Assembly: GCA_963677595.1 (NCBI GenBank)
Contig: OY782041.1
Coordinates: 128,001 to 192,000 of the forward strand
Direction of reading: 5' to 3'
Length of the DNA: 64,000 nt
Source of the DNA: Spirochaetia bacterium
GTDB taxonomy: Bacteria; Spirochaetota; Spirochaetia; CAKZLE01
Shown: positions 1 to 64,000 of the stretch, in pieces
How the letters are laid out: every line of letters starts with the position of its first letter
How positions within the stretch are numbered: the first letter of the stretch is position 1
Translations under genes and position numbers: made by a program
The notes under the pieces: generated by a model
The model's database searches: none
Seen by the model: only the letters and a program-made list of their open reading frames with translations
What the model was told of the DNA's origin: nothing

Positions 1-333
1 TTCAATGTTCTTGCCCATAATCGTGATGACCATGCAAAGAACTTCAGTTTCCTGATGGATGAGTCCGGGCAGTGGAAGCTTTCCCCTGCCTACGATCTGA
101 CCTTCTCTTCAGGGCCCGGCGGCGAACAGAGCACGCTGGTCCTGGGAGAAGGACGATCCGTGGACAGGGAGCAGCTCGTGACCCTCGGACTCCGAGCCAA
201 GGTACCAAAGCCGCAGATCAGGGATATCCTTGATCAGACACAGTCCGCACTCTCCCGGTGGCCGGCTCTTGCAGCGCAGTACGGGGTGAATAGGGCGAAC
301 GCTTCACTGATCAGGAAGAGTCACTGTTTATAG
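1..333 (+). CDS. HipA-family kinase toxin, C-terminal part (5' end outside window)
   Basis: Frame 1 from base 1 reads FNVLAHNRDDHAKNFSFLMDESGQWKLSPAYDL, which carries the HipA NxDxHxKN and LSPAYD motifs. Confidence 0.85.
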   Translation, partial: FNVLAHNRDDHAKNFSFLMDESGQWKLSPAYDLTFSSGPGGEQSTLVLGEGRSVDREQLVTLGLRAKVPKPQIRDILDQTQSALSRWPALAAQYGVNRANASLIRKSHCL

Positions 334-370
334 GAATACCGTATGCGCTCATGCTCATCCGATCACAGGA

Positions 371-1291
371 TCAGGGCAGTATATTCCCGGCAGCCAGGTA
401 GATCTCATACCACTCCTCACGGGTGAGGTATATGTCCATCGCAGCCCTGCACGCTTTCAGCCGCTGGGGATTCATCGTCCCGGTCACAGGCTGCATCTTT
501 GCAGGATGCCGCAGTAGCCAGGCGATCGTGATCGTCACATTGCTCACACCGTAACGCCCTGCGATCTCATCGATCTTCCTGTTGAGTTCGGGGAACTTCT
601 CATTATCGAGGAAGACCCCCTCGAAGAACCCGAACTGGAACGGTGACCAGGGCTGGATGGTGATGTCCTTCAGGCGGCAGAAATCGAGGACGCTGCCGTC
701 CCGGTTCACTGCAGCATCATCGAGCATGTTCACATGCAGGCCCTGCGTGATCATATTCGTGTTCGTGATACTGAGCTGGAGCTGGTTCGCGACGATCGGC
801 TGCCTCACGAACTTCTGCAGGAGCTGTATCTGCATGGGATTCTGGTTCGAGACACCGAAATGGCAGACCTTGCCGCTGTCATGCAGCTGGTCGAAGGCCT
901 CGGCTACCTCCTCCGGCTCCACCAGAGCATCGGGTCGATGCAGGAGCAGGACATCGAGGTACTCGGTCTTAAGGCGTCTGAGGCTCCCCTCCACCGATGA
1001 GATGATATGGTCCTTCGAGAAATCGAAGGCTACACCTTTCCGGATTCCGCACTTCGACTGTAGCAGCAGTTTCTCACGCACATCACTGCTCATATGTACG
1101 GCTTTTGAGAACACCGTCTCACATACTCCATCACCATAGACATCGGCATGATCGAAGAAGTTCGTGCCCAACTCGAGGGCAGTCTGGACGAATCGTTCCG
1201 CCTCCTGTTTATCTATCCTGTTTATGCGCATACAGCCCACTGCTATAGCGGGGACGTCCAATCCCGATCTTCCTAATGGTACCCTTCTCAT
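371..1291 (-). CDS. Aldo/keto reductase (YdhF/YcsN-like)
   Basis: GCMR, FFDHADVYG, LQSKCG, DVLLLHRPD, FGVSN and NQLQLS motifs. Confidence 0.93.
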   Translation of the reverse strand: MRRVPLGRSGLDVPAIAVGCMRINRIDKQEAERFVQTALELGTNFFDHADVYGDGVCETVFSKAVHMSSDVREKLLLQSKCGIRKGVAFDFSKDHIISSVEGSLRRLKTEYLDVLLLHRPDALVEPEEVAEAFDQLHDSGKVCHFGVSNQNPMQIQLLQKFVRQPIVANQLQLSITNTNMITQGLHVNMLDDAAVNRDGSVLDFCRLKDITIQPWSPFQFGFFEGVFLDNEKFPELNRKIDEIAGRYGVSNVTITIAWLLRHPAKMQPVTGTMNPQRLKACRAAMDIYLTREEWYEIYLAAGNILP

Positions 1292-1705
1292 AAGTCCACT
1301 CCCTTCTTGTGTATAGCCTCTGCTGAAGCCCGGCTTTCTCTACAACCTGGTATAAGCATACCCCATTCAAGCTAGAAACTACAGGAGAAAATCACAGGTT
1401 GTTCCATACCACCCGGAGCTGAGAATGAGACATGGAAGGGATTCCTGAAAAAGGAAGAGCACACCATCACTGCAGCACTGGATTACAGTACGTTAGCAGA
1501 CCTCTGTGACCCGGATCGGCTGTCAGCCTGGGCTAGTTGTAACGGTGAAATCACGTGATTTTCAGCAGGTACACTTCCGTAAAAATGACATAAAAATGTA
1601 CTAATTTTGATTTTACTTCGCCAATTTACCTTTTATTGTCGTAATTTATTGATTTATGCGTACTTTTATGTGATAATTACTTAAATCTTTTAAGGGAGAA
1701 AGAAG

Positions 1706-3145
1706 ATGACACATCAGGCGCTAATCGACCTAATAGGCATGATACAGGTCCAGAGAACCGAATCCCAAACCCTTGAACTTAAAGCAGCCCATATCGGTTG
1801 TCCCAAAAGACTCTATGACACCCTCTCCTCGTTCTCGAACCAGGATGGCGGCGGAATCCTGGTCTTCGGCATCAGCGAACAAGATTCATATGGGGTTGTG
1901 GGTGTATATGACCCCCAGGATCTCCAGAAAAAGGTCAACGAGCAGTGTAAACAGATGGTGCCGCCTGTGCGTCCAGTCTTCACTGTCGTTTCCTTTGGAG
2001 AAGAGATCGTGGTGTCGGCAGAAATCCCAGGAATAGACATCTCTGAAAGACCCTGTTATTACGGTGGGGTTGGAAAGACCAAGGGGTCATACATCAGGGT
2101 CGGTGAGTCCGATGAGCCAATGAGCGACTACGAAATCTACAGCTACGAAGCGTTCAGGAAGAAATATGAGGATGATATCAGGGTCAATGAGCGATCTGAT
2201 GAAAGTGTCCTTGACAGGGAAGCATTCACCCAGTATATCGAGAGGATCAAGCTCCAGTACCCGAAACTCTCCAGGCTGCCCGATGCCGACATCTATCGGC
2301 ATCTCAACCTGGTGGTCCAAGGGAAGCTGACCCTGGTATGCACGCTCCTGTTTTCTCTCTACCCCCAGATGTTCTATCCGCAATACACGATCAACGCCAT
2401 GGTGGTTTTCGGGAATGAGCGGGGCATCGCTGCTGAGGATGGTGCAAGGTTTCTTGATAACAGACGCATTGAGGGGACGATCCAGGACATGTTGGCCCAA
2501 AGCCTCAACTTCCTTCAGAAGAATATGAAGGTGAAGACCATCATAGACAAAGAGAGCGGGAAACGGAATGACAAACCAGAGTATCCTGTCATAGCATTAC
2601 GGGAAGCCCTGTTGAATGCCCTTATCCACCGCGATTACAGTATCCACACCCAGGGGATGCCGATCGAAGTGATCATGTACAGCAACAGAATAGAGATACG
2701 GAATCCTGGAGGGTTGTATGGTCGGTTGACAGTCGATGACCTCGGGAGGGTCCAGCCTGATGCAAGGAACCCGGTACTCGCCAGAGCTCTGGAGTTCCTG
2801 GGTATTACCGAAAACAGATACTCAGGCATACCAACAATGCGGCATGAAAGCAAGGAGGCGGGGTTACGGGAGCCAGAGTTCAAGAATTCAAGGCAAGAAT
2901 TCCTTGTCACGTTCTATAATGCAAGACTTGAAGCCTCTCCTACAGAAAGTTCTGACCAGGAGAGGAAGATCCTTGAATTCTGCCGTCAGCCGAAGTCCCG
3001 CGATGAGATAGCACATTTTCTAGGGTTCAAGTCTACCCGCTGGGCAATGAGTGGATTTGTATCCCCCCTCCTGAAGGCGGGTCGACTCAGGATGACATTG
3101 CCTGATACCCCGAAGTCAAAGAACCAGAAATACTATACGGCCTGA
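1706..3145 (+). CDS. Schlafen/AlbA_2 domain + RecG-C-like ATPase domain + winged HTH protein
   Basis: N-terminal ESQTLELK and SFSNxxGGGxLVFGI; ALREALLNALIHRDY, NPGG, RNPVLA and ENRYSGI; C-terminal PKSKNQKY; AT-rich upstream region with AAGGGAG SD. Confidence 0.85.
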   Translation: MTHQALIDLIGMIQVQRTESQTLELKAAHIGCPKRLYDTLSSFSNQDGGGILVFGISEQDSYGVVGVYDPQDLQKKVNEQCKQMVPPVRPVFTVVSFGEEIVVSAEIPGIDISERPCYYGGVGKTKGSYIRVGESDEPMSDYEIYSYEAFRKKYEDDIRVNERSDESVLDREAFTQYIERIKLQYPKLSRLPDADIYRHLNLVVQGKLTLVCTLLFSLYPQMFYPQYTINAMVVFGNERGIAAEDGARFLDNRRIEGTIQDMLAQSLNFLQKNMKVKTIIDKESGKRNDKPEYPVIALREALLNALIHRDYSIHTQGMPIEVIMYSNRIEIRNPGGLYGRLTVDDLGRVQPDARNPVLARALEFLGITENRYSGIPTMRHESKEAGLREPEFKNSRQEFLVTFYNARLEASPTESSDQERKILEFCRQPKSRDEIAHFLGFKSTRWAMSGFVSPLLKAGRLRMTLPDTPKSKNQKYYTA

Positions 3146-3171
3146 GACGATACGCAGAAGTTCCAGCAACT

Positions 3172-4524
3172 TCACCTGCCCTTTCTTCTCTTTCCTGAGA
3201 CAGCAGGCTTCTTCCCTCCCCTCAGCAGTACCCCAATGACCAGGATGAGCAGCGTGAGGATCACGAAGGGAATGATCATAGCCTTCTGCACCGCCCCGTA
3301 GATGATGTACCCCGACCCGACGGCTGCCAGTGCCGGCATGATGAAGCGGACGAGGATTGACTCATCGGCGAAGGTCCTCATGACCCAGAGGTAGAGGGAG
3401 AGGTAGATCAGGTAGAGGAAGGCGATAGGCAGCTCCGATATATCCATGAAGCCGCCCCACCAGCCGTTGAAGCTTCCGTACCAGACGGTGAGCCAGGCTG
3501 CTGACACGACCAGTCCGAGGAGCCCGGAGTTGACGGTACTGTTGGTCCTGCCGCTTATATGCCGGAAGAAGCCCGGAGCCGGGCCAAGGTCCCTGACGGA
3601 GATGGAGTACATCCCCCGTACCGAGCCCATGACCAGCCCGTTCAGCGTCCCCAGGCAGGAGACGATGACGAAGAGGGTCAGGACCGTACCGGCCAGGTCT
3701 CCGAAGACGAGGGAGATGACCTGGACCGGGGCGGCATCCCCGGCTGCGATGACCTGGGAGTTCGTCAGCACCCCCGCGATCCCGATGTAGTAGAGCATAT
3801 AGGCAGCGACGACCACGACCGCACCGGCGAGGAGCGCCTTGGGAAGGGTCTTCCTGGCATCCTTGAGTTCCGCATTGATCGAAGTCGCAATGATCCAGCC
3901 CTCATAGGCGAAGATCGTGGAGAGGGTCGCCACGGCGAGCCCCCCTGAGGTTGAGATATTCTCTGCGCTGCTGATGAAGCTGTTCACAGTCTGCCCGCTC
4001 GACAGCCCCCGGATCAGGCCGATGATCACGACCAATGCGATCGGGATGAGCTTGATCATGGCAGTGGAGACCTGCCACCTGCCGGCAAGTACCGGCGAGA
4101 GGAGGTTCAGGAGAAAGAACAGTGCCAGGTAGATGAAGGCGACCAGCCACAACCCTGACTGCAGGCCCAACAGCCCGACGGTATAGTTCGCCGAGACCCA
4201 GGCCAGCACGGCACAGAGGGTCGGGTAATAGACCATGGTCATGAACCAGCCCACGATATAGCCGCCGGATACCCCATAGGCCTCCTCGAAATAGTCGACG
4301 AGGCCGTTCACCTTCTCGTAGCGGGTCGCGATCTTGGAGAAGACATAGGAGGTGATAACCATGATCCCCCCGCCGATGAGCCATGCCGTGAGGGCTACCG
4401 GCAGGGAACCCCCTGACGCGATGAGCACATCGTCAGCCTTGAAGAAGACCCCTGACCCGATAACGATCCCGACCACCATGGCGGCAGCCGTCCAGAACCC
4501 GTATTTCTTCTCTAATCGTTCCAT
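3172..4524 (-). CDS. APC-family amino acid permease
   Basis: VVGIVIGSGVF and FAYEGW motifs, about 12 hydrophobic segments; AGGAG SD before ATG at 4524. Confidence 0.9.
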   Translation of the reverse strand: MERLEKKYGFWTAAAMVVGIVIGSGVFFKADDVLIASGGSLPVALTAWLIGGGIMVITSYVFSKIATRYEKVNGLVDYFEEAYGVSGGYIVGWFMTMVYYPTLCAVLAWVSANYTVGLLGLQSGLWLVAFIYLALFFLLNLLSPVLAGRWQVSTAMIKLIPIALVVIIGLIRGLSSGQTVNSFISSAENISTSGGLAVATLSTIFAYEGWIIATSINAELKDARKTLPKALLAGAVVVVAAYMLYYIGIAGVLTNSQVIAAGDAAPVQVISLVFGDLAGTVLTLFVIVSCLGTLNGLVMGSVRGMYSISVRDLGPAPGFFRHISGRTNSTVNSGLLGLVVSAAWLTVWYGSFNGWWGGFMDISELPIAFLYLIYLSLYLWVMRTFADESILVRFIMPALAAVGSGYIIYGAVQKAMIIPFVILTLLILVIGVLLRGGKKPAVSGKRRKGR

Positions 4525-4608
4525 GATACACACTCCTGTTGCCTGAAAATCGTTGCCTTGTTGCCGGCGCATCGGAGGCTACCATACCATACTTACTCTC
4601 GTTGGGCA

Positions 4609-4642
4609 AATAAAAAAGCCGGAGACTTTTGATCTCCAGCTT
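4609..4642 (-). terminator. Rho-independent terminator after the anti-sigma gene
   Basis: Minus strand AAGCTGGAGA-loop-TCTCCGGCTT followed by TTTTATTT. Confidence 0.7.
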
Positions 4643-4669
4643 CTCATCGACGGGACGAACTGTCAGTCA

Positions 4670-5329
4670 CTATTCAGTGACGAGTTCACTCTCCTCCGGC
4701 AGTTCCCCGAGGGACTCATCCCAGGGTGTGGTCGGGTCATCGACGACCTCTTCGGTCATCGTCACCGGGACACCCTCTATATCCTTCAAGCGCATATCGA
4801 CCTCGTACCCCTTCTTGTCCAGGAGAACAAGGATCTCCTCGACCGAGAGGTCATCAAGTATACGCGCGACAGCTACGGAATCAGTGGCACTGACCTTGAC
4901 CATCTCACCGGCTGCTTCCGGCTGTGCTGTCGCCTCAGCCGTCGCGATGACGGGGATCGGTGTGTCGGTCACATCCTGGCCGGCCTTCATGTTCTGGACC
5001 ACGAAGAAGTTGATAGCGAAGAGGCAGACGAATGCGGCTGCTACCCCGATCAGGGCTGGCGTCCTCACATAGAGTCGTCGCTTCATGAAGCGTGTCGGCT
5101 CCTCTGATACCACATTGCTCTTCAGGTACTTCCATACCCGCTCTTTCTGGTCCTCGAACTCGAAATCCTGGATCCTGGCGGCCTGTATCTGCCTGCCGAG
5201 GGATTTCTGCTGCTCGAATCTATGTTTGCAGCTTTGGCAGTGCAGAAGATGCTCTTCCACCTGGGTCTTCCACGGTTCACTCAGTTCACCGTCGATGTAA
5301 GCTGACAATGTCTTATCATCCAGACACAT
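4670..5329 (-). CDS. Zinc-finger (zf-HC2/ZAS) membrane anti-sigma factor
   Basis: LSAYIDGEL...HLLHCQSC (HxxxCxxC), one TM segment, overlaps the ECF sigma gene. Confidence 0.88.
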   Translation of the reverse strand: MCLDDKTLSAYIDGELSEPWKTQVEEHLLHCQSCKHRFEQQKSLGRQIQAARIQDFEFEDQKERVWKYLKSNVVSEEPTRFMKRRLYVRTPALIGVAAAFVCLFAINFFVVQNMKAGQDVTDTPIPVIATAEATAQPEAAGEMVKVSATDSVAVARILDDLSVEEILVLLDKKGYEVDMRLKDIEGVPVTMTEEVVDDPTTPWDESLGELPEESELVTE

Positions 5330-5846
5330 ACATATCCTCCTCGTTCAGCAGTTTCTCAAGCTGCTGCCTGGCCCGATGCACTCGAACCTTCACGTTACTC
5401 TCGGAGATGTTCAGTATAGTGGCTATCTCACGGTAGTTCAGTTCACTATACTCTTTGAGCACCAACACAGCTCTCAGTTTCTCCGGCAATTTATGTATCG
5501 CTTCCCGGACAAGAGCACATGTCTCCTTTCCGAGAACCTCATCTTCACCAGTCTTCAGGGCAGGTTTCGTCTGTTTCTTGATCTTCTCTACAGCTACCTG
5601 TTCCCTGCCCTTGCGCTTCACGTAGTTGATGGCGAGATTCTTCGTCACACGGATCAGCCAGTACTTCGCCTCATCAACCGATGGAAATGAAAGGTTACGG
5701 TTATAGAACCTGATGAAAGCTTCCTGACAGATGTCCTCTGATGCATCCATGTTGTACGTCACATGATAGGCTACACGCATCAGAACGGGGAAGACTTCCT
5801 TGTACACTAGCTGAAAAGACTCATAACCGCTGCTTTTAACTTCCAT
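5316..5846 (-). CDS. ECF RNA polymerase sigma-70 factor
   Basis: EDICQEAF, WLIRVTKN, LPEKLRAVLVL and SESNVKVRVHRAR (regions 2 and 4); start taken at ATG 5846. Confidence 0.92.
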   Translation of the reverse strand: MEVKSSGYESFQLVYKEVFPVLMRVAYHVTYNMDASEDICQEAFIRFYNRNLSFPSVDEAKYWLIRVTKNLAINYVKRKGREQVAVEKIKKQTKPALKTGEDEVLGKETCALVREAIHKLPEKLRAVLVLKEYSELNYREIATILNISESNVKVRVHRARQQLEKLLNEEDMYVSG

Positions 5847-5874
5847 AATAATTAACAACACACCATAAATTAAG

Positions 5875-7293
5875 TTACACGATTGATTTCCATTTTGTAC
5901 CAGAAGTGGTATCAATGATCTCTATTCCCTGCTCCTTGAGAATATCACGAATCTCATCGGCTCTGGCGAAATCTCTCTCTTTTCTGGCAGCTTCCCGTTC
6001 CTTGATCAATGCGAGAAGCTCATCACTCAACTCCTGAGGTTTCTCTACCTCTACTCTATCTATTCGTAAACCAAGGACTTTGTCAATATCATAGAGGACC
6101 GTCAGCTTCTCGGAAGGGGTGAGTTCTCCGTCTTTCAGGAGCCCCCAGACCACCGAGAGGGCCCTCGGCATGTTCAGGTCAGCCTCTATATGGGAGGTGA
6201 ACTCCTTCCGGTACCCCTGGGCTTTCTGCGAGAGTCCGCTGAGCTCAAGGGGGGCTGCCCCCTCCTCCAGCAGCTGCTGCACCCTCGAAGTCAGGTTGGT
6301 CCGTGCGGTCCGTGCGGATTCCAGCGCATCGAAGGAGAACTGGAGCTGGGAGCGGTAGTGCCCGCCGAGGCAGAAGTACCGGTAGTCCATCGGGTCATAG
6401 CCCTTCTTCTTCAGCAGAGAGAGCGTCAGGGTCTCCCCCTTGCTCTTCGACATCTTCCCACTCTCATCAAGCAGGAACTCCCCGTGCAGCCAGTACTGGA
6501 CCCACGGGCTCTTCCCCGTGGCGGCCTCGGCCTGTGCGATCTCGTTGGTATGGTGTACCGGGATCGCATCGATCCCGCCGCAGTGGATGTCGAACTGCTC
6601 ACCAAGATACTTCATGCTCATGGCGCTGCATTCGATATGCCATCCGGGATACCCCACTCCCCAGGGGGAGTCCCAGACCATCGCCTGATTCCCGAACTTC
6701 GACTGGGTGAACCAGAGGACGAAGTCCTTCGGGTTCCGCTTGTTCGAGTCCACCTCGATCCGGGCGCCCGACTTGAGCTCCTCGAGGTCGAGTCGTGCCA
6801 GCCTGCCGTATGCAGGATAGGTATCGATGCTGAAGTAGACGTTCCCGCCGGCGGTATAGGTATGCCCCTGGTCCTCGAGCCGCTTGATCAGGTCGATCAT
6901 CTCCTGAATATGTTCAGTAGCTTTGCAGGTCACGGCAGGATTCTCCAGGTTCAGGTCCGAAGCATCTGAGAGGAACGCATCGGTATAGAACTCAGCTATC
7001 TCGTAGACGCTCTTACCGGTCTCCCGGGAGGACTTCACCATCTTGTCCTCACCGTCGTCACCGTCACCGACGAGGTGCCCCACATCGGTGATGTTCATGA
7101 TGTGCTTCACCGAGTACCCGGTGTATTCGAGTACCCGCCTCAGGATGTCCTCGAAGATGAAGGTCCTCAGGTTCCCGATATGTGCGTAGTTGTAGACCGT
7201 GGGTCCGCAGGCATACATCCTGACCTCGTTCCCGTCCATCGGCTTGAACTCTTCGAGAGACCTTCTCATCGTATTGTATAACGTTAATGACAT
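5875..7293 (-). CDS. cysS: Cysteine--tRNA ligase
   Basis: CGPTVYNYAHIGN (HIGH), PGWHIECSAM, KMSKS. Confidence 0.98.
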   Translation of the reverse strand: MSLTLYNTMRRSLEEFKPMDGNEVRMYACGPTVYNYAHIGNLRTFIFEDILRRVLEYTGYSVKHIMNITDVGHLVGDGDDGEDKMVKSSRETGKSVYEIAEFYTDAFLSDASDLNLENPAVTCKATEHIQEMIDLIKRLEDQGHTYTAGGNVYFSIDTYPAYGRLARLDLEELKSGARIEVDSNKRNPKDFVLWFTQSKFGNQAMVWDSPWGVGYPGWHIECSAMSMKYLGEQFDIHCGGIDAIPVHHTNEIAQAEAATGKSPWVQYWLHGEFLLDESGKMSKSKGETLTLSLLKKKGYDPMDYRYFCLGGHYRSQLQFSFDALESARTARTNLTSRVQQLLEEGAAPLELSGLSQKAQGYRKEFTSHIEADLNMPRALSVVWGLLKDGELTPSEKLTVLYDIDKVLGLRIDRVEVEKPQELSDELLALIKEREAARKERDFARADEIRDILKEQGIEIIDTTSGTKWKSIV

Positions 7294-7321
7294 TCCTGAA
7301 CCAAACCTCTACCCAATATAT

Positions 7322-7350
7322 TTGCCCAAAAGGGATAATTCCGGTACAAT
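7322..7350 (+). promoter_or_regulatory. Sigma70-type promoter of murB, probably leaderless
   Basis: TTGCCC-17 bp-TACAAT, ending 7 nt before an in-frame GTG at 7358. Confidence 0.6.
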
Positions 7351-7357
7351 GGTACCT

Positions 7358-8287
7358 GTGCCTTCAAATGTACGTGAAACAGGTGAAAAAATCAACATGA
7401 ATCAATTAGTACAAAAAGATATCATATTGGAATCGCTCACATCGATCAAGGCAGGGGGGAAAGCCGCCTATTACGCCAGGCCGGAGGACTACGACCAGCT
7501 CGTGGGGATCCTCTCAATGGTACGGTCCGAGGGACTCGAGCTTTCCATCCTCGGCGGCGGCACGAACACCCTCATCTCCGACAAGGGCATTCCCGGCCTC
7601 CTCCTCGACATGAGGAGGTTCAAGACGATCCACACCAGGGGGACCCTCCTCACCGCGCGTGCAGGCAGCACGCTGGAGCGGGCAGTCGCCCTCTCAGCTG
7701 AAGCAGGCTTGTCAGGCCTGGAATACTTCTCAGGACTCCCGGGCACCGTCGGGGGAGCCGTCTTCGGGAACGCAGGCTGTTTCCACCATGAGATCGGTGA
7801 GGTAGTCGAGTGGGTCGAGTACTTCGATATGGACGGTGAGCTCCATAAGATGTGGCGCGACCAGTACCGGTTCTCCTACCGCAGCTCTCCCTGCCGGACG
7901 AACAGGTGGATCATCACGCAGATCGGGTTCAACCTGGCACCGAAAGCCCCGATCTATATCCAGCAGCAGGCAAAAGCCTACCGCCAGAAGCGGCGTGAGA
8001 TGGGCCACTATCGGTACCCTTCGATGGGATCGATCTTCAAGAACCCCATCAACCCGAAGACTGGGATGCGGGTATCAGCCGGGGAACTCATCGATGCTGC
8101 CGGGTTGCTCGGCTATACGGTCGGGAATGCGAAGGTTGCCGAATACCATGGGAACATCATCATCAACCCCGGCGGGAAGGCCGGCTCTGATGACATTTTC
8201 CAGCTCATCGGGTATATTCAAGATACGGTCGAGAAGGTCCACGGAATCACCCTGGAACTCGAGATCAACCTGCTCGGCCAGTGGTAG
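7358..8287 (+). CDS. murB: UDP-N-acetylenolpyruvoylglucosamine reductase
   Basis: GGGTNTL, GLEYFSGLPGTVGGAVFGNAG, FSYRSS, SMGSIFKNP, LELEI; start uncertain (7349, 7358 or 7397). Confidence 0.95.
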   Translation: MPSNVRETGEKINMNQLVQKDIILESLTSIKAGGKAAYYARPEDYDQLVGILSMVRSEGLELSILGGGTNTLISDKGIPGLLLDMRRFKTIHTRGTLLTARAGSTLERAVALSAEAGLSGLEYFSGLPGTVGGAVFGNAGCFHHEIGEVVEWVEYFDMDGELHKMWRDQYRFSYRSSPCRTNRWIITQIGFNLAPKAPIYIQQQAKAYRQKRREMGHYRYPSMGSIFKNPINPKTGMRVSAGELIDAAGLLGYTVGNAKVAEYHGNIIINPGGKAGSDDIFQLIGYIQDTVEKVHGITLELEINLLGQW

Positions 8288-8317
8288 CCGATACATCCCA
8301 GCAAGAAGGAGTCCTTC

Positions 8318-9670
8318 ATGAACGAACCACTGCAGCACTTCCTTGAATACTATGACAAGATGACTCTTTCCGAACGTAAGGAGTTCCTCAAGGAACTGCC
8401 CTTCGATGACCTCTTGGAGGACTGGGATGATCTCGAGAAGTTCGAGGCAGAGAAGATCTTCGTCGAGCTGCCGTTGGAAGTCAAGACTGACCTGATCTAT
8501 GAACTGCCGAACGATAACCAGGAACACCTGATCCTCGGGCTGACCGAGAAAGGGAAGAAGGAGCTCTTCGAGATGATGGAACCGGATGACCTGGTAGACA
8601 TCATGCAGTCGGTGAGCAAAGAGGTCCGTGACGCTGTCTGGAAGTCGCTCACCGATGATGACAAGCGGGAGATGCTCTTCCTGCTCAGGTTCGACGAGGA
8701 TGATGCGGCAGGGATCATGACCCCCAGGTTCATGGCTGTGCAGGCCCATACCACCGTCGGCCAGGCGATCAACTTCATCCGGGCCAACTGCGACACGGTC
8801 GAGTTCCTCTTCGGCGTCTATGTCATCGATCAGCTCGAGCGGCTCACCGGGTTCGTCACGATCAAGGACCTGCTCGCATCCAAGGATGATAGAAGGATCA
8901 GCGAGATCATCACGGAGCAGAAGGTCATCTACGCCTATGAGGATACCGACCAGGAGGAGGTCGCCAAACTGATGGAGACCCACGACCTCGCATCGATCCC
9001 GGTCGTCAACCATGACCACATCCTCATCGGTATCGTCACCTTCGATGACATCATCGACGTCATCAGGGAAGAGCAGACCGAGGATGTCTATAAGATGGGA
9101 GGTATGGCCACTTCCGATGAGACCTACCTGCACAACACGGTATGGGACCTTGTGAAGATGCGCGTACCCTGGCTGATCATCCTGCTGCTGCTCGGGACGA
9201 TCTCGGCGAATGTGCTCAACCACTATGAGTCGGTACTGATCGGCGGGGCCTTCCTCGTCATCTTCATGCCAGTCATCACCCAGACCGGCGGTAACGCCGG
9301 CTCCCAGGCCTCTACCCTGATGATCCGGGGACTTGCCACCGGGGACATCGTCTTCAAGGATATCGCGAAGATCCTGACGAAGGAGCTGCTCATCGGGATC
9401 CTCATGGGTGTGATCACCGGCGGGGTCATCGTGATCAGGAGCATCTTCCTCCCCCCCGGGGTCGGCATCTACGAAGGGATGGTCATCGGCCTCTCCCTCA
9501 TGATCGTCGTCTTCATCTCCAACCTCATCGGGATCCTCGCCCCGCTCGGGATAGCCCGATTGGGCAAGGACCCCACAGTCATGTCTGCCCCGCTCATGGC
9601 CACCGTCATAGACATCTGCGGGTATGCGATCTACTTCGAGACCGCCAGGTGGCTGCTTGACCTGGGGTAG
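8318..9670 (+). CDS. mgtE: Magnesium transporter MgtE
   Basis: Acidic N-domain, CBS pair (AAGIMT...GIVTFDD), RVPWL, GGNAGSQ, DPTVMSAPLMATVID. Confidence 0.95.
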   Translation: MNEPLQHFLEYYDKMTLSERKEFLKELPFDDLLEDWDDLEKFEAEKIFVELPLEVKTDLIYELPNDNQEHLILGLTEKGKKELFEMMEPDDLVDIMQSVSKEVRDAVWKSLTDDDKREMLFLLRFDEDDAAGIMTPRFMAVQAHTTVGQAINFIRANCDTVEFLFGVYVIDQLERLTGFVTIKDLLASKDDRRISEIITEQKVIYAYEDTDQEEVAKLMETHDLASIPVVNHDHILIGIVTFDDIIDVIREEQTEDVYKMGGMATSDETYLHNTVWDLVKMRVPWLIILLLLGTISANVLNHYESVLIGGAFLVIFMPVITQTGGNAGSQASTLMIRGLATGDIVFKDIAKILTKELLIGILMGVITGGVIVIRSIFLPPGVGIYEGMVIGLSLMIVVFISNLIGILAPLGIARLGKDPTVMSAPLMATVIDICGYAIYFETARWLLDLG

Positions 9671-9671
9671 G

Positions 9672-10814
9672 TCAGACCTCGCATGAGATACGCACAGCCT
9701 GCCCTTCATGGGTCATCTCATACTTCAGGGACAGGTCGCTGCGCTTTAAGTAGAGGAGTAAGCCGAATTGCGCATCCCCCTCCTCCATCCCAGCTTCCAT
9801 CCTCACAGTCAGGGGACCCTGCCGGTAGGAGAGGGAGAGTTCATGCTCCCCTGACCAGCTGCCCATACCGTACCGGAACACGGTCTTCGTCTTCAACTCG
9901 AATGGTCCCAGGGCGATCGCCGCGCGGGTGCTGTCCTCAAGCTTCTCCACACACTCAAGGATGTTCTCAGCCTCGAAACGGTAACACCAACGCTTCTCCA
10001 GGCTCAGGACTCCCGCCTCAGCCGTGATACCGGTGACATACTTCCGTTCATAGCCGCTCCGGAAGGCAGCCGGGTCGGGATGGGACACTCGCTCCTCCCA
10101 GCCTGCGGTGATTCCCAGGAAGGCACCTTCATATTCAGCCCTGAAGACCCTCCCCGACCAGAGGGAGTCCTCTTCTGTGGAGAATCCCGGGCTCACGAGC
10201 CGTTCGGCCAGAAGGAACGATACCGTCCCGACGGTGGGGGTAAAGGCCAGCTGCAGCAAGCCGGACGGCTTGTCGTAGTCAGAGTACCAACGAAGTACCC
10301 TGAGATCGAGGAGACCTTTCTCGACCCAGCCGGCCCCGAACAGCTGCTCCCGGGGAGATGGGGCAGCAGCCAGAAAGTCAAGCTGCGGCCCGATACAGCC
10401 GAAGGCCCCCGGGGAGCGTACCCCCTCCTCGCTGACCAGGGAGAGCCCGAGTTTAGAGGCTTTGCCTCCAAGCATGCATACCACAGCACGTGGATCATCT
10501 GCATCTGCAGGTTCAACCCGGATGCCCGGGTCCCTGAACAGGTCCGATAGAGAGATCGTATCAGGGTGGTGCCAGGTATGGCACAGCCCGCGGTAGACAG
10601 GCCTCCCGATCGTGAGGAACCCGTCGATGTCGAGGAGGACCTCCATGAGGACATCATCTTCCCATGAAATAGTCCCTGCAGCATGCTGCAGGGTCATCCC
10701 ATCGGTGATCCTGCCGTCCCCGATCGTCCTCTCCCAAGTCATGGTGGTCGCGCGGCTCTCCAGGGAGATGAGGAGCAGTCCGGCGATGAGTAGATAGCGG
10801 TAGTATTGCTTCAT
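9672..10814 (-). CDS. Hypothetical exported protein, possibly outer-membrane beta-rich
   Basis: Fills the mgtE-ackA gap; signal-peptide-like N-terminus [22 protein letters not shown]; amphipathic strand-like C-terminal half. Confidence 0.6.
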
Positions 10815-10955
10815 ACTCTATATAAACAGGATTACCTGAATTCTGATTCATCTATTGCCAGAATAATACCAACCTTCTTGCATAATCTTTCCGAAAGTGA
10901 AAAAATAGGTGAAACAATTTACAGATGTAAACATAGGGTTGGAGGTTTTTATATT

Positions 10956-12281
10956 ATGGTGATTCTCACATTGAACTGTGGAAGTTCCTCAGCAAAGTAC
11001 CAGCTGTACGATTGGGACGCGAAAGAGGTCCTCGCAGTAGGAGTCATAGAACGGATCGGCCAGGCCGTATCCACGATCGAGCACAAGGCGAAGGGAGAGA
11101 CCTACGAAGCGGAAGTCTCCTCCCCTACCCATAAAGAGGCGATCGAACTCATCATCTCGACCATCATCGATGAGAAGCTCGGAGTGATCAGCTCGGTAGA
11201 CGAGATCAAGGCCGTAGGCCACCGGGTCGTCCACGGCGGCGAGCAGTTCAAGGAGTCGGTCATCGTCACCGACGAGGTCCTGTCCGTCTTCGAGACCCTC
11301 GTACCGCTTGCCCCGCTCCATATGCCGGCAAACATCCTCGGGATCAGGGCTGCCCAGGAAGTCATCCCCGGGATCCCCCACTGTGCAGTCATGGATACCG
11401 CATGGCACCAGACCATGCCGAAACAGGCATACCTCTATGCGGTACCCTACGAATGGTACAAGGACAACAACGTACGTCGATACGGGTTCCACGGGACCAG
11501 TTATGTCTATACCGCGAAGCGGGCTTCAGTACTACTCGGCAAGGACCCGAAGGATACCAATGTCATCATCGCCCATATCGGGAACGGAGCTTCGATCTGT
11601 GCCGTGAAGAACGGAGTCTGTGTCGACACCTCCATGGGGCTCACCCCGCTCGAGGGCCTCATCATGGGAACCAGGTCAGGAGACCTCGACCCGGCGATCC
11701 TCCCTTATATGATGAACGCTACCGGCATGACCGCCTCTGAAGTGGACTCAGCCCTCAACAAGAAGAGTGGGGTCCTCGGGATCAGCGGGCAGTTCTCTGA
11801 CCGACGTGACATCAGGGATGCTGCTGCGGCAGGCGATGAGCGATGCCAGCTGGCGATCGACATGGAGTGCTACCGCCTGAAGAAGTATATCGGGGCATAC
11901 ATGGCAGCAGTCGGCAAGGTCGATGCCATCGTCTTCACCGCAGGTGTGGGCGAGATGGCTCCCCATATCAGGAAGGGCGTCCTGGAAGGCCTCGACCACC
12001 TGGGAGTCGTCTACGACCCGGAGAAGAACCAGCAGGCTACCTGCAGGAACACCGAGCTGGAGATCTCGGCAGATGGTTCACCGGTCAAGATCCTCATTAT
12101 ACCAACCGATGAGGAACTGGTCATGACCGAGGACACCTATGCACTGCTGCAGGGCACCTACGATGTCCATACGAACTTCACCTACTCCTTCCAGCACAAG
12201 GAGTATGAGAACAAGGCACGTTCGGCTGCCCTGGAGAAGGACCTCGAGAAACGACCCTACCTGAAGGACCTGATGGCCTAG
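10956..12281 (+). CDS. ackA: Acetate kinase
   Basis: [54 protein letters not shown]; GGAGG SD before ATG 10956. Confidence 0.98.
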
Positions 12282-12306
12282 GCTGGCACTCCCCTGGTAT
12301 ACGAAC

Positions 12307-12353
12307 GAGGGGCTGCTGCAGGAGTCGTTACCCGACTCGTGCAGCAGCCCCTC
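12307..12353. terminator. Long inverted repeat between convergent ackA and DJ-1 genes (bidirectional terminator)
   Basis: GAGGGGCTGCTGCA-G-GAGTCG-ttacc-CGACTC-G-TGCAGCAGCCCCTC. Confidence 0.75.
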
Positions 12354-12360
12354 TTCTGTG

Positions 12361-12930
12361 TCAGGGACAGCAGTCCTTCTTCGAGAAGAGTGCCCCTGCG
12401 CGTACTTCCCGGGCGGTCTCAGCCCCGACGAGGTACTCGATCACCGCGAACGCGAAGTCAGCGGCGAATCCCGGCCCCCTGCCGGTGATCAGGTTGCCGT
12501 CGATGATCACGGGCTCCTCCTGGGTGAAGGAGACACCGGGAGCGAAGGACTCAGCCCCGGGGTAGCAGGTTGCCTGCTTTCCTTCGAGGATCCCCGCCTT
12601 CCCCAAGACAGCAGCCGGTGCGGCACAGATCGCCGCGACGAGCTGCCCGCCGTTGATCATGGAGATGATCAGCTCATTGATCTCCCAGCTCGCTGCGAGG
12701 TTCGTTGCCCCGGGGAGTCCCCCGGGAAGGAGGATTCCGTCATAGGATGCGTCCTTCAGTCCTTCGATCGGGCCGTCAGGGATAACCGTCACTCCCCGTG
12801 ACCCGGTGATCGTATCATCACCGACGCCTGCGATGACGACCTCTATACCCGCCCGTCTCATCAGGTCGATCGGGACGATCGCCTCGATCTCCTCGAATCC
12901 GTCTGCCAGACATACCAGTACCTTTGCCAT
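12361..12930 (-). CDS. DJ-1/PfpI (YajL/ThiJ-like) glyoxalase
   Basis: GFEEIEA, LPGG, AAICAAP, ATCYPG, ITGRGPG. Confidence 0.93.
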   Translation of the reverse strand: MAKVLVCLADGFEEIEAIVPIDLMRRAGIEVVIAGVGDDTITGSRGVTVIPDGPIEGLKDASYDGILLPGGLPGATNLAASWEINELIISMINGGQLVAAICAAPAAVLGKAGILEGKQATCYPGAESFAPGVSFTQEEPVIIDGNLITGRGPGFAADFAFAVIEYLVGAETAREVRAGALFSKKDCCP

Positions 12931-13982
12931 TACCTTGCCTCCCCTATCTTCTCATATGCATGCATGATGATCTCTTCCGTCTCCTCCCAGCTGATGCATG
13001 CATCGGTGATGGAGACCCCGTACTTCAGCTGTGCAGGATCCGCCGTGATCTGCTGGCTGCCGGAAAAGAGGTTGCTCTCAAGCATGAACCCCGATATAGA
13101 TGTATTGCCGCGGGAGATCTGGTCACTGACCGACCTCAGCACGCGGCGCTGGTTCTCATACTGCTTACGGGAGTTCGCGTGGCTGCAGTCGACGATGATC
13201 GAGGGCTTCAGCTCCATCGAGCTCATCATGGTCTCTGCCTCCTCGACATACTCCTCATAATAGTTCGGGCTGCTCGACCCGCCCCGGAGGATCAGGTGTC
13301 CCCGCTCGTTTCCGGTCGTCCTGATGATCGAGGAGTTCCCGTCGGCGTCGATCCCGATGAAGCTTGCCGGGCTTGCGGCGGACTTCACCGCATTGATCGC
13401 ATTGGTCAGGTTCCCGCTCGTGCTGTTCTTGAAGCCGACCGGGACCGAGAGGCCGCTGGCGAGGTTTCGGTGGGTCTGGCTCTCAGTGGTCCGTGCACCT
13501 ATCGCCGCCCAGCACACGATGTCATCGATATACTGCGGGACGATGGGGTCGAGCATCTCGCAGCCGACCGGCAGCCCGATCCTCGTGATATCGAGGAGCA
13601 GTTCCCGAGCAAGCTCGAGCCCGTGGGCGATGTCGTAGGTACCGTCAAGATGCGGGTCGAGGATGAGTCCCCTCCATCCGAGGATGGTCCTGGGTTTCTC
13701 GAAATAGGTCCTCATCACCAGAAGAATCCGGTCCTGGACGCGATCAGAGAGGGCCTTGAGCTTATGGGCATACGCGAGGGCAGCCTTCTTGTCATGGATG
13801 GAACAGGGTCCGGAGATTCCGAGGATCCGGCGGTCCTGCCTGGCAATGATCGCATTGATCTGTGCACGCTGCTCCAGGATGAACGCCTCTGCCTCACTGT
13901 CCACGGGCAGCCGCACATGCATCTGTGCCGGACTGATCAGTGGGGTGAATGACTCTATTCTGACATCTTTGATATTGCTCAT
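12930..13982 (-). CDS. aroG: DAHP synthase, class I-alpha
   Basis: GPCSIHD, RTYFEKPRT..GW.G, IGARTTESQTHR, VGFKN, DCSHANS, SITDAC. Confidence 0.95.
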   Translation of the reverse strand: MSNIKDVRIESFTPLISPAQMHVRLPVDSEAEAFILEQRAQINAIIARQDRRILGISGPCSIHDKKAALAYAHKLKALSDRVQDRILLVMRTYFEKPRTILGWRGLILDPHLDGTYDIAHGLELARELLLDITRIGLPVGCEMLDPIVPQYIDDIVCWAAIGARTTESQTHRNLASGLSVPVGFKNSTSGNLTNAINAVKSAASPASFIGIDADGNSSIIRTTGNERGHLILRGGSSSPNYYEEYVEEAETMMSSMELKPSIIVDCSHANSRKQYENQRRVLRSVSDQISRGNTSISGFMLESNLFSGSQQITADPAQLKYGVSITDACISWEETEEIIMHAYEKIGEAR

Positions 13983-14047
13983 GATCGCTCTCCTTGCGAA
14001 CAGTTATACCATAAAGTGTCAAGAACAATCAAATAGTAGGATGCGTA

Positions 14048-14836
14048 TTAATCCACGATTTCGTCGGTTTCAAGCAGTCCTGCATGCATGCTGCCCTTCC
14101 TGCACACGTGGATATCCTGCCTGGCATCCAGCTCCCTGGCGACCCGCCCCTCGAGGAGGTCAGCCCGGTTGTTGGTGTCGGACATATGGCAGAGGTAGAC
14201 CCGTGACGGGCGGGAGTTCCCGGAGATACTCCCGATGAGGGAGAGGGCATCACTATTGGAGAGGTGGCCGTACACAGAGGCGATCCGCTGCTTCAGGTAG
14301 TAGGGGTACGGGCCGGTCACGAGCATCTGCTCCTCGTAGTTGGCCTCGAGAAAGAGGATATCGGTCCTGGCTATGAGGGACTTCATCGCTTCCGTGACCT
14401 GGCCCGAGTCGGTCAGGACCATGAGGGACCTGCCGCCGGCGGTCACATGGAAATTGATTGAGTGCGCTGCATCATGACTCGTCTCGTAGGGTTCAATCAG
14501 GAACGGCCCGAGCGTGAGACTCCGGCCGGGGGTCACCGGGACCGGTGGGATGGGGCACTTCCCGGGGATGACGGACTGGGGATGCGCATGGTGGAGGTAG
14601 ACGGGGATGCTGAGCTTCCGCATCAGGACGCCTACCCCCTTCATATGGTCCGAGTGGCTATGACTGACGAAGACGCCCCTGACCTTCTCGAGGTCAAGGC
14701 CCAGGGCATCAGCCCTCCGGGAGAGTTCCTTGAAGGTGAACCCGTTGTCTATGAGGAGAGCCTCCCCTTCATACTCGATGTAGTAGCAGTTAGCGGAGGA
14801 ACCGCTCCCGATGATGGCATAGGAGATCGTGCTCAT
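14048..14836 (-). CDS. MBL-fold metallo-hydrolase (YycJ/WalJ-like)
   Basis: GSGSSANC, HSHSDH, SHDA, TDSG, EANY, GHLSN. Confidence 0.9.
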   Translation of the reverse strand: MSTISYAIIGSGSSANCYYIEYEGEALLIDNGFTFKELSRRADALGLDLEKVRGVFVSHSHSDHMKGVGVLMRKLSIPVYLHHAHPQSVIPGKCPIPPVPVTPGRSLTLGPFLIEPYETSHDAAHSINFHVTAGGRSLMVLTDSGQVTEAMKSLIARTDILFLEANYEEQMLVTGPYPYYLKQRIASVYGHLSNSDALSLIGSISGNSRPSRVYLCHMSDTNNRADLLEGRVARELDARQDIHVCRKGSMHAGLLETDEIVD

Positions 14837-15171
14837 GACTTGAGGGCATCCTCGAGCTCCTGGCTGTCGAACCCGAGCAGGACATGACGGTCCATCCGGA
14901 TGACCGGGGTGACCATGAGCTCGGGATGCTCCATGATCTCCTCCACCGCATCGTAATCGAGGTAGGCATAGCCCTGCTTCTTGTAGAACTTCGAGGCCGT
15001 GTCGATGAGCGCTTCGGCATCATGGTACTGCAGGATATGGGAGAGCTCCCCGGGGGAGAGTTCCCGCTCTTCGAGGTCTATCATCTGGTAGGGGATCGAC
15101 CGTTCCTTGCAGAACCTGACCGCCTTTCTCGTCTCTGAGGATTTCTTCGTACCTATGATCTGGAGCACCAT
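14833..15171 (-). CDS. ArsC/Spx-family protein
   Basis: TRKAVRFCKERSI, LSPGEL, HPELMVTPVIR; lacks the N-terminal CxxC. Confidence 0.8.
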   Translation of the reverse strand: MVLQIIGTKKSSETRKAVRFCKERSIPYQMIDLEERELSPGELSHILQYHDAEALIDTASKFYKKQGYAYLDYDAVEEIMEHPELMVTPVIRMDRHVLLGFDSQELEDALKS

Positions 15172-15304
15172 ATTCCCTCTCCCGTGGGTTCACCCGTTTT
15201 AAAAAATACTGTAGTGTAGTCCCACTATATATGATACCATATGGTTTGTTCTAGAGCTCTCAACACAGAGTGAACGACAGTTTAATACCAAAGGAGCTAA
15301 GATC

Positions 15305-16690
15305 ATGCAGAGACGGATTGCACAGCTGGTGAATGCGGACCCGACCGACGAGACGTTGGAAGTCGAGGGCTGGGTGCGAACGAAACGTGATTCAAAGAAC
15401 TTCTGTTTCTTCGAACTGAACGACGGATCCTGCCTGAAGAACCTTCAGGTGATCCTTGACAAGACTACCTCAGAACTCTCCGAAGTCATAACCCATATTA
15501 CGACGGGGGCGAGCGTCACCTTCTCCGGGAGACTCGTGGAATCCCCGGGGAAAAACCAGAAAGTCGAGCTACAGGCTTCCGGGGTGGTCCTCCACGGAGA
15601 AGCCCCCGCGGATACCTACCCCCTGCAGAAGAAGCGGCACTCACTCGAGTTCCTTAGGGAGATCGCCCACCTGCGGCCGAGAACCAACACGATCAGCGCC
15701 GTTGCCCGGGTACGGAATGCCTTGAGCTATGCGATACACTCCTACTTCCAGGAGCAGGGGTTCATCTATGTCCATACCCCGATCATCTCCGCCTCCGACT
15801 GCGAGGGCGCAGGCGAGATGTTCCAGGTGACCACCCTTCCCCTGGATGGGATCCCCATAGAGGACGGGCTCATCGACTACTCCAAAGACTTCTTCGGGAA
15901 ACCGGCGAACCTCACGGTGAGCGGCCAGCTGGAAGCCGAGATCTACGCACTCGCGATGAAGAACGTCTACACCTTCGGACCTACCTTCCGTGCCGAGAAC
16001 TCGAACACTGCCCGTCACCTTGCCGAGTTCTGGATGATCGAGCCGGAGATGGCATTCTGCACCCTCGAAGGAGACATGGCTGTGGCTGAGGAGTTCCTCA
16101 AGTACATCTTCACCTATGTGCTCGACCATTGTGCCGAGGATATGGCGTTCTTCAACCAGTGGGTACAGAAGGGAGTCGCAGACTCGCTTCGAGAGGTGAT
16201 CGAGAAGCCGTTCGTCCACCTGACCTATACTGATGCGGTGAAGGAGCTGGAAGCAGCAAAAAAGGATTTCGAGTTCCCGATCTCCTGGGGGGCGGACCTC
16301 CAGTCGGAACATGAGAAGTACCTCACCGAGGAGGTCTGCAAGGCTCCTGTCATCGTGACCGACTACCCGAAGGAGATCAAGGCTTTCTACATGAAGCTCA
16401 ATGACGATGGGAAGACCGTACGTGCCATGGACGTCCTCGTACCGCGACTCGGTGAGATCATCGGGGGTAGTGAACGAGAGGCACGCTACGATGTGCTCCT
16501 GCAGCGCCTCGACGAGCTCGGGCTCGAGAAGAAGGACTACTGGTGGTACCTGGACCTGCGAAGGTACGGGTCGGTCCCGCATGCAGGCTTCGGGCTGGGC
16601 TTTGACCGGGTAGTCCAGTACGTCACCGGCATGCAGAACATCAGGGATGTCATCCCCTTCCCGAGGACTGTCCATAACGCTGAGTTCTAG
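15305..16690 (+). CDS. asnS: Asparagine--tRNA ligase
   Basis: [57 protein letters not shown]. Confidence 0.98.
16584..16690 (+). repeat. Copy 1 of a 107-bp direct repeat of the asnS 3' end (att-like)
   Basis: Matches 18933-19039 at 103 of 107 positions. Confidence 0.95.
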
Positions 16691-17134
16691 CATTGGACCT
16701 GCTGGCATAGCCCTGAAGGCGTGAGGTGCTCAGCTGGAACAGACTCTGGATCACAGTAATACGGTCATTGCAGATCTGCCCGCCCGTCTGGATATCGTTG
16801 ACCGGCGGGCTGCCGCAAAGGCTCTATGAGCCTTTGCCTCTCCTAACGAGAGATTCTCCTCTCTACCTCCGATTGAAGAGCTTGAAGACTCCCAATGTAA
16901 TGAAGCCGTATCACAACCGCCCCCCCCAACCTGCGGGGTGCATAATGAGCGTACCTATACCTCAATGTTAATATTTTTGCAGGATACTTTTCACTTGAGA
17001 ATCAGAAACAATTTCGCTGCCTTTCGGAGCTACTTTTCGCTCTCTTTGGGAAGAACCTTCTTTCATAGAGGTTCTTAACAGTTTTATAGCTTTACTACTG
17101 CGTACGATAATATCACGAGAAAAGTAGTATGACT

Positions 17135-17385
17135 GTAGTTGAGAAGTCATAGATGCTATCCTATTCTTGACGGAGAATGGGAACCGGTGATCGTGTAATA
17201 CGTTTTTGTGATGGATGCTGGACTGCCAGACATACCTCAAGAGAAAAGATACACTGACCGGTCATCGAAGACTACTTGGAGACTTCCCGGGGAATTCTCC
17301 CCGGGAATGATCTCAATAATAAAAATGAAGGACATCTACGCACTTCCTGTCATAAAGCTTCCCAACTATCCGTTAATTTAATTTT
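17135..17385 (+). ncRNA. Candidate bridge RNA/seekRNA in the IS110 left non-coding end
   Basis: ~270-nt non-coding left end with hairpins (17159-17182; perfect 10-bp stem 17284-17307) and short segments matching the junctions; boundaries approximate. Confidence 0.6.
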
Positions 17386-17398
17386 TGAGGAGGCTGCC

Positions 17399-18568
17399 AT
17401 GATAGACAGACCTTTACGATTGACGGCAACCAGGATCATCGGCTTGGATCTTTCCAAGAAGACTCTGGTTGGGTGTATGCTGCTAGAAGAAGAAGGGTTC
17501 ATGAAGAACCACTTCTTCGACGAGAAGATGAATGCTCAAGGACGTCAGCGACTCGCTGAACGGTTCAAAGCAGGAGATGCGATCTTCATGGAGGGAGGGA
17601 CCTCTTCCTTCAACCTCGCACGGTATCTGCTGAAGCACACCGAAGCAGACGTGTATGTACTCAACCCTATGAAACTGCATATCATCTTCGAGTCGATCTG
17701 CAAGTCAGATCGGCAAGATGCTGCAAAATTGGCTAAGTATGCACGGGATGCCCACCCTGAGAACTGGGTACTGGTTCCCATCCCGACTGAACAGGAATCT
17801 GCTGAGCGCTCAGTAGTCAAGCTTCACATCGCCTATTCTCAGTATCGTACGAAGGTCATCAACAAGCTTCATGCGGTATTCACAGGAATGGGGTTCCCTG
17901 ACCTGAAGAAATCGGATCTGAAGGATCCTCGCAAGCGACGGGACTGGGTGGAGACCCTGCTCGCCGAGGAGATAGCTCTATTCAGTGCAGGGCTCCTGCT
18001 CGAAGAGCTTGAATCATTGGAGTCGCAGATGGAACGTATTCATGAGAAGCTCAAGGAGATCATTCTCGCTCACCCACGAGAAGCCATAGCATGGCTCTCG
18101 ATCCCTGGTATCGGAGACATCACGGCTGTAACGCTCATTGCCTTCCTCGGTAATGGAGACCGATTCTCTTCTGCTAACCAACTGAGGAACTATATCGGTC
18201 TCATCCCGAAGAAGGATCAATCCGGGACGGTCGATAAGCAGCTTGGGGTCTCTCGTCACGGGTGTATGCCGATCAGGAGGCACATCATGCAGGGAGCTTG
18301 GGGTGTCAAAAAGTTCAGACATGATTGTTCTCTTACTCGGTACTGGCAGCGTCTTGAAAGCCGACGGAAGCTTGGTCAGAAAGCATCAGTTGCCATTGCT
18401 AATAAGATGCTCTCTATCGGATTCGCCCTGCTGAAGAACGGTGACATCTATCGGATGCCTGACGGGGAACAGTATCTGTTGAAGAAGCTGCATTACTATA
18501 AACTTGAAGCTCTCGTCGGAACCCGATCCTGGCAGATTAATTCCGATAAGAGCTCCATAACCAGCTAA
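17399..18568 (+). CDS. IS110-family transposase/recombinase
   Basis: DEDD RuvC-like residues (IGLDLSK, FMEGG, KSDRQDA), SIPGIG, GLIPKKDQSG (catalytic Ser), VAIANK; GAGGAGG SD. Confidence 0.95.
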   Translation: MIDRPLRLTATRIIGLDLSKKTLVGCMLLEEEGFMKNHFFDEKMNAQGRQRLAERFKAGDAIFMEGGTSSFNLARYLLKHTEADVYVLNPMKLHIIFESICKSDRQDAAKLAKYARDAHPENWVLVPIPTEQESAERSVVKLHIAYSQYRTKVINKLHAVFTGMGFPDLKKSDLKDPRKRRDWVETLLAEEIALFSAGLLLEELESLESQMERIHEKLKEIILAHPREAIAWLSIPGIGDITAVTLIAFLGNGDRFSSANQLRNYIGLIPKKDQSGTVDKQLGVSRHGCMPIRRHIMQGAWGVKKFRHDCSLTRYWQRLESRRKLGQKASVAIANKMLSIGFALLKNGDIYRMPDGEQYLLKKLHYYKLEALVGTRSWQINSDKSSITS

Positions 18569-18752
18569 AGCCTTCCTAACGGTTTTAGCCTATCACTAAC
18601 CACCTCCCCACGCAAGTCCTTATTCTTAAGGTCTCGGAGAATTGTGTCTATTTGAATTGCTAAAATTTTCTTGTTTATACCTCTTGACATCTACAGACAA
18701 ATAAATGATGTAGTTGCCATTGTTATACCTCCCATAAAAAGATCGTAATTAA

Positions 18753-18781
18753 AATATATGATAGCCATTGCATGGTGTCAA
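18753..18781 (-). promoter_or_regulatory. Sigma70 promoter of the interrupted small gene
   Basis: TTGACA-17 bp-TATATT, with a CCAT-nnn-ATGG inverted repeat in the spacer. Confidence 0.7.
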
Positions 18782-18932
18782 TTGGATATTCGTTCTCCAA
18801 TAACACCGGTGTCTCGCAAGTTTCAGCACCACCGGGATCAGGGAGATTCCAGCACATGAACAGTACTCTTTGTTTCTTTTATATTGAGTTCTCACAGCAA
18901 TCAATTTACGTATGAGAATCTCAAAGAGTAAC

Positions 18933-19039
18933 CAGGCTTCGGGCTGGGCTTCGACCGTGTCGTCCAGTACGTCACCGGCATGCAGAACATCAGGGACGTC
19001 ATCCCCTTCCCGAGGACTGTCCATAACGCTGAGTTCTAG
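18933..19039 (+). repeat. Copy 2 of the asnS 3'-end repeat (displaced gene end)
   Basis: Encodes [34 protein letters not shown]; 4 differences from copy 1, all synonymous. Confidence 0.95.
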
Positions 19040-19061
19040 TAGACGGCGGAGTCCAGTAAAT

Positions 19062-19283
19062 ATAACGAGAGGACAGCATGGGTATCTGGTTCCTCCTCTT
19101 CCTCTGCTGCCATCCCCTTCTCCCCGGACTGTTCGACCAGCCCGGTATCAATGATCACCTGGCAGCATCAGCCGCCAGGTTCCTTATTCTTCTTACCACC
19201 TGTGGGAGGGAAGCAGGCATCTCCTTTACCTCCTGACACCTGCCGTCCTCCCGTTCATGGACTTTCTAACCATTCCTATCCTT
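19062..19283 (-). ncRNA. Conserved structured non-coding element downstream of LuxR-1 (copy 1 of 3)
   Basis: Three hairpins whose mismatches are G-U pairs on the minus strand; 12 GGA motifs. Confidence 0.55.
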
Positions 19284-19934
19284 CTAGAGGGTGGTCAGCC
19301 CCATACGCAGTGCGTACTTGGTGAGTCCTGCGATCGAGTGCACATCCAGCTTGGACTGGATCTTCTTCCGGTGGACATCTACCGTGCTCACCGAGATGTC
19401 CAACTTGAAGGATATCTCCTTCGAGGTCATGCCCCGACTGAGGAACTGCAGAACCTCCCGTTCTCGCCGGGTGAGCGGGACCGTCGGGAACCTCTGATTC
19501 CCTGCTTTGTAGATCCGTTCTTCCGCGACGTAGGACGGCAGATACACCGCTCCCTCGAACTGCGCCAGCAGCGCCTGCTCGAACTCCTTGAACGATGCCT
19601 TCTCGAAGAGGAATCCGTTGATTCCATGATCATGGTACATGTCGATCATCATCTCATGATGCTCCTCAATGAGGATCATCGTGCGGATCGCGCACCCGGA
19701 GATGGGGCCGTCCTCCTTCCCCAGCAGCTTAAGAAACTGCTTACATCGTGATGCGGTCTCGAGGAGCGCTGAGGATATGATGATGATGGCAGACTGTACA
19801 TTGAGCTGGCTTTCAGCCAATGCATCCAGATCTTCATAGTAGGCGACAACCTGGAATTCTCCAGATTCTTTGATGAGCCTGAACAGCCCTTCACTAAGCA
19901 GTGACCTGCTCTTTATAAAGATAATGTTTTTCAT
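19284..19934 (-). CDS. LuxR/NarL-family regulator with degenerate receiver domain (paralog 1)
   Basis: LTRREREVL...GMTSKEIS.KLDISVSTVDVHRKKIQSKL HTH; receiver-like N-terminus lacking the Asp residues. Confidence 0.9.
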   Translation of the reverse strand: MKNIIFIKSRSLLSEGLFRLIKESGEFQVVAYYEDLDALAESQLNVQSAIIIISSALLETASRCKQFLKLLGKEDGPISGCAIRTMILIEEHHEMMIDMYHDHGINGFLFEKASFKEFEQALLAQFEGAVYLPSYVAEERIYKAGNQRFPTVPLTRREREVLQFLSRGMTSKEISFKLDISVSTVDVHRKKIQSKLDVHSIAGLTKYALRMGLTTL

Positions 19935-20006
19935 ATTAGTATTAACCTTTTATTTGTTTGATTTGATTTAAAAATTCTGATCGAATCTTTGTTTTTTTAG
20001 GTTCAT

Positions 20007-20222
20007 CGGGAAAACAGCGGGTGTATCTTATTCCTCCTCATCCTATGCTGCCATCCCTTCCCTCCGAGCTGGTCGACCAGCCCGGTATCAATGATCACCC
20101 GGCGGCATCAGCCGCCAGGTCCCATATTCTTCTTGCCACCTGTGGGAGGGAGCAGGTATCTCCTTTACCTCCTGACACCTGCTGTCCTCCCGTTCATGGA
20201 TTTTCGAACAATTCCTATTCTT
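20007..20222 (-). ncRNA. Conserved structured non-coding element downstream of LuxR-2 (copy 2 of 3)
   Basis: Clear alignment to 19062-19283 with the stems preserved. Confidence 0.55.
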
Positions 20223-20876
20223 CTAGAGTGTGGCCAGTCCCATGCGCAGTGCGTACATGGTGAGTCCTGCGATCGAGTGAACATCCAGCCTGGACTGGAG
20301 CTTCTTCCGGCAGTTAATGATCGAGGCCTCCGAGAGGTTCAGCTTGGAACCAATCTCCCTCGAGGTCTTGCCCAGGCTGAGGAGCCGCAGCACCTCCTGT
20401 TCTCGCTCGGTGAGCGGGACCATCGGGAACCTCCGGGGTCCTGCTTTGTAGATCCGTTCTTCCGCGACGTAGGACGGTAGGTATACCGCTCCCTCGAACT
20501 GTGCCCGCAGCGCCTGCTCGAACTCCGTGAACGAGACCTTCTCGAAGAGGAATCCCTTGAATCCCTGGGCATGATACATGTCGATCATTACCTCATGCTG
20601 CTCCTTGATGAGGATCATCGTGCGGATCGAGCACCCGGTGATGGGGCTATCCTTCTTCCCCAGTATCTCAACATACTGCTCACAACGTGATACAGTATTG
20701 AGGATCCTTGAAGATATGATGATGTTGATCGGAGAGCGCACATTGTGCCGGCTTTCAGCGAATGCGTCCAGATCTTCATAGTGTGCGATCATCTGGAATT
20801 CTCCAGATGCTTCGAGGAGCCTGAGCAACCCATCACTGAGCAGTCCCCTGCTTTTTATTAAGATTATGTTTTTCAT
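20223..20876 (-). CDS. LuxR/NarL-family regulator with degenerate receiver domain (paralog 2)
   Basis: Paralog of the flanking genes; start MKNIILIKS at 20876 by alignment. Confidence 0.9.
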   Translation of the reverse strand: MKNIILIKSRGLLSDGLLRLLEASGEFQMIAHYEDLDAFAESRHNVRSPINIIISSRILNTVSRCEQYVEILGKKDSPITGCSIRTMILIKEQHEVMIDMYHAQGFKGFLFEKVSFTEFEQALRAQFEGAVYLPSYVAEERIYKAGPRRFPMVPLTEREQEVLRLLSLGKTSREIGSKLNLSEASIINCRKKLQSRLDVHSIAGLTMYALRMGLATL

Positions 20877-20985
20877 ACTGCTAGTAACCAAGTTTTTTTG
20901 TTGTATTTCCTTTTTTGTGTATCCATCAGGGAAACCCATTCCCCGGGGACTCCCTCCGGCTTCCACAGGTATGTGGCAGCCTTTC

Positions 20986-21206
20986 ATAACGGGAAGACAG
21001 CATGGGTATCTGGTTCCTCCTCGTCCCATGCTGCTATTCCCTTCTCTCCAGGCTGTTCGACCAGCCTGGTATCAATGATCACCTGGCGGCTTCAGCCGCC
21101 AGGTTCCGTATCCTGTTGCCGACTGTGGGAGGGAAGCAGGTATCTCTTTTACCTCCTGACACCTGCTGTCCTCCCGCTCGCGGACTTTCGAACAATTCCT
21201 TTTTCT
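20986..21206 (-). ncRNA. Conserved structured non-coding element downstream of LuxR-3 (copy 3 of 3)
   Basis: Aligns to copies 1 and 2; compensatory stem CCAGGCTG/CAGCCTGG. Confidence 0.55.
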
Positions 21207-21860
21207 CTAGAGTGAGGTCAGCCCCATGCGCAGTGCGTACTTGGTGAGTTCCGCAATCGTGTGCACGTCCAGCTTCGACTGGATCTTCTTCCGATGGACA
21301 TCGACCGTACTTACCGAGATGTCCAGCCTGGAAGATATCGTCCTTGAGGTCATGCCCTGGCTGAGGAACCGCAGTACCTCCTGTTCCCGCTGTGTGAGCG
21401 GGACCATCGGGAACCTCCGGGGCCCTGGTTTGTAGATCCGTTCTTCCGCGACATAAGACGGCAGATATACCGCTCCCTCGAACTGCGCCAGCAGCGCCTG
21501 CTCGAACTCCTTGAACGATGCCTTCTCAAAGAGGAACCCGTTGATTCCCTGTTCATGGTACATGTCGATCATCAACTCGTGATTCTCCTGGATCAGGATC
21601 ATCGTGCGGATAGAGCATCCGGCGAGGGGACCATCCTCCTTCTTCAGCATCTTGAGATACTGCTCACAACGTGATGCGGTATCGAGGATCGCTGAAGATA
21701 TGACGATGATCAGGGGAGAGCGCTCATTGTGCTGGGTTTCAGCCAACGAATCTAGATCTTCATGGTGTGCGACCATCTGGAATTCACCAGATGTCTGGAC
21801 TAGCTCAATTAGTCCCTCCGTTAGGAGTGACTTACTTTTAATTAATAAAAGTTTTTTCAT
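21207..21860 (-). CDS. LuxR/NarL-family regulator with degenerate receiver domain (paralog 3)
   Basis: LTQREQEVL...LDISVSTVDVHRKKIQSKL HTH. Confidence 0.9.
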   Translation of the reverse strand: MKKLLLIKSKSLLTEGLIELVQTSGEFQMVAHHEDLDSLAETQHNERSPLIIVISSAILDTASRCEQYLKMLKKEDGPLAGCSIRTMILIQENHELMIDMYHEQGINGFLFEKASFKEFEQALLAQFEGAVYLPSYVAEERIYKPGPRRFPMVPLTQREQEVLRFLSQGMTSRTISSRLDISVSTVDVHRKKIQSKLDVHTIAELTKYALRMGLTSL

Positions 21861-21922
21861 ACTACTTATAAACAGGTTTGAGGTGGATTTGATTTAAAAA
21901 AAAAGGGCAATTCTTTATTTTT

Positions 21923-22807
21923 TTATTTTTTTTTCGGATCCATCGGAATAAACCCTTCCCCGAGTACTTCCTGGGCACTGGTGATGATCATAAATGCGTC
22001 AGGATCTATCTTCCTCACGGTATTGGTCACCTGGGATATCTTCCTGTTCCGTACCACCATCATGATCATCCGCTTGTCATCGTTACGGTACATACCATGG
22101 GCATCCACGAAGGTTCCCCCATGACCCTGATCGAAGGTAAGGACTTTCTGCAGCTCCTCGTACCGGTCACTGATGATATAGGCCATCTTGGCGTAGTTCG
22201 CTCCGCTGGTCACCATATTGATGAACTGTCCTGTCGTGAAGAGGGTGATGACGGCGAAGAGTGCCTGTTCGATCGAGAACGAGAAGGCAGCTACCGCGAC
22301 GATCGCCCCATCCACGAGGTAGAGGGATGTCCCGAGCGGGAGCCTGCTGTAGTGGTTGATGACCTGCGCGATGATATCGGTCCCGCCGGTATTCGCCCCG
22401 CCCTTCATCGTGATTCCTATCCCCGCCCCGGTCAGGGTCCCGCCGAAGAGGGCAGCGAGCAGGATGTCCGTCCGGTCGCCCGTGGTGAGCAGGCCCTCAT
22501 AGCCGAGGATGTGTCCGAGGACGGTCACGGCAACGGACATCGCGATCGTCCCCCAGAGTGATTTGAGCCCGAACCGGTGGCCGAAGACCAGGATCCCGAG
22601 CCCGAAGATGGGTATGCTCAATGCGAGGATGACGATACCCGGGTCCCACCCGAACCAGTAGTAGGTGATGACCGACAGACCGCTCACCCCTCCCGCAGCT
22701 ATCTTGGCTGGGGCAAGGAACAGGACGAGGCCTGCAGCCGTGACGACCGACCCGATCGTGATCAGGATATAGTCACGCACCTTCCCGGCCAGTTCATCAC
22801 GCTTCAT
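21923..22807 (-). CDS. YitT-family membrane protein
   Basis: IAAGGVSG, GANTGGTDII, IDPDAFMII...EVLGEGF. Confidence 0.92.
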   Translation of the reverse strand: MKRDELAGKVRDYILITIGSVVTAAGLVLFLAPAKIAAGGVSGLSVITYYWFGWDPGIVILALSIPIFGLGILVFGHRFGLKSLWGTIAMSVAVTVLGHILGYEGLLTTGDRTDILLAALFGGTLTGAGIGITMKGGANTGGTDIIAQVINHYSRLPLGTSLYLVDGAIVAVAAFSFSIEQALFAVITLFTTGQFINMVTSGANYAKMAYIISDRYEELQKVLTFDQGHGGTFVDAHGMYRNDDKRMIMMVVRNRKISQVTNTVRKIDPDAFMIITSAQEVLGEGFIPMDPKKK

Positions 22808-23264
22808 CGCCTTCCTCCCGTACCATACGCGTCAAGGTTGCATCGAGCCTGTTGGCAAACGCCTGGGTCTCTTTCTGTGAGAGGGGCTTCGTCTTCTCGA
22901 AATGGAGCCCTGCTTCCCTGAACTCCGTCATCATGTTCCGCAGGGAGAGCCGCTCGGCCATATTCTCCGCAGTGAAGATCCCTCCCCGGTCATCGAGGGC
23001 TGTTGCCCCCTTCTCCACGACCCGTGAAGCCAGGATCACGTCCCGCGTGATCACGAGGTCACGAGCGGTGACCTCCTCGACCACCCGATGATCGGCATGG
23101 TCAGGGCCGGGCTCGACGGTGATCATCGTGATGAAGGGTCCCCTGCAGTCGGGGAGCACACGGTCCGCGATGAAGATTGCCTCGCGCCCTACCCGCCTGG
23201 CGGCTTTCTGGATGATCGCCCTGACATTCCTCGGACAGGAGTCTGCATCTATGATGATCCTCAT
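22797..23264 (-). CDS. YaiI/YqxD (DUF188) family protein
   Basis: IDADSCP, DHAD, VITRDVILA, FANRLD. Confidence 0.9.
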   Translation of the reverse strand: MRIIIDADSCPRNVRAIIQKAARRVGREAIFIADRVLPDCRGPFITMITVEPGPDHADHRVVEEVTARDLVITRDVILASRVVEKGATALDDRGGIFTAENMAERLSLRNMMTEFREAGLHFEKTKPLSQKETQAFANRLDATLTRMVREEGDEA

Positions 23265-24448
23265 GGCTGCGGGACTCCTGCAAGGAAGAGCCTGCCCTCA
23301 CAGGTTATCCGGTAGTCTGAGACCGATGCGGGGATCAGGAAGCAGCTGCCTGCAGCCGCCTCGACGGTGCCGTCATCACAGGTGATGACCGAGGTCCCCT
23401 CGGTCTGGATGACCATCTCGATGCTGTCATGGCCGGTGAAGCCGCAATCCGCATGATCGACCACCTGAAGGATGAACTCAGAAGCGGGGGTATCATAGAC
23501 GAGGGACCCGTTACCGGTTTCGGAAGGCAGGGCCTTCTGTTTATCGACATGGTTGAATCCCACGATCTCGAGCAGCTCCTCGGTATCGATATGCTTCGGG
23601 GTGAGCCCGCCGCGGAGGACGTTGTCGCTGCTGGCCATGAGTTCCACCCCGATCCCGTCCACATAGGCATGCAGTTCCCCTGCCGGCTGGTAGAGGGCCT
23701 CCCCGGGGGCGAGCTCCAATACATTGAGGTAGAGCGGCGAGAGCACAGAGGGATCATCTGGGTAGATCGAGAGGAACCGCTTCACCAGACGGTATTCCAG
23801 GGAAGCGGCAGGAGACGATGCGATCTCAGCAGCAAGCATCCCCATGAATGCATCACGTTCTGCCCCTGCGAGGGTCAGGACCCGCTTTAGGAGCTCACGG
23901 TAGACCTCTCCCTCAGGCCGTTCCGGATCAAGGATTCCCGACAGGTACGTCCGGGATGTCTCCGGGATGAGGGACTCCAACAGCTGCCCTATCGCCTCTA
24001 CTGTCCTGAACCCGCACATGGCGATCGACGGGCTCAGGGCACAGAAGATCTCAGGCTTGTGATTCGTATCCTTGTAATTCCTCACAGGTGAGGTGTGCGG
24101 GACTCCCGCAGCCTCCTCCCTGGCATACCCGGCAGCAGCCTGAGCCTTCGAGGGATGACACTGGATCGACAGCGGGGCCGCGATCGCAAGGATCTTGAAG
24201 AGGTACGGCAGCTCATCGCATCCTGCCCCGAGGGTTGTTTCAGGCTCCCGGGTTATCAGCTCAGCCATGGGTTGTGAGGTCCCGTCATCACCCAGGACAC
24301 GGGTCATGCCGTTCGCATGGGCGCCGAGCCACATCTCTGCCCAGGGGCCTGCCCCGACAGCTTCCGGGTGGTGCGTGAACTCCTGCAGCCAGCTCGAATG
24401 GCCCCAGGCATAGCCCTGGATATATGGTTCCAATCGTTGAATCTTCAT
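23261..24448 (-). CDS. manA: Mannose-6-phosphate isomerase, class I
   Basis: YAWG, AEMWLGAH, LPYLFKIL, LSIQCHP, YKDTNHKPE, HAY, ELMASSDNVLRGGLTPK. Confidence 0.96.
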   Translation of the reverse strand: MKIQRLEPYIQGYAWGHSSWLQEFTHHPEAVGAGPWAEMWLGAHANGMTRVLGDDGTSQPMAELITREPETTLGAGCDELPYLFKILAIAAPLSIQCHPSKAQAAAGYAREEAAGVPHTSPVRNYKDTNHKPEIFCALSPSIAMCGFRTVEAIGQLLESLIPETSRTYLSGILDPERPEGEVYRELLKRVLTLAGAERDAFMGMLAAEIASSPAASLEYRLVKRFLSIYPDDPSVLSPLYLNVLELAPGEALYQPAGELHAYVDGIGVELMASSDNVLRGGLTPKHIDTEELLEIVGFNHVDKQKALPSETGNGSLVYDTPASEFILQVVDHADCGFTGHDSIEMVIQTEGTSVITCDDGTVEAAAGSCFLIPASVSDYRITCEGRLFLAGVPQP

Positions 24449-24454
24449 GGCGTC

Positions 24455-24483
24455 AGTCTATAACCACAGCATGAAATCGTCAA
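24455..24483 (-). promoter_or_regulatory. Sigma70 promoter of manA, probably leaderless
   Basis: TTGACG-17 bp-TAGACT, ending 6 nt before the ATG; no SD. Confidence 0.65.
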
Positions 24484-24639
24484 TGTCTTTAGATGTTTCG
24501 GTTTTCAGATGCTTCCGGCAAACTTGTATTTTTATCGGATTACCGCTATAAAGTAAGGTATATAACCCAACAGGCAGCACGTAATACGTGCTCATGTATG
24601 ACAATATACGCCTGTCACCATACATTCAAGGAGAATCGC

Positions 24640-26295
24640 ATGCAATATTCCCCCCTACAAAAAGCACGATATGAGTACCAGCCGAAGCTCCCGAAGATCC
24701 TTCGGGAAGAGATCAGTACTATCGTACCGGTCTTCGGTGAGGCAACCGAGTCAGAGTCCGACCAGGAACAGCTCAAGACCCTCTTTCCCGGGACCTACGG
24801 GATGCCGAAGGTCTCATTCGCTTCCGGCGCAAATGAGACGATCGGCAGGAAGCTGACCATCGGTGTAGTCCTCTCTGGAGGACAGGCTCCCGGAGGCCAC
24901 AACGTCATCTCAGGGCTCTATGATGCCGTGAAGAAGGCGAACCCTGCTTCCCGCGTTCTCGGCTTCAAGGGCGGACCGTCAGGTATCCTCAACGGCGACA
25001 TCCTCGAGATCACGGATGAGTACATGAACGAGTACCGGAACACCGGCGGGTTCGACATCATCGGGTCCGGGAGGACGAAGCTCGAGTCTGAGGAGCAGTT
25101 CGAGATCTGTGAGAAGGTCTGCAAGGAGCTCGAGGTAGATGCTATCCTCATCATCGGCGGGGATGACTCCAATACCAACGCTGCAGTCCTTGCTGAGTTC
25201 TTCAAGAGCAGGAACTCCGGCATCGCCGTCATCGGCGCACCGAAGACCATCGACGGTGACCTGAAGAACGAGTCCATCGAGGTCTCCTTCGGGTTCGACA
25301 CGGCAACAAAGACCTATTCTGAACTGATCGGGAATATCGAGCGTGATGCCAATTCAGCGAAGAAGTACTGGCACTTCATCAAGCTCATGGGCCGGAGCGC
25401 TTCCCACATCGCACTGGAGTGTGCACTGCAGACACAGCCGACCGCATGCCTCATCTCCGAGGAGGTCGCCGAGAACAGCACTACCCTCACCGAGATCGTC
25501 GACGACCTCGTGAAGAAGATCGTCTACCGGGCAGAGAACGGTGAGAACTTCGGCGTCGTGCTCGTACCGGAAGGCCTGATCGAATTCATCCCCGAGATGA
25601 AACTCCTGATCGCCGAACTCAATGACCTCATGGCTGCCCATGCGGACTTCTTCCAGACCCTGAACACCTTCGAGGACCAGGCTGACTGGGTGAACAAGAA
25701 CCTCTCGAAGGACTCTTCCTACGCCTTCTCCTCCCTGCCGAACAACATCCAGCGACAGCTGCTCATGGACCGGGACCCCCACGGGAACGTCCAGGTATCA
25801 AGAATCGAGACAGAGAAGCTGCTCATCGAGATGATCGAGCTGAAACTGAAGGAACTGAAGAGTGAGGGGAAATACAACGGCAAGTTCAGCTCACAGAGTC
25901 ACTTCTTCGGGTATGAAGGACGATGTGCCTTCCCCTCCAACTTCGACTCAGACTACTGTTACTCACTCGGGTTCAACGCATTCATGCTCGTTGCAGCCGG
26001 GCTTACCGGCTACATCTCATCGATCACCAACCTCTCAGCACCCGCTGACCAGTGGAAAGCTGGAGGGATCCCGGTGACCATGATGATGAACCTCGAACAG
26101 CGGCACGGCGAGATGAAGCCGGTCATCAAGAAAGCCCTCGTGGAACTTGACGGCAAGCCGTTCATGACCTTCGCGAACAACCGGGAAGCATGGTACAAGA
26201 CCACCTCCTTCACCTTCCCCGGTGCTATCCAGTACTACGGGCCGGATGAGGTCTGCAACCTGCCGACTGTCACCCTGAAACTCGAGCACGAATAG
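24640..26295 (+). CDS. pfp: PPi-dependent phosphofructokinase
   Basis: [18 protein letters not shown] (PPi-type), PKTIDGD, MGRSASH, FGYEGR; AAGGAG SD. Confidence 0.97.
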
Positions 26296-26307
26296 GTTTC
26301 AGATTTT

Positions 26308-26351
26308 CAAAAAAAATACTGCAGTTCTTACGTTCTGCAGTATTTTTTTTG
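26308..26351. terminator. Bidirectional terminator between pfp and deoD
   Basis: AAAAAAAATACTGCAG-loop-CTGCAGTATTTTTTTT. Confidence 0.85.
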
Positions 26352-26363
26352 TTCTGGTGGTTC

Positions 26364-27080
26364 TTATTCAGCCATCTCGAGGGCGATCCGCATCATGCTG
26401 GTGAAGGCAGTCTGCCGCTCCTCGCTGGTGGTCCTCTCATGGGTGACCAGGGAATCAGAGACGGTACAGATGCAGGAAGCCTGCTTGCCGGTAGCCTGGG
26501 CGGTCGAGAAGAGGGCGAAGGCTTCCATCTCCACAGCTATGCACCCATGTTCATTATGGGCATCCCTGAAGTCGAACCCGTCCTCCCGATAGAAGACGTC
26601 TGAGGAGTGGATGCACCCCCGGCGGATCGGGATCGCGAGTTCTGCGGCATAGCCTGCAAGCTGGTCATTGAGTTCGAGCGAGGCCTCGAGCGTATCGCCG
26701 GCATAGCCGGTCTGGGTACGGGCGAACGAGGATTCCGACCATGCAGCATCGGCCAGGATCACGTCGTAGAGCTTCACATCGGGGCTATACGAGCCGCAGG
26801 AACCGATCCGTATGATATTCTCCACATCATAGAACTTGAAGAGCTCATAGGAGTATATACCGATGCTCGGCATCCCCATCCCCGAGCTGATCACGGAGAT
26901 CCTCCTGTTCTTATAGGTCCCGGTATACCCGAGGCAGTTGCGTATGCTGTTGACCTGTACCGGGTCCGTCAGGAAGTTCTCTGCGATGAACTTCGCCCTC
27001 AGCGGGTCCCCCGGCATCAGGACGGTCTTCGCGACATCATCGGTCGACTTCATCTGCAGGTGCGGTGTAGGTATGCTCAT
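26364..27080 (-). CDS. deoD: Purine nucleoside phosphorylase (hexameric DeoD type)
   Basis: PTPH, MPGDPLRAK, GMGMPSIGIY, IIRIGSCG, VEMEA, TVSD. Confidence 0.97.
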   Translation of the reverse strand: MSIPTPHLQMKSTDDVAKTVLMPGDPLRAKFIAENFLTDPVQVNSIRNCLGYTGTYKNRRISVISSGMGMPSIGIYSYELFKFYDVENIIRIGSCGSYSPDVKLYDVILADAAWSESSFARTQTGYAGDTLEASLELNDQLAGYAAELAIPIRRGCIHSSDVFYREDGFDFRDAHNEHGCIAVEMEAFALFSTAQATGKQASCICTVSDSLVTHERTTSEERQTAFTSMMRIALEMAE

Positions 27081-27098
27081 GTATCTTTCTCCTCTATC

Positions 27099-28274
27099 TC
27101 AATATGCTGTGCCGCTTCTCATCGGCTTCACGCCGAAGTAGGAGCAGAGGCTCTGCGAGAGGTCGGCGAAACTTTCGCGGACCCCGACGTTCCTTACTGG
27201 CTGCCCCTTCTCATACCATAGCACAGGAACGTACTCCCGTGTATGGTCAGTTCCCCTGAAGGTGGGGTCGCAGCCGTGATCACCGGTGACGATGAGGAGA
27301 TCTCCCTCCTCTAGTTCCTCCATCAGGGTACCGAGCGCCTCATCGACCTGATTCACCGCCTCGGCATAGCCGGGGACGTCACGACGGTGCCCGTAGAGCA
27401 TGTCGGTATCGACGAGGTTGACGAAGACGAAGGTATCTTCATCAAATGACTCTTTAGCAAGCGCAACCATCCGCTCGATGCATGCCGGGTTGCCGGCATC
27501 ATGGAAGGAGTCGGTGATGCCCGACTCGTTGAAGATAGAGCCGATCTTCCCCACGGCCTGGGTCCGGATCCCTGCTTCCTGCAGGTGGTCGAGGATGCTC
27601 TGCTCAGGCAGCGCTATGCTGTAGTCATGCCGGTCACCGGTCCTGGTGTACGACCCTGCCTCCCCGATGAACGGCCTGGCGATGACCCTGCCGACCTGGT
27701 AGGCATCACAAAGGTCCCTCGCGATCTCACACTGGCGGTAAAGCTCAGGTAAGGGGATCACGGCATTGTTCGCAGCGATCTGGAAGACCGAGTCGGCCGA
27801 GGTGTAGCAGATCGGCCAGCCGGTTCGCTCATGCTCCTCCCCGAGTTCCGCGATGATCGCAGTACCGGAAGCAGCCTTGTTCCCGAGGATCCCCCCCACA
27901 CCGGCACGTTCGCAGAAATCGCTCACGAGTGCTTCCGGGAACGAGGGGTATTCCTGGTTGAAGACCGAGAAGGGTTCGGCAAGCACGATACCCGCCATCT
28001 CCCAGTGCCCGGTGGTGGTATCCTTCCCGGGCGAGCGTTCAGCCATGATCCCATAACTGGCAAGCGGGGACTCGACCGATTCACAGCCGGGGAGTTCCCC
28101 TTCGGCAAGGAGGGAGACGTTCCCCAGCCCCAGCCTCTTAAGGTTCGGCCACTTCACGGCCGCCTGCTCACAGATATGCTTCGCCGTGTTGGCCCCGCTA
28201 TCCCCATAATGATCGGCATCGGGCAATGCCCCGATCCCGAAGCTGTCGATGACGACGATCATCGCTTTTCTCAT
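27099..28274 (-). CDS. deoB: Phosphopentomutase
   Basis: DSFGIG, GKDTTTGHWE, YTSADSVFQIA, RVIARPF, YGHRRD, GDHGCDPT..TDHTRE. Confidence 0.97.
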   Translation of the reverse strand: MRKAMIVVIDSFGIGALPDADHYGDSGANTAKHICEQAAVKWPNLKRLGLGNVSLLAEGELPGCESVESPLASYGIMAERSPGKDTTTGHWEMAGIVLAEPFSVFNQEYPSFPEALVSDFCERAGVGGILGNKAASGTAIIAELGEEHERTGWPICYTSADSVFQIAANNAVIPLPELYRQCEIARDLCDAYQVGRVIARPFIGEAGSYTRTGDRHDYSIALPEQSILDHLQEAGIRTQAVGKIGSIFNESGITDSFHDAGNPACIERMVALAKESFDEDTFVFVNLVDTDMLYGHRRDVPGYAEAVNQVDEALGTLMEELEEGDLLIVTGDHGCDPTFRGTDHTREYVPVLWYEKGQPVRNVGVRESFADLSQSLCSYFGVKPMRSGTAY

Positions 28275-28449
28275 ATACACATGCTCCAATTCAGGTATCT
28301 GCAGTCTCCCTGCAGGCTCCCGTACTATCAAACATACTGCTCTTTCCCGTAAAAGATAAGGAAAATGATCATAGAAGTCAGCTATCATGGTAGTATACCA
28401 TAAAATCCGGCTGGTCACAGGTGGAATCAGACTCATATCTTCGTTCTGC

Positions 28450-29136
28450 TTAGTACTCTTCCCTCACTTCCATCGCCAGGTTATCGCAGATCGCCGACAG
28501 CGAGGAGTAGCCGTTCCCCAGTCTGTCAGCACCCATGTCGATATATCGTTTTGCCTGGGCATAGTCTCGTATCCCGCCAGAGGGCTTCACCTTGATTCGT
28601 CCTTTGGCAGTATCCAGCATCACCTGCACGACCTCTTCTGTCGCCCCTCCTGAGGAGAAGCCGGTTGAAGTCTTGATGAAATCAGCGTTAGCCCTGACAG
28701 CTGCCTCCGTCGCGGCTGCTACTTCCTCCAGGGTCAGCATACAGGATTCTACGATCACCTTCACAGGGACTCCTGCCGGTTTCGCGACATCAGTAACGCA
28801 GCGTATATCTTGTTCCACCAGGTCCCAAAGACCTGACCTGATAAACCCATAGTTCGTGACCATATCGATCTCCATGACTCCCTTGGCTATGTACGCTTCA
28901 GCCTCAAGGGCTTTCACCTCACTCAGCCCGCATCCATGTGGGAATCCGAGTACCACCGATACCCCGGTATCTGTTCCCTCACACATCCCGACAGCCAAAT
29001 CGATATCACAGGGCCTGACGCATACCGTCTTCACATGGTAATCGATTGCCATGTGAATAGCTTCTCTAGCTTCTTCTCTCTTCATTTCCGGCTTCAGTAC
29101 TGCCGCATCCAGATATCTGCAGATGGCTTTCCCCAT
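28450..29136 (-). CDS. deoC: Deoxyribose-phosphate aldolase
   Basis: GFPHG, EIDMV, KVIVE, FIKTSTGF, VKPSGGIR; GGAG SD before ATG 29136. Confidence 0.93.
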   Translation of the reverse strand: MGKAICRYLDAAVLKPEMKREEAREAIHMAIDYHVKTVCVRPCDIDLAVGMCEGTDTGVSVVLGFPHGCGLSEVKALEAEAYIAKGVMEIDMVTNYGFIRSGLWDLVEQDIRCVTDVAKPAGVPVKVIVESCMLTLEEVAAATEAAVRANADFIKTSTGFSSGGATEEVVQVMLDTAKGRIKVKPSGGIRDYAQAKRYIDMGADRLGNGYSSLSAICDNLAMEVREEY

Positions 29137-29230
29137 TTCTCTCTCCTTCTCACATAGGTATACTTGGGTTACATGACCCTGTAGAGTCACGAAAATTCTG
29201 AGTTTCTTTCTGTTGCTGATTATAGAAATT

Positions 29231-30256
29231 CTACTTCTTGTGGATCGGCCCTGTTGATTCGCGTATCTCAAGCTCCACAGGGAGTGTTATCTCGTCCGCA
29301 TTCCCTTCCTGGTCCTTATCCTGGATCAACTTATAGAGCAATCCAAAAGCTTTCTCACCTAATTCATATCGCGGGACGATCATCGTTGTAATAGGGGGAT
29401 CTGTGAACATACCGTATTTGATCCCGCCCCAGCCTATCAGGGAAATATCATCTGGAACATTCAAACCCCGCTTCTTCACCGCCCTCAGAGCCCCGATGGC
29501 ACTCAGGTCAGCGGCCCCGATGATCACGGTAGGCATCGTGTCAGCATCAAGGAACTCCTCAGCTATCCATTCTCCCTGTTCCATGGACAGATCGGAATAC
29601 GTGTACTGAATATAGCGGCTCAGCCCATGGGTTTCCATGATCCTCTTATAGGTTTCGATCTTGATGGCATTTGACCCGGAATTCTCCGGACCGGCGATCA
29701 TGGAGATCCTCTCATGTCCCAGCTCAAGCAGGTGGTTCATCAGTATCTCCATCCCCGATTCGATCTCCAGTTTGATCCTGTGAAAGCCATCTTCAAAATT
29801 ATCCTCGGATATGAGTATGAATGGGATATGCTTCTCCAACTCCTTGAGCTTTCCCAATAGGGGGTCAACAATCTGAAGCGGAGTAGAATAGATGATACCG
29901 TCTATACTTCTATTCTGCAGTATGTTCAGGTTCTCTATGATATTCTCCTGTTTCCAGTCCCCATTACAGACCATGACGGAGTAAGACTCATTCCGGGCAT
30001 ATTCCTCTATCCCATGCAGCACGTCGTAGATATACGGGCTGGTTATATCTTCACAGATCAGACCGATAGCCTGACTCTTCTTCGCTTTCAGGGTCTTCGC
30101 GGTAATATTAGGTTCGTATCCAAGCTCCTCGATAGAGCGATTCACGACAGTCCTTGTCTCATCCGAGACCCGGTTCAACCCGTTGACAACTCGAGATACT
30201 GTACTGATAGCTACACCAGCATGCTTAGCGACATCTTTGATTGTTACAGTACTCAC
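29231..30256 (-). CDS. LacI-family transcriptional regulator
   Basis: TIKDVAKHAGVAISTVSRV HTH, LGYEPN, VPDDISLIG, RESTG. Confidence 0.96.
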   Translation of the reverse strand: MSTVTIKDVAKHAGVAISTVSRVVNGLNRVSDETRTVVNRSIEELGYEPNITAKTLKAKKSQAIGLICEDITSPYIYDVLHGIEEYARNESYSVMVCNGDWKQENIIENLNILQNRSIDGIIYSTPLQIVDPLLGKLKELEKHIPFILISEDNFEDGFHRIKLEIESGMEILMNHLLELGHERISMIAGPENSGSNAIKIETYKRIMETHGLSRYIQYTYSDLSMEQGEWIAEEFLDADTMPTVIIGAADLSAIGALRAVKKRGLNVPDDISLIGWGGIKYGMFTDPPITTMIVPRYELGEKAFGLLYKLIQDKDQEGNADEITLPVELEIRESTGPIHKK

Positions 30257-30293
30257 GATCCTCTCCTATCTTTTTCTGTACATCCAACGATCC

Positions 30294-31139
30294 TCAGCTG
30301 GTCCTTGCCTGAGAGGTGTCAAGTCCCGGATCCCAGCACTCCGGCACCAACCGCTTGAGAATCCCCATGATCAACTCGACCATCTCTCCCTGTACCTGCT
30401 TCCCAACGGAGATCACCTCTTGGTGATCCAGGGGCTTATCCAAGACGCCTGCGGCCATGTTCGTCGCACACGAGAGTCCGATCACCTCCAACCCCACATA
30501 ATTCGCGACGATGACCTCGGGAACGGTCGACATCCCTACCAGGTCCGCACCCAGGATCCGGGCCATACGGACCTCTGCGGGGGTCTCGTAGCTGGGACCG
30601 TTGAAGGCCATATAGACCCCCTCTCTCAAAGGCTTCACCTGCTGAACCAACGACCTGAGCTCCTTGGAATAGGGATCGCTCATATCCGGGAACCTCGGCC
30701 CCAGTTCCTCCGTGTTGGGTCCCATCAGGGGATTCATTCCCATATAGTTTATATGATCTTTCAGCAGAATGATATCCCCCGGAACATAGTCCAGATTCAC
30801 AGCCCCGGCTGCGTTAGTGATGATCAGCTTCTTCACCCCGAGCCGTTTCAGCAGGACAACAGAGAGAATAAGATCATCAGTATCCTGCCCCTCATAATAG
30901 TGCAGTCTGCCTGCCAGTACGATGACCTTTTCCCCGATCTTCAAGATACCGGAATGCCCGGAAACTGAACCTATAGGCATCTCATCGATAGCTGAATACG
31001 GTATTTCGAGCCCATCAATATAGTCTGCAACACTGGACAGGCCTGAACCAAGGATCACCCCGACCCCAGGCTCTGCATCAGTCCTCTTCCTGACAGATGC
31101 CAGGGCACGATCGACTCTCCTGTTGAAATCTCTCTTCAT
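30294..31139 (-). CDS. punA: Purine nucleoside phosphorylase (trimeric PunA type)
   Basis: LGSGL, GRLHYYEG, TNAAG, GPRFPDM, GPSYETPAE, VGMSTVPE, TNMAAG. Confidence 0.93.
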   Translation of the reverse strand: MKRDFNRRVDRALASVRKRTDAEPGVGVILGSGLSSVADYIDGLEIPYSAIDEMPIGSVSGHSGILKIGEKVIVLAGRLHYYEGQDTDDLILSVVLLKRLGVKKLIITNAAGAVNLDYVPGDIILLKDHINYMGMNPLMGPNTEELGPRFPDMSDPYSKELRSLVQQVKPLREGVYMAFNGPSYETPAEVRMARILGADLVGMSTVPEVIVANYVGLEVIGLSCATNMAAGVLDKPLDHQEVISVGKQVQGEMVELIMGILKRLVPECWDPGLDTSQARTS

Positions 31140-31153
31140 AGTATACCTCAGTT

Positions 31154-32053
31154 CTATTTCGTGTCCACAAAATGACGTCCGACATATTTCGGGGCCCTGA
31201 TATTCCTCACTGCGACAACCAGCACAAGCAGCGTGATGAGATAGGGGATCATCTGTATGAATTGTGAAGGCACCCCATAGCCCTGCAGGTTGATCTGGAC
31301 AGCCTCAGCCAACCCGAAGATCAGGCTGCTGAACAGTATGCCAAGCGGCGAATAATTCCCCAGGATATTGATCACCACGGCGATGTATCCCCGGCCGGCC
31401 GTCATCTCCCGGACGAAGAGATCCAGATGATCTATGGAGAGAAAGGCTCCAGATACCCCGGCAAGGATACCGCAGACAGCGACTCCAAGATATTTGTACG
31501 TGTTAACCGGTATACCGGCAGTAGCGGCTGCATAGGGGTTCTCCCCCACTGACGTGAGATGGAATCCCAGTATTGTTCTCTTGAACAGATATACCGATCC
31601 TATCAATACGATCACGGCGATGATCGCAATAGGGGTAATCAGGTTCATCAGAGCCCCGCTGCCGAACAGCGGTTCGAACGAAGCAGTCTGGGGAGAGTTA
31701 CCCCTGCTTCCCCAGAACTCCTGGAGCAGCAGCGTGGTGATCCCGATCGAGAGGAAATTCAGCCCGACTCCGCTTATGATATGGTTCACGTGGTAGCGTA
31801 TCGTGAGTATGCCATGCAGCAAGGCGATCAGCAAGCCTGATAAGATAGCGAACAGGAGGCCAATGTACGGATCCCCGAAGTAGAAGGCACCTGCGGTTGC
31901 ACCAAAAGCCCCTGCAAGCATCATTCCCTCGAGTCCGAGTGCCATGATACCGACCTTGGCAGAATACATCCCCCCCAGCGCTGCTAATAGAAGAGGTATG
32001 GACATACGTAAGGTGGTTGAGCCTATCACGGTTATTAGATCAAAGAACTCCAT
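31154..32053 (-). CDS. Nucleoside/simple-sugar ABC permease
   Basis: LGLEGMML, GENPYAA..AGI, AGRGYIA, QMIPYLIT. Confidence 0.92.
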   Translation of the reverse strand: MEFFDLITVIGSTTLRMSIPLLLAALGGMYSAKVGIMALGLEGMMLAGAFGATAGAFYFGDPYIGLLFAILSGLLIALLHGILTIRYHVNHIISGVGLNFLSIGITTLLLQEFWGSRGNSPQTASFEPLFGSGALMNLITPIAIIAVIVLIGSVYLFKRTILGFHLTSVGENPYAAATAGIPVNTYKYLGVAVCGILAGVSGAFLSIDHLDLFVREMTAGRGYIAVVINILGNYSPLGILFSSLIFGLAEAVQINLQGYGVPSQFIQMIPYLITLLVLVVAVRNIRAPKYVGRHFVDTK

Positions 32054-33125
32054 GTGATCCCTCCTGTCGTTTCCTGAGTCTCCTGAATGGTTTTGCTGCT
32101 GCTTCCTTGATTGCTATCATCATATTGGGTGCGGCAACGAAGATGATGATCATGGCCTGCAAGACCCCAACGAAATCAGAAGGAACTCGTGAAATTCTCT
32201 GCACAACCATCGCCCCGTTCTTGAAGATGCCGAACAGTACTCCGGAAAAGATGATCCCTATGATATTCCCCGATGCCAGGGCCGATACAGCGACCCCTGA
32301 GAACCCGAACCCGCTTGAGAACCCATCGATGAATCGGTAATTGATACCCATCACCTGGAATGCCCCGGCAATCCCCCCGATGGCACCGCTGAAGGCCATA
32401 GAGAGGATGATCATCCTGTCCACTTTTATACCGGAAGCCCTTGCTGCACGCTTGTTCTTCCCAACGACTCTCAGGGTATAGCCGAAGACAGTCTTCTTGA
32501 TGATGAAATAACATACGACAGCGATCAGGACAGCGAGTACGAACGTCATACTGAATTGCGTCTGGGGTATGACCCGTTTTATTATTGCTGTATCCCGAAG
32601 CCGTGCCGTCTGAGCCACCAACTCACTTGCTTTCAGGGGATAATTGACCAGATAACTGCAGAGGCTCACGGCAATCGAATTAAGCATGATGGTTGTTATC
32701 ACTTCATGCGCATTGAACTTGACTTTGAGATACCCTGCGATCCCTGCCCAGAGTCCTCCGCCCAGGGCTGCAGCGAGAATCACAGCGAGATGGTGGATGA
32801 CCCCCGGGAGGGGGACATAGATACCAACGAGGGCGGCAACCATCGCCCCAATATACAATTGCCCCTCTGTCCCTATATTTATCATTCCTGCCTTGAAAGC
32901 CACAGCAAAGGAGACCCCCGTAAGGATCAGGACAGTAGATTGGCTCAATGTCTGGAGCATGGCATAGAGGTTTCCCATAGCTCCTGAAATTATCGCTGCA
33001 TACACTGACAATGCTGAGTAACCGAAAAGGGCCATGAACAGACTGCTGCAAAATACAGCCGCCAATAACGCCATAAGAGGAAGAAGGAGCTTGCTCGCGT
33101 GTATGTGTCTATCTAATCCTTTCAT
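32040..33125 (-). CDS. Nucleoside/simple-sugar ABC permease
   Basis: NIGTEGQ, EVITTIMLN, G.TLRVVG.N..AA..SGI, GFSG. Confidence 0.92.
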   Translation of the reverse strand: MKGLDRHIHASKLLLPLMALLAAVFCSSLFMALFGYSALSVYAAIISGAMGNLYAMLQTLSQSTVLILTGVSFAVAFKAGMINIGTEGQLYIGAMVAALVGIYVPLPGVIHHLAVILAAALGGGLWAGIAGYLKVKFNAHEVITTIMLNSIAVSLCSYLVNYPLKASELVAQTARLRDTAIIKRVIPQTQFSMTFVLAVLIAVVCYFIIKKTVFGYTLRVVGKNKRAARASGIKVDRMIILSMAFSGAIGGIAGAFQVMGINYRFIDGFSSGFGFSGVAVSALASGNIIGIIFSGVLFGIFKNGAMVVQRISRVPSDFVGVLQAMIIIFVAAPNMMIAIKEAAAKPFRRLRKRQEGSHGVL

Positions 33126-34638
33126 TTCCACTCCCCTCACGACCAATGTGGGCACCTGTCATATACAGGCCTAACTCCCTGTCGGTAATCTCTTCAGGAT
33201 CACATTCCTTGACGAACTCTCCCTTGAACATGACAAGCATCCGATCACTTAAGCTCTTCACTTCATCAAGATCGGCAGATATGAGCAGGACAGCATTACC
33301 CTGATCCCTGAAATCCCGTATTGCCTTGTGTATGTATTCCATAGCACCAACATCGACTCCCCTGGTAGGCTGGGATATGATCAGGACTTGCGGGTGATTA
33401 CTCAAGACTCTCGCGATGATGATCTTCTGCTGGTTCCCTCCCGACAGGGTTTCGACCTCAGTCTCACTGGAAGGTGTCTTGATCCTGTATTGATCAATGA
33501 GGCGCTCCGCTGCGGCTGAGATCTTCTTCATGCTCAGCACCCCGAAGCTCTTCAGTGATCTTTCATGATGATACCCAAGGATGAGATTCTCACTGACGGA
33601 CATATCCTCCACAAGTCCTTCCAGGTTACGATCCTCATAGACGAAGCCGATACCCTTTTTGAGTATCGCTTCTGTCTCACCTGGTATCGACTCATCGAGG
33701 ATGCTCACTTCCCTGCAGGAAGCATCTCTCAAACCGGCAAGGACCTCTACCAACTCCGACTGCCCATTCCCATCAACACCAGCGATCCCAAGGATCTCCC
33801 CCTTCCTGATCGATAATGAGACATCACGGAGTGAACAGCGATCAGCTTCCTCGGTGGTGATCCGGTGAATGAAGAAGAACGGTTCACCGATGGATGCAGC
33901 GGGATGCCTCTCATACAAGGATACTTCACGTCCTACCATATACTCCGCAAGATCATGCCGTGTCTTGTGTTCAGGATTGATGGTATCAGCAACATTGACA
34001 CCATCCCGCAGGATCGAGATGACATCTGCGATCTCCAGTGCCTCATGGAGTTTATGGGTGATAAGCACAATCCCTTTACCTTGGGTCTTCAAAGACCTGA
34101 TCATATTGAAGAACTCAACGACTTCATTCGGCGTCAGGACTGCAGTGGGTTCATCAAGGATGAGAATCTCAGATTTCCTATATAGGAGCTTCAGGATCTC
34201 GATCTTCTGCTTCTCCCCCACAGAAAGCTCCTTGACTTTTCGGGAAAGATCAATAGCTATCCCGACAGCAGCTGCAAGGTCATCAACGACAGCTTTCATC
34301 CTGAGGCGATCGAACCTTGCCCCCTGTCTCGGCTCGAATCCGATGACGATATTCTCATACCCGCTGAACTCATCGACTAGCATGAAGTGCTGGTGTACCA
34401 TACCAAGACCAAGTCGAATCGCTTCGGAGGTATTCTTGATGACAACCTGTTCTCCATCTATGCATATACTGCCGTTGTCAGGTACATACATGCCATAGAG
34501 GATCTTCATGAGGGTAGACTTGCCGGCGCCGTTCTCCCCAAGAATGACATGGATCTGTTCTCTCTCTATCCGTAGATTCACCATATCAAGGGCCTGTACC
34601 CCGGGGAAACTCTTCGATATTCCGTGTAACTCAATCAT
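33109..34638 (-). CDS. CUT2 ABC ATPase with two NBDs
   Basis: GENGAGKST, MVHQHF, LDEPTAVL, ITHKL, LSGGNQQK, QPTRGVDVG. Confidence 0.95.
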   Translation of the reverse strand: MIELHGISKSFPGVQALDMVNLRIEREQIHVILGENGAGKSTLMKILYGMYVPDNGSICIDGEQVVIKNTSEAIRLGLGMVHQHFMLVDEFSGYENIVIGFEPRQGARFDRLRMKAVVDDLAAAVGIAIDLSRKVKELSVGEKQKIEILKLLYRKSEILILDEPTAVLTPNEVVEFFNMIRSLKTQGKGIVLITHKLHEALEIADVISILRDGVNVADTINPEHKTRHDLAEYMVGREVSLYERHPAASIGEPFFFIHRITTEEADRCSLRDVSLSIRKGEILGIAGVDGNGQSELVEVLAGLRDASCREVSILDESIPGETEAILKKGIGFVYEDRNLEGLVEDMSVSENLILGYHHERSLKSFGVLSMKKISAAAERLIDQYRIKTPSSETEVETLSGGNQQKIIIARVLSNHPQVLIISQPTRGVDVGAMEYIHKAIRDFRDQGNAVLLISADLDEVKSLSDRMLVMFKGEFVKECDPEEITDRELGLYMTGAHIGREGSGNERIR

Positions 34639-34655
34639 CAGTCAACTCCCGATAC

Positions 34656-34687
34656 TCCTGCCCTTAAGTATACCACCAAGGGCAGGA
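34656..34687 (-). other. Intercistronic stem-loop after the binding-protein gene
   Basis: TCCTGCCCTT-12 nt-AAGGGCAGGA, a perfect 10-bp stem. Confidence 0.65.
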
Positions 34688-34706
34688 TCCAAGATCAGAA
34701 CCTTCT

Positions 34707-35771
34707 CTACTCGAACCTGTTCTCAGTTACCCAGGCATCGACATCTTCAACGTTCTTCGGAGGAACGATCTTCCCAGCCACGAGATCCTGTCGTATGGCT
34801 TCGACCTTACTGACGATATCTTCCGGGATCTCAACATTACTGCCCTCATTCGAATACCCTACAGCTGATTCCTTGATGCCCCAGACATCAATCCCTGCTG
34901 ACCATGCTCCTTCGACATAATTCCTGATATCATTGAAGATGATCTCATTCACATTCCTGATAGCAGTAGCCGGGATATAATCAGGCTCGACCCTGTTCTG
35001 GTTCGCACCAACCCCGAAGGCATAGGCTCCGGTCTCTACTGCCGCATTGATGATCCCTAAACCTGAACCGCCCGCCAGCAGCTGGATGAAATCAGCACCT
35101 TTTCCATACATTGACAAGGCAATCTCTTTTCCCTTACCAGGATCATTGAAGGAACCGACATCCCCGACGAGTACCTCGATCTGGGGATCGACATATCGTG
35201 CACCTGCCGAGAAACCTGCAATACCATTCCGTAACGTCGGGAGATTCATTCCTGTGATGATCCCAATCTTCTTCTCATCACTCTTGATCATCGGGAATCC
35301 TTCCCTCCCTGTCATAAACCCTGCAAGCACTCCTGTCAAGAACGTCTGATCCTCAAATTTCGTAAAGATCGAGTGGACATTCGGCATATCGAGAGAGCCG
35401 TCGATCAAGGTGAAATCCTGGTCCGGGAAATCTGCGGCGATGATCGTCAATGACTCAACCTGATCTGCCCCGATCGCGACTATAAGATCATAATCCCCCG
35501 CAGCCGCAAAGCTTCGCTGCTGCATCTCGTAGTCACTGATCGTCTCAGGTTCTCCATAATCATAGGTTATGCCCAACTCCTCACCTGCTGCGACGAGACC
35601 GTCATATGCCATATCATTGAAATTGTTGTCTCCAAGACCTGATGTGGTCAGGATCAACCCTACTTTCATCACACCTGAATCCTCAGCCGCTGCCTCCTGC
35701 TTACCCGAAGCGAAGAGACTGCCTGCTGCCAGCAGGACTACACACATGACCAATACTACCTTGTTACCCAT
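34707..35771 (-). CDS. BMP-family nucleoside-binding protein
   Basis: Spirochaete-style signal LFASGKQE, GLGDNNFN, GSFNDPGKG, AGGSGLG. Confidence 0.9.
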   Translation of the reverse strand: MGNKVVLVMCVVLLAAGSLFASGKQEAAAEDSGVMKVGLILTTSGLGDNNFNDMAYDGLVAAGEELGITYDYGEPETISDYEMQQRSFAAAGDYDLIVAIGADQVESLTIIAADFPDQDFTLIDGSLDMPNVHSIFTKFEDQTFLTGVLAGFMTGREGFPMIKSDEKKIGIITGMNLPTLRNGIAGFSAGARYVDPQIEVLVGDVGSFNDPGKGKEIALSMYGKGADFIQLLAGGSGLGIINAAVETGAYAFGVGANQNRVEPDYIPATAIRNVNEIIFNDIRNYVEGAWSAGIDVWGIKESAVGYSNEGSNVEIPEDIVSKVEAIRQDLVAGKIVPPKNVEDVDAWVTENRFE

Positions 35772-35886
35772 AACTCTGTTCCTCCATCATCTTCTTTTGA
35801 TTCCCATACTCTCTATCAATGATACAGATATACCATCTGTACAATCCTCTCATGCACACTGTTCCGCGGCAGATGTTACGAAACGT

Positions 35887-37341
35887 CTATTCCCGATGCT
35901 CCAGATAATCAACCAGCTTCTTCGGCAGCCTGTCGCCGAAGAAGCTGCGGTCCGTCAGTTCCTGCCCCAGTTTCAGCATGCCCAGACCCTTGATTCTCTT
36001 CCCGGTATCGAACGGGTCCCGGTACTCGGCTATCTTCTCAAGCAATGTCTTCTCAAGACTCGCTGCTATCTCGCTGTACGCTGGATCATTGATGAAGTTA
36101 TGTTCTTCATTCGGGTCATGCTTCCTGTCGATCAACAATCGAGTCTCCCCATCAAGCCAAGCGTTCTGGGTCCTGGCATACGTATACCGTTCAGTCTTGA
36201 TCCCTCTCCAGAACCCAACCCAGGCTGACCGGGTCGGCATACCTGTCCCCAGGTTCTGAAGATATACTGTATCATTGGGTATATCTTCTGTTTCGATGAT
36301 CGCCTCAGAATAGTCCGTACCCTGGCACTGTGGTGGTTCGATACCACAGAGACCGAGTATGGTAGGCAGGAAATCAACAGATCCGATGAAACCCCGGTTT
36401 CTGTTGTGTTTCCTGGTTACACCGGCATCTTTGATGATCAGGGGGATATGGACGGACTCTTCATAGGGGGTTCCTTTTGCCGCCCGCATATTCTCGGGAA
36501 GCCAATCGTCATCAGGATGCCCATATCCGTGAACTCCCATATGCTCTCCATGATCAGAACTGAATACGATTACCGTATCATCATAGAGGTCCTGTTCTTT
36601 CAGGTATTGGATGATTCGGCCGAACTCAACATCCATCGCCGTGATCATCCCGTAATAATCAGCTGTATCCCGCCTGATCTGGTGTCTGATCTTATGGGGA
36701 ACACTGTCAGGGACCGGCATCTCAGCAGGATCATACTGGTCATACTGCTGAGGATACAGCCCGAACAGTCTCTGTTCATTGTTGATGATGGTATCATCAC
36801 CCCATGAAGAGTGCGGGATCCCCCAGGCAAGCACGAGTGCAAAAGGTTTCTCAGCATCCCTGTTATCAAGTACTTCCATAGCCAGGTCAGTCTCCCTGGT
36901 CGGAGAGAATTCCCTGATCTCATAGGGGCCCTTCTCATTGTGCCAATAGTCTATCTTGTAGTAGTTATGCAGACAGTTATAGGCTAGCATATCATCAAAC
37001 CCATACCGCTTATCCTCTGTGTACGGTCCATACCCCAGATGCCATTTCCCTACATAGGCGGAATAGTATCCTTCATCGCGCAATATCTTCGTCAGGAGGG
37101 TGTCAGTATCCTTCAATCTGTACTCATTGCACATAACACCATTCTTATGTGAGTAGTTCCCAGAAAGCAGCTGCCCCCTGAACGGGGAACAGAGCGGACA
37201 ACAGGAATACGCATGATCGAACACTGTTGAGTCCTTCGCATACGCATCCAAATACGGTGTCTGCACATACCGGTTCCCATTCACGGCTATCGAATCGTAT
37301 CTCAGTTGATCAGCAAAGATGAATAGAATGTTTTTTTTCAT
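35887..37341 (-). CDS. Sulfatase (Cys-type formylglycine family)
   Basis: NILFIFADQLR, CSPFRGQLLSG (CxPxR), GKWHL, SSDHG, K..PYEES.HIPL, DPNE..N. Confidence 0.93.
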   Translation of the reverse strand: MKKNILFIFADQLRYDSIAVNGNRYVQTPYLDAYAKDSTVFDHAYSCCPLCSPFRGQLLSGNYSHKNGVMCNEYRLKDTDTLLTKILRDEGYYSAYVGKWHLGYGPYTEDKRYGFDDMLAYNCLHNYYKIDYWHNEKGPYEIREFSPTRETDLAMEVLDNRDAEKPFALVLAWGIPHSSWGDDTIINNEQRLFGLYPQQYDQYDPAEMPVPDSVPHKIRHQIRRDTADYYGMITAMDVEFGRIIQYLKEQDLYDDTVIVFSSDHGEHMGVHGYGHPDDDWLPENMRAAKGTPYEESVHIPLIIKDAGVTRKHNRNRGFIGSVDFLPTILGLCGIEPPQCQGTDYSEAIIETEDIPNDTVYLQNLGTGMPTRSAWVGFWRGIKTERYTYARTQNAWLDGETRLLIDRKHDPNEEHNFINDPAYSEIAASLEKTLLEKIAEYRDPFDTGKRIKGLGMLKLGQELTDRSFFGDRLPKKLVDYLEHRE

Positions 37342-37361
37342 CGTGTCTACCTCAAACCACT

Positions 37362-37379
37362 TGTCGTAACGTTACGACA
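37362..37379. promoter_or_regulatory. Perfect 18-bp palindrome, likely LacI-family operator
   Basis: TGTCGTAAC|GTTACGACA with a central CG, lying over the predicted transcription start. Confidence 0.8.
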
Positions 37380-37381
37380 TC

Positions 37382-37410
37382 ATACTACCACACACTATTG
37401 TAGTTGTCAA
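37382..37410 (-). promoter_or_regulatory. Sigma70 promoter of the sulfatase-nucleoside operon
   Basis: TTGACA-17 bp-TAGTAT with an extended TG. Confidence 0.8.
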
Positions 37411-37524
37411 ATCGTTTTTACAAGCAAATCTCAGTTCACACCAACGTAATCATGGTTCACATTACTGAGATATAAATCACCCAAGCCCCTTCCTCAATAC
37501 CGCTTTGCCTGATAGAGTGGGAGT

Positions 37525-38202
37525 ATGACATTGATGAATAGAATTGCGAACAGCTTCTTCAGGGGACTCCTTCGCGTCACCTGCAGATTAGATAGAGAAG
37601 AATTGAAGAAGGTACCACAGACCGGCCCGATGATCATCATCACCAACCATATCAACGTACTCGAGGGCCCCTTGCTCTACCTCTTCATGAGGCCGAGGAA
37701 CACCATCGCCATGGCGAAGCAGGAACTGTGGAACCATGCCTTCACGAAGAGGATCATGGAGTGGTGGGAATGTATCCCCGTGAACCGGGGGATGCTCGAC
37801 CGGGATGCGATGAATGCCTGTTTCAGGGTGCTCGATGATGAGGACCTCCTGTGCATCGCACCGGAAGGGACGAGGAGTCCCGACGGGAGGCTGCAGCAGG
37901 GGAAGGCGGGAACCGGGTTCATCGCGGCGAAGAAGCGTGTCCCGATCCTCCCGATCGCCAACTTCGGGATGGAGGATTACCTGAAGAACTTCAAGCGCCT
38001 GAAGCGTACCCCGGTCTCGATCCGGGTCGGGAAACCGTTCATGGTCACGATAGACAAGAAGCGGCTCTCTGCCGAGGAGCGCCAGGGCCTCACTGATGAG
38101 ATGATGATCAGGCTGGCGAAACTGATGCCGGATTCCTATCACGGGTTCTATGCATCGATGATAGACAAGCCCCTGACGATGACCGGGCCGGTCACCGTCT
38201 GA
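37525..38202 (+). CDS. Lysophospholipid acyltransferase (PlsC family)
   Basis: NHINVLEG (HX4E variant), IPVNR, APEGTRS, ILPI. Confidence 0.9.
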   Translation: MTLMNRIANSFFRGLLRVTCRLDREELKKVPQTGPMIIITNHINVLEGPLLYLFMRPRNTIAMAKQELWNHAFTKRIMEWWECIPVNRGMLDRDAMNACFRVLDDEDLLCIAPEGTRSPDGRLQQGKAGTGFIAAKKRVPILPIANFGMEDYLKNFKRLKRTPVSIRVGKPFMVTIDKKRLSAEERQGLTDEMMIRLAKLMPDSYHGFYASMIDKPLTMTGPVTV

Positions 38203-39393
38203 TCAGAGCCGTTCGCAGAAGATCGAGTGGATCTCCTCTGCCGTGAGAGCGGCAGGGGTATTCTTCAGCCCGGTCTTCTTCGAGAGATCCTTCAACTCCC
38301 CTTCTGAGAAACCGAACTCACCGAGCCGCTGGATCCCGAAGGACTCTTCCCATGAAGAGAGCACCTCGACCAGGAGCTCAAGCCCCTTGTCGATACCCCC
38401 GGCGGGAAGGTTCATGAGGGCGTAACCGGCCTGGGCATACTTCAGGAGGGATGCACTGTTCCCATCCTGCTTCAGGTGCCTGATGACCGTCTCTGAGGCT
38501 GCCCGCACCAGCGTTCCGCAGACCACCCCGTGCGGGATCTCCCGTGCCGCTCCCAGCGGGGAGGCAGCACCATGGACGACCCCAAGGTCCGCATTGGCCA
38601 GGGTCACCCCGGAAAGGTATGCGGCGTACGCCATCTGGGTCCTTGCCTCCATATCATCGGAGAGCGTTCCGTCAATGATGCCGGGCAGCACCCTTCCCGC
38701 AAGGCTGAGTCCCTGGATCGCCAGGGCATCGGTGAACGGGCTTGCCTTGGTTGAGACGTATGCTTCGAGCAGCTGCGTCACCGCATCGAGTCCCGATGCA
38801 GCCGAGACGGATCTCGGGCAGGAGATCGACAGCGTCCCGTCAAGGACGGCCAGGTCCGGCACATACCGCATATGGCGGAGTGACTTCTTGAACCCGTTCT
38901 CCCCTACTGAGCTGATCACGGCATTCTTGGTAGCCTCGGTACCGGTGCCTGAGGTCGTCGGGACAGCGATGAGCCCGACCCTCATCCCTGAAGGAGTAAG
39001 CGTGCCCACCCCCTCGAGGTAATCCTTCACATGGCATGAACGATGCTCCCTGCCTTCAGCGAGCATCGCTGATACGGCCTTGGCCGCATCGATGACGCTT
39101 CCCCCGCCGATACCGATCACGCAGGAGCACCCGCCTGACAGGTGAGCTTCCGTGATCGCATCGACGATCTCAGGGGAGGGCTCCCCGGCCACATGTGCTG
39201 TCGTGACCTGGATCCCCTTTTCTACGCAGAGGCTGAGAAAGAGCCCCAGCTGCCCGGAGCGCTCCAGGGAACTCCCCCCGATGCACAGCAGGACCTCCTC
39301 ATGGCCCATGGCTTCCAGCCATGCGGGGACCTTCTTCACGGCTTCGGGGCCGACTTCAAGCTGCGGGAGGGCAGCGAGTGAGAATGCTTCCAT
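38203..39393 (-). CDS. Iron-containing alcohol dehydrogenase
   Basis: GIGGGSVIDAAK, VPTTSGTGTEAT, GLDAVTQLLEAY, LGVVHG, PHG. Confidence 0.93.
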   Translation of the reverse strand: MEAFSLAALPQLEVGPEAVKKVPAWLEAMGHEEVLLCIGGSSLERSGQLGLFLSLCVEKGIQVTTAHVAGEPSPEIVDAITEAHLSGGCSCVIGIGGGSVIDAAKAVSAMLAEGREHRSCHVKDYLEGVGTLTPSGMRVGLIAVPTTSGTGTEATKNAVISSVGENGFKKSLRHMRYVPDLAVLDGTLSISCPRSVSAASGLDAVTQLLEAYVSTKASPFTDALAIQGLSLAGRVLPGIIDGTLSDDMEARTQMAYAAYLSGVTLANADLGVVHGAASPLGAAREIPHGVVCGTLVRAASETVIRHLKQDGNSASLLKYAQAGYALMNLPAGGIDKGLELLVEVLSSWEESFGIQRLGEFGFSEGELKDLSKKTGLKNTPAALTAEEIHSIFCERL

Positions 39394-39396
39394 GTA

Positions 39397-39693
39397 TTAC
39401 CTCTTCGGGATGTGGTACCGTCTCTGGGCAGGATCCTCATGGACCCTGAAGAGGATCGCGATGTTCCCGATCACCGAGACCACCTCTGAGGATGTCTTTT
39501 CCGCGAGCATAGCCGAGATCTCCCGGCGCTGCTCCTTATAATCGACGAACTTGACCTTGATCAGCTCATGATGGGCAAGAGCCTCATCGACTGCCGCGAT
39601 CACCCGTTCATCAACCCCCTGCTTCCCGACCATGACGATGGGGTTGAGGGTGTGTGCACGCTTCCGGAGAAAATTCCGTGCGAATGTATCCAT
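39397..39693 (-). CDS. yhbY: Ribosome-assembly RNA-binding protein YhbY
   Basis: LRKRAHTLNPIVMVGKQG, ALAHHELIKVK, VIG. Confidence 0.92.
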   Translation of the reverse strand: MDTFARNFLRKRAHTLNPIVMVGKQGVDERVIAAVDEALAHHELIKVKFVDYKEQRREISAMLAEKTSSEVVSVIGNIAILFRVHEDPAQRRYHIPKR

Positions 39694-39778
39694 ATATAGG
39701 CCTTCCTGAACATAAGTAGAGGTCCCCTCCGCAAAGAGAACCTCCACCGTTGAATCTTAGCGCTACTCTATCAGAGTA

Positions 39779-41503
39779 CTAGTCGTTATACAATTGCGCG
39801 ACTAAGTATCTCTTGATCTTTTTCGTGGAAGTCATCTCCATCGGTTCATCGACCACCTGGACCTTCTCGATCCTCTTGTACCCGATGAGGTCCCGGTTCA
39901 CTTCAGAGACGATCTCCTCGAACCTGCCCTGCATGACGGCTGTATCACCGTCCACGGACTCCTTGTAGGCATCACTCGGGTAGAAGAGAGCCTTGATCCC
40001 CTCGATCTTCTGCTCCTTGTCCTTCTCGTAGCCGATGACGAGGATCTGCTCGATCTCGTCGTAGAGCTGGAAGAGATCCTCGATCTCCTCCGGGAAGACG
40101 TTCTTCCCGCCTTCGGTGACGATCAGGGACTTCATCCGTCCGGTGAGCATCAGGTAGTTCTCGGAATCAAGGTAGCCGACATCACCGGTCCTGAGCCATC
40201 CGTCCTCGGTGAAGATCTCGTCGGTAGCCTCTTTGTTGAGGTAGTACCCCTGCATGACCATCGGTCCCTTGATGAGGATCTCGCCGATCCCATGTTCATC
40301 GGGCTTGTCGATCTTCATCTCGGTCTGGGGGATCACCTTCCCCACCGAGATCTCCTTATAGGCGTAGACCGGGTTGAGGGCGACAATCGGCGAGGTCTCC
40401 GTCAGGCCGTAGCCCTGCACGAAGTCGATACCGAGCTGGTTGTACAACTTGAACGTGGAGGACGGCAGAGGGCCTCCCCCGCAAATGCAGACCCTGATGT
40501 TGTCTAATGATATCTTGGCAAGGATACCCTTGAACATCGCATGGCCGGGATTGACCTTGAACACCTTCTTGATGAAGCCCGAGATCCCCATCATGCCCCG
40601 GATCAGGCCGTAGAGGATGATCCCCTTCTCCCTGATCCCGTTCATGAGGCCTTTGAGCAGCTTGTTGAAGAGCATCGGCACCCCGAGGAACATGGTCACC
40701 TTCGCAGTCTTGAGGTCCTTGAGGATCTGTTTGGTCACGAGCTTCTTACCGAAGACCACCTCGGCCCCGGTCGATATCGTCTCGATGAAGACGGCAAGCA
40801 TCGTGTAGGAGTGGTGTATGGGCAGCAGCGCATAGAAGACATCGGTCGAGTAGACGTTCATGTTCCCCTGAGCGAGGTAACAGTCGCTGACGAGGTTCTT
40901 GTGAGTGAGCATGACCCCTTTTGGGTTCCCAGTCGTCCCGGAGGTGAACATGATGGCAGCAAGGTCATCTATCCTCGAGGGAGTACGCTTCACATACTCG
41001 GGATCAAGTACATCATAGACATAGCCCGGTTTCTTCGGTGAGAGTGAGTAGGTAGCCTTGAGGTCAAGCTTGTTGTCCTTGTTGACCAGGTCGTACTTCT
41101 CCTCGTCGACGAAGAGGATCTTCGTCTTGGAGAACTCCATGAGGTACTCCATCTCCTCGATCTTCAGCTGGTAGTCCAGCGGTACGACGACACAGCCGGC
41201 ATAGAGGATCGCCAGGTAGGCGACTGCCCACTCAGGGCCGTTCTTGCCGGTGAGGGCGATCTTGTCCCCCTTCCGTATCCCCTGGTTCCGTATGGTATTG
41301 GAGAGCTGGATGACCTTCTCCTGCGCCTCGGCATAGGTGAGCATCACCTCGTCCGGGCTGTAGACCGTGAAGCACCGGTTGTCCGGGTACCGCTTCACCG
41401 TGATATCGAACATCTCCGGCAGGGTCGGCCAGTCACCGGGGAAGAACTCTCCCTTGAACTCCTCCAGGAAATCCCAAGGTCTTTCATTGTGCGTCCTGCT
41501 CAT
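39779..41503 (-). CDS. Long-chain fatty acid--CoA ligase
   Basis: FTSGTTGNPKG, QGYGLTE, VMQGYY, TGDVG, GKNVFPEEIE. Confidence 0.93.
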   Translation of the reverse strand: MSRTHNERPWDFLEEFKGEFFPGDWPTLPEMFDITVKRYPDNRCFTVYSPDEVMLTYAEAQEKVIQLSNTIRNQGIRKGDKIALTGKNGPEWAVAYLAILYAGCVVVPLDYQLKIEEMEYLMEFSKTKILFVDEEKYDLVNKDNKLDLKATYSLSPKKPGYVYDVLDPEYVKRTPSRIDDLAAIMFTSGTTGNPKGVMLTHKNLVSDCYLAQGNMNVYSTDVFYALLPIHHSYTMLAVFIETISTGAEVVFGKKLVTKQILKDLKTAKVTMFLGVPMLFNKLLKGLMNGIREKGIILYGLIRGMMGISGFIKKVFKVNPGHAMFKGILAKISLDNIRVCICGGGPLPSSTFKLYNQLGIDFVQGYGLTETSPIVALNPVYAYKEISVGKVIPQTEMKIDKPDEHGIGEILIKGPMVMQGYYLNKEATDEIFTEDGWLRTGDVGYLDSENYLMLTGRMKSLIVTEGGKNVFPEEIEDLFQLYDEIEQILVIGYEKDKEQKIEGIKALFYPSDAYKESVDGDTAVMQGRFEEIVSEVNRDLIGYKRIEKVQVVDEPMEMTSTKKIKRYLVAQLYND

Positions 41504-41621
41504 AATACACCCCCTCACTGCTAGGTCCTAGATATGGTTACGTACTCTATTATCTTCAAGACTACTTGAAAATAGAGTACGGTGCAAGTGTTAATGTCAA
41601 AAAACCGGATTCTGCCAAGCC

Positions 41622-42500
41622 TCAGAGCTTCAGCCGGGAGAGACAGCCGTTCACCAGGCTGAGGTAGCCGATGCCGAAGAGATTCAGGTGATTGAGTGCA
41701 TGGTAGAGCTGGTAGAGCGGTTTCCTTCCCTCGTACCCCGGGTTGAGAGGGAACTCCTCCCGGTAGGCTGCATAGAACTCCTCAGGGAACGAACCGAACA
41801 GTTCAGTCAGCGCGATGTCTGCCTCACGGTCGCCGTAATAGACGGCGGGGTCGATCAGCACAGGCCTGCCTTCCGGGTCGAAGAGGTGGTTCCCACCCCA
41901 CAGGTCGCCGTGCAGCAGCGAGATCTGCTCCGGCTCTGCCAGGTACCTCGTGATATGGTCCATGAGGAAGATGAGCCTGTTCTGTGTCGCTTCATCGAGC
42001 TGGCGTCCCCTGACAGCCCGATCATACTGGTAGCGGAGCCGCTGTTCTAAGAAGAACTCCACCCAGGAGCTCTGCCAGCCGTTCATCTGCGGAGTAGCCC
42101 CGATGTAGTTGTTGATCTGGAACCCGCACCGGGTGTTCCGGCCCTCCCGGTGCAGCCGTGCGAGCAGCCTGCCGAACACGGCATAGAATGCGGGCTGACG
42201 CACCCCGTGCTCGATGAACTCCATGAGGAGGTACTGGTTGCCGTGGATGGAACCGAAACCGAACACCTTCGGTACCAGGAGCCCGTCCGGGGCATGGTCA
42301 GCCAGGGTCTGCAGCCCGGCAGCCTCAGCCTCGAAGAGGTCATAGGGATGCTGCGTGTAGTGCTTGATCACATATTTCCTGCCGGCAGCATCTTCGAACG
42401 TGTAGCTGTCCGATATATCACCGCCCCGCAGGGGCTTGAGGGTCTCCTCCCTCACTGCGATCCCATACCTGTCAGAGATGTCACCAAGGATACGTATCAT
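41622..42500 (-). CDS. Fructosamine kinase family protein
   Basis: GGDIS, FEAEAAGL, NYIG.TPQ.N, LLHGDLWGGN, IDPAVYYGDREAD. Confidence 0.93.
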   Translation of the reverse strand: MIRILGDISDRYGIAVREETLKPLRGGDISDSYTFEDAAGRKYVIKHYTQHPYDLFEAEAAGLQTLADHAPDGLLVPKVFGFGSIHGNQYLLMEFIEHGVRQPAFYAVFGRLLARLHREGRNTRCGFQINNYIGATPQMNGWQSSWVEFFLEQRLRYQYDRAVRGRQLDEATQNRLIFLMDHITRYLAEPEQISLLHGDLWGGNHLFDPEGRPVLIDPAVYYGDREADIALTELFGSFPEEFYAAYREEFPLNPGYEGRKPLYQLYHALNHLNLFGIGYLSLVNGCLSRLKL

Positions 42501-42964
42501 ACTGTTCCCTCCTGGATCCTGTCTATGATTATATCACAGGTTCTCAACAACATCAGCAGAACCTGGTCGAATCCCTCAGGACCGCCGTAGTAGGGATCGG
42601 GGACATCGCCCGGGCCTTCAGGGTCGAAGGAGCGGAACATCCGCACCTTGCGGCGATCCCCATCAGAGCCTGCCATACGGAGGAGGTCGGTATGGTTCTC
42701 CCGGTCCATCGCCAGGATGAGGTCATACCGGGAGAAGTCGGAAGATGTGAACTGACGGGAACGGTGGTCGATCCTGATCCCGTACCGCTTCGCGGTCTCC
42801 CGCATCCGCGTATCGGACTGCTGCCCGACATGGAAGGAGCAGGTCCCCGATGATTCCGAGGCTATATCCCCGGCAAGCCCGCGCGCTGCAAGCCGGCTGT
42901 CGAACACAGCCTGTGCCGCCGGCGAGCGGCATATATTTCCAAGACAGACGAACATCACTCTCAT
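42497..42964 (-). CDS. Low-molecular-weight protein-tyrosine phosphatase
   Basis: FVCLGNICRS, LAMD, DVPDPYYG. Confidence 0.95.
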   Translation of the reverse strand: MRVMFVCLGNICRSPAAQAVFDSRLAARGLAGDIASESSGTCSFHVGQQSDTRMRETAKRYGIRIDHRSRQFTSSDFSRYDLILAMDRENHTDLLRMAGSDGDRRKVRMFRSFDPEGPGDVPDPYYGGPEGFDQVLLMLLRTCDIIIDRIQEGTV

Positions 42965-43009
42965 ACCTTACCTTATCATACCCTCAGGCTATGCTCAAAT
43001 GGAATCTCA

Positions 43010-43038
43010 TTGACCATAATCGAATCCTGTACTAGAGT
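43010..43038 (+). promoter_or_regulatory. Sigma70 promoter of the folC operon, probably leaderless
   Basis: TTGACC-17 bp-TAGAGT, ending 7 nt before ATG 43046. Confidence 0.65.
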
Positions 43039-43045
43039 ATCGGGT

Positions 43046-44383
43046 ATGAAATTCACTGACTTCGACAGCGCATGTGCCCATATTGAATCCTTCACCAACC
43101 TTGCCAAGAGCATGAACTATACGGTACGGACCTACCGACTTGACAGGATGCAGGCCCTCCTTGACCATTTCGACCACCCTGAAACCGATTTCAAGGCGAT
43201 CCATGTTGCCGGCTCGAAGGGCAAGGGGTCCACTGCCCTTTTCATTGCGGAGGGACTGACTGCCATAGGGTACCGGACCGGCCTCTACAGTTCCCCCCAT
43301 GTCACGAGCTACCGCGAGCGGTTCACCCTGAGCGGCCTCTTCTTCGACGACCATTTCCTCCTCTCGACGGCCAACTTCATGCTCGAGGGGCTCAAGCAGT
43401 TCCACTTCCAGGAGGAGTACGGCTACACCTCCCCCACGACCTTCGAGCTGCTCACCCTGCTCGGGTTCCTCCTCTTCTCGAGAAGCGGCTGTGACTATGC
43501 CGTGATCGAGACGGGGCTCGGCGGCAGGCTCGACGCGACCAACGTGGTCACGCCGGTCATGTCGGTGATCACCCCCATCGAGCTTGAGCATACGGCGATC
43601 CTCGGCGACACCATCGCCGCGATCGCAGGGGAGAAGGCCGGCATCATCAAGCCGGGAGTACCGGTCACGGTCTCCCTGCAGCACCCTGATGCCAGGGAGG
43701 TCATCGCCCGTCGTGCAGAGGAGCTCGGCTGTGCCTGTTCGTTCCTCGAGGACTGCATCAGCTCCATCAGGAGCAGTACCGACACCATGGGGGAGCAGAC
43801 CGCAATCACCTGGCAGAACGGGATCAGGGACTCCCTCATTCTCGCGATGCGGGGGAGCTTTCAGGCGGAGAATGCCGCGACCGCACTCCATGTACTGCGG
43901 ACCCTCGAGCTCTTCGACCCGGAACGTTCCCTCCCGGCGATCGCCCGGGCGAAACTCCCCGGGCGGCTGGAGCTGATCAGGGAGAATCCCTCGATCTTCA
44001 TCGACGGGGCCCACACCGAACGGTCGGTCAGCCGGGTCTTCGCATCATTCAGGTCCCTCTTCCCGACAGGCGGCGTACTCATCTTCGGGGCGGTCGAGGG
44101 CAAGAACCATGCACGGATGGCGGAACTCGCCCTCGAGTACTTCAACAAGATCATCATCTCCACCCCCGGGAGCTTCAAGAAGAGTGACCCTGCAGCACTC
44201 TATGACCTCTTCTGCGACAGGATCGCGGCGAACAGCCTCAAGGAGATCGATATTCGCCTGGTGCAGGACCCCTCCGAGGCCCTGGACAGGGCATTCGAGA
44301 TGGCAGAGGAGCACCATGGAGTCATTCTCACCACCGGTTCGTTTTATATGGCCGCTGAGATACGGAATTTAGTATGTTTATAG
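43046..44383 (+). CDS. folC: Folylpolyglutamate synthase/dihydrofolate synthase
   Basis: HVAGSKGKGST, SSPH, ETGLGGRLDATN, EKAGIIK, PGRLE, DGAH, TGSFY. Confidence 0.95.
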   Translation: MKFTDFDSACAHIESFTNLAKSMNYTVRTYRLDRMQALLDHFDHPETDFKAIHVAGSKGKGSTALFIAEGLTAIGYRTGLYSSPHVTSYRERFTLSGLFFDDHFLLSTANFMLEGLKQFHFQEEYGYTSPTTFELLTLLGFLLFSRSGCDYAVIETGLGGRLDATNVVTPVMSVITPIELEHTAILGDTIAAIAGEKAGIIKPGVPVTVSLQHPDAREVIARRAEELGCACSFLEDCISSIRSSTDTMGEQTAITWQNGIRDSLILAMRGSFQAENAATALHVLRTLELFDPERSLPAIARAKLPGRLELIRENPSIFIDGAHTERSVSRVFASFRSLFPTGGVLIFGAVEGKNHARMAELALEYFNKIIISTPGSFKKSDPAALYDLFCDRIAANSLKEIDIRLVQDPSEALDRAFEMAEEHHGVILTTGSFYMAAEIRNLVCL

Positions 44384-44399
44384 GAGGAGTCCTATTCTT

Positions 44400-44960
44400 A
44401 TGCATGAACTGATCCCCGGGATCTGCTACAGCTGCACTGCAGACATCACACAGGTACACGCCAAGGCCATCGTCAATGCGGCGAACTCCACCCTGCTCGG
44501 AGGAGGAGGCGTGGACGGGGCGATCCATGCCGCGGCAGGGCCGACCCTGCTGGCAGCCTGCAGGCAGCTCAGGGAACGGCAGTACCCGGACGGCCTGCCG
44601 ATCGGGGAAGCCGTATCGACCCATGCGGGGAGGCTTCCTGCAGAGTTTGTCATCCATACCGTCGGGCCCGTCTGGCATGGCGGGAAGCAGGGGGAACCCG
44701 GGCTGCTGGCTGCAGCCTACCGGAACTCCCTCAAGGAGGCAGAACGCCTCGGCTGCACCTCCATCGCATTCCCGGCAGTCTCGACCGGGGTCTACGGGTA
44801 TCCCCGGGACCTGGCCGCTGGGATCGTACGGGATACGATCTGCACCTATATCCGCGAGACTGCTGCCCCCGTGAAGATCTTCCTCGTCTTCTTCTCACAC
44901 CATGACGAGCAGGTCTTCCGTTCAGTCTTCGAACGAACAGGGGTATCGCCATGTCGCTGA
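44400..44960 (+). CDS. Macro-domain O-acetyl-ADP-ribose deacetylase (YmdB-like)
   Basis: DIT, IVNAAN..LLGGGGVDGAIH, VIHTVGP, AFPAVSTGVYGYP. Confidence 0.93.
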   Translation: MHELIPGICYSCTADITQVHAKAIVNAANSTLLGGGGVDGAIHAAAGPTLLAACRQLRERQYPDGLPIGEAVSTHAGRLPAEFVIHTVGPVWHGGKQGEPGLLAAAYRNSLKEAERLGCTSIAFPAVSTGVYGYPRDLAAGIVRDTICTYIRETAAPVKIFLVFFSHHDEQVFRSVFERTGVSPCR

Positions 44961-46411
44961 ACTGGCAGGAGATCGACCTGGTCCTCACAGAGCTCTCACT
45001 CGAAGGGGCCTTCATCCAGAAGATCAGGCAGCCGAACTACCACAGCATCCTCCTCGATATCTACTCTCCCGGGAGCGGGAGGTACCCCCTGCTCATCGAG
45101 CTGGCCTCTGGGGGCTGCCGCCTCGGCAGGCTCTCCGAGGGGACTCCCTACCGGAAGACGGTCAAGCTCCAGCGGTTCGCCCAGCTGCTGCGGTCCCGGG
45201 CCCAGGGAGGGCGGATCACCTCCGCCTCCCAGGAGGGGTCGGAACGGGTCATCAGGCTGTCAGTCTCGAAGGCGGAGGTCGAGACCATCCTCTACATCAG
45301 GCTCTGGAGCAATGCCGCGAACATCATCGCGGTCGATACCGGCGGTACGATCTTGGATGCCTTCTACCGGAGACCCGGGAAGCAGGAGACATCAGGGCTC
45401 CAGTACCAACCGGTACCGAAGCATGGTGATTCCCTCCGATCCGCCCGGTTCACGGTCAGGGACTCCTATGCCGCAGTCGAGGGGCAGATGAGCTTCAACG
45501 AGTTCATCGAGCGAGAGTATGAGACGGAGACGACCGAACGGATGGCAGCAGAACTCCTCGGCCAGGCGACGGCCCTGCTCGAACAGGAGTACAACCGGTC
45601 GGAACTCGGGCTGAAGAAGAAACTCGAAGAGCGTGAGAAGCTCGCAGCATTCGAGCAGAACCGCCATTACGGGGACCTGCTCTCTGCATACCGGCACACG
45701 ATCGAGCCCCATGCCGAGTGGGCACGTGTCCCTGACTATGATGACGGGAACCGGGAGGTCTCCATACGGTTGGATCCCCGCAAGAGCCCCGGCGAGAACA
45801 TCGAGGCCTACTACGCAGCCTACCATAAGGCCAGGGGTGCCTATGACCGGCTGGAAGAGGAGATCGTCTTCCTGCGCCGGCAGATGCAGGAGACGAAGGA
45901 CGAACTCGAGACCCTCCGTTCCGATGATGAGGAGCATACGGAAGGGTTCATTGCCCGGCTGAAGTCCATCATCTCACGGCACAGCCGGGTACAGAAGGCT
46001 GCAGACGGGAAGGGCCCGGCCCCGGGCCTCCAGTTCACCTCCGGGATCTATACGATCCTCGTAGGGAGGACCGCGAAGGAGAACGATGCCCTGCTCCGAA
46101 GCTGGACACGCGGGAACGACTACTGGCTCCATACCCGGGACTACCCGGGCGGGTATGTCTTCATCAAGTTCCTCCCGGGGAAGAGTGTCCCGCTCGAGAC
46201 GATACTTGACGCGGGGAACCTGGCAGTCTACTATTCCAAGGCACGGAACGGCGGGAAGGCTGATCTCTATTATACCCAGGTGAAGCACCTCAGGCGTGCG
46301 AAACACGGGAATCTCGGGACGGTGCTCCCGACCCACGAGAAGAACATTTCCATCGAGCTTGACCAGGTGAGGCTCGACAGGCTCTTTACAGGAGGGCAGC
46401 AGGATGCATAG
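44951..46411 (+). CDS. NFACT/RqcH (FbpA-like) ribosome quality-control protein
   Basis: IQKIRQP N-domain, LDP..SP.EN...YY..Y.K coiled coil, VGRTAKEND, WLH.RD.PG (NFACT-R). Confidence 0.88.
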   Translation: MSLNWQEIDLVLTELSLEGAFIQKIRQPNYHSILLDIYSPGSGRYPLLIELASGGCRLGRLSEGTPYRKTVKLQRFAQLLRSRAQGGRITSASQEGSERVIRLSVSKAEVETILYIRLWSNAANIIAVDTGGTILDAFYRRPGKQETSGLQYQPVPKHGDSLRSARFTVRDSYAAVEGQMSFNEFIEREYETETTERMAAELLGQATALLEQEYNRSELGLKKKLEEREKLAAFEQNRHYGDLLSAYRHTIEPHAEWARVPDYDDGNREVSIRLDPRKSPGENIEAYYAAYHKARGAYDRLEEEIVFLRRQMQETKDELETLRSDDEEHTEGFIARLKSIISRHSRVQKAADGKGPAPGLQFTSGIYTILVGRTAKENDALLRSWTRGNDYWLHTRDYPGGYVFIKFLPGKSVPLETILDAGNLAVYYSKARNGGKADLYYTQVKHLRRAKHGNLGTVLPTHEKNISIELDQVRLDRLFTGGQQDA

Positions 46412-47240
46412 ATCACTCACCGCAGGAATCTTCTACCCTGAAGATCCCGCAGCACTGAGGAGGCAGCTCCAGGAGAACTTCCTCGAGTACGAGGAGAGGA
46501 TACCGCTCCCGGCGGCCCTCTTCATCCCCCATGCAGCCTATGAATACGTCCTGCCGTTCACCGCGGGCGCGTTCGCCCCCTTCACCAGGGAGAACCCGTC
46601 ACGGGTCATCCTCCTGGCCCCGATCCACGGGGATATCCTCAAGGAGGATGCGCCGAAGACACTCTTCCTCCCTTCGTCAACGAGCATCACGACGCCCTTG
46701 GGCGATATGGCCATAGACCAGGATCTCTGCGAACAGCTCGACGGGGTGCACCCGAGTATCGGCTTCGGGGACCACTACTTCGACGAGGAGACGGCGGTGG
46801 AACTTGCCGTCCCGCCGCTGCAGTTCCTCTTCGAAGGGGCACAGCTCATCCCGATCCTTGCCGGGGAGACGACTGCGGCGACAGCCGCGGCCCTCGCTGC
46901 GATCATCACCCCCCTCGTTGATGAGGAGACCCTGGTGATCATCAGTACGAACCTGACGGGCTGGGACCGGAAGGAACTCCTCGAGGATGAGGCCAGCCTG
47001 CTGCTCGACACCCTCAGGACCGCGAGCCGGGATTCACGCCCTCCCCTTATGGAGCTCTACAGGAAGAAGCGGATCACTGCCTGCGGCACGGTCCTCTTCG
47101 ATGCGCTCCACAGGACCGGGCTCTGTACCGGTCCCTGGCAGGTCCCGGACCGGGAGCAGCCCGTGATCGGGGACCTGATCGATGATCGGAGATCCACCCG
47201 CTATGGATCAGGATATATGCCGCTGGAGTCCAGAATATGA
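46404..47240 (+). CDS. Memo/AmrB-like protein, divergent
   Basis: AGIFYP.DP..LR, PHAAY.Y, TPLG, TACG. Confidence 0.8.
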   Translation: MHRSLTAGIFYPEDPAALRRQLQENFLEYEERIPLPAALFIPHAAYEYVLPFTAGAFAPFTRENPSRVILLAPIHGDILKEDAPKTLFLPSSTSITTPLGDMAIDQDLCEQLDGVHPSIGFGDHYFDEETAVELAVPPLQFLFEGAQLIPILAGETTAATAAALAAIITPLVDEETLVIISTNLTGWDRKELLEDEASLLLDTLRTASRDSRPPLMELYRKKRITACGTVLFDALHRTGLCTGPWQVPDREQPVIGDLIDDRRSTRYGSGYMPLESRI

Positions 47241-48574
47241 ACACGAACATCATCACAGAAGACGGGACCACCCTCATCCCATTGACCCTCGCATCCTTCC
47301 CGCTTCCCCGCAAACTCCTGCAGGGAGGGCATGAGAAGGGTGCTGTCATCACCGGGGACCAGATCGAGGCCTGGAACTGGCACGGCTTCAGGGAACTTGA
47401 CGGGGTCCGCTATGTCCGCTGCGACGAGATCGGACTCGAACCGCTCGAGACGATCTTCTCGATGCCGGAAAAGAAGGGGTTGGAGAGGATCTCAGACCTT
47501 GCCCATGCCCTGGGGAAACTCAGCGGGGATGCAGCACTTACGGGCTACTTCATGTTCGGGGAGATCTTCCTCACCGATACTGGAGGATTCCTCATCCTCC
47601 CGGCAACCCTGCGAGAGATCATGGGTGCCTCAAGGAGCGAAGAGGAGCTCTTCGAGGAGAGAGGGCAATGGAGCAACCCGAAATATTACGGGGAGCAGGC
47701 ACTCGCCTTCGAACTCACCGCCATGGCCTATGCCCTCCTCAATGGGGGGAAGAGTCCCGCTGCACCTTCGCAGATGCGTCAGGACTCCTACCAGGCACTA
47801 CCGATCGAACTACTGCGACAGGGAATCGACGGAACGTTCGCTTCCTTCTTCGCTACCCGCCTATCGCGGCGGCAGGAGATCGATGCGACCCTCACCGAGT
47901 GGGAAACGGCGTTCGATGCGGTACGGGACCTGCCAAGCGGATCATGGAAGGCGGACTCGGAGGCAGCTGCTGAATACATCGGGCGGCAGGAGAAGCGTGC
48001 AAAGAGGAAGGAATCATTGCGGATCCACCGGGTCCGGAACATGGTGCTGGCAACGCTGACGGTCGTCTGTATCGGCATCGCCTATTCTGTGATCTCCGCG
48101 ATGCTCGAACCCCCGCTAACCGCAGGGATGGATGCCCGCGAGGTCGTGAACTTCTATTACGATGCACATAACAATCTGGATGCCCTCGCTGCAGAGGATA
48201 CCCTGGCGAAGGGTGTCGACAACCCAGCCGAGCAGACCCTTACCTACCTCCATGTGACCACCTCGGTACGGCAGGCCTACGAGTTCGATTCAGGATTCAT
48301 CCCGGCCGATGATTGGGTCGCTGCAGGGAAACCAGATCTCGATGCAGGGAAGGTGGTCTACGGTATCACCGACCTGGAACTCGAATGGCTGGATTCAGTT
48401 ACGGTCCGCGCCGAGTACCTGTTGTGGAGTCCCCTCTTCCCCGATGAGGATACGATGGAGCGGGCTACTCCGGCAGAAGCCGCACGGATCGTTGAGGAGC
48501 TTGACCTTGCCCTCAACGGCAAGTACTGGGAGATCACTGAGATCAGGAGGATCTCGGCTGAAGCAGTTCAGTGA
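47237..48574 (+). CDS. Hypothetical single-pass membrane protein
   Basis: Overlaps the upstream gene (ATGA); basic stretch followed by one TM segment and a C-terminal soluble domain. Confidence 0.7.
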   Translation: MNTNIITEDGTTLIPLTLASFPLPRKLLQGGHEKGAVITGDQIEAWNWHGFRELDGVRYVRCDEIGLEPLETIFSMPEKKGLERISDLAHALGKLSGDAALTGYFMFGEIFLTDTGGFLILPATLREIMGASRSEEELFEERGQWSNPKYYGEQALAFELTAMAYALLNGGKSPAAPSQMRQDSYQALPIELLRQGIDGTFASFFATRLSRRQEIDATLTEWETAFDAVRDLPSGSWKADSEAAAEYIGRQEKRAKRKESLRIHRVRNMVLATLTVVCIGIAYSVISAMLEPPLTAGMDAREVVNFYYDAHNNLDALAAEDTLAKGVDNPAEQTLTYLHVTTSVRQAYEFDSGFIPADDWVAAGKPDLDAGKVVYGITDLELEWLDSVTVRAEYLLWSPLFPDEDTMERATPAEAARIVEELDLALNGKYWEITEIRRISAEAVQ

Positions 48575-49469
48575 CCCTGCCCGTATCATCGGGATGGACC
48601 CAGTGGACACCCGGGAGGGATCGGAAGAAGGTCATCTGCCGTTTGGCGTACCGCCTGCTGTTCTGCCTGATGAGCCCGGCGATTCCGGTGAGCGAGAGTT
48701 CTCCCGCCTGGCGGGCGATGAAGAACTCACGGTAGCCAATTCCGTTCATACCCGGCCACTGAGCCCCGGCACCCGCTGAGATCAGTGACCTCACCTCTTC
48801 GACGAGCCCGGCATCGAACATCATCCCGACCCGCTGGTCTATCCGTGCATAGAGCTCATCACGCTCCCGTTCGAGTCCGATGATCACCGGGTCGTAGAGC
48901 GGTTCTTCCGAGCCTGTCACGGGAAATGAGGAGAGGGGGTTCCCGCTGGTACGGTAGACCTCGAGAGCCCGTTGGATACGGTAGCTGTCCGACGGGTGGA
49001 TCCTCTTCGCACTCACCGGGTCGACAGCTGCCAGCTCCTCATAGAGTCGTGCCGTCCCTGAGGCTTCTGCCTCCTGTGCCAGTCCTGCCCGAACGGCAGG
49101 GTCAGAGGGAGGCGCCTGCGGCAGCCCGTAGAGGAGATGCTTGAAATAGAAGGCCGTACCGCCTGAGACCACGGGGACTGAGCCCCGGGCTGTTATCTCC
49201 TCGATGAGGAGTGTCGCCCTGCTGACGAACTCCCCGAGGGTGAACTGCTCCCAGGGGTCGAGGATATCAATGAGGTGGTGCGGCAGACGTTCCAGGATTT
49301 CTTTTTCCGGTTTGGCCGACCCGATATCGAGGCCTCGGTAGACCTGCATCGAATCAGCATTGATCACTTCATAGCCAGTTGAGAAGAGGTCTGACAACAG
49401 GGCGGTCTTGCCGACCCCCGTCGGACCGAACAGGAAGACCAGGTCGCTATTCTTCTTCGTTACGCTCAT
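48543..49469 (-). CDS. miaA: tRNA dimethylallyltransferase
   Basis: GPTGVGKT, ADSMQVYRGLDIGSAKP, GGTAFY, IGYRE, RYAKRQ.T. Confidence 0.97.
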   Translation of the reverse strand: MSVTKKNSDLVFLFGPTGVGKTALLSDLFSTGYEVINADSMQVYRGLDIGSAKPEKEILERLPHHLIDILDPWEQFTLGEFVSRATLLIEEITARGSVPVVSGGTAFYFKHLLYGLPQAPPSDPAVRAGLAQEAEASGTARLYEELAAVDPVSAKRIHPSDSYRIQRALEVYRTSGNPLSSFPVTGSEEPLYDPVIIGLERERDELYARIDQRVGMMFDAGLVEEVRSLISAGAGAQWPGMNGIGYREFFIARQAGELSLTGIAGLIRQNSRRYAKRQMTFFRSLPGVHWVHPDDTGRVTELLQPRSS

Positions 49470-49647
49470 ATTCGACAGTATTGTTCAGGACCTCTGTCAA
49501 TGATGCCGATACTACTTTCTCGCCCTGCTCCACGAGCTCGTCTTCTTCACCGCGCCGGGTGATCTTCTGGGCGTTCTTGATCGCTACGCAGGTCATCTCA
49601 TAGCTGTTACGCTCTTTATTTACCAACAAATCGAGTGGGATACTCAC
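49447..49647 (-). CDS. rpoZ: RNA polymerase omega subunit (spirochaete type)
   Basis: PLDLL..N.YE, K.V..SL.EV; position between the NMP kinase gene and miaA; AAGGAG SD. Confidence 0.8.
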   Translation of the reverse strand: MSIPLDLLVNKERNSYEMTCVAIKNAQKITRRGEEDELVEQGEKVVSASLTEVLNNTVEYERNEEE

Positions 49648-49718
49648 GCATGTTCTCCTTATTCCCTTCTGGGATCAGATCATTATACTAAATCAGGTGA
49701 GGAATGTATAGACCGGCC

Positions 49719-50234
49719 CTAAGGGAGCTCCCCGATCCGTTCCAGAATCAGGTCCACGATCTCCTCAGGGCCGTGATGCTCCGTATCGATCACGAGATCG
49801 GCTATGGAGGTGTCATGGTTGTCGATACCGTAGATCCGTAAGTACCGGGCACTATCTGCCTCATCGCGGGCCTGGGTCTCACGCAGCTTCGCCTCCCCGT
49901 CACCGCCTTCGCGCCTGCAGATCCTCTTTGCCCGCACCTCCTCAGATGCGTCGAGGAACACCTTGAGGTCGGCCTCCTTCAGCATCCAGATAGCCAGGCG
50001 GGACCCGAGGACGCAGTCCCCCTTCCGTGCCAGCTCTACCTGGTGGTTGTCCAGCTCGATATCATAGGAGTCATCGAGCTCAGCCCGTCTCCTGAGTTCG
50101 CTGAACTCCAGCCCCTTGTCCTCCGCCATCATGCGGAAGGTGTAATTGATCCATGCCACGCCCAGCCGCTCGGCTAAGAGCTTGCTCACCGTGGTGTTCC
50201 CGCACCCGCTCTTTCCTGAAATCGCTATCTTCAC
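49719..50234 (-). CDS. cmk: Cytidylate kinase (archaeal-type, AAA_17-like)
   Basis: IAISGKSGCGNTT, SRLAIW, ADLKVFL.AS..VRA.RI..REG, RY..IYGID. Confidence 0.85.
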   Translation of the reverse strand: MKIAISGKSGCGNTTVSKLLAERLGVAWINYTFRMMAEDKGLEFSELRRRAELDDSYDIELDNHQVELARKGDCVLGSRLAIWMLKEADLKVFLDASEEVRAKRICRREGGDGEAKLRETQARDEADSARYLRIYGIDNHDTSIADLVIDTEHHGPEEIVDLILERIGELP

Positions 50235-50247
50235 TCGTAACTCCAGC

Positions 50248-51114
50248 TTACTCTATGTTTCTCAACTGTTCTCTGATGTTCTCCAGGCTGTCCTTCATCG
50301 CCACGACAGCCTGGTTGACCTCGACCATCACGCTCTTAGAGGCGATGGTGTTTATCTCCCGGTTGAGCTCCTGGCAGAGGAAATCAAGGCGCTTCCCGAC
50401 CGGCGTGTGCCCCGTCATCTCCTCCCGGAAATGGGCAAGGTGGCTCTCGATCCTGCTGATCTCCTCATTGACCGTGTACTTCATGAGGAGGACTGCGACC
50501 TCCTGGAGGACCCGGTTCTCATCATACTCCCCGCCGGTGAGCTCCTCGAACCTGGTCACCAGGTTTGAGCGGATCGTCTCCTCGAGCAGGCCTGCCCGCT
50601 CCTGTATGAGCCGGTACTGCTCCTCGAAGGAATCGAGCTGCCCGAGGATATCGCGGAAGGTGCTCTCACCCTCGCTTATCTTGGTAGCCTCGAATCCCAC
50701 CAGGGCGATCCCCATCTGCTCGATGATGACCTCTTCATACGCTGAGACATCGGAGTTCTTCACCAGCTTGAGCACCTCATCGGCATGGAGGAAATGGCTC
50801 AGCCGCGGCTCCTCGTCCAGCCCCGCGATATCGATGATCTTCTTGAACGCCTTCTTGTAGCTGTCGACCACACCGGCATCCACCACCACATCTGCATCAC
50901 CGGAGAGCCGCTTCAGGCGGATGTTCACTTCTATATGGCCCCGTGCCGCTACAGCCTTGACCATCTCCTTCAGCTTCGCCTCGTAGCAGGCGAGGTAGCC
51001 GGGTATATTGAACGCAAGATCGAAGTACCGGTTGTTATAGGACTTCACATCGATCACCAGGAGGAACTGCTCGTCCTGGTATTCACTGGTACCGAACCCA
51101 GTCATACTCTTCAT
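50248..51114 (-). CDS. yicC: YicC/YloC-family endoribonuclease
   Basis: MKSMTGFG, KSYNNRY, EEI.R..SH, GKRLDFLCQELNREINTIASK, IREQ..NIE. Confidence 0.95.
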   Translation of the reverse strand: MKSMTGFGTSEYQDEQFLLVIDVKSYNNRYFDLAFNIPGYLACYEAKLKEMVKAVAARGHIEVNIRLKRLSGDADVVVDAGVVDSYKKAFKKIIDIAGLDEEPRLSHFLHADEVLKLVKNSDVSAYEEVIIEQMGIALVGFEATKISEGESTFRDILGQLDSFEEQYRLIQERAGLLEETIRSNLVTRFEELTGGEYDENRVLQEVAVLLMKYTVNEEISRIESHLAHFREEMTGHTPVGKRLDFLCQELNREINTIASKSVMVEVNQAVVAMKDSLENIREQLRNIE

Positions 51115-51118
51115 CTAT

Positions 51119-52519
51119 CTATTCCCCTTCGGTCATGGTATCGAGAAGATACTCACCTATGAATCGATTATTACCTGCTCCCATAGTAATGAACAAATCG
51201 CCGGGTTGCAACCGTGACCTGATCTCCCTGAGGTCAGCTTCCCCGGTCCCCAGGAACCGCCCGCCCCCTACTGCCCCGGCAAGTGTCCTGCTCCACCGCT
51301 GGGCTGACCCGCTGTCGCTGTCAGCCTCCCGCACGGTCGTCCAGACAGGGTGGATGTACACCTCATCCGCGACCCCGAAGGCGTCGGCGAACTCGGCGAA
51401 GAGCGCCTGTGTCCTCGAGATCGTATGGGGGATGAAGTCAACAACCAGCCGGTTCGGCTGGTAGAACTCCCGGAGGGCCCCGAGGGTCGCAGAAATCTCC
51501 TCCGGGTGGTGACCGTAGTCATCGACGATGGTCACCCCACCAGCTGTACCGATCAGCTCGGATCTCCTCAGGCAGCCTGGATACCCTTCCGTATGGGGGA
51601 GCACCGTGCCCAGGGCCGTACCGGTCATGATGGACACCGCAGCCGCAGCCGCAGCCATGTTCCTCACCATATGGGCTCCCGGGACCCTGAGTGCTATCTG
51701 CACCCCGGCCATCTCGGCAGTCACCTTGCCCGTTGACTGCCTGATCCCGGATATCCCGCAATCCCCGACGGCACCCACACCATAGGGGACAGCCTTCACA
51801 TCAGGCCGTCCGGAGATGAACGCCCGGACCAGGGCATCGACCTCTGGGTCCTCACAGGCGTAGACCACCGCACCGCCCGGTGCAAGTCTCCCCAGGAACC
51901 GCCTGAACGAAGACCGTACCGCCTCCATGCTCCCGAAGTGGTCAGGGTGGTCGAGGCTCATGCTCGTCAGGATGATGACCTCGGGTGAGTAGGCAAGAAA
52001 ATGGTCACGATACTCACAGGCCTCGATGAAGAGCGGCAGCTGCCCACCGGGCAGGGAGGAGACCGGTCCCCGCTCCTGGAGGGCTGTCCCGTAGATGGAG
52101 AGATGAGGAATCCCCAGAGCCTGCATGAGGTGGTCGGCCATGGCAGAGGTCGAGCTCTTCCCATGGGTCCCCGCAACGGCACAGGTGGGGTACTGCGCGG
52201 AGAGCTCAGCGAGCACATCGACGTACGTCATGACCTGGAGGCCTCGTTTGAGCGCCTGTGCGAGTTCCTCGTTATTCTCAGCCGTATACGCCGGGGATGC
52301 CACGACCAGTGAGGTATCCGGGGGTATGTTCCCCGTCCTGAATCCCTCACAGACTGCTATCCCCTCCTCTTCGAGGAGTTCGTCTGTGTAGAACCGTTCG
52401 GCGATATCGCTGCCTGAGACGACTGCCCCCGCCCGCTGCAGTGCCGCAGCCAGCGAGGCCATCCCCGTGCCCTTGATCCCTATCAGGTATATATGTCTGC
52501 CGGTGATCTCATCGAACAT
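51119..52519 (-). CDS. murC: UDP-N-acetylmuramate--L-alanine ligase
   Basis: GIKGTGM, GSD, GTHGKSST, EACEY, DHPD, DDYGHHPEEI, PHT.SRT, MGAG. Confidence 0.93.
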   Translation of the reverse strand: MFDEITGRHIYLIGIKGTGMASLAAALQRAGAVVSGSDIAERFYTDELLEEEGIAVCEGFRTGNIPPDTSLVVASPAYTAENNEELAQALKRGLQVMTYVDVLAELSAQYPTCAVAGTHGKSSTSAMADHLMQALGIPHLSIYGTALQERGPVSSLPGGQLPLFIEACEYRDHFLAYSPEVIILTSMSLDHPDHFGSMEAVRSSFRRFLGRLAPGGAVVYACEDPEVDALVRAFISGRPDVKAVPYGVGAVGDCGISGIRQSTGKVTAEMAGVQIALRVPGAHMVRNMAAAAAAVSIMTGTALGTVLPHTEGYPGCLRRSELIGTAGGVTIVDDYGHHPEEISATLGALREFYQPNRLVVDFIPHTISRTQALFAEFADAFGVADEVYIHPVWTTVREADSDSGSAQRWSRTLAGAVGGGRFLGTGEADLREIRSRLQPGDLFITMGAGNNRFIGEYLLDTMTEGE

Positions 52520-52546
52520 ACTCAAGGATTATAACATCTCCCGAGG

Positions 52547-52590
52547 GATAAAAAAAAGACCATTCCTCTAAAGAGAACGGTCTTTCTATC
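52547..52590 (-). terminator. Terminator of the small Zn-ribbon gene
   Basis: Minus strand AAAGACCGTTC-loop-GAATGGTCTTT followed by a T run. Confidence 0.75.
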
Positions 52591-52608
52591 CGGGTACTAC
52601 CCTGCTGA

Positions 52609-52803
52609 TTAGAGCGCTTTCAACGCATCCTGCTTATGTCCATTCTTCAGCGCAGCATCGCACTGCTTGCAAACCATGACTTTCTTCTCATTAGCTTCTT
52701 TTTCATACAAGAGCTTGATACCTGATCGTTTGCAAATGGGACAAGTGCCTCTCCCTCGACCAACCTGATCCAGGATACCGGCGCCTCTATGTGCTTTAGC
52801 CAT
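52609..52803 (-). CDS. Small basic CxxC-CxxC zinc-ribbon protein, possibly ribosomal
   Basis: MAKAHRG...RGRGTCPICKR.GIKLLYE...VCKQC; GAGGAG SD; own terminator. Confidence 0.75.
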   Translation of the reverse strand: MAKAHRGAGILDQVGRGRGTCPICKRSGIKLLYEKEANEKKVMVCKQCDAALKNGHKQDALKAL

Positions 52804-53003
52804 AGTCAACTCCTCACTATATTAACAAAGTCTGTAACCGACTATAGTTATCAGAGAGAAAAAAGTCAAGGGAGTTTATGCACCAAAACTGCATCTGGGG
52901 CAGATAAAAAAAATGGAAAAAGTACTTTACAAAGTGTTTCTACTTATAGTAACATGCTCATAACGCAAATGTTTCTTCCTACAGAAACAACTATGGGGAT
53001 GAT

Positions 53004-53297
53004 ATGCAGCACGAAATGGCGTATATACAGGAGGACCTGACCGAACTGATCGGGATCCTCACGAAGATCGACACGACCGAGAAGATGCAGCGGCTCTTCG
53101 AGGAGCTGTTCACACAGAAAGAGAAATATGACTTCGCCCTTCGGTGGCGACTCATGAAGGACCTGTACGACGGGAAACCGCAGCGGGAGATCGCTGCCGA
53201 CCTGAAGATAAGCCTCTGCAAGATAACAAGGGGCTCGAAGATCCTCAAGCAGGAGGATTCATGTATGCTAGAACTGATCAAGGAGAAAGAACTATGA
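53004..53297 (+). CDS. trpR: TrpR-like repressor
   Basis: [29 protein letters not shown]; overlaps trpB. Confidence 0.85.
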
Positions 53298-54496
53298 GTA
53301 TGATCACACCGGACCTGCCCAATGAGAAGGGATATTTCGGAGCGTACGGGGGAGCCTACCTCCCGCCGCAGCTGCAGGAGATCATGGATGATATCACCTC
53401 ATCGTATGAGGAGATCAAGAACGACCCGGCATTCATCGAGGAGCTGAAGTACCTGAGGAAGCACTATATCGGAAGACCATCCCCCATCTACTATGCCGAG
53501 GCCCTCACGAAGAAGGTCGGCGGTGCCGAGATCTACATGAAGCGGGAGGACCTCAACCATACCGGGGCACACAAGATCAACCACTGCGTGGCTGAGGCCC
53601 TGCTGGCCAAGAAGATGGGTAAGAAAAAGATCATCGCCGAGACCGGTGCGGGGCAGCACGGGGTGGCTCTCGCTACCGCGGCGGCCCTGGTCGGGCTCGA
53701 GTGCGATATCTACATGGGCGAGGTGGACGTCGCCAAGGAGCACCCGAACGTCTCGAGGATGAAGGTTCTCGGCGCAAGGGTCATCTCCGTCGACCGGGGG
53801 ACGAAGACCCTCAAGGATGCCGTTGATGCAGCCTTCGAGGCCTATGTGGCAGACCCCGTCACCCAGCTCTATGCGATCGGCTCCGTGGTCGGCCCGCACC
53901 CATTCCCCATGATGGTCCGTGATTTCCAGGAGATCGTGGGGATAGAGGCCAGGGAGCAGTTCAGCGAGATGGCCGGCTGCAAGCCGGATGCCCTCGTGGC
54001 CTGCGTCGGCGGTGGATCCAATGCGATCGGGCTGTTCACCGCGTTCCTCGATGACAAGGAGATCGACATCTACGGGGTGGAACCCTCAGGGAAGAGCTTT
54101 AAGGAAGGAGAGCACGCCGCGACCCTCACCCTCGGGAAGCCGGGCGTCCTCCACGGGTTCTCCTGCTACCTCCTGCAGGATGACGAGGGACAGCCGCTGC
54201 CGGTCTACTCGATCGCAAGCGGGCTCGATTACCCCGGTGTCGGTCCGCAGCACAGCTACCTCAAGGATATCGAGCGGGTCACCTACGTGACGGCGAACGA
54301 TCTCGAGGCAGTCGATGCCTTCTATACCCTCTCACGGGTGGAAGGGATCATCCCAGCCCTGGAATCAGCACATGCGGTAGCCTATGCGATGAAACTCGCG
54401 AAGGAACTCGGGCCGGGGAAGAAGATCCTCCTCAACCTCTCCGGGCGAGGCGACAAGGATATCGACTACATCCTGGATAACTATCCGGCTGAATAA
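53294..54496 (+). CDS. trpB: Tryptophan synthase beta chain
   Basis: [59 protein letters not shown]. Confidence 0.96.
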
Positions 54497-54515
54497 CGGA
54501 AGGTACTTCGTGATG

Positions 54516-54539
54516 ACGGCCTGCAGGGATGCAGGCCGT
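54516..54539. terminator. Hairpin between convergent genes
   Basis: ACGGCCTGCA-ggga-TGCAGGCCGT. Confidence 0.7.
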
Positions 54540-54547
54540 TCCTATGC

Positions 54548-55669
54548 CTAGAGGGCGAACCCGAAGGTGAGCTGGGCCTCGACATCTGAGCCGGTATAGG
54601 TCTCCGTCGGGTTCAGCGCATACTTGATCGCGTCGGTAGGTACCTGCAGGGCAGCATCCAGCTTCATGAAGGGGAGCACGATCCCGAGCCCGCCGGTATA
54701 GGTCCCCTCGGTGAAGTCAGGGCCGAAGAGCAGGTCGCCGATCGCCGGCAGGTCCTGGCGGAACCCGACCCTGAGGGCCATCTGCATGTATTCGAGGAAC
54801 CGCAGGTTCGTCTCAGTACCGATCGCCAGCACGCGATTGACATCATCCCCGATACCATGTACGTCAGCAGCGATGGTGAACTGGAGGATCCTGAAGTTCC
54901 CGTACTGGTCATAGGTGTCACTCTGGTAGGCGATCCCTGCATTGAGCCCCTGCACGATGCTGTCCACATCGAGCCGGATCTCGCTGTCATCCCCGTACAT
55001 GAAGTTGAGGAACTCATCGCTGTAGGCACCTATCGAGAAGTTCCCCAGGTCTATGAGGGCCCCGACCCCCATCAGGACCTGCTCCTCAGCGCCCAGGGAG
55101 GCATTGTACTCACCCAGGATGATCTCCTGAAGGAATGGGAGCAGTATACCCACAGCATCATCGACCGGTATATCGACACCGGTCTTCCTGTTGAGTTTGG
55201 TAGCCTTGAGATTCGCCCCCAGGGAGATCGGCCCGATCCCGGTAGAGAGCCCGACAAGCAGGGAGTTGTACTTCGCGACGTCGAAGGTGTACTCACTCTC
55301 CCCGTAATCGATATGCATGAAGTACTTCGAATAGAGGGCTATCCCCCAGTTCCTCGTGGTATAGAGGAACTCTCCCTCGACCTCGGGATTGACCAGGAAC
55401 CCGGTCACCGGTGCGTCCTGGCCGAAGAGGGTGCCGTCCGCACTGTCCCGTGCATCGATCCGCAGGGACATGGTATTGCGGTAGTGGCGCCTCAAGCCGG
55501 AGGGGTTGAGGTATAGCGCATTGGCATCATCTGCCAATGCCGTGTAGGCAGTACCCAGACCGAGTACCCGCGCATCGAAATGTTCCGTATCTATGCTTAA
55601 CGTCTCCGCTGAGACTCCAAATGTTGCCAGGAGGAGCAGCATGCCGACGACCAGTATCTTTCTCATCAC
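54548..55669 (-). CDS. Putative outer-membrane beta-barrel (FadL/PorV/TraF-like N-terminus)
   Basis: Signal peptide, ARVLGLG.AYTALADDANALY.NP.GL motif, amphipathic strands, terminal QLTFGFAL. Confidence 0.75.
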   Translation of the reverse strand: MMRKILVVGMLLLLATFGVSAETLSIDTEHFDARVLGLGTAYTALADDANALYLNPSGLRRHYRNTMSLRIDARDSADGTLFGQDAPVTGFLVNPEVEGEFLYTTRNWGIALYSKYFMHIDYGESEYTFDVAKYNSLLVGLSTGIGPISLGANLKATKLNRKTGVDIPVDDAVGILLPFLQEIILGEYNASLGAEEQVLMGVGALIDLGNFSIGAYSDEFLNFMYGDDSEIRLDVDSIVQGLNAGIAYQSDTYDQYGNFRILQFTIAADVHGIGDDVNRVLAIGTETNLRFLEYMQMALRVGFRQDLPAIGDLLFGPDFTEGTYTGGLGIVLPFMKLDAALQVPTDAIKYALNPTETYTGSDVEAQLTFGFAL

Positions 55670-55814
55670 TCACCAACCCGTATGAACAGTTTTACTCTAA
55701 GAAGTAAACCAACGGAGGCGTCCTTAGTTACAGAAATGGTACACAATCTCCTTTGCCCTTCGAAGCCATGGGTCTCTTGACCTTGGGAAGTGAAACAGCC
55801 ATCATAGAGGTATC

Positions 55815-57074
55815 ATGCGAAAGAACACTCATAAAGATATATATATCCTGTCGATGGACGGCGGGGGGATACGCGGGGTCATCCCCGTGATGGTGCTGCA
55901 GGAACTCGAACGGATCCTGGCCGATTCGGGGACCCCGAGACCCGTCTCATCCTGCTTCGACCTGGTCGCCGGGACCTCCACGGGAGGGCTGATCGCCCTC
56001 GCCCTGGCAGCTCCCTACGACCGGCTCAACCTCGACTTCGAATCAGGGGAGCTGCCTCGGCGGGAACACATCCAGAAGAACGTCAGCATCATCGACATGT
56101 ACAAGCTCAGGTTCAGGGCCAACCACCAGATCCCGGAAGAACCTGAGGAGGGACCCCTCCCAGCAGCGGCAGAGGAGCCTGTTCAGGAATCCTCTCCACA
56201 GGCTCCTTCCTCCCTGCGCAGCAGGATACGCGACTACCTGCACTCGCGGTATCGAGACAAGAGCAGGACCCTCCAGAATGAAGCAGTCGAGCTGTCGAAG
56301 ATCCTCGCGATCTATGAGGAACAGGGGGAGAGGATCTTCCCCAAGAGTTCGTTCCGACAGCTTCAGGCGATCGGGCAGATGTTCGGCGACAAGTATGATG
56401 TCGCCTCACTGGAGCGGCTCCTCGACACTATCTTCTCCGACCTGACCATGCAGGAGGCGACCCTCCCCGTCGTCGTGACCACCTATGACTGCTACGGCGG
56501 GAACCCCTACCTGATCAGCTCCTATGGCAATCGGCAGTATACCATGCGGGATGCGGCGCGCGCGACCTCAGCAGCCCCGACCTATTTCTCCCCCCTGATG
56601 GCCTCCCCGATCGGGAGGGAGGATGAGCTTCACTGCCTCATCGACGGCGGGGTCTGCGTGAACAACCCCTCATTGGTGGCATACCTCGAGGCAAAGAAGC
56701 TCTTCCCTGATGCCGGCCACTTCCACATCCTCTCCCTGGGGACCGCTGCCGCCCGGTATTCCCTCTCTCGGGATGAGTTCATCGGGGGAGGCATGATCGG
56801 TTGGCTCGACCCGGCGAAGAACTTCCCGCTCTACCAGTCCATGACCACCAGCCAGTACGGGCTTACCGACTATGCATTGAACAGCCTGCCTGATGTATCG
56901 TATCATAGGATCGACGGGACACAGGGAACGAGGCACATCCGTCTTGACGATGCCGGGGAGGAGAACATCACCCGCCTCAAGGGCATCGGGCAGGAGGTGA
57001 TCAGGACATACCGCGACCAGCTGACCCGGTTCTGTGACGAACTGCTCACCAGAACACAGGGGGAACGATACTGA
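55815..57074 (+). CDS. Patatin-like phospholipase
   Basis: DGGGIRG, GTSTG, ATSAAPTYF, DGG, NNP, LSLGT. Confidence 0.92.
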   Translation: MRKNTHKDIYILSMDGGGIRGVIPVMVLQELERILADSGTPRPVSSCFDLVAGTSTGGLIALALAAPYDRLNLDFESGELPRREHIQKNVSIIDMYKLRFRANHQIPEEPEEGPLPAAAEEPVQESSPQAPSSLRSRIRDYLHSRYRDKSRTLQNEAVELSKILAIYEEQGERIFPKSSFRQLQAIGQMFGDKYDVASLERLLDTIFSDLTMQEATLPVVVTTYDCYGGNPYLISSYGNRQYTMRDAARATSAAPTYFSPLMASPIGREDELHCLIDGGVCVNNPSLVAYLEAKKLFPDAGHFHILSLGTAAARYSLSRDEFIGGGMIGWLDPAKNFPLYQSMTTSQYGLTDYALNSLPDVSYHRIDGTQGTRHIRLDDAGEENITRLKGIGQEVIRTYRDQLTRFCDELLTRTQGERY

Positions 57075-57469
57075 TGCATCCGAAACAGGCTGAGATCGAG
57101 AAGAGACTGCGTGCCATGCTTGACGAACTGGACAGCTACCTGGAGGAGACCTACGGGGATGAGTTCTCCCTCCACCCCAACAGGCTCCCGAGGGGAGCGG
57201 CCGGCTCGCCCCTCTATGACGGGCTCTTCAGTGCCTCCTCGAAGTTCACCCTCGGCTACGGGACCGAGTACGGCAGGGGGTATGACATCGTCATCGATAT
57301 CTCCACGCTCGAGCTCGTCAGGAAGGAGGTCCGCAGCGGCATCGAGGATGATGCGGCACGGAAACTTACCAGCCTGCTGCCGAAGTACTTCCCTGAACGC
57401 AAGCTCACCGTCGTCAAGGAAGGGAACTACTACAAACTCATCGGGGACTTCTCTCTGGGCACGGTCTAG
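57074..57469 (+). CDS. Hypothetical protein
   Basis: Coupled to the patatin gene (TGATG overlap); host-like codon usage. Confidence 0.75.
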   Translation: MHPKQAEIEKRLRAMLDELDSYLEETYGDEFSLHPNRLPRGAAGSPLYDGLFSASSKFTLGYGTEYGRGYDIVIDISTLELVRKEVRSGIEDDAARKLTSLLPKYFPERKLTVVKEGNYYKLIGDFSLGTV

Positions 57470-58116
57470 GGCATACCGGCAACAGCCCGGAAGAGCGCCT
57501 GTGAAGCCTCCTGCATGAACTCCTTGAAGTCAGAAGGTCGCTCTCCCGCCATCGTATCGGAGATCACCCGGTAGACCATACAGGGGACAGAAGCCTCCTC
57601 TGCGGCGGCAATGACGGCATAACTCTCCATATCGGCAATCTGGACACCAAGCTCCCCGGTCAGCCAGGGGCTGTCCTCTACATACCCCTTCGTCAGGAAG
57701 ATGTCGGCGGTCCCGCAGCGGACTGCAGGGATCCCGTCCTCACGGGTGTCTGCCTCGGCATAGACCGGGAGCGTCCCGTTTATCATCCCGCGCTTCAGCC
57801 CGAACCGCCCGATGTTGAGGTCATACTGGACGGCATCCGTGACCTGGACGACCTCCCCAAGCCTGAGGGACGGATCGACCCCGGCAGCGATTCCCACGCA
57901 GAAGAGCCGCTGAGGGCTGAGCCGGGCGACCAGCGATGCGGTATGGATGGCAGCCTGTACCTTTCCCGACCCGATCACGGCAAGGACCGTCTCTCCGAAA
58001 GGGTCGAGCCTCCCTCGCAGGACAGGGAACCTGAAATCGCGGAGGAGTACGGTATCTTCGAGCTGGTCGGTGAAGTACCGAAGCTCCTCAGCCAGCGGGG
58101 CGATGATGAGGGTCAT
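57466..58116 (-). CDS. mtnN: MTA/SAH nucleosidase
   Basis: APLAEE, GSGKV.AA, GIAAG, QYD, TADIF, DMES, RVISD. Confidence 0.85.
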   Translation of the reverse strand: MTLIIAPLAEELRYFTDQLEDTVLLRDFRFPVLRGRLDPFGETVLAVIGSGKVQAAIHTASLVARLSPQRLFCVGIAAGVDPSLRLGEVVQVTDAVQYDLNIGRFGLKRGMINGTLPVYAEADTREDGIPAVRCGTADIFLTKGYVEDSPWLTGELGVQIADMESYAVIAAAEEASVPCMVYRVISDTMAGERPSDFKEFMQEASQALFRAVAGMP

Positions 58117-59000
58117 CAGTCGACCATCTCGTAGGTGCTGATCTGCACCGTATGGCGCAGGGTCTCGAGGACCCGCTCGACAAGGACCCCTTCCCGGTGC
58201 TCTATCTCATAGCCGAAGGTCGCCCTGATCGCCTGCAGGACGAACTGGATAGCCCGGTCGATCGCGATCGGCAGGCTGTCACGCTGCAGGAGGGAACCTG
58301 CGATTACGCTTGCGAACATATCGCCGGTCCCGGGGTAGGAAGCCGGTATATAGGTGCACTCGACCTTCCAGTAGCGGTTCCCGCTGCGGTTATAGGCATA
58401 GACGGAACTGAGGGCCTGCTTCCCCTTCACCGGGACGCTGGTGATGACCACCCGGTCCGGCCCGAGGTCCGAGAGCCGCTTCAGCCAGCCCTTGATCCGC
58501 TCAACGGTGATCTCCTGTGGGTATGGTTCCCCCAGCAGCAGGGCAGCCTCGGTGAAATTGGGGGTGATGACATCAGCCTTGGTCACGAGATGCCGCATGG
58601 CCTGTACCATGGGGTCGTCAAAGGGGCCGTAGAGCTCCCCGTCGTCCCCGAGGACAGGATCGATCAGGATCAGGGCCTCCCCGGGAACCGTGAAGGAGTC
58701 GATCAGCCGCTCGACCACGCTGATCTGGCGCTCTGACCCGAGGAACCCGGTATAGACGGCATCGAAGGTGATGCCGAGGGTCTCCCAGTGGTCGAGGATC
58801 GCTTCCATCTCCTCTGTGAGGTCCTTGAAGAAATAGTCGGAGAACCCGCTCGTCTGGGTAGAGAGCAGTGCCGTGGGGAGCGGACAGACCTGGGCACCGA
58901 GGGTCGAGAGGATCGGGGAGACTATCGTCAATGAGGACCTGCCGAACCCTGACAGGTCATGTACCGCGCATACCCGCGGGACGGGGTTTCGTGACTGCAT
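58116..59000 (-). CDS. pdxK: Pyridoxal/pyridoxamine kinase
   Basis: HDLSGFGRSSL, PTALLS, YTGFLG, DPVLGD, ITPN.TEA, GTGD.FAS. Confidence 0.9.
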   Translation of the reverse strand: MQSRNPVPRVCAVHDLSGFGRSSLTIVSPILSTLGAQVCPLPTALLSTQTSGFSDYFFKDLTEEMEAILDHWETLGITFDAVYTGFLGSERQISVVERLIDSFTVPGEALILIDPVLGDDGELYGPFDDPMVQAMRHLVTKADVITPNFTEAALLLGEPYPQEITVERIKGWLKRLSDLGPDRVVITSVPVKGKQALSSVYAYNRSGNRYWKVECTYIPASYPGTGDMFASVIAGSLLQRDSLPIAIDRAIQFVLQAIRATFGYEIEHREGVLVERVLETLRHTVQISTYEMVD

Positions 59001-59136
59001 ACAAACGCCTCGCTTCTTTTTCCAGACCAGTATACATCCCCCATCATACTGTGGCAACCTGTTGATTGACCAACCGCAGCGTAGCGGCTATGCTGTTGGG
59101 TATAACCTATGGAGAAGAGTTACGGAGGGGATAACA

Positions 59137-61029
59137 ATGGACTATTTCGATCATGCCACTGGGATACGGGTCTGTGACCCGCAGCACGATCCTTTCGCAG
59201 GGACAGTCTGCACGACAGAGGCACTGCAGGAGGCCCTCAAGGGCTACATCCTCTCCGCTTCAGGCTGGAGGAACATCTACGCCGCGGACAAGGACGAGGA
59301 GAGCACCTCGCTAGAGATCTCGACAGCTGATGCCTACCTGACCGGTCTCATGGCCCTGGCCTTCGCTGACTTCATGGCAGGCAGGCGCTCCTGCGCACTC
59401 AGCGACCTGACCCTCCTCCTCGCCGCTGACACGAGGCCTACCGGCCCCGCGATCGCCGATATCTTCAACCGGGTGCTTCTCGCATCAGGGGTCACGGTGA
59501 AGTACTCCTTCATCGCTGCTGCCCCGGAAGCCATGGCCAACTCAGCGGTCTCCTTTGAGATCGACGGGTTCATCTATATCTCGGCAAGCCATAACCCCGT
59601 CGGATACAACGGCGTCAAGTTCGGGTATACCGGCAAGGTCATCGATGCGGGAGAGGCAGATGAGCTCATCAGAGCCTTCAGGACACTCTGCACTGACCAG
59701 GAAGCCATCGACAGGGTGCGGACTCTGTCTTCCCGGACACCCCTTGATACCTATGAAGCACTCCTCGAGTCGATCGACGGGTGCAAGGCGGAGTCCCTCG
59801 ACCAGTACCGTATGTTCACCGCTTCCGTAGCCTCCGGGTCCATGGGCATCTGCAGCCAGGACCAGGTCTACAACACGATCCGGGCGCTGGCCGACCGGGA
59901 GGGACTGGGAGTGGTCATCGATTTCAACGGGAGCGCGAGGACGCGCTCCATCGACCGTGACCTGCTCACCTCCATGGGAGTGAGCGTTGAGACCGTCGGT
60001 GAAGACCCCGGGGTCTTCACCCACCGGATCGTCCCTGAGGGGGAGAGCCTCAACACCTGCAGGGAACTGCTCGAGGACTCCTATATGCAGGATCCCTCCT
60101 ATCTCTTCGGCTACCTCCCCGACTGTGACGGTGACCGGGGGAATATCGTGTACATGGATGAGGCAGCCGGGAAGGCGAAGATCCTCGAGGCACAGGAGGT
60201 CTTCGCCCTTGCCGTGCTCTCCGAACTGGCCTTCATCACCTCGACTGCCCCGGAGGGGCCCCATGCGGTCGTGGTGAACGGCCCCACCTCGATGCGGATC
60301 GACGAGATCGCAGGAGCGTTCGGCGTCAGGGTCTTCAGGGCTGAGGTCGGGGAAGCGAATGCCGTGACGCTCGCACAGCAGCTCCGGGATGAGGGCTATA
60401 CCGTCCGGATCCTCGGGGAAGGGTCAAACGGGGGGAACATCACCCACCCCGCCTCGGTCAGGGACCCGCTCAACACAGCCGTCTCACTGCTCAAGCTCAT
60501 GGCGATCCGGGACACCCCGGAACAGCAGGGGCTCTTCAGCCGGTGGTGCGAAGCTTCCGGCCAGGCTGACCGGTTCACCCCCCACTTCTCCCTTGCCGAT
60601 GTCATCGCCACCCTCCCCGCCTATACCACCACCAGCGCCTATGAGCCGCGGGCGATCCTCAGGATCACATCCACCGACCAGGAGATCCTGAAGCAGCGGT
60701 ATGAGGGACTCTTCGAACGATACTGGGAAACCCATACTGAGGAGTTCAGGACCCGGGGCATCTTCTCCTTCGAGGAGATAAACACCGCGGGAACGGTAGA
60801 GACCCGCGGGTCGGGGAAGGAAGCAAGGCCAGCCTCGAGCACGGGAGGGCTGAAGATCCTCTTCTTCGATGAGGCCGGTTTGCCGGCTGCATATATCTGG
60901 ATGAGGGGATCGAAGACCGAACCGGTCTTCAGGGTGCTCGCTGACGTGCGGGGAGATGACCCGATCCTTGAGGAGTGGCTGCTGAGCCTCCACAAGCAGC
61001 TTATCGGTGAAGCAGACTCAGCAGAGTAA
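59137..61029 (+). CDS. Phosphohexomutase (PGM/PMM superfamily, divergent)
   Basis: DTR, SASHNP..YNG.K, PDCDGDR, VGE, GEGSNGG, RGSKTEP..R; GGAGG SD. Confidence 0.88.
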   Translation: MDYFDHATGIRVCDPQHDPFAGTVCTTEALQEALKGYILSASGWRNIYAADKDEESTSLEISTADAYLTGLMALAFADFMAGRRSCALSDLTLLLAADTRPTGPAIADIFNRVLLASGVTVKYSFIAAAPEAMANSAVSFEIDGFIYISASHNPVGYNGVKFGYTGKVIDAGEADELIRAFRTLCTDQEAIDRVRTLSSRTPLDTYEALLESIDGCKAESLDQYRMFTASVASGSMGICSQDQVYNTIRALADREGLGVVIDFNGSARTRSIDRDLLTSMGVSVETVGEDPGVFTHRIVPEGESLNTCRELLEDSYMQDPSYLFGYLPDCDGDRGNIVYMDEAAGKAKILEAQEVFALAVLSELAFITSTAPEGPHAVVVNGPTSMRIDEIAGAFGVRVFRAEVGEANAVTLAQQLRDEGYTVRILGEGSNGGNITHPASVRDPLNTAVSLLKLMAIRDTPEQQGLFSRWCEASGQADRFTPHFSLADVIATLPAYTTTSAYEPRAILRITSTDQEILKQRYEGLFERYWETHTEEFRTRGIFSFEEINTAGTVETRGSGKEARPASSTGGLKILFFDEAGLPAAYIWMRGSKTEPVFRVLADVRGDDPILEEWLLSLHKQLIGEADSAE

Positions 61030-61131
61030 TACATCTTCCAGTTGTTAAGTTCGCATGCTATACTTAAACCTACCGAAGGGATCCTCTATAATGGGTCCCT
61101 TCGGATCATCATTGACGAGAGGGAGGTTTAT

Positions 61132-62049
61132 ATGTACAGACACCTGTCACCTACTGACAAAGCGATCGAACACCGGCACCTTGAACAGATCCTCAACGTC
61201 TACCCGGACCTTGAGATCAGTTCCAAGCACTTCAATACAGATGGTTTCGCCAATGACATCATCACCATCAACGAGAAAACGATCTTCCGGTTCCCCAAGT
61301 TCTCCTGGGCCCTGGAAGACATGTACGGGGAGGCCCGATGCCTGGAGGTCGCAAAGCTCCATACGACCATGCGGCTCCCCTCCTGGACGATCCATAACGA
61401 TACGTTCATCAGCTACCAGAAGATCCAGGGAGATGCCATGCACCGCTGGCGGCTCCAGAAAGAAGCCCCCGAGCACATCGCAGGGGCTGCCCATGACCTG
61501 GGGACCTTCCTCAACGAGCTTCACAGCATCCCCATGAAGGAGTTGAGTTCTCACTCCATCAACCCCTCGAGTGTATCCCAGAGCTATGATGACTGGCTTA
61601 AGATGTATGATGATATCCAGCAGGAGCTCTTCCCGATCATGACCTCATCGACCCAGGACTGGGTCGAGACCCTCTTCAGGACGATCATTGCCGATAACAC
61701 CCTGATGGACTACAGTCCCAGGCTCGTGGTGGGGGAACTCACCTCTTCACACATCATCTTCAACTATGAGAAGAAGAGCATCTCGGGGATCATCGACTTC
61801 CGGACCTCCGGGATCGCTGACCCGGCTGTCGATATCGCCTATATCTTTGAGCAGTATGGGGAGTCCTTCGTGGAGATGATGCAGCAGACCTACCAGGGAT
61901 CGAAGAAGTTGATGACCCGGGCACGGTTCATCGCAGAGACGCTGCCACTGCAGTGGGCTCTCGGCGGCTTCAGGACGGGGAACCCCTACTGGTACCTGAT
62001 TGATCTCGGCAGGGAGCGGGGGTTCCGTTCAGCCTATATCAAGCCCTAA
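61132..62049 (+). CDS. Aminoglycoside-phosphotransferase-like protein with altered catalytic motifs
   Basis: IFRFP, E...L, Y.KI.G, L..FL.ELH, GIIDF....ADPA.D; catalytic loop reads VGELTSSH. Confidence 0.8.
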   Translation: MYRHLSPTDKAIEHRHLEQILNVYPDLEISSKHFNTDGFANDIITINEKTIFRFPKFSWALEDMYGEARCLEVAKLHTTMRLPSWTIHNDTFISYQKIQGDAMHRWRLQKEAPEHIAGAAHDLGTFLNELHSIPMKELSSHSINPSSVSQSYDDWLKMYDDIQQELFPIMTSSTQDWVETLFRTIIADNTLMDYSPRLVVGELTSSHIIFNYEKKSISGIIDFRTSGIADPAVDIAYIFEQYGESFVEMMQQTYQGSKKLMTRARFIAETLPLQWALGGFRTGNPYWYLIDLGRERGFRSAYIKP

Positions 62050-63353
62050 CCGAGCAGCCCCGCGATCGCAGCACCGAGGATCGGTGAGGAGTCGATCGTG
62101 ACGAACTCGTAGGACCGGCCGACATCCTTCCCCAGGAACTCGTGCAGGTACCATTCAGTATAACTCTTCAGGTTATGTGTCCTCGCGAAGGTCGTGCCGT
62201 CTGCATTGATGCAGACGGGATGCCTCGGGTCGGTCCCGTCACCGGACTTGATCACCGTTGCCGCGAGGTTCACGGCGGTGAGTTTCGCGGCCCGCTCGAT
62301 GACCCCGTCTAAGAGGCTGTAGGTGATCACCGCATCCTCCTCGGAGGTGCAGCAGGAGGCGAGGACCTTGCTGGTGTCGTAGGGGGTATGGAGGAAATCG
62401 TCCATGACGATGGTATTCATATCAGGGAGGTCCCTGGTGAAGTTCTCGGCGAAGCCGGGAGAGTAGAGCCCGCTCCTGACGGCTTCGGCGAGGACCGCAT
62501 GCCCGTATGCCCCGATATAGGCCCCGGAGATCAGTTTCTCGAAGTGGTAGACTGAAGGGTCCTTGGTACCTGCATAATAGGCACGGTCGAAGTCAGAGGC
62601 AGGCAGGGCGAAGTTCCCCGATTCGATGTTGATGATCTGGTGCCCGGCAGGGTCGAGCCCGGAGACTTTCTTGATGTTGCCGTTTGCTTCCGCGTAGCTG
62701 GTGTTGGTACCGGTGCCGAGGATGAACCCGATGTACCCGCTGTAGGGGATCTCCACCGGCTGGGCCTTCCCTGCGAGCAGGGTTGCGACCGTGTCATTGA
62801 GGAGGGTAAGCTGTTTGGGATCGGTGTACCCCCGACCGGCTAACTCATCGAGGAGTTCCTTCCCCACGTATCGACCGATCACCTCAGGGGCCTTGATCTC
62901 CTTGGAGAAGACGATGAGCTTCCCGTCGCGATCGCTTGTGATCTCCGCGGCATAGGAGAAGCAGAAGCCAAGCTGACTGCTCCTGGTGAATATCGGCTCT
63001 ACGGCATCGGCGATGATGCTGAAGAACTCATTCGCACTGACCTCGTGTTTGACACCCGGCATCCCCCGTTTGGAGAAGTCCGTGATCACAGGGCCCTTCT
63101 CAGAGGTGAAGTTCACGATGGCGGTACGCAGGTTGGTACCACCTGCATCTATGACGATGACTTCGGTGTCATGAGGGAAAGCATCCTTCATCTCTATATA
63201 GGTAGGGATCATCTGCAGGGAAGAGGGTTCCCCCTCTAAGCCCTTCCTCATCTCCTCAAGGAAGAAGTCACAGGTATCAGCTGTCGACAGCACTGATGGG
63301 TGGGCCCCTATATCCTTGAGGAACCCCGCTGCCCTCCTGATCGCCGCATTCAT
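62046..63353 (-). CDS. Hexokinase (eukaryote-type)
   Basis: SSLQMIPTY, IDAGGTNLR, LGFCFSY, FSKE, LNDTVATL, ILGTGTN, NIESG, EKLISGAY, DGT. Confidence 0.93.
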   Translation of the reverse strand: MNAAIRRAAGFLKDIGAHPSVLSTADTCDFFLEEMRKGLEGEPSSLQMIPTYIEMKDAFPHDTEVIVIDAGGTNLRTAIVNFTSEKGPVITDFSKRGMPGVKHEVSANEFFSIIADAVEPIFTRSSQLGFCFSYAAEITSDRDGKLIVFSKEIKAPEVIGRYVGKELLDELAGRGYTDPKQLTLLNDTVATLLAGKAQPVEIPYSGYIGFILGTGTNTSYAEANGNIKKVSGLDPAGHQIINIESGNFALPASDFDRAYYAGTKDPSVYHFEKLISGAYIGAYGHAVLAEAVRSGLYSPGFAENFTRDLPDMNTIVMDDFLHTPYDTSKVLASCCTSEEDAVITYSLLDGVIERAAKLTAVNLAATVIKSGDGTDPRHPVCINADGTTFARTHNLKSYTEWYLHEFLGKDVGRSYEFVTIDSSPILGAAIAGLLG

Positions 63354-63797
63354 ATACACCTCCGCTAAACCGGTTTACTTTTCCCGTATTCTATCAGCAT
63401 ATACTCGACTTGTCCAGAAATGCATGCTATAAAAAATGAGGACCCCAGAGGATGAGGTCCCGCAGAAATGAGTAATGAGTAAATATGCTCCGTCTACAGG
63501 AATGATCATGTTATGGTGTCTTATGAACATCTCTGCAACGCAACTAGGTACATTGTACCCGTAATCCACCGATTGTCTATCATCCTCAAGTATGAGAACA
63601 CCTTTACGGGTGTTCAGTCTATTATGCAGAGTTCACGTACACACCCCCTCTCGAGAGGGGGTTGTATGATGCGAAGGATATACCCTCCCCTCCGGTGTGA
63701 ATCCTCACTCGATGGATTTTACACGAATATGTGCAGAGTCATTGAAGAAAAAAAACAAATACCATAGAATAATGCAAATACCTTATAGGAGATACCC

Positions 63798-64000
63798 ATG
63801 GCAATACCAAGCCTTTTTGATAAATGCTACCAGTTTACCGCAGCTGAGGATAGCCGAAAAGCCGGTTCCTACCCCTTCTTCAAGCCTATCGAACGTTTCT
63901 CTGGATCACACGTGATCGTCGAAGGACGCGAACTGCTCATGGCAGGCTCGAACAACTACCTCGGCCTTGCCGTTGACGAGCGGGTGAAAGAGGCAGCCTG
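63798..64000 (+). CDS. Alpha-oxoamine synthase family (serine palmitoyltransferase/BioF-like), runs off the window end
   Basis: AGGAG SD, then MAIPSLFDKCYQFTAAEDSRKAGSYPFFKPIERFSGSHVIVEGRELLMAGSNNYLGLAVDERVKEAA; absent from the ORF track because it is truncated. Confidence 0.85.
   Translation, partial: MAIPSLFDKCYQFTAAEDSRKAGSYPFFKPIERFSGSHVIVEGRELLMAGSNNYLGLAVDERVKEAA

Follow-up and report, generated by a model that had tools for sequence, protein, structure and literature searches.

An IS110-family element of a Spirochaetia bacterium with a predicted left-end bridge RNA and an apparent guide order opposite to that of IS621

A bridge-recombinase model has been described for IS621 (PMC11208160, in its available portion), and an IS110-like element in the genome of a Spirochaetia bacterium raises the question of whether it moves in the same RNA-guided way and, if so, with which core, which guide order and which relatives. 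The window analyzed here is a stretch of 64,000 nucleotides (assembly GCA_963677595.1, contig OY782041.1, positions 128,001 to 192,000). A previous reading of these letters (the sequence-only reading) had proposed a fully delimitable, intact IS110 element with a circle-junction promoter.

The element, its copies and its recombinase

The main features of the element in the window are the following:

17124..18703, + strand: IS110-family insertion sequence from left to right end (1580 bp; ends shared by five copies, right end 18703 set by guide register)
17399..18568, + strand: DEDD/serine recombinase, 389 aa (PF01548 and PF02371; NF033542, 200 bits; fold like IS621 and ISCro4)
17130..17146, + strand: left sub-terminal inverted repeat (13/17 match to the right repeat)
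18683..18699, + strand: right sub-terminal inverted repeat, which holds the −35 hexamer TTGACA (18684-18689)
17125..17130, + strand: −10 hexamer TAGTAT of the predicted circle-junction promoter (TAnnnT at the same register in 32/32)

The genome carries five full copies of the element, the four others being 96-96.5% identical to the window copy; it also has a 5' fragment of 173 bp and a paralogue with 44% identity. In all five, GTAG (17124) directly follows AAA and the terminus reads CAAATAAA (18705); AAA borders both ends of every copy, and the five sets of flanks are unrelated to one another. The alignment of genomic copies that the sequence-only reading had put forward as a check thus returned the same ends throughout and, together with 32 complete relatives, bears out a delimitable and intact element. 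Copies 2/3 and copies 4/5 form two pairs with 0 coding differences at different sites, which supports recent movement of the family, as judged from the assembly. The window copy differs from copies 2-5 by 37-39 nucleotides and 11-13 amino acids in the coding sequence. No further copies were found at an E-value of 1e-20 in four other genomes searched (G518, G392, G199, and G001).

Relatives were gathered by genome, metagenome and family-wide searches, which gave 63 candidate loci. Of these, 14 were duplicates and 17 were incomplete or could not be parsed; the 32 unique and complete elements that were kept include the five copies of the source genome and two elements whose left ends were reset by hand. 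They span 38-100% amino acid identity. Where the contigs of close relatives are named, they belong to Sphaerochaetaceae MAGs and to one Cloacimonadota bin, and a strong match was present in 40 of the 258 genomes of one related family. A literature search found no report of an IS110 bridge RNA in Spirochaetes.

The recombinase ORF matches PF01548 and PF02371 and scores 200 bits against NCBIfam NF033542 (cut-off 140). D17, E65, D104, D107, S275, and G276 are all present and invariant in an alignment of 41 proteins, which confirms that DEDD and the QSG serine have been kept, as previously noted. The AlphaFold model (mean pLDDT 89) has IS621 and ISCro4 as its best structural matches (E 2e-15 to 1e-13; TM 0.74-0.80 by target length), and the protein has the RuvC-like DEDD domain and the C-terminal Tnp domain with catalytic serine that are expected of the IS110 family.

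Also in keeping with the family, the element has no terminal inverted repeats, a short core at both ends and no added target bases. Its imperfect sub-terminal repeats, which had been seen beforehand, match at 13 of 17 positions, a value reached by only 10 of 350,112 sampled random 17-mer pairs within the element; across the clade, the corresponding repeats show 11-15 matches of 16, 11 being the parser minimum. The left end (17124) and the spacing of 6 nt to the left repeat stand as first proposed, while the right end moves from 18702 to 18703 by guide register (see below), so that the right repeat lies 4 nt, and not 3 nt, from the end. The long 5' noncoding end was correctly recognized too: it exceeds the 3' end in 32/32 complete elements (medians 282 vs. 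146), with about 275 and 140 nt in the window copy.

Joining the two ends would give TTGACA-17-TAGTAT, as the sequence-only reading had stated. In 32/32 complete elements, the joined ends place a TAnnnT 17 bases downstream of TTG(A/C)C; in this count the −35 belonged to the search pattern, the −10 did not, and 2 of the 32 left ends had been set by hand. The joined ends thus carry the sigma-70 promoter motif expected of the IS110 family. Genome-wide, TTGACA-N17-TAnnnT occurs 145 times, against 15-53 times for spacers of 15, 16, 18, 19, and 20. The right-end/left-end junction itself, proposed as a second check, is absent from the assembly, and no end-to-end joint was found in the contigs of runs X1-X3, a neutral outcome because contigs drop rare forms. 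Both the circle and its transcript are inferred from the known cycle of the family. The same TTGACA/TAGTAT pair recurs, as had been reported, at 37410-37382 (minus strand), ahead of a 484-aa ORF; we considered this site as a possible IS remnant and dropped it, as it precedes a host ORF. From 37410 to 37341 (minus strand), the promoter-like site is followed by a long palindrome and then by the 484-aa ORF, which we take to be sulfatase-like by its motif.

Predicted bridge RNA and guide-to-flank covariation

Within the 5' end, the predicted RNA and its guides are arranged as follows:

17149..17330, + strand: predicted bridge RNA with a 5' hairpin, a target-binding loop and a donor-binding loop (fold z −5.3 for the 5' end; compensatory changes; model span)
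17199..17207, + strand: 5' target guide, complementary to core and right flank (top strand)
17241..17247, + strand: 3' target guide, same letters as left flank and core
17248..17249, + strand: handshake-like dinucleotide (its first base follows the first base of the left end)
17271..17277, + strand: 5' donor guide, complementary to core and left end (covaries with left ends)
17318..17323, + strand: 3' donor guide, same letters as right end and core (L091 changes guide and end together)

The 5' end of about 274 nt folds far better than shuffled sequences (z −5.3). In a consensus fold of 10 close relatives, 57 pairs are formed, 18 of them with compensatory changes, and the two unpaired sides of an internal loop, in which the target guides sit, are the only strongly variable segments. 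In a consensus of 26 diverse sequences, only 15 pairs survive and the donor hairpin is missing. A scan of positions 16600-19300 against Rfam returned six weak matches, all far below gathering scores. The RNA model found no notable match in ISHvo9, IS5075, ISShdy1, L111, L113, or four distant loci, nor in ISBth13 (E 0.079, minus strand).

Two further loci of the genome carry related sequences. The second IS110 element (L029, G000:C1:2615576-2616691; 44% identical) has a homologous RNA region (135 bits by the RNA model), and its right end was not recognized by our parsing. The 173-bp left-end fragment (G000:C1:253791-253963) keeps the 5' hairpin and a target loop, whose guides differ, but lacks a recombinase, and could be a product of decay or a free guide module.

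The function of the variable segments was addressed by comparing guides with flanks in the 32 complete elements, using 20,000 permutations. In the AA-core register, the right flank agrees with the reverse-complemented 5' target guide at 2.78 of 6 positions (1.80 expected, p=5e-5), and in the best of five registers at 4.06 of 6 (3.05 expected, p=5e-5); the 3' target guide matches the left flank at 4.84 of 8 (3.17 by permutation, p=5e-5), and complementarity between the 5' donor guide and the left end reaches 5.31 of 8 (4.11 by permutation, p=5e-5). These p-values are unchanged across the 28 distinct guide pairs. Controls in which guides were read in the IS621 order gave no signal in the same 32 elements (p=0.88 and 0.53), and this order was rejected. 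The base that immediately follows the 3' target guide is the first base of the left end in 23/32 elements (10.2 expected), whereas the second target-loop handshake base and the donor-loop handshake showed no covariation in this set. Kinship inflates the donor-guide and handshake p-values, while target flanks are largely independent insertions. Noncoding ends with guides complementary to target and donor are a further property of the IS110 family, and this covariation supports, at the level of sequence comparison, a conserved structured RNA of the bridge type with two guide loops at 17149-17330.

The guides end in UUU or AAA, the flanks are A-rich and the right flank starts with A in 22/32 elements, so that a protein preference for A-tracts might have picked the targets, with the likeness of guides and flanks reflecting only a shared base composition. 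We regard this scenario as very improbable and largely refuted by the permutation test: in per-position profiles, the excess of matches falls at variable, non-A positions, it persists in the 23 low-A guides (7 vs. 0.9 expected), and the opposite guide order gives no signal.

The register of the right flank varies between elements. At a threshold of at least 5/7, 10 of the 32 elements match in the expected register (1.4 expected by chance) and 8 at −1 (1.9 expected), two elements being counted at both 0 and −1; there are 2/32 at +1 and 1/32 at +2, and 13/32, including the window copy on strict matches, reach 5/7 at no register. The −1 shift is significant (p 0.0003), and with A-rich guides removed it is seen in 3/23 elements (p 0.04); the +1 and +2 shifts are not above chance (p 0.16 and 0.43). 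Slippage in the A-run, later changes in the homopolymer or the guide, and mis-joined assemblies are all possible causes. Several A-run-guide insertions (L035, L039, L093, L094, and copy 2) have right flanks beside G+C hairpins that look by eye like terminators on the opposite strand.

Core, insertion sites and two guide alleles

The core and the host gene at the insertion site of the window copy are as follows:

17122..17123, + strand: left copy of the predicted 2-nt core AA (AA in 31/32 complete relatives; register)
18704..18705, + strand: right copy of the predicted 2-nt core AA (five-copy ends; guide register)
18706..18720, − strand: codons 1-5 of a small host ORF that the insertion interrupts (uninterrupted homologues in genomes G003 and G005)
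16968..17123, − strand: remaining 51 codons and stop of the split ORF (67% identical to intact homologues)

The sequence-only reading had given an AAA core. Its A-rich character is retained here, its length is not. Three guide registers all place the overlap on the last two A's, and the core is therefore most likely the dinucleotide AA, on the evidence of sequence, with the right end at 18703. A 3-nt AAA core, or insertion with a short target duplication, would agree with the AAA that borders both ends of all five copies and with the 8/32 elements that fit best at the −1 register, which is equal to a 3-nt overlap. We consider it unlikely, given that three independent registers converge on AA, that 3/32 relatives carry G or C as the third base of the left AAA (2 of these 3 being matched by their own guide), and that empty sites have no added bases.

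These empty sites concern the window copy, which interrupts a minus-strand ORF of 56 aa. Two of the four related genomes searched have this ORF intact, and both read through the insertion point without extra bases. Removal of the element with one AAA yields the longest open frame in four of the five copies, the fifth being uninformative; four of the five apparently disrupt genes. Among the genes hit are a pyridoxamine-phosphate-oxidase family gene and an AAA_24 gene; copy 5 (flank L027:2808-3011) interrupts, near its start, a small gene that weakly matches a HipA N-terminal domain (E 0.074). Two loose-end flanks from run X1 were not found in the genome and one is a mixed consensus, so neither was used as an additional site.

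The 56-aa ORF has no match in Pfam or NCBIfam. It has a strong ribosome-binding site and a promoter-like site at 18781-18753 (11/12), and in locus L116 its intact homologue precedes a 145-aa ORF that, by eye, we take to encode a GNAT-type protein, an arrangement suggesting an antitoxin-like gene; no partner for it was found in the window. Farther downstream, a unit of about 940-984 bp that encodes a LuxR-family regulator on the minus strand is present three times in tandem (19062-21925).

The 5' ends of the window copy and of copies 2-5 differ almost only in the two target guides. On its own site, the 5' guide of the window copy makes six matches and two wobbles of nine positions, with one mismatch, and its 3' guide 8/9, whereas on the four other sites the same guides reach only 3-4 (5' guide) and 3-5 (3' guide) of 9. 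Conversely, the guide pair shared by copies 2-5 scores 6-8/9 (in one case only at a +1 shift) and 6-7/9 on their own sites and 4 and 4 of 9 on the window site. Sequence comparison thus makes the window copy an allele with different target guides, each allele lying at sites that fit its own guides. The 37-39 coding differences favor a separate lineage for this allele over a change of guides within the genome. Two alleles that are 96% alike thus coexist in one genome with different guides and matching sites, a natural experiment that lends itself to a clean swap test.

The divergence of the window copy also bears on whether it still moves. It may be a passive or decaying copy of an RNA-guided element, an old arrival that possibly came with the surrounding 2.3-kb segment, only the lineage of copies 2-5 being mobile now. 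Its allele is found in one copy only, set apart from the identical pairs 2/3 and 4/5, and the copy lies inside a 2349-bp segment bracketed by a 107-bp duplication and missing from a contig of run X2. Yet its open frame, catalytic residues, both repeats, both hexamers and four guides are intact, and run X1 holds both flanks without differences; a passive window copy is conceivable, and we rather doubt it. Considered as a whole, the element is real, intact and recently mobile as a family, and it is likely RNA-guided, a variant layout of a known system. The copies and the covariation uphold these parts of the earlier proposal, whereas present activity, which it had called probable, is something that we infer.

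The segment itself deserves mention. The duplicates (16584-16690 and 18933-19039; 107 bp, 96% identical) correspond to the 3' end of an asparaginyl-tRNA synthetase-like gene, and they bracket the 2349 bp that contain the insertion sequence and that the X2 contig skips; this segment appears to have been left by an integration with the end of that gene as attachment site.

Proposed mechanism and relation to known systems

Taken together, the data make it highly probable that the element moves as an RNA-guided recombinase, with a predicted bridge RNA in its left end whose guides match the target and the joined ends around a predicted AA core, in an order that is the reverse of that in IS621. The element would form a circle, its joined ends would create the TTGACA-17-TAGTAT promoter, and a single transcript would serve as bridge RNA and encode the recombinase. 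In the target loop, the 3' guide would read about 7 bases to the left of and including the core and the 5' guide about 7 to its right, the donor loop would read the joined ends in the same way, and strand exchange at AA would insert the element with no target bases gained or lost. As the two loops are reversed jointly, IS621 chemistry would apply with strand roles exchanged, the element's bottom strand taking the role of the IS621 top strand. Single-strand copy-out has been reported (10.64898/2026.08.31.748434; 10.1101/2025.10.25.684509; both in their available parts), from which we would predict copy-out of the bottom strand here. Guide positions and handshake bases are described in the available part of PMC13626964; the corresponding portions of 10.1101/2025.05.14.653916 and 10.64898/2026.08.14.744561 add nothing on guide order.

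As far as the accessible text of PMC11187229 goes, IS1111-type RNAs have the top-strand complement first and usually lie downstream of the gene, IS110-type RNAs show the reverse, a few upstream-RNA exceptions such as ISMtsp17 exist, and natural retargeting occurs between relatives (ISEc11/ISXne4). The element resembles the IS1111 group (ISEc11, ISKpn4, ISPa11, IS5075; seekRNA) in its long sub-terminal repeats and junction promoter, in a top-strand complement located 5' of the bottom-strand match, in the GL-P----SG motif (GLIPKKDQSG in the element), and in natural retargeting between relatives. It differs in that its RNA is upstream, not downstream, of the gene; in its repeats, which at 13/17 are less perfect than the near-perfect repeats of about 11-13 bp typical of the group; in the extensions, which are not the 7 (or 6) bases on the left and 3 on the right of IS1111 elements; and in the length of its recombinase (389 vs. 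330-350 aa), which does not group with IS5075/ISShdy1 in a small unrooted tree with long branches. At the junction, 12 bases (4+2+6), and not 9-10, separate the repeats, whose spacing had been called IS1111-like; the combination of long repeats with a long 5' end is borne out.

With IS621 and ISCro4 (IS622), the element shares the fold, DEDD and serine residues, a 2-nt core, a junction promoter and a handshake-like base and, with the IS621/ISEc21 type, a left-end RNA whose target loop precedes the donor loop. Identity is only about 22%, the guide order is reversed in both loops (the bottom-strand match is not 5' of the top-strand complement, as in the controls above), the core is AA (TT on the other strand) in place of CT, and the sub-terminal repeats are 17 bp long, where repeats of the IS621/ISEc21 type are absent or 2-3 bp. 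By sequence, the element departs from defining features of both the IS1111 and IS110 (IS621/ISEc21) subgroups and, having IS1111 order and long repeats with an upstream RNA, is assigned to the IS110 family in the broad sense alone. Between the two published groups, the location of the RNA and the order of the guides change together; this clade uncouples them, so guide polarity is not set by the location of the RNA.

The underlying mechanism is already known; the element represents a variant layout in which the core is AA, and it clearly exemplifies the natural change of guides. A natural non-CT core matters for bridge-editing, engineered non-CT cores of IS621 being generally less efficient according to the available part of PMC11208160.

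Among the named elements compared, the closest relative is ISLin1 of Leptospira interrogans (loci L105 and L107), with 28-29% identity and 157-160 bits against 65-103 bits for six other references. It is the sister group in a 19-row tree (support 88/86; long branches and no IS621-type row). By inspection, ISLin1 has sub-terminal repeats, a long 5' end, the same guide order and the junction TTGACA-17-TATGAT; where the left flank changes between L105 and L107, the 3' guide changes with it. The RNA model gives a rough and weak match to the ISLin1 target loop (E about 1e-3) and leaves the donor half unmatched. The differences are a shorter protein (357 vs. 389 aa), 10 instead of 12 junction bases between repeats and a core other than AA. 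On these sequence features, the layout is not unique, being common to catalogued ISLin1. A literature search by title or abstract start found no account of the ISLin1 RNA layout; Supplementary Table 5 of PMC11208160, a compilation of RNA positions for ISfinder elements, may already place its RNA in the left end.

Tentatively, and with more doubt than confidence, this Spirochaete clade and ISLin1 might make up a third type of IS110 element, with a bridge RNA in the left end, long sub-terminal repeats and IS1111 polarity, that preserves the step at which the RNA moved from one end to the other and that copies out the strand opposite to that of IS621. The A-run core might then allow the spacing of the two bound target guides to vary by one base in either direction, which would make this a slippage-tolerant TT/AA-core recombinase able to retarget inside one genome. 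Near one of the two ISLin1 copies (L105:250-430), another ISLin1 right end lies about 40 bases upstream, nearly in tandem, within repeated target sequence.

Follow-up and report, generated by a model that had tools for sequence, protein, structure and literature searches.

The mechanism by which bridge RNAs guide IS110-family recombinases has been known since 2024, and there is a published precedent for each single feature described below. Durrant 2024 (PMC11208160) reports that the donor-binding bases of many IS1111 orthologs lie in a multi-loop, and gives a range of 7–17 bp for the IS1111 subterminal repeat, within which the 16 bp of the element described here fall. Exceptions with an upstream RNA, such as ISMtsp17, have been reported for IS1111 (PMC11187229), a promoter of the kind predicted here at the circle junction has been described for IS621 (PMC13626964), and 86 bridge-RNA models have been built, many of them unlike IS621 (bioRxiv 2026.10.21.760802). 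In titles and abstract openings, including those of papers naming ISLin1, we found no guide RNA for the branch considered here; published figures, Supplementary Table 5 of Durrant and the bioRxiv supplements may already show its layout.

The window, i.e. the whole stretch of 64,000 nucleotides that was analysed, contains an intact IS110-family element of 1,584 bp, and positions 17135–17385 form part of its left non-coding end. This end very likely (probability of about 0.88) encodes a bridge RNA with guides in the order right target (RTG), left target (LTG), right donor (RDG) and left donor (LDG). The ends and core, the recombinase motifs, a covarying fold and the covariation of target guides with insertion sites were all established by sequence comparison, and the candidate bridge RNA proposed in the initial annotation is well supported. 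The locus is real and, on these comparisons, well supported as a bridge-RNA locus, with a guide map that is corrected here (Table 1).

The recombinase exceeds the cut-off for PF01548 and PF02371, and scores 200 bits, against a cut-off of 140, for NF033542 (IS110-family RNA-guided transposase). It has the DEDD RuvC-like domain and the serine-containing Tnp domain that characterise the IS110 family in the broad sense, and the putative catalytic role of its D/E/D/D/S motif residues is carried over from IS621 (PMC11208158). The best match to a named protein was ISLin1 (157 bits; the next match scored 83). In a midpoint-rooted tree of 23 rows with few references, only two of them named IS1111 members, the recombinase clade was sister to ISLin1 (98/97) and grouped with IS5075, ISShdy1 and ISHvo9 on the IS1111 side of a branch with support of 94/94. 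The recombinase nevertheless fell outside the tight IS1111 cluster (100/100), and it is 389 aa long, versus 330–350 aa in IS1111.

The 4.3-Mb genome carries five full copies of the element, the window copy (hereafter c0) and four sisters elsewhere (c1–c4), together with one truncated left end. No differences separate c1 from c4 or c2 from c3 along the entire element, and c0 differs from each of these four at 57 positions. The flanks of the five copies part ways at a common A-run, consistent with insertion at a short common core and with no longer duplication of the target. One contig of sequencing run X2, which comes from a relative of about 88% similarity, corresponds to the empty allele and lacks exactly 1582 nt, that is, the element minus one AA core. 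Run X1 spans both flanks of the c0 site, but its interior is of the sister type only, and the assembly may have collapsed the variant. No RNA run was among the sequencing runs listed as containing the element, a result that speaks neither for nor against transcription. No circle-junction joint was present in the contigs of three sequencing runs, contigs being liable to lose rare forms, and the search of viral contigs with the element pattern returned zero matches. The element was found in none of five other genomes of its own family and in one of 400 others in the phylum sample. The 16-bp subterminal repeats change on both sides in two orthologs (L001 and L016), and thus covary between the two ends. 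Hexamers resembling −35 and −10 elements, 17 bp apart across the would-be circle junction, are predicted in 12/12 elements.

Several features of the surroundings and of related copies were recorded. The 3′-terminal 107 nt of asnS occur twice (window 16584–16690 and 18933–19039, 103/107 identical), on either side of 2.2 kb containing the IS, apparently as a relic of an element that had integrated at the 3′ end of this gene. Three tandem units of about 0.94 kb (window ~19060–21930), 80–83% identical, each contain a gene for a LuxR-type regulator on the minus strand. The genome also harbours a further, distant IS110 element (L010, protein 45% identical), into the right end of which a 383-aa transposase-like ORF (2656–3807), presumably IS1595-like, has been inserted; the true right end of this copy lies about 1.35 kb downstream of its stop codon.

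Table 1. Positions of the element, its predicted bridge RNA and the adjoining host DNA in the window.
Feature	Position	Strand	Basis or remark
Left target arm, host DNA, 5 nt	17117–17121	+	Flank divergence among five copies; run X2 empty allele
AA crossover core, left copy	17122–17123	+	Third shared A makes exact edge ambiguous by 1 nt
Left-end donor arm, 7 nt	17124–17130	+	Holds predicted −10 hexamer TAGTAT (17125–17130) of circle-junction promoter
Left subterminal inverted repeat, 16 bp	17131–17146	+	12/16 versus right one; 10–15/16 in 12 elements
Predicted bridge RNA, ~210 nt	17137–17346	+	Both ends predicted
Basal stem P1, 5′ strand	17143–17157	+	Partner 17331–17346
Hairpin P2, GACG loop	17159–17182	+	First hairpin of initial annotation; same loop in ISLin1
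Target-arm closing stems, 5′ strand	17185–17197	+	Partners 17250–53 and 17259–67 (latter includes TCAT, 17262–65)
Predicted RTG, 9 nt	17199–17207	+	Complementary to top strand of core + right target arm
Inner stem-loop P4 of target arm	17210–17238	+	CAGACA (17227–32) within 3′ strand
Predicted LTG, 7 nt	17241–17247	+	Identical to left arm + core
Possible handshake bases	17248–49	+	Just 3′ of LTG
Predicted RDG, 9 nt	17269–17277	+	Complementary to core + left-end arm, 8/9
Hairpin P5	17279–17314	+	Includes second hairpin of initial annotation (17284–17307); double-sided change in 9/14 pairs
Predicted LDG, 7 nt	17317–17323	+	Equals right-end arm + core, 6/7
Basal stem P1, 3′ strand	17331–17346	+	Includes 17331–39 of initial annotation
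IS110-family recombinase, 389 aa, intact	17399–18568	+	Motif residues D17, E65, D104, D107, S275
Right subterminal inverted repeat	18683–18698	+	Holds predicted −35 hexamer TTGACA (18684–18689)
Right-end donor arm, 5 nt, and right AA core copy	18699–18705	+	Five-copy comparison
Right target arm, host DNA, 7 nt	18706–18712	+	Five-copy comparison, empty allele, guide covariation

The fold of 17135–17345 was better than that of 200/200 shuffled sequences (z −5.7). Orthologs were obtained from four genome loci and 11 metagenome loci, plus eight of 258 genomes, and were labelled mostly Sphaerochaetaceae. RNAalifold, applied to 16 sequences, recovered the 5′ hairpin, the target arm and the 3′ hairpin; the basal stem P1 was our addition to this model. 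For P1, pairing with the sequence's own partner had a mean of −10.0 kcal/mol, versus −7.0 for swapped partners (0/200000 permutations, 14 sequences). Four of its eight inner pairs displayed double-sided change, and its outer 5-bp part was the weakest section (76% paired). For the full model, based on a 12-sequence alignment, 93.1% of 728 cells were paired and 20 of the 61 pairs had double-sided change; none of 500 shuffles scored as high and slid controls were 37–49% paired, but these controls are generous, because the structure was derived from the same sequences. The two hairpins identified in the initial annotation (17159–17182 and 17284–17307) covary across the 12 aligned sequences; the first is 100% paired, and the 17279–17314 arm that contains the second is 91% paired. 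The element end therefore contains a conserved structured RNA region of the kind expected for a bridge RNA, and Rfam gave no match in the window at gathering thresholds. P1 is predicted to close a four-way junction, the single strands of which would hold the donor guides and from which the target arm would branch. For this reason, the earlier suggestion of nested guides is right topologically, but in linear order the guides are serial (RTG, LTG, RDG, LDG) and not interleaved. In the minimum free energy structure of the single sequence, the two target guides are base-paired to one another, and holding all guides open costs 3.2 kcal/mol. A separately closed, IS621-like donor loop (TCAT with 17325–28) was also considered, but both RNAalifold and compensatory changes pair TCAT with 17187–90; the loop pairing may occur in an alternative conformer.

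All nine motif stretches quoted in the initial annotation are present at their positions. The annotation itself cautioned that the matches are short and may in part be due to chance, and as bare sequence they are weak: no exact match between the region and 70 nt spanning the two junctions exceeds 9 nt, a length reached in 112/1000 dinucleotide shuffles, and TCAT, AATAAA and CAGACA occurred in 2957, 599 and 294 of 3000 shuffles, respectively. Single matches being weak, the guide question required comparative tests, and the check proposed there, a comparison of ortholog non-coding ends with their targets for covariation, was therefore run. Redundancies were removed before counting (L012/L024, equal to L002; L018/L019, at the L017 site; L022/L023, equal to L001/L003; and L037=L038), partial ends (L004, L021, L025 and L030–L034) were left out of the guide tests, and loci without a right flank (L013, L014, L020, L027 and L029) entered the left-guide test only. 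An unbiased scan, supplied with no guide positions and covering 229 windows in eight modes (four pairing modes and four distal-flank controls), ranked 17199 at the top (z 5.13, versus ≤3.59 for the four controls). This position is the start of the RTG, a guide absent from the initial annotation. The LTG was first within its mode, with a z of only 2.7, a value within the range of the controls, since an A-rich guide is common to most of the close orthologs. At a fixed register, however, the match of the LTG to its own site was 4.33/5, versus 2.98 (14/362880 permutations of nine distinct guide groups). The segment 17241–48, initially read as left flank plus core, thus stands as the LTG (17241–47) and covaries with the left target.

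The corresponding permutation counts for the RTG were 5297/362880 at a fixed register and 2/362880 when the best fit among four registers was taken, these offsets having been picked after inspection of the data; all these counts overstate significance, because the orthologs are related. The register of the RTG is loose: six of the 13 close sites fitted best 1–2 nt off, convincingly only for c3 and L011 (6/7), and at the fixed register L003 and L015 had no Watson–Crick pairs and L026 was at background level (3/7). Loose fits of the right arm could reflect drift after insertion, action in trans of the RNA of another isoform, or half-match insertion, as described in bioRxiv 2026.08.31.748434. Two target guides covarying with both target strands, as in a bridge RNA, were nonetheless found, the right one being loose in register. 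The L011 and L015 insertions lie at hairpins just downstream of seemingly the same gene, and the right flank of c3 is also a hairpin; all three targets are possibly terminator-like.

Within the RNA, c0 has nine private positions relative to its four sisters, all of which lie in the target guides (17200–05 and 17241–44). The c0 guides matched their own site at 11/14 positions and the sister sites at 4–6, whereas the sister guides matched the c1, c2 and c4 sites at 11–12 and the c0 site at 5; at the c3 site they scored 6, but shifting the register by 1 nt gave 6/7 for the right arm. Judged by these sequences, c0 is a case of natural retargeting, in which the target guides have changed to fit its own insertion site. 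Over the element as a whole, differences between c0 and its sisters are clustered at window 18085–18091 and 18304–18322, and 19 of 42 private sites are common to ortholog L017; the clustering suggests recombination among isoforms. The truncated left end (L059, G000:C1:253791-253963) represents a third isoform, with target guides of its own, and ends inside hairpin P5. Its left-end arm is altered and its target arm is whole; this target arm could act in trans.

Two of the donor guides initially proposed were retained. ACTACTT (17271–77) falls within the RDG, which, for all four donor types compared (4/4), matches the left end of its own element better than those of the others. AATAAA (17318–23), read as a right-end guide, holds more weakly within the LDG, which matches at 6/7 and is conserved, with almost no variation in the close set; the equivalent match in ISLin1 has different letters. 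Among 20 elements, the first handshake base agreed with the left end in 16 and missed it in four, which did not establish a conserved handshake rule.

The steps by which such an element would move are modelled on work on IS621 and IS1111 (PMC11208160, PMC11208158). Circularisation would join the right-end −35 and left-end −10 hexamers at a spacing of 17 bp, creating a promoter, and the recombinase would assemble with the RNA transcribed from this junction. Base pairing with the target arm would then engage the two strands of the 14-bp site (5 + AA + 7). The donor guides, located in the four-way junction, would recognise in the same way the 14 bp of the circle junction that lie between the subterminal repeats, and insertion would follow from exchange of strands at the core. 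On this model, the predicted bridge RNA would be expressed, bound by the recombinase and programmable.

A shorter active species has also to be weighed, namely a seekRNA consisting of the target arm alone (~17185–17267, ~83 nt) and cut from a longer transcript; the protein would then recognise the ends, mainly through their long subterminal repeats, leaving a secondary role to the donor guides. This possibility is compatible with a four-guide bridge RNA as far as the target guides are concerned. The IS1111 and ISEc21 seekRNAs of 70–100 nt are reported to be the abundant form and to suffice for movement (PMC11187229), and a target-loop-only form is given as 90% of CazIS110-1 RNA (bioRxiv 2025.10.25.684509); the covariation of the 16-bp repeats between the two ends and the imperfect donor guides of L026, L027 and L028 point in the same direction. 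However, the basal stem enclosing the donor guides covaries, the RDG tracks its own end in the four donor types and, according to the same preprint, excision and integration of CazIS110-1 required the full-length RNA. We consider the short species unlikely to be the principal one.

The remaining explanations attribute less to the RNA, or distribute its guides differently. If the stretch were only a structured leader or a DNA end motif, flank matches would be due to chance or to a preference for A-rich insertion sites; individual matches are indeed short, many left arms are A-runs, and the sister guides match 619 genome sites at 11/14 or more. Guide changes nevertheless follow flank changes both within one genome and across genomes, and the same tracking is observed in the ISLin1 variant L036, the changed left guide of which fits its own flank at 7/7, rendering this explanation highly improbable. 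The map of the initial annotation, with interleaved or nested guides, took TCAT (17262–65) for the right-target guide and CAGACA (17227–32) and 17331–39 for donor guides. These matches are present in c0, and the exact 9-mer was found in only 4/3000 shuffles, yet TCAT is constant in 12/12 elements though right flanks vary, matching the flank only in c0; CAGACA forms the 3′ side of the inner stem within the target arm; and 17331–39, with a right-end match of 9/9 here, falls to 3–8/9 in eight ortholog loci and covaries with 17150–57. All three segments lie in stems supported across 12 sequences, and this distribution of guides is scarcely credible.

The four-guide bridge RNA proposed here would add a scaffold from a branch far from IS621, with all four predicted guides mapped. 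The two isoforms resident in one genome, which differ at nine guide positions and fit different sites, provide a natural pair for studies of programmability and register tolerance. ISLin1 (Leptospira; assigned by ISfinder to the IS110 family; loci L035–L038) resembles the element in its upstream non-coding end (247 nt), GACG hairpin, right-before-left guide order and similar junction hexamers, but differs in protein sequence (~28% identity), in its GA core and in its weak subterminal repeat (7/16 at the same register). The RNA model built from the element matched ISLin1 weakly (E ~0.001–0.005, a rough value) and had no match at E<0.05 in 11 reference loci besides ISLin1, a result that says little, because the model was built from close sequences. 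At L035, ISLin1 is present as tandem copies, its target being provided by the short repeated sequence in which they are embedded.

IS621 and ISCro4, as described in PMC11208160 and PMC11208158 (PDB 8wt6, 9t56), share with the element an RNA located upstream, in the left end, the succession of 5′ hairpin, target guides and donor guides, a 14-bp target and donor, a 2-nt core, and the position of the longer guide 5′ in each pair. Protein similarity to IS621 reaches only E ~1e-13. The 5′ guide of IS621 pairs with the bottom strand (PMC11208160), whereas that of the element pairs with the top strand, and IS621 is reported to have simple internal loops and a 2–3-bp repeat, in contrast to the predicted four-way junction and 16-bp repeat found here. 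The natural redirection reported for ISEc21 and ISMch6 (PMC11187229) likewise involves guide changes fitting a new target and an upstream RNA, but the guide order is opposite and the redirected relatives have proteins 72% identical, whereas the variants considered here, at ~97% identity, occur together in a single genome.

When the site is viewed from the bottom strand, its layout is 7+2+5, and the 9-nt guide precedes the 7-nt one in the RNA. IS621 has the same dimensions, so that the cassette resembles that of IS621 with the DNA substrates inverted. A plain flipped IS621 is not the whole story, because the 7-nt guide is the stricter one here, whereas the 9-nt guide provides the main match in IS621. 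We tentatively suggest, as a speculation that may well prove wrong, that the ISLin1-related branch preserves an intermediate stage in the separation of IS110 and IS1111: the element ends would first have been inverted with respect to the RNA–recombinase cassette, and only later would the RNA have shifted to a downstream position. RNA position would in that case be a trait separate from guide order, long repeats and multiloop, which together would form a single trait, and the recombinase would first cut the opposite strand relative to its gene. The long target guide would tolerate register slips of 1–2 nt, with the short arm fixing the crossover, and a few guide changes would suffice to yield co-resident isoforms with new targets.

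The IS1111 elements with seekRNAs (ISEc11, ISKpn4, ISPa11 and ISPst6), as presented by Siddiquee 2024 (PMC11187229), have in common with the element a top-strand complement 5′ of a bottom-strand match, long subterminal repeats, the GL-P----SG motif and a junction promoter, which is predicted here. They differ in that their RNA lies downstream of the transposase, whereas that of the element is upstream, where the non-coding end measures 275 nt, versus 137 nt downstream. The markers of the IS110 group (IS621/ISEc21 type), a bottom-strand guide 5′ of the top-strand guide and a short or absent subterminal repeat, are lacking. With its IS1111-type guide order, repeats and multiloop combined with an upstream RNA, the element would thus work like an IS1111-type bridge system that departs from one IS1111 marker and from two IS110-group markers, suggesting that guide order and RNA position, which serve to distinguish the two groups, can be uncoupled.
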